The translations under genes and the position numbers were made by a program. From positions 1 through 12,515 of IMG/VR virus record IMGVR_UViG_3300006092_000059: 12,515 nucleotides of DNA; one strand, written 5' to 3'. Numbering within the stretch: the first letter of the stretch is position 1; each line of letters begins with the position of its first letter. Shown here piece after piece: positions 1-12,515 of this stretch. The notes under the pieces are model-generated. The model was not told where the DNA came from and did no database searches. It worked only from the letters and a program-made list of their open reading frames with translations. The DNA comes from a virus. Its lineage: Duplodnaviria; Heunggongvirae; Uroviricota; Caudoviricetes.

Positions 1-2
1 GA

Positions 3-3000
3 GTTATAGAACAAAAGATAAATGATTATGCTTTGAAATATGGTGAAACCCCAATTACAAACGATAGTTGGGGAATTGCCAAATTTATTCAAAATACTTT
101 AGGAGCACAAACTTCTGAAGAAAAAGCTATTAGAGAACTTCAAGATGAAAGAGATTCTAAGTTAGCAGATATAAAGAAAACTGAACAAGAATTAAAAAAT
201 ATCTATGCAGATAGTTATTTACAATCTTCTTTATTAGGTAATCAAAAAGCTATTTCTGCTTCTAAATTATATAATCCAGCAGATGCTAAGTCATTAGAAG
301 ATATAGAAAATAGCACTCAGTTTCTTACTACATTTAAAGATGCTTCTGATCAACAAATTATAGATAGATATAAAAATATAGGTATTACTTCTACTAATAT
401 AGATAACCCTGCAAAGATTAAAGCTAAACAGTTAGCTACAAAAACTTCTGAGCAAAAGTTTGGTCTTTTTGGATATTCAGATGTATCTAATGAAGAGAAT
501 CTTTATAATGGTATGATGCCAGAGATTCAAGCTTTATCTAATACTATTAATGAAGATAAAACTAAATTAGAAGAATTACAAAAAGGTTATGATGTTAATT
601 TTTCTGTTGAGGCTCTTAATAAGTTAAAGAGTGATGGTAAAGTATTATCTCCAGAAGGTGAAAAATTCATGGATGAATTATCTTTAGCTATTAGTGTTTT
701 TAGAGATAATATAAAAACTAAAGAAGATGTTAAGAATAGATTTTTTGATATTCTTAAAAAGAATACAAAGAATTATAAGGGATATAAAGATAATCAAGAA
801 CTTCTTAATTATTTAAGAAATGAAAGTCCTTTTACTGAAACTACTGTAGCAGGTGCTCAGGAATTTACTACAAAACTTGCAGGTAGACTTACACAGTTTG
901 CTCACTTAGGAGCTGCTAAATTATCTGATAATGAAGTTGCAGCTGAAAAGATTTTTTCAGAAAGACAATTCTTTCAATCTTATCAGAAACTTTATAACGG
1001 TAAATATACTGATATAGGTGAAATTCCAGCAGTACAAGTATTTGATAAAGATGGACATTTTAATTTTGATGCTGATCTTTCTGCTTTATGGTTTCAAACT
1101 GTTAAAACAGCAGGTGAATCTACTATATTAGGTTTTAGTGGACAAGCAGCTAAGTTAGTAGGTAAGAAAGCTATAGATAGAGCTATTGCTAAAACTGTAT
1201 TAGAATCTGAATTTGTTGCTACTATTCCTGCATTACAAAGAGCAGGGATAAAAGGAGTTGATTATATTAAGACTACAGGATTAGGATATGTAGCACCTTC
1301 AGTGTTAATGTATAGTCCTGAGATGATTAATAATGAAATGAAGTATAAAGGTTTAACTTTTGACCAAGCTTTTAAAATAGGTGTTTTAAGAGCTGTAGGG
1401 CAAGGTTGGACTGAAGCTATGTTTCTAAATGAGCTTATGATTCCTAAATTCTTAAAGGGTGAAATAGCTCCAAAACAATTAGCTAAAATAACTCAAGAAG
1501 AAGCATTTAAAAATGCTGTTGTTAATGGTGTTGAGAAACAAATAGGAACAAAATTAACTGATGCTGGATATAATTTTATATTTAACCCATTGGCTAAAAC
1601 CAGATTAAAACAATTTGCTAAAGGAAGTTTAGTAGTAACTACTGAGGAAGGATTAGAAGAAGATTTAGGAGATGTATGGGATAAGATGTCTGATAAAGTA
1701 GCTGAAACTTATAAAGCAGGTTATGAATCAGATCCACTTACTGTAGAATCTTTAATCAATACTTTTGTACAAACTGCTGCAACTATGGCTTTTCAAGGTG
1801 TAACAGGTGGTGTTACTAAAGTAAGAGAGTTTAATGCTGTTAATAATTATACTATTGATCAGTCTAAATATTTAGTTGGAAGCAGTCCTGAGATATATAG
1901 AAATACAATTAAAGGGCAATTAGCTGATGGTACTATTACTCAAGAAGAAGCTAATAGAAGATCTGCTCAAATAGATCATTTAGTTGGTTTATATAATTCT
2001 AATACTACTACTAATACTAAAATAGATGATAGTAAACTTAGTGTTCTTGAAAAGAATGCTATGAAGAATGAGTTATTTATAGCTACTCTTAGAGAAAATG
2101 AATTATCCTTAGTAATACCAAGAAATGAAAAAGAAGCTTCTAAATTAGTACAAGATGTTGAAGCTGTATTTAATCATAAACAAAATCTTATAGATGCTAT
2201 AGATAATTATGTAAGCAGTCCTGAGGAAAGAAGAGAAAAATTAAGAGTGTCTACTGAATCTAAATTGTTTGATGCTACTTATACTAATAAATATATTAAT
2301 GGTCTTGAAACAAAAACAGAAGTAAGTAATATTGTTACTAAATTAACAAGACAATTAGAAAAAGAAACTAGTCCAGAATTACAGGATAAGATTACTAAAA
2401 CTATTGGTAAACTAAACACTAGACTTTCTCAATTTACTGAAGAAACAAAGCCAAAACCTACAGAAGAAACATTTGAGTCTATTGTAGAGAAAATAAGCCA
2501 TCTTCCTGCAAAAGCTAAGGATGCTTATATTAGTATGAAGATTAATGAACTTGCTGCTTTATCTACTTATACAGATGAAAAAGAAGGTGCTTTAATTAAT
2601 AAACTATTGGATTACAATCAAACAGTCAATGATGAGATTGTAAAGGAGGATAAACTAGCAGCCCTTAATTTACTTAAAGAAGGAGATCCTGTAAGTTATC
2701 AAGGAAAAAGTTGGACTATTAAATCAGTTCAAGATGATAATATAACACTTGAGAATCAAATTCAAGGTGGTACAGAAACTACTACTATATCTAAAGAAGA
2801 TTTACTTGGAAGATTAAAACCAGTAGAAGCTGTAGCTGCTCCTGTGTCTACATTAGAATCTTTAAACAAAGAATTGCAAATTTTAAAACAGCAATTAACT
2901 ACTGCTAAAGAAGAAGAAAAACAACAAATTCTAGATGGTATTAGTTATGTAGAGGAAGAAATAAAAGATCTTGAAAGAACTGCTACAGTAGTTCCTAAAT

Positions 3001-6000
3001 ATGAAGAAGGAGAACATATTGTTAAAACTACTACTAATGATGGTGGTTTTGATGATGAGTATGATAGTCCAAGAGGTCTTACTGAATTAGCTTCTTTAAA
3101 TAAAGAGAGAAGACAAAATGAACTTGATCCTAATACTTCATTAGAAGTAACACGTACTGTTGGTATTAATCCAACTACTGAAAATATTAATGATCCTTCA
3201 TTAAGAACAAGACTTAATGTATTAGCTGTGTTATCTAAAAAGTTAGAAGAAACAGGTAATGTAAGTTTTGAGAATTTAGATAAACATGGATATTCTTTGT
3301 TAATATTATCTACTGAAGATTTATTAAAAAGAATGTTTCCTGCTTTAACTATCAAAACTAAAGAAGATATTGAGTTATATCAAGATGCTCTTATTGAACA
3401 ATTTGAACTTGAAAGAATAAACTATTGGAAACAAAATGGTATAGGTGAAGACAAAGAAAGTATATTAGTTTCTGCAGATAAAGGTGAGATATTAAGATTT
3501 AGTGATGATGGTGAACTTGATCCTAATGGAAGAGTAGCTTATTATCCTATTCCTCAAATTCATACAGCTGAAAGGCAATATGATCCTGATCAGATTTTAA
3601 CTAATGACAAAACTGGATTTAAACCTGGTAAGACTTTATTAGATAAAGGTCAGAATAGAGGAATATATGAAGCTAGTCTTAATGTTTTAAAACAAATAAG
3701 AGCTGCTTCTAAACCAGTTATTTACAAGATTAAGAAGTTATCTGATGGTGTTATTGCTAAAACCAATTTCACTATTGGTAGACCTAATGTTATTACATTT
3801 CTAAAAAGAACAGGATTGTCTGATGTATCTATTTATATAGAGCAAACTAAAGAAGAAAAAAGTACAAAACAAGGTGCTGCTTATATAATGGATAGTAAAG
3901 GTAATAAGTGGCTATTAAAAAGACCTCAACTAAACCGTACTGGTTGGATTAATGCTATTATAAATATGTCACTTCCTAATGAGTCTATTAGTAAAGATGC
4001 ATTAGCTACCTTAAAAGATCTTGGACTTGAAGAATGGGAAGAAAGATATAAATATATAGGTAAGTTAATTTATTTGTCTAATAAACATACTGCTGATTTA
4101 GGATTAGATATATCTCTTACTAAAGATAAAAAAGCTTCTTTAATAAAAATTAGTGAACGCTACTTTAATAGAGTAAAAGAATTAGATCCTAATTTTAATA
4201 AATTAAGTGAGATTGAAAATTCTGATGGTACTAAGACATATGTTTTGTATATGGATAAGTCTTATAGTAAAGATTTATTCAGTATGTTGTTAAGAGATCA
4301 GAAAAAACTCAACTTAATAAAAGCACCAGAAGTTGGTAATTTTAATGTTATAAGTTTTGAAGGTGGTACAACTACTGGTAAATTCTTTATAGCAGATGGG
4401 GATACTTATACTAGTTATAAGGATTTTGTATTTAATAACTTTGATGTATTTGCTGAACCAGAAAAAAGTATTGTTGAATTAAGAAATGCTGGAATAAAAA
4501 GTTTTCCAGGACAATACTTACAATTAGATATATCAGATGCTCAATTAATAGGAGAAGAAGATAAATTAACTGGTATTGTAAAAGTTACTCCTAGTCAAGA
4601 TATTAATAGTCTTGAATTAGAGATGAGTAATTTATATGACAATACTGCTACTGCTGAAGAGAAAAAAGCAGCTGAAGATTGGTGGAATAGTGATGCTACT
4701 AAGCATTTAAGACAATCTATAAGTTTAAAGAAAATGCTTACTATTGTCAATAGTAAGAGTTTTGCTAACTTTAAAGATTGGACTATTACCTTATATAATG
4801 CAAGCAATCCTACTGCTATTTATCATGAAGCATGGCATGGATTTTCTCAAATGTTTTTAACTAAAAGACAGAAAACTAATCTCTATAATGAGCTTAGAAG
4901 AAAGTCTGGAGATGCTCCTGTAATTTATATTAAAGGTGTTAAATATGAAAAGAAATTTTCTGAATTAACAGATAAACAAGCTGAAGAAGTTTTAGGTGAA
5001 GATTTCAGATTATATGCTAAATCTGGAGGTAAGATTTCTTTTGGTAAAGAAGTAGCTAAGCAAACTATATTTGGAAAAATGTGGAATGCTATAAAAGAAT
5101 GGTTAACTGGTAATGTATCGTTAGATGAATATTATAGACGTTTATATGTAGGTGATATTTATAATTATGAACCTTCTATAGATAATCAAATGTTTACTAG
5201 TTTGGATAAGTCATTTGATGCTTTCTATAATAAGAATGGTAAAGCTTTTGCTAAAACTATAGGTAGTAGACAAATAAATGAATTTGTAAATGTTATAGAT
5301 AATATTATATCTCAGACTCTTCAAAATAAGGGTATGATGCATATTCTATTTAGTAAAGACCAAGATGTTGTTAATAGAAACCTTTCTAGATTATATAAGT
5401 TTACTCAAACTGAAATAGGTAATAAATTAGCAACTTTAACTCCTGATAGTGAAGAATATGAAGATCTTAATATTCTATATACTAACTTTGATAGATTTGT
5501 AACTCAAATACATAGTGATCAATCTTACTTATTTAGAAACATTAAGATAGAATTTGATCTTACAGACTTTGTAGAAAGTGAAAAGATAGATGAAGATCAG
5601 GAAAATAAACATAAGATTTCTTCTTTAAATACAGATGAAATCACTGATGATGATCTTGTTGATAGAGATAATATAGTTAGTTTTGCTGAAGAGGGCAGAT
5701 ACTCTGCCATAGAAAAAGCTTCTAATGAGATTATTTATTTAATTGCAACGCTTCCTAAATATATAAATGGAAAGCTTGTACAAGATAGATTTGGATTTAC
5801 TAAGTTAGCTAGCTTTGATATTACATGGTATAGACTTGCTAAAGAATTACAAGGTGTGTATGATGTAGAGCAAATGTATAAGAAGATAGATCAACTTGGA
5901 GATAAATATCCAGAGTTTAAAGAGTTATTAAAAAGACTTCCTGATATATCCAATCCAGCTACAGATCTTAGACAAGTAACTCTTGTTCAGCAATTTATAA

Positions 6001-9000
6001 TAGATTTTTCTAAACCTCTTGTAGAAATGTATGAGGGTATACTAGAAAAAGGTGATGAAGGTTTGACATTTAGAAATATTAAATCTTCTAATAAAGCTAC
6101 TAAAACTGTTAAGAAGATCTTTACTGATATATTCAAAGATATAGAAGATAGTAAATTTGTATCTAAAACTGAAACAGATCAGAATAAACTAGTTATACCA
6201 GAATTGGTAAAAGAGTTTGCTGAAATTACTTCTGATAGAGATGGTAATGAAATAGTAGAGTTAACTTCTAATACAGATAAAAGGTTGGAATTTTTAAAAG
6301 CTATAGGTTTTGAATTTTCACAAATAACTCTTGATAGTAAAGATTTTAGAGATTCAATAGATGCTAAAAAAGTACAAGTAAAATATGGAAAAGATATTCT
6401 AAATCTTATATTTAAAGATCTATTGTATCTTGATAAGATGGGTATTGAAATTACTGAACCTATTGACCAAGTAAGTAGTAGATTTAAAAATCATAAAGTA
6501 GGTAATAGTAGTTATGATCATAAGGGAGAAGCTGCTAATATTGAGAAATTATTAAATCTTGAAGTTCAAGCTACTAATGAGTATTTTGAAGATAGTGCTA
6601 TTAATCCTAATGGAGATTTAGTATGGCAAACTCAGAATTACAGTAAGATTACTTTATTATACTCAGATCTTAATAATACTGAAAAGTATCCTGATTATCA
6701 ATCTATTATTAGTTTACCACAGTATTACTATTTGGATGAAGCTAAAAATCCAGGAATAAGACATTCATTAATATTGAATTCAATGTTTGTTCTTGATGAG
6801 GATGGTGAGAATTTTGGTAAGAGAAGACTTGATGACTATAAAAATCCTGTTAAGATTTCTCTTAAAGAAATAGGTGGATTAAAATATAGAGAAGAAACTG
6901 GTATTACTAGATCTTCTAAAACTACAGATTTAAGTGTATTTGATAAGATTTTATACGACTTCAATTCATTTGTAACAAATGGAATTGTAGAACATATGCG
7001 TTATGCTGATAAAGGAAGTGCTAAAGGAACTCTAGTTCCTAAGTATATTTCTTCTGGAACATTTTTACCTGTAGCTATTACTAAGTTTTCAGAAGAGAAA
7101 GTTCCTGTAGCTGCTAGAAAGATATTTGAATTATACTTTAAAAGAGAAATAGATCAAATAAAACAATACTATGATATAGAAGCTACTAATCCTAACTCTA
7201 TTAAATGGTATAATACTAATGATAAATTAGGAAGCCAGTTTAGAATATTTGACAATATACTAGATCAAGATACAAAAGATAAGTTATATAAGTCTATTAA
7301 GTCTGGAACTGATACAACTACAATAGCTAATTCAGTAGATCTTAAACCTCATCTTGAAAGTTTCTTTGATAGACAAGTAGCTGAATTAAGAGCAAGACTT
7401 ATAAAGATACCAGCTATTGATAATGAAGGAATTACTAGAAACTTCTATAATTCTAAATTAGGTATAATAGAAAGTAAAGTAGGTGTTAATTATTTACATT
7501 TCTTACATGCTTTTATTACTAATAATTATATTTACAATATAGAGCAGATGTCTTTATTAAATGGAGATCTTGCTAACTTTAAAAAAGCCAATGATGTTCA
7601 TAAAAGATTAAGTGCAGATAGTGCTACTGGTACTTTTGCATTTATGAATAACTATGTGCAAACTTTTCTTAATACTTTAGGTAGAGGACAAGCTTCTATT
7701 CTTAAAGGTAAAGGCTATACAGTAGCAGATAGAAAAGAAGATGGAACTTATAATACAGCTATATTTACTGATGTTGTATTAAGAAGTCAATATACAAAAG
7801 CTTATCTTGATGAGATCTTAAAAAGTGCTAATGTAGATCTTACTGCTGATGAATTATTAACTTTGCCTGTGGCTAAAGCTACTGAGCTAATTAATTCAAA
7901 ATCAAATGATTTAAAGGATAAAACTAATATCTTAACAACTGTATTGGATAAGTATTCTGAAATAACAGAGGGAGATGCTCTTGGATTATGCACATTAGAT
8001 TTTTATCGTAATTTTAAGATTCTAATAGGACAATGGAATGATGTTGCTGAAAAAGCTTATCATAAAGCTATATTAGGCGAAACACTTTCAGAAGATGAAA
8101 TGTATTACTTTGTGCCTATTAAAGCTCAATACTCTGGCCCTATTGCAAACAGTGAATCTGTATTTGGTAGATATGTAAGAATAGATGCATTTGATAAATT
8201 TGCGTTAGTTCCTATTCTTCCAAGTGCTGTAAAAGGTAAACCACTTGAAGTATTTAATAATAATCTTGTTAAGCAAGGTATTGATTATGCTATGTTTGAA
8301 TCTGGAAGTAAAAAATCTTCTATTGTAAAAGATGGACATTTTAATCAATTCTATTTAGGAGATATTAATAATCGTACTCTTAATGATGGAACTTATAATA
8401 TAAACTCTAAATTCTTTACTTACTTGAAAGAACAGGTTTATATAGAACCTAAAATAAAAAAAGATATTATTTATGCCACTCAGTTTAATAAATTATTCTC
8501 AATAGATTTATATGAGGATGGTAAGGCTTTATCTCCTGAAATAGAACATTTAAATAACCAATATCGAGAAGTAAGAAATAAACTAATACATAATGAATTA
8601 AATAGATTATTCAGAGAGTTAAAAGTTAAAAGAGAAGGTAATGATTTTAAACTTCAAGATTACTCAGGTATAGCTTCTATTCTTCAAAAAGAATTTGCAT
8701 TAAGAGATCTTCCTGATAATATGAGAGATTTCTTAGTATTGAATAGTAGAAATGAATTAGAGTTCAGTTTGGATAGTAGTTTGTCAAGACAACAAATTAA
8801 TAAAATACTTTTGAGTATTGTTAATAATCGTTTAGTTAAGTATAAAGTCAATGGTGATAATTATATTCAGACAGCTTTTACTGGATGGGATACTGATAAC
8901 ACTTTGAAGATCTATGAAAAGAAAGAAAAAGATGGTAGAGAATATATTACTAAGATGCAAGTTAAAGTATCTATTGGTAAGTTTAAACCTTTATTAAATT

Positions 9001-11714
9001 TAGTATGGAAAGGTGAGAAGATTTCTACATTGGATAAACTTAATAGTTTATTAAAGAATGAAGAATTTGTTCAAGCAAATGAAGATAAACTTACTATAGT
9101 AGGTGTGCGTATTCCTGTACAAGGAGCTAACTCTATGGTAAATGGAATAGTTCAAGAATTTTTACCAGAAGAAACTGGTAGTCTAATTGTATTGCCTACT
9201 GAGATTACAGCTATTGCAGGATCTGACTTCGATATTGATAAATTAAGTATGTATACTCCTAACTTTAAAAAGAATGGAGAATTACATAAAATTCTTACTG
9301 AAGAAGAAAAGACTAAAATAAAAACAAAAATAACTGATATTTACAATGAGTTGTTTGAATATATAAATATGCCAATAGATGAATCTAAAGGTAGAAAAGT
9401 ATTCAGAGATAGTATTAATCATTTTCTTGAAGAACAAGAAGGATATGGTCTTTCTTATAAAGAAAAAGTAGATGGATTAAAAGAATTCATAAGAAGTGAA
9501 ATACTTAATTATACTCCAAATGATGCTTATCAAGCATTTGACTTTATGTTATTTGGAAGTTTTGTAGAAAGAATTTCTGATGATATAGAAGATTTATATG
9601 ATGATCTTCATAATAGTGATAAGTATGCACTTCAAAACCAATTGATAAGTATTACTAGTAGAGTATTGAGTTTACCAAAGATGTTTGAATCTTTAACAAC
9701 TCCTAACTCTAATAGTATTCTTGAGCCTCTTGCTGAAGAAATGAATTCTATTTTCCATTACTCACGTAAGATGGATTTCTCAAAAGTATTGGGTTATCCT
9801 GAACAATTAAACCAATTTGAAGCCAATCTTGTGGGTAAAGCAACATTAGGTATTGCAGCTGTTCATAATACATTTGGGCAGTTATTAAAGCAACATAATG
9901 TTTACTTAAATAGACAATATTTTATTGAGGAAAAAACAGCTTATGGTAGAGTAAAAACTAAGAAAGTTCCAGTAATAAGATTAAAACATAATACTGTAAT
10001 TGTAGATGGTAAATCTCATATTAGTTTAGCTAAGATTAAAGATGCTAATAATGAACATAAAATAAGTGAGGTTATTTCTCAGTTTATAAATGGATATGTG
10101 GATGTAGCTAAAGGTGCATGGGTGTTTTGGTTAAATGCTACTTATGAAGCTGCTCCTGTAATGTTTTATTTAAATCATGCTGGAGTTCCTATAAAAGAAA
10201 ATATCTATTTAATTAATCAACCTATTATTAGAGATTACTTAAGATATAAGAAATTTCAGAAATTTATTGCTGGTAGAGCTATAGATAGTTTTTATCAGAC
10301 TTTATATCCAAGTAAAATTAGTGAATTGTTATTTACTGATTATCTTGGAAGTTATAGTAAAAGTACTGTTACTAAATTGAATCTGTTTTCAGATAAGAAT
10401 TCTAAAATTTTCTCTGAAGAGAATCTATATAAGAATGTAAAAGAAGCTAAGCAATTAGAAGATCTTACTCCTGAAGAAAGACATGAGCAAGCTGCTATTT
10501 TAGCACATTATTTAGATCTTGAAGATCAAGCTCAAAACTTAAGACATTTAATGACTTCTCTTAACTTTGACACAAGAAAAATTGGTAGTGTGTTTGAAGC
10601 TTTTGATAAGAATAATGCTTTTGATAGAGTTGTTGAAACAGGAATGTTCCCTAAAGAAAGTATAGAAGCAATTAAACATGATAGTGTAATATCAATGTTG
10701 GATATGAATCCTATTGTAGCTAAGTTGTATCCTAAGTTTTATAAGATTGTAGAAAGTCCAGCTATTAATAATTTTATATCTAAACACATAAAAGATGCTG
10801 ACTTTGGAAAGTCTGATATATTTGAGTCAAGATTTAAGAATGATTTAGTAGGATTTATGTTTAATATGTTTGGTAGAGAGTTAGATAGCCCTACTGGAAT
10901 GTTTGAACCTGGAACTATATTTGATAAGATAGCTCCTCAGTTTAGTGGTAAAATGGTAGAGAGATTAAAGTCTATTAAAAAGGCTCATCCTAATCTATCA
11001 AAAGAACTTCCTATATTAGATTTATTAGTAGGAGATCGAAGCAAAATTAATAGTATCTATAATATTAAACCTAAGAAAGTTTTAAAAGAAACTGTTGATA
11101 TTAACAGTATGATTGAGGATTTTAAAAAAGGATTAGAGTATTCTAAGTTAGATCCTAAGTCTAATACAGATATTCAAGAGTTCTTTAAAGATCTTATTTA
11201 CTTTGGATTTATTCAAAGTGGAGTTAATAAAAACTTTACTGCTTATACTAACTTATTACCAACTGAATCAATATCAAGAATAATTGATAATGCGATTCCT
11301 ATTATGAACAAGTTAATAGAGAAAGATCCTAACTTCTTGACTACTTTTTATATTGCTTATTTTATGAAGAATAACCCATTCTTAGTAAAGAAAGCAGCTT
11401 TAAAAAGAGTAGGATTAATAGAAAGTCATGGAAGAGATGTGTCTGGACATGATATAGTTGAATATCATTACAATAGAGAAGGTTATAGATTCAAATCTAA
11501 TTTAACTATTAATGATAGAATTAAAGATATTCTTGGAGAAGAAGTAACTACTGCAGTTTCTTCTGAAGAAGAAGACCCTTTATATTCATATGAAGATGTT
11601 AATTTTAGTGAAGAGACTTTAGGAGAAGAAGAAAATAATGTATCTTTGAATAAAACAGAAGATTTAACAGATAAGGATATTCCTGATTCAACAATAGATA
11701 GTTGTTCTACATGA
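3..11714 (+). CDS. Giant virion-associated polyprotein: crAss-like (Crassvirales) two-barrel virion DNA-dependent RNA polymerase fused to an N-terminal zincin metallopeptidase and a putative ejection/pilot region; 5'-partial
   Basis: Uninterrupted frame ending in TGA at 11712-11714. The frame is also open upstream of the track's TTG at 33 (3-32 reads VIEQKINDYA, no stop), so the true start lies left of the window and the protein exceeds 3,903 aa. RNAP motifs: VGVRIPVQG (R at 9108) and AGSDFDIDKL (DFDID 9225-9239), plus upstream HKRL (7599), EGDALG (7968-7985), PIKAQY (K 8121) and FDKFALVP (K 8196). Zincin motif YHEAWHGF at 4821-4844. Confidence 0.93.
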   Translation, partial: VIEQKINDYALKYGETPITNDSWGIAKFIQNTLGAQTSEEKAIRELQDERDSKLADIKKTEQELKNIYADSYLQSSLLGNQKAISASKLYNPADAKSLEDIENSTQFLTTFKDASDQQIIDRYKNIGITSTNIDNPAKIKAKQLATKTSEQKFGLFGYSDVSNEENLYNGMMPEIQALSNTINEDKTKLEELQKGYDVNFSVEALNKLKSDGKVLSPEGEKFMDELSLAISVFRDNIKTKEDVKNRFFDILKKNTKNYKGYKDNQELLNYLRNESPFTETTVAGAQEFTTKLAGRLTQFAHLGAAKLSDNEVAAEKIFSERQFFQSYQKLYNGKYTDIGEIPAVQVFDKDGHFNFDADLSALWFQTVKTAGESTILGFSGQAAKLVGKKAIDRAIAKTVLESEFVATIPALQRAGIKGVDYIKTTGLGYVAPSVLMYSPEMINNEMKYKGLTFDQAFKIGVLRAVGQGWTEAMFLNELMIPKFLKGEIAPKQLAKITQEEAFKNAVVNGVEKQIGTKLTDAGYNFIFNPLAKTRLKQFAKGSLVVTTEEGLEEDLGDVWDKMSDKVAETYKAGYESDPLTVESLINTFVQTAATMAFQGVTGGVTKVREFNAVNNYTIDQSKYLVGSSPEIYRNTIKGQLADGTITQEEANRRSAQIDHLVGLYNSNTTTNTKIDDSKLSVLEKNAMKNELFIATLRENELSLVIPRNEKEASKLVQDVEAVFNHKQNLIDAIDNYVSSPEERREKLRVSTESKLFDATYTNKYINGLETKTEVSNIVTKLTRQLEKETSPELQDKITKTIGKLNTRLSQFTEETKPKPTEETFESIVEKISHLPAKAKDAYISMKINELAALSTYTDEKEGALINKLLDYNQTVNDEIVKEDKLAALNLLKEGDPVSYQGKSWTIKSVQDDNITLENQIQGGTETTTISKEDLLGRLKPVEAVAAPVSTLESLNKELQILKQQLTTAKEEEKQQILDGISYVEEEIKDLERTATVVPKYEEGEHIVKTTTNDGGFDDEYDSPRGLTELASLNKERRQNELDPNTSLEVTRTVGINPTTENINDPSLRTRLNVLAVLSKKLEETGNVSFENLDKHGYSLLILSTEDLLKRMFPALTIKTKEDIELYQDALIEQFELERINYWKQNGIGEDKESILVSADKGEILRFSDDGELDPNGRVAYYPIPQIHTAERQYDPDQILTNDKTGFKPGKTLLDKGQNRGIYEASLNVLKQIRAASKPVIYKIKKLSDGVIAKTNFTIGRPNVITFLKRTGLSDVSIYIEQTKEEKSTKQGAAYIMDSKGNKWLLKRPQLNRTGWINAIINMSLPNESISKDALATLKDLGLEEWEERYKYIGKLIYLSNKHTADLGLDISLTKDKKASLIKISERYFNRVKELDPNFNKLSEIENSDGTKTYVLYMDKSYSKDLFSMLLRDQKKLNLIKAPEVGNFNVISFEGGTTTGKFFIADGDTYTSYKDFVFNNFDVFAEPEKSIVELRNAGIKSFPGQYLQLDISDAQLIGEEDKLTGIVKVTPSQDINSLELEMSNLYDNTATAEEKKAAEDWWNSDATKHLRQSISLKKMLTIVNSKSFANFKDWTITLYNASNPTAIYHEAWHGFSQMFLTKRQKTNLYNELRRKSGDAPVIYIKGVKYEKKFSELTDKQAEEVLGEDFRLYAKSGGKISFGKEVAKQTIFGKMWNAIKEWLTGNVSLDEYYRRLYVGDIYNYEPSIDNQMFTSLDKSFDAFYNKNGKAFAKTIGSRQINEFVNVIDNIISQTLQNKGMMHILFSKDQDVVNRNLSRLYKFTQTEIGNKLATLTPDSEEYEDLNILYTNFDRFVTQIHSDQSYLFRNIKIEFDLTDFVESEKIDEDQENKHKISSLNTDEITDDDLVDRDNIVSFAEEGRYSAIEKASNEIIYLIATLPKYINGKLVQDRFGFTKLASFDITWYRLAKELQGVYDVEQMYKKIDQLGDKYPEFKELLKRLPDISNPATDLRQVTLVQQFIIDFSKPLVEMYEGILEKGDEGLTFRNIKSSNKATKTVKKIFTDIFKDIEDSKFVSKTETDQNKLVIPELVKEFAEITSDRDGNEIVELTSNTDKRLEFLKAIGFEFSQITLDSKDFRDSIDAKKVQVKYGKDILNLIFKDLLYLDKMGIEITEPIDQVSSRFKNHKVGNSSYDHKGEAANIEKLLNLEVQATNEYFEDSAINPNGDLVWQTQNYSKITLLYSDLNNTEKYPDYQSIISLPQYYYLDEAKNPGIRHSLILNSMFVLDEDGENFGKRRLDDYKNPVKISLKEIGGLKYREETGITRSSKTTDLSVFDKILYDFNSFVTNGIVEHMRYADKGSAKGTLVPKYISSGTFLPVAITKFSEEKVPVAARKIFELYFKREIDQIKQYYDIEATNPNSIKWYNTNDKLGSQFRIFDNILDQDTKDKLYKSIKSGTDTTTIANSVDLKPHLESFFDRQVAELRARLIKIPAIDNEGITRNFYNSKLGIIESKVGVNYLHFLHAFITNNYIYNIEQMSLLNGDLANFKKANDVHKRLSADSATGTFAFMNNYVQTFLNTLGRGQASILKGKGYTVADRKEDGTYNTAIFTDVVLRSQYTKAYLDEILKSANVDLTADELLTLPVAKATELINSKSNDLKDKTNILTTVLDKYSEITEGDALGLCTLDFYRNFKILIGQWNDVAEKAYHKAILGETLSEDEMYYFVPIKAQYSGPIANSESVFGRYVRIDAFDKFALVPILPSAVKGKPLEVFNNNLVKQGIDYAMFESGSKKSSIVKDGHFNQFYLGDINNRTLNDGTYNINSKFFTYLKEQVYIEPKIKKDIIYATQFNKLFSIDLYEDGKALSPEIEHLNNQYREVRNKLIHNELNRLFRELKVKREGNDFKLQDYSGIASILQKEFALRDLPDNMRDFLVLNSRNELEFSLDSSLSRQQINKILLSIVNNRLVKYKVNGDNYIQTAFTGWDTDNTLKIYEKKEKDGREYITKMQVKVSIGKFKPLLNLVWKGEKISTLDKLNSLLKNEEFVQANEDKLTIVGVRIPVQGANSMVNGIVQEFLPEETGSLIVLPTEITAIAGSDFDIDKLSMYTPNFKKNGELHKILTEEEKTKIKTKITDIYNELFEYINMPIDESKGRKVFRDSINHFLEEQEGYGLSYKEKVDGLKEFIRSEILNYTPNDAYQAFDFMLFGSFVERISDDIEDLYDDLHNSDKYALQNQLISITSRVLSLPKMFESLTTPNSNSILEPLAEEMNSIFHYSRKMDFSKVLGYPEQLNQFEANLVGKATLGIAAVHNTFGQLLKQHNVYLNRQYFIEEKTAYGRVKTKKVPVIRLKHNTVIVDGKSHISLAKIKDANNEHKISEVISQFINGYVDVAKGAWVFWLNATYEAAPVMFYLNHAGVPIKENIYLINQPIIRDYLRYKKFQKFIAGRAIDSFYQTLYPSKISELLFTDYLGSYSKSTVTKLNLFSDKNSKIFSEENLYKNVKEAKQLEDLTPEERHEQAAILAHYLDLEDQAQNLRHLMTSLNFDTRKIGSVFEAFDKNNAFDRVVETGMFPKESIEAIKHDSVISMLDMNPIVAKLYPKFYKIVESPAINNFISKHIKDADFGKSDIFESRFKNDLVGFMFNMFGRELDSPTGMFEPGTIFDKIAPQFSGKMVERLKSIKKAHPNLSKELPILDLLVGDRSKINSIYNIKPKKVLKETVDINSMIEDFKKGLEYSKLDPKSNTDIQEFFKDLIYFGFIQSGVNKNFTAYTNLLPTESISRIIDNAIPIMNKLIEKDPNFLTTFYIAYFMKNNPFLVKKAALKRVGLIESHGRDVSGHDIVEYHYNREGYRFKSNLTINDRIKDILGEEVTTAVSSEEEDPLYSYEDVNFSEETLGEEENNVSLNKTEDLTDKDIPDSTIDSCST
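846..1814 (+). other. Gly/Ala-rich amphipathic helical region, resembling phage internal-virion (ejection/pilot) proteins
   Basis: aa ~272-594 of the track protein: VAGAQEFTTKLAGRLTQFAHLGAA, AFKIGVLRAVGQGWTEAMF, FAKGSLVVTTEEGLEEDLG and the 23-residue uncharged run SLINTFVQTAATMAFQGVTGGVT. Assignment is by recalled pattern resemblance only. Confidence 0.45.
2673..2807 (+). other. Putative small SH3/KOW-like beta-barrel domain within the giant protein
   Basis: LKEGDPVSYQGKSWTIKSVQDDNITLENQIQGGTETTTISKEDLL: a GD-x-V-x-Y-x-G-K-x-W-x-I pattern with alternating beta-strand periodicity, flanked by helical/coiled-coil sequence. Confidence 0.45.
4671..5111 (+). other. Zincin-like metallopeptidase domain (HExxH ... 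E) within the giant protein
   Basis: ITLYNASNPTAIYHEAWHGFSQMFL (HEAWH 4824-4838, aa 1598-1602) preceded by a beta-strand. A downstream helix EEVLGEDF (4983-5006) supplies a candidate third Zn ligand, followed by the amphipathic helix IFGKMWNAIKEWL. Confidence 0.85.
7599..8315 (+). other. RNAP beta-like double-psi barrel region (DPBB-B) with candidate conserved Asp/Lys residues
   Basis: HKRLSADSATG (7599), EGDALGLCTLDFYR (D 7974), YFVPIKAQYSG (K 8121), FDKFALVPI (K 8196) and ESGSKK (8298-8315), in the order expected upstream of the catalytic barrel in single-chain two-barrel polymerases. Residue equivalences are inferred. Confidence 0.6.
9099..9245 (+). other. RNAP catalytic beta-prime-like barrel (DPBB-A): RxP motif and DxDxD Mg-binding loop
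   Basis: VGVRIPVQGANS (R3026 in track numbering) followed 39 codons later by GSDFDIDKL (D3065/D3067/D3069, nt 9225-9239). DFDID is the catalytic motif of crAss-like virion RNAPs, as opposed to NADFDGD of cellular RpoC. Confidence 0.92.
11538..11711 (+). other. Acidic, probably disordered C-terminal tail ending in ...DSCST
   Basis: The last 58 residues contain 19 D/E and only 2 K, with no hydrophobic core pattern. Confidence 0.75.
11711..11714 (+). promoter_or_regulatory. ATGA stop/start overlap (translational coupling) between giant RNAP ORF and zincin ORF
   Basis: ...TCT ACA TGA / ATG AAA TTA... No Shine-Dalgarno-like sequence is visible upstream. Confidence 0.8.
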
Positions 11715-12364
11715 AATTAATAAAACGATACAAAGAGTTTACATTAAGGCTTATAAAGCCACATGTATATATTATAACAGGAAAAAATAGATTTGATATT
11801 GCAATACACTTTTTGAGATCTCAGGAGTGGTATGAATGTTCAAATTCTAAATTTAGAGGTAAATCATTCGATTTATTAGATTATATAGATTGGTATAGTA
11901 AGGAAAGAGGAAATGGAGCTTTTACTTATCCTACTGATTTTATAGGATTTAATCTTACTGATGATATATTTGATAAAGTATATAAACCTGATTTCTACTT
12001 TAACAAATATGATAAAAGAATGATGGAAATATATAGAGATGTAAGAGAACATAATGGAGAAGGAAGATTTACTATTATGGGAGTATTAGAAGGGGATAAA
12101 GAAACTATAGATCATGAGTTGGCACATGCTTATTGGTATCTTTACCCTTCTTATAGAAGAGAAATGCGTAAGTTAATTAAAGAACTTCCTGAAGATATTA
12201 AGTTAAATGTAGAAACAGCATTAGCTAAAAGTATGTATAGTGCTAATGTATTTCCTGATGAAACTCAAGCTTATATAAGTACAGGATTAGGAGATGATAT
12301 GGAAGTTCCAGATAAAATAATTGAACAATTTAAAGAAGTTTTTAATAAATACAATAATATATGA
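11711..12364 (+). CDS. Stand-alone zincin-like (HExxH) putative metallopeptidase, 217 aa, phage hypothetical type
   Basis: ATG at 11711 overlaps the upstream TGA (ATGA), a better start than the track's TTG at 11702. Motif TIDHELAHAYWYL (HELAH 12113-12127) preceded by a beta-strand (FTIMGV), with a candidate third ligand in PDETQAY (E at 12260). Stop TGA at 12362-12364. Confidence 0.8.
   Translation: MKLIKRYKEFTLRLIKPHVYIITGKNRFDIAIHFLRSQEWYECSNSKFRGKSFDLLDYIDWYSKERGNGAFTYPTDFIGFNLTDDIFDKVYKPDFYFNKYDKRMMEIYRDVREHNGEGRFTIMGVLEGDKETIDHELAHAYWYLYPSYRREMRKLIKELPEDIKLNVETALAKSMYSANVFPDETQAYISTGLGDDMEVPDKIIEQFKEVFNKYNNI
12361..12364 (+). promoter_or_regulatory. ATGA stop/start overlap (translational coupling) between zincin ORF and GIY-YIG ORF
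   Basis: ...AAT ATA TGA / ATG AAA TAT... No Shine-Dalgarno-like sequence is visible upstream. Confidence 0.8.
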
Positions 12365-12515
12365 AATATAAAGGTTCTTGCATTTATATTATAAGAAATT
12401 TAGTAAATGGAAAAAGGTATATAGGAAGTACTTCTTCTTTTAATAATAGAAAAGCTGTACATAATTTATTACTTAGAAAAAATAAACATTTTAATAAACA
12501 TTTACAAAGTGCATA
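12361..12515 (+). CDS. GIY-YIG endonuclease (I-TevI/Seg-like homing endonuclease), N-terminal 51 aa, 3'-partial
   Basis: Not in the ORF track. Translates MKYKGSCIYIIRNLVNGKRYIGSTSSFNNRKAVHNLLLRKNKHFNKHLQSA..., with no stop before the window end. It aligns without gaps (offset 3) to the I-TevI catalytic domain as recalled: CIY=GIY, YIG=YVG, F27=F24, catalytic R30=R27, H34=H31, H43=H40, LQ48-49=LQ45-46. The ATG overlaps the upstream TGA. Confidence 0.9.
   Translation, partial: MKYKGSCIYIIRNLVNGKRYIGSTSSFNNRKAVHNLLLRKNKHFNKHLQSA

Follow-up and report, generated by a model that had tools for sequence, protein, structure and literature searches.

A probable long-form crAss-like virion RNA polymerase gene encoding a helical front part, a zincin-like domain and a gp66-like polymerase in one chain

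The giant open reading frame described here most probably belongs to a "long form" of the crAss-like virion RNA polymerase (RNAP) gene, encoding a chain of four blocks (probability about 0.8). These would be a helical module of about 1,250 aa specific to this phage branch, a module of about 450 aa common to shorter forms, a zincin domain with the motifs HExxH and EExxAExF, and a unit of about 2,150 aa homologous to the two-barrel RNAP gp66 of phage phi14:2. From homology, we infer that the protein would be packed in the capsid and enter the host before or together with the DNA, that the ejected polymerase would transcribe early genes, and that the zincin would most likely cut proteins, either the polyprotein itself or other cargo, thereby releasing or activating the polymerase.

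The window, that is the whole stretch of DNA analysed (12,515 nt, 28% G+C), is the initial part of a 76.5-kb linear IMG/VR virus record. The full-length protein is referred to as P0003, and its residue numbers are those of the window translation plus 194. The features are listed below.

3..11714, plus strand: giant open reading frame, residues 195-4097 of a 4,097-aa putative long-form virion RNAP polyprotein, truncated at its 5' end.
3..3170, plus strand: N-terminal lineage-specific module (P0003 1 to about 1250), whose first 194 aa precede the window.
2688..2792, plus strand: predicted small four-strand beta unit (P0003 about 1090-1124; AF2 model residues 851-885, pLDDT roughly 63-79).
3183..4529, plus strand: mixed alpha/beta module before the zincin (P0003 1255-1703), from hhalign and the AF2 model.
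4644..5171, plus strand: zincin metallopeptidase-like domain (P0003 about 1742-1917), from motifs, homology and the AF2 model.
5268..11711, plus strand: gp66/gp50-like RNAP moiety, start approximate.
11711..12364, plus strand: separate 217-aa gene with a HELAH motif, from a phage-only family; its ATG overlaps the RNAP stop by 4 nt.

The giant gene was confirmed to be real. Positions 3 to 11,714 form a single stop-free frame of 3,903 codons with its stop at 11,712-11,714. Stop codons are common at 28% G+C; thus a frame of this length is not a chance event. The frame runs off the 5' end of the window, where the contig end truncates the gene. Extension to the left, proposed in the first-pass annotation as a way to find the true start, was provided by the Logan assembly of run SRR1025216 (L004), which is 100% identical across 21,714 nt and adds another 1,227 nt on the upstream side. 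There, an ATG 194 codons before the window frame, overlapping the stop of the upstream gene, gives a full protein of 4,097 aa. The identical protein is also encoded on a contig of a second run, SRR1027651.

Sequence comparison supports the assignment of the protein as a crAss-like virion RNAP homologous to phi14:2 gp66. In BLASTP, window residues 2499-3411 aligned to gp66 858-1656 (E 3e-25, 943 columns, identity just 22%), and the same core aligned to crAss001 gp50 over 808 columns (E 4e-25). The significantly aligned core corresponds to nt 7497-10235. The DFDID motif is located at window residue 3075 (nt 9225-9239; P0003 3269), and not at 3065 as initially given. It aligns with the catalytic DFDID of gp66 (D1361) and with DFDVD 1483 of gp50, so that the earlier mapping onto gp66 was reproduced. 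From the long gp66 alignment, we infer two double-psi beta-barrel domains; a PDB sequence search with the giant protein gave no match. The chain continues for 828 residues after DFDID, as compared to 819 in gp66. The start of the moiety was estimated from the ends of the gp47-type genes in crAss001 and Dulem virus 41. Altogether, the central architectural claims of the first-pass annotation were borne out: zincin and RNAP lie in one frame, the polymerase part makes up a whole unit of gp66 size, and more than 1,700 extra residues are fused ahead of it with an intact zincin at their end. When the RNAP was used as a tblastn query, 85 phage records were matched; the 30 listed are crAss-like, as are most of the others judging by organism name.

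The HExxH of the zincin, already recognized in the initial reading, is a HEAWH at window residue 1608 (nt 4824-4838; P0003 1802), followed by an EE..GE.FR motif at nt 4983-5009. Across 116-123 relatives, conservation of YHExxHxFxQ and EExxAExFR is at least 90%. The second motif lies 53-61 residues past the first His of HExxH, and its Glu residues are candidates for the third zinc ligand that zincins have on a downstream helix. The H, E and H of HExxH are invariant in the 116-sequence alignment, but its rows were selected for HExxH; the flanking Y, F and Q, which were not selected for, are at least 90% conserved or invariant. Within the second motif, the same alignment shows no variation at E602 and conservation of 90% or more at E601, E606, F608 and R609. 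Moreover, this segment is shared with proteins of known crAss-like phages: P0003 1780-1885 matches crAss001 gp47 2135-2231 (pairwise E 7e-4), P0003 1735-1894 matches residues 2256-2400 of the 2,474-aa gp47-like protein of Dulem virus 41 (E 2e-9), and the equivalent stretch of cr50_1 is matched at E 3e-7.

In the AF2 model, the zincin domain reaches a pLDDT around 90, and its predicted fold shows no more than a modest likeness to anthrax lethal factor and Pro-Pro endopeptidases. Model residues 463-664 are spanned by the five best VIA rows, four of which are zincin proteases; none attains the Z 8 caution level: lethal factor (Z 6.2, 148 aligned, rmsd 6.4), PPEP-3 (Z 6.0, 136 aligned, rmsd 4.1), PprI (Z 5.6, 90 aligned, rmsd 3.5) and PPEP-2 (Z 5.5, 131 aligned, rmsd 4.2). 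The best Foldseek match was also lethal factor (E 0.078). Searches of Pfam (up to E 1) and PHROGs with the whole protein and with pieces of it returned no peptidase family. Therefore the domain is not assigned to M34 or to any other named family, and is labelled "zincin-like".

The part of the chain ahead of the zincin consists of two modules. The one adjoining the zincin is common to long and short forms, as indicated by an hhalign match to the N-termini of 81 short forms (probability 98.2%, E 4e-14). The N-terminal module runs collinear to the N-termini in 12 further long-form clusters, and is predicted to be almost wholly alpha-helical in a low-confidence AF2 model. Indeed, the model, made for P0003 240-1250 with 13 sequences, is of poor quality (mean pLDDT 62.5). 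Foldseek and VIA searches with the front-part model returned generic helical bundles only, the best at Z 9.0, which is under the caution level for helical proteins. An "SH3-like motif" had been proposed for this part of the chain; the model places the small four-strand beta unit there at low confidence. Likewise, the "Gly/Ala amphipathic region" amounts to a modest enrichment in G+A (16-18% over P0003 401-800) and nothing stronger, and no hydrophobic segment in it is strong enough for a membrane helix.

Homologues of the front part were looked for in several ways. Pfam, PHROG and PDB sequence searches gave no match supporting any block of P0003. No related locus was detected when the first 1,000 aa were compared with viral contigs, and no stand-alone homologue when residues 1-1740 were run against the shorter proteins of a large protein collection, when the 13-sequence alignment of residues 1-1250 was run against proteins of 613-3,367 aa, or when residues 1-1760 were run by tblastn against 50,697 phage records; these searches pre-filter on shared words, so that distant relatives may escape them. 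Direct comparison of the first ~1,250 aa with gp47, gp67, the 2,191-aa protein of L005 and the cr50_1 N-terminus by BLAST, HMM and hhalign gave best E values of 0.016-0.07, which are not significant. The HMM, built from 13 long-form N-termini, and hhalign likewise gave no significant match to the 2,474-aa Dulem protein. In the fold searches with the front-part model, T7 core and ejectosome proteins came up at E 0.24-0.36, which was not counted as evidence. Single-linkage BLAST clustering did connect the front part to gp47 and gp67, but the path crosses different regions of the intermediate proteins, and the link was therefore rejected as domain hopping. Thus, as far as these searches reach, the only proteins recognizably homologous to the first ~1,250 aa are related long forms, and "cargo equivalent" can be used for them in a positional sense, not by homology. 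The "ejection protein" label of the first-pass annotation draws on gene position and on the zincin segment, and is not backed by any similarity of the first ~1,250 aa to gp47, gp67 or stand-alone proteins.

Gene order supports this positional equivalence. Downstream of the RNAP gene, after two small genes, a 2,053-aa open reading frame (13017-19178 of the record, G000) encodes a homologue of gp65 (2e-7) and gp49 (2e-9). In the nearest relatives (L012 and L013), genes of 935/982 aa and 533/545 aa are followed by the long RNAP and a gp65-like gene, and nothing the size of a separate gp47 gene intervenes between the 533/545-aa gene and the long RNAP. In Dulem virus 41, the order is 816, 546, 2,474 (with C-terminal zincin), 2,247 (RNAP) and 1,331 aa. 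The upstream region of the phage under study is known over 647 nt only, and the 215-aa end of the upstream gene (L004) showed no match to cargo-type neighbours. Blocks 1-3, from the front part to the zincin, occupy the place of the separate gp47/gp67 gene of other crAss-like phages. Fusion of an upstream cargo gene to the RNAP gene does occur, since the N-termini of some long forms (P0010 and others) are clearly homologous to the stand-alone gp47-like protein of L005 (E 1e-16). Long forms account for the majority of the well-supported clade containing P0003. The remainder of the contig is a crAss-like replication module, whose PolA is closest to those of crAss-like phages.

Among the closest known counterparts are phi14:2 and crAss001. 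In phi14:2, the virion two-barrel RNAP gp66 (2,180 aa) is flanked by gp67 (1,797 aa) and gp65 (1,421 aa). The phage under study shares with phi14:2 a homologous catalytic core with aligned DFDID, an RNAP unit of equal size, and the order cargo part, RNAP, gp65-like protein. They differ in that the upstream part belongs here to the RNAP chain, ends with a zincin and has no detectable similarity to gp67, whereas gp67 of phi14:2 has no HExxH. Conversely, gp65 of phi14:2 has a HEIMH at residue 245, while the gp65 homologue here has no HExxH and carries an ART-PolyVal domain. In crAss001, gp47 (2,341 aa) and gp50 (2,412 aa) each match one part of P0003, gp47 through its C-terminal zincin (HEAFH at 2157) and gp50 through the RNAP core. 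However, they are encoded by separate genes on opposite strands, and no similarity was detected between the gp47 body and the N-terminal 1,700 aa of P0003. Together with gp49, both proteins were identified as virion cargo by mass spectrometry (PMC10172136).

Three RefSeq proteins of the Suoliviridae have the same layout in one chain: cr50_1 (YP_010110216.1, 4,774 aa), cr118_1 (YP_010110531.1, 4,946 aa) and cr109_1 (YP_010112503.1, 4,328 aa). Their HExxH lies at 1665-1734 and their DFDID at 3154-3222, as compared to 1802 and 3269 here. Two mid-sized genes (about 540-675 aa) come before each of their genes and one of about 1,390 aa comes after it; in cr50_1 the latter was shown to be gp65-like. 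In contrast to this shared layout, similarity to P0003 is weak and confined to the zincin and RNAP (E 2e-16 and 3e-7), and the N-terminal ~1,600 aa cannot be aligned. Moreover, the cr109_1 gene contains 70 in-frame stops under table 11, whereas the gene studied here needs no recoding. RefSeq long forms carry the annotations "DNA helicase", "exonuclease V" or "DprA-like".

Two further parallels exist. The virion RNAP gp50 of coliphage N4 has large non-catalytic N- and C-terminal parts, but it has the T7-like single-subunit fold, a polymerase class unrelated to that of P0003, and it is not known to contain a zincin. N4 gp50 is an analogue of P0003 and not a relative. PMC13434306 describes it as a giant packaged polymerase (~3,500 aa) that is ejected and transcribes early genes. 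For Thermus phage P23-45, a tape-measure protein fused to the virion RNAP (5,002 aa) is described in bioRxiv 10.1101/2022.12.01.518664. As described, it likewise joins a two-barrel RNAP in a single giant chain to a structural protein of the virion or one that is ejected; the phage belongs to another group, and the partner fused to its RNAP, a tape measure, is a different one.

The source record is a metagenomic contig, and a chimeric assembly or a stop-removing sequencing error could have joined adjacent gp47-like and RNAP genes into an artefact. This is extremely improbable: the identical 21.7 kb come from a separate assembly and the protein recurs in a second run, G+C content and skew are even across the giant frame, and two proteins from unrelated samples (P0005 and P0006, 46% and 42% identical to P0003 over residues 1741-2900) are collinear across the junction, from N-terminal module through zincin to RNAP. 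It is also very unlikely that the protein is an exceptional, previously unseen all-in-one injection and transcription machine, novel by the extent of its fusion as the first-pass annotation had suggested. In favor of this, P0003 falls in neither a Pfam nor a PHROG family and lacks close named relatives, and beyond the long forms there is no homologue of its first ~1,250 aa. However, among the 150 best cluster representatives, HExxH and DFDxD occur in one chain in 124, with HExxH 1,372-1,753 aa upstream of DFDxD. Long forms, with at least 1,300 aa ahead of the zincin, account for 36 of the same 150; 33 are at least as long as P0003 (4,097 aa), up to a maximum of 5,181 aa. The three RefSeq proteins, with the same motif spacing, add to this count against novelty, as does the literature: Drobysheva et al. 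reported orthologues of gp65, gp66 and gp67 fused as one huge polyprotein in some phages, and RNAP genes reach ~6,000 aa according to a review. The architecture is thus largely common among Crassvirales RNAPs, the very situation named at the outset as speaking against the claim. Since the one-chain layout is normal across an entire branch of crAss-like phages, P0003 is ordinary, though very divergent.

Whether the chain is cut is a separate matter, and we consider the odds of cleavage of P0003 to be about even. The chain may instead work uncut, like the 3,500-aa N4 virion RNAP, its front part serving in packaging and ejection and its zincin being an injected effector in the style of "polyvalent proteins" that would target host proteins or cell-wall peptides rather than the polyprotein; we regard this reading as possible but on balance rather doubtful. 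The zincin is conserved at the end of separate gp47-type proteins (crAss001, Dulem virus 41), so cutting at the junction is not needed to explain its conservation; being kept where gp47 and RNAP are separate, even on opposite strands as in crAss001, it cannot have junction cutting as its sole role. The ART-PolyVal effector domain of the adjacent gp65-like cargo protein also points to effectors, as do, weakly, language-model features of the N-terminal module toward the polyvalent-protein domains LPD14 and LPD22, and Drobysheva et al. raised possible peptidoglycan digestion. On the other hand, lethal-factor and PPEP-type enzymes cleave proteins and not peptidoglycan, and gp66 was crystallised in an autoinhibited state, for which Drobysheva et al. 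suggested proteolysis as one route of activation.

In crAss001 and Dulem virus 41 the gene break follows the zincin; in most relatives it falls ~650 aa before the zincin, and long forms have none. Cargo part, zincin and RNAP might be an ancient functional unit with shifting gene borders, in which the zincin cuts long chains where other lineages have their borders; as a whole, we hold this to be unlikely. In this branch, the first ~1,250 aa would then either have replaced the gp47/gp67 body without being homologous to it or have diverged from it beyond recognition, and would represent an undescribed family of ejected helical proteins that occurs solely as fusions to the polymerase. Taken alone, the gene leaves existing knowledge of these phages unchanged. 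P0003 does provide a complete, uninterrupted long form that is read without stop-codon recoding, and its branch is distant from the gut crAss phages. Its block map, together with the split points in other lineages, may guide the search for cleavage sites and the design of constructs, and bears on how the autoinhibited crAss-like polymerase would be released and activated.

The window (G+C 26-32%, GC skew positive and even throughout) contains a single reading frame of 3,903 codons that begins at nt 3, with its 5' end lying beyond the window, and is closed only by the stop codon at 11712-11714. Because the DNA is so AT-rich, a stop-free frame of 11.7 kb cannot be due to chance. The source IMG/VR record is linear (76.5 kb, estimated 64% complete) and the window is its first 12,515 nt; leftward extension within the record is thus impossible, since the window starts at nt 1. 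A search of a large protein collection recovered a 4,097-aa protein identical to the window product, hereafter P0003, encoded on contigs of two sequencing runs (SRR1025216 and SRR1027651). The SRR1025216 contig is 100% identical to the IMG/VR record over 21,714 nt and extends 1,227 nt further upstream. P0003 starts at an ATG overlapping the stop of the upstream gene, and only 194 of its residues are absent from the window (P0003 numbering = window aa + 194). The giant single frame described in the first-pass annotation was therefore correct. An assembly chimera is very unlikely, judging from the related chains P0005 and P0006: both come from unrelated samples and are collinear with P0003 from N-terminal module through zincin to polymerase.

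Features of the window and of the adjoining part of the record
Window 3-11714 (+): RNAP polyprotein, with HEAWH at window aa 1608 (nt 4824) and DFDID at window aa 3075 (nt 9225)
Window 11711-12364 (+): 217-aa gene, its ATG overlapping the RNAP stop by 4 nt
Window 12358-12515, continuing to record position 13050 (+): 229-230-aa GIY-YIG endonuclease that carries HTH domains
Record 13017-19178 (+), beyond the window: gp65/gp49 homologue, 2,053-aa ORF (called gene 2,049 aa)

The polymerase part was assigned by homology. BLASTP aligned window aa 2499-3411 with residues 858-1656 of gp66, the phi14:2 virion RNAP (E 3e-25), and window aa 2647-3411 with the crAss001 RNAP gp50 (E 4e-25). DFDID, initially placed at aa 3065 instead of 3075, falls on gp66 DFDID 1361. 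It is followed by 828 residues in P0003 and 819 in gp66, so the proposal of a complete gp66-sized polymerase unit was sound. In tblastn, 85 phage records were matched, those listed being crAss-like phages. The remainder of the record encodes PolA, DnaG primase, a DnaB-like helicase and an AAA ATPase, all on the opposite strand, and PolA is nearest to that of crAss-like phages (~30% identity). Judged by sequence, the source phage is a distant crAss-like phage.

The HEAWH stretch matches the C-terminal end of the crAss001 cargo protein gp47 (HEAFH at 2157 of 2,341 aa; E 7e-4). Its match to a gp47-like Dulem virus 41 protein is stronger (E 2e-9), and the corresponding stretch of the cr50_1 chain is matched too (E 3e-7). 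In 116 relatives, L537, H548, E549, H552, F554, Q556 and E602 were invariant, and Y547, E601, A605, E606, F608 and R609 were at least 90% conserved (alignment numbering; add 1254 for P0003). As these rows were picked for having HExxH, independent evidence of constraint comes only from the residues that flank HExxH and from the EE..AE.FR motif further downstream. Constraint on the zincin is clear. An AF2 model of P0003 1255-2000 had a mean pLDDT of 76.5, reaching ~90 over the zincin. Foldseek gave no significant match for this model, the best being anthrax lethal factor (E 0.078). With an exhaustive structural aligner, the top five rows all lay on the zincin stretch; four were proteases of the zincin type (lethal factor Z 6.2, PPEP-3 Z 6.0, PprI Z 5.6, PPEP-2 Z 5.5) and the fifth was Certhrax (Z 5.5). 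None of these scores is high enough for the fold match to be accepted by itself; in combination with the motifs, the matches lend support to a zincin-like domain. None of the curated peptidase families searched matched it, and it is therefore not filed in a named family.

Ahead of the zincin, P0003 1255-1703 shares homology with residues 171-586 in the short forms, the chains with less sequence before the zincin (profile-profile probability 98.2%, E 4e-14). In 12 further long-form clusters, the N-termini are collinear with the first ~1,250 aa of P0003. For this module, no stand-alone homologue was recovered from a 5.8-billion-protein collection and no match from phage records, and BLAST, HMM and hhalign comparisons with gp47, phi14:2 gp67, the cr50_1 N-terminus and a stand-alone gp47-like protein of 2,191 aa (locus L005) gave none. 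An apparent BLAST single-linkage cluster with gp47 and gp67 was rejected, as the path crossed different regions of the intermediates. The AF2 model of this module was nearly all helical and of poor quality (pLDDT 62.5), and fold searches returned generic helical matches only. A search for membrane helices in the N-terminal part found no hydrophobic segment of sufficient strength. The amphipathic Gly/Ala region noted earlier is indeed enriched in Gly+Ala, but only modestly. At the level of sequence, the first ~1,250 aa form part of a module observed solely in long forms, with no recognisable relationship to gp47 or gp67; this is the only point that is mildly new.

Order of genes around the RNAP (lengths in aa)
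phi14:2: gp69 420, gp68 579, gp67 1,797, gp66 RNAP 2,180, gp65 1,421
Dulem virus 41: 816, 546, 2,474 (gp47-like, zincin at end), 2,247 (RNAP), 1,331
Nearest relatives (L012/L013): 935/982, 533/545, long RNAP 3,870/4,378, gp65-like 1,947/3,212
Source phage: long RNAP 4,097, 217-aa gene, GIY-YIG endonuclease, 2,053-aa gp65/gp49 homologue

No separate gp47-sized gene was found in the gene order of the two nearest relatives. The N-terminal part of the long form thus occupies the exact place of the separate gp47/gp67 gene. Fusion of the upstream cargo gene with the RNAP gene does occur, since clear homology (E 1e-16) links the N-termini of other long forms (P0010 and relatives) to the stand-alone L005 protein. 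The border between cargo and RNAP genes varies by lineage (L005 3426-20314; L007 8098-22298; window 3-11714): in crAss001 and Dulem virus 41 it follows HExxH by ~150-185 aa, in L005 and the majority of relatives it precedes HExxH by ~650 aa, and long forms have no such border. Two chains, P0020 (HExxH at 890) and P0029 (HExxH at 2117), are very close from zincin to RNAP (end branches 0.11 each) and differ by ~1,200 aa before the zincin. This reflects either a recent split or fusion, or differing gene calls, and the pair could be a natural test case for the border position.

Downstream, the 217-aa gene carries HELAH (position 138 in the 220-aa ORF numbering starting at nt 11702). In the Atlas it falls in clusters that contain only phage members (52-174 of them); its structure is predicted with confidence (pTM 0.85), and its links to lethal-factor-like, SprT-like and DA1-like peptidases are weak (scores 0.82-0.83, TM <0.5). 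The gene possibly encodes a second, small metallopeptidase beside the polyprotein. The GIY-YIG gene, between the RNAP and gp65-like genes, looks like a free-standing homing endonuclease within the transcription block. The gp65/gp49 homologue carries an ART-PolyVal ADP-ribosyltransferase domain close to the N-terminus and lacks HExxH. At that place a zincin motif is found instead in phi14:2 gp65 (HEIMH at 245) and in the homologue from L005 (HEFAH at 207). The enzymatic head of the gp65-type cargo protein seems exchangeable. Downstream of P0006, the gp65-like gene (L013 23156-32794; 3,212 aa) has an N-terminus ~1,300 aa longer than that of the source phage.

When 1.84 billion cluster representatives were searched exhaustively with P0003 1741-2900 (phmmer), 502 relatives emerged, of which 256 had E values no higher than 1e-30. 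Among the best 150 of the 502, nearly all measured 3,000-5,181 aa, 33 had at least 4,097 aa, and 124 carried HExxH 1,372-1,753 aa upstream of DFDxD in one chain. The length before HExxH was bimodal (~500-1,000 aa in 82, 1,500-2,400 aa in 28); long forms numbered 36 of these 150 when variant polymerase motifs were counted in. In a tree of the zincin-to-polymerase region, P0003, P0005 and P0006 grouped together (support 100) within a 28-member clade of mostly long forms; the other clade, of 95 members, held mostly short forms plus a small long-form subclade. Three RefSeq Suoliviridae genomes also encode the one-chain layout.

One-chain layout in P0003 and three RefSeq Suoliviridae
cr50_1: 4,774 aa, HEAFH 1665, DFDID 3154
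cr118_1: 4,946 aa, HEAFH 1734, DFDID 3209
cr109_1: 4,328 aa, HEAWH 1718, DFDID 3222
P0003: 4,097 aa, HEAWH 1802, DFDID 3269

The RefSeq chains (L006 10057-24381, L015 3844 onwards, L016 3892-16878) are labelled 'DNA helicase', 'exonuclease V' and 'DprA-like DNA recombination-mediator protein', names that may reflect extra inserted domains or plain mis-annotation. For P0006 (4,378 aa), helicase-type Pfam matches are recorded (AAA_30, AAA_19, a weak UvrD_C_2, SLFN-g3_helicase). The cr109_1 CDS (L016 3892-16878) has 70 in-frame stops under table 11, consistent with the stop-codon reassignment known in its group; the window gene needs no recoding.

[quoted passage not shown] 2021, PMC7886860). The first-pass annotation was right in its identification of a cargo-position part, a zincin and an RNAP fused in one chain. 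The novelty that it saw in the extent of the fusion does not stand, given the 124 one-chain relatives and the three Suoliviridae. P0003 adds a new and very divergent member to an architecture that is already known and widespread.

Virions contain orthologues of gp66 and of its two adjacent proteins (Drobysheva et al., bioRxiv 10.1101/2020.03.07.982082), and those of crAss001 contain gp47, gp49 and gp50, all three with predicted helical folds (Bayfield et al. 2023, PMC10172136). By homology, the long chain would be packed in the capsid and cross the tail into the host partly unfolded, and its C-terminal part would transcribe early genes. The zincin might process the polyprotein and other cargo, or act on host proteins; we give cleavage of the P0003 chain itself roughly even odds. 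The domain is kept in all three settings: C-terminal in a stand-alone gp47-type protein, close to the start of the short-form RNAP chain, and mid-chain in the long form. Its role would thus go beyond cutting one junction.
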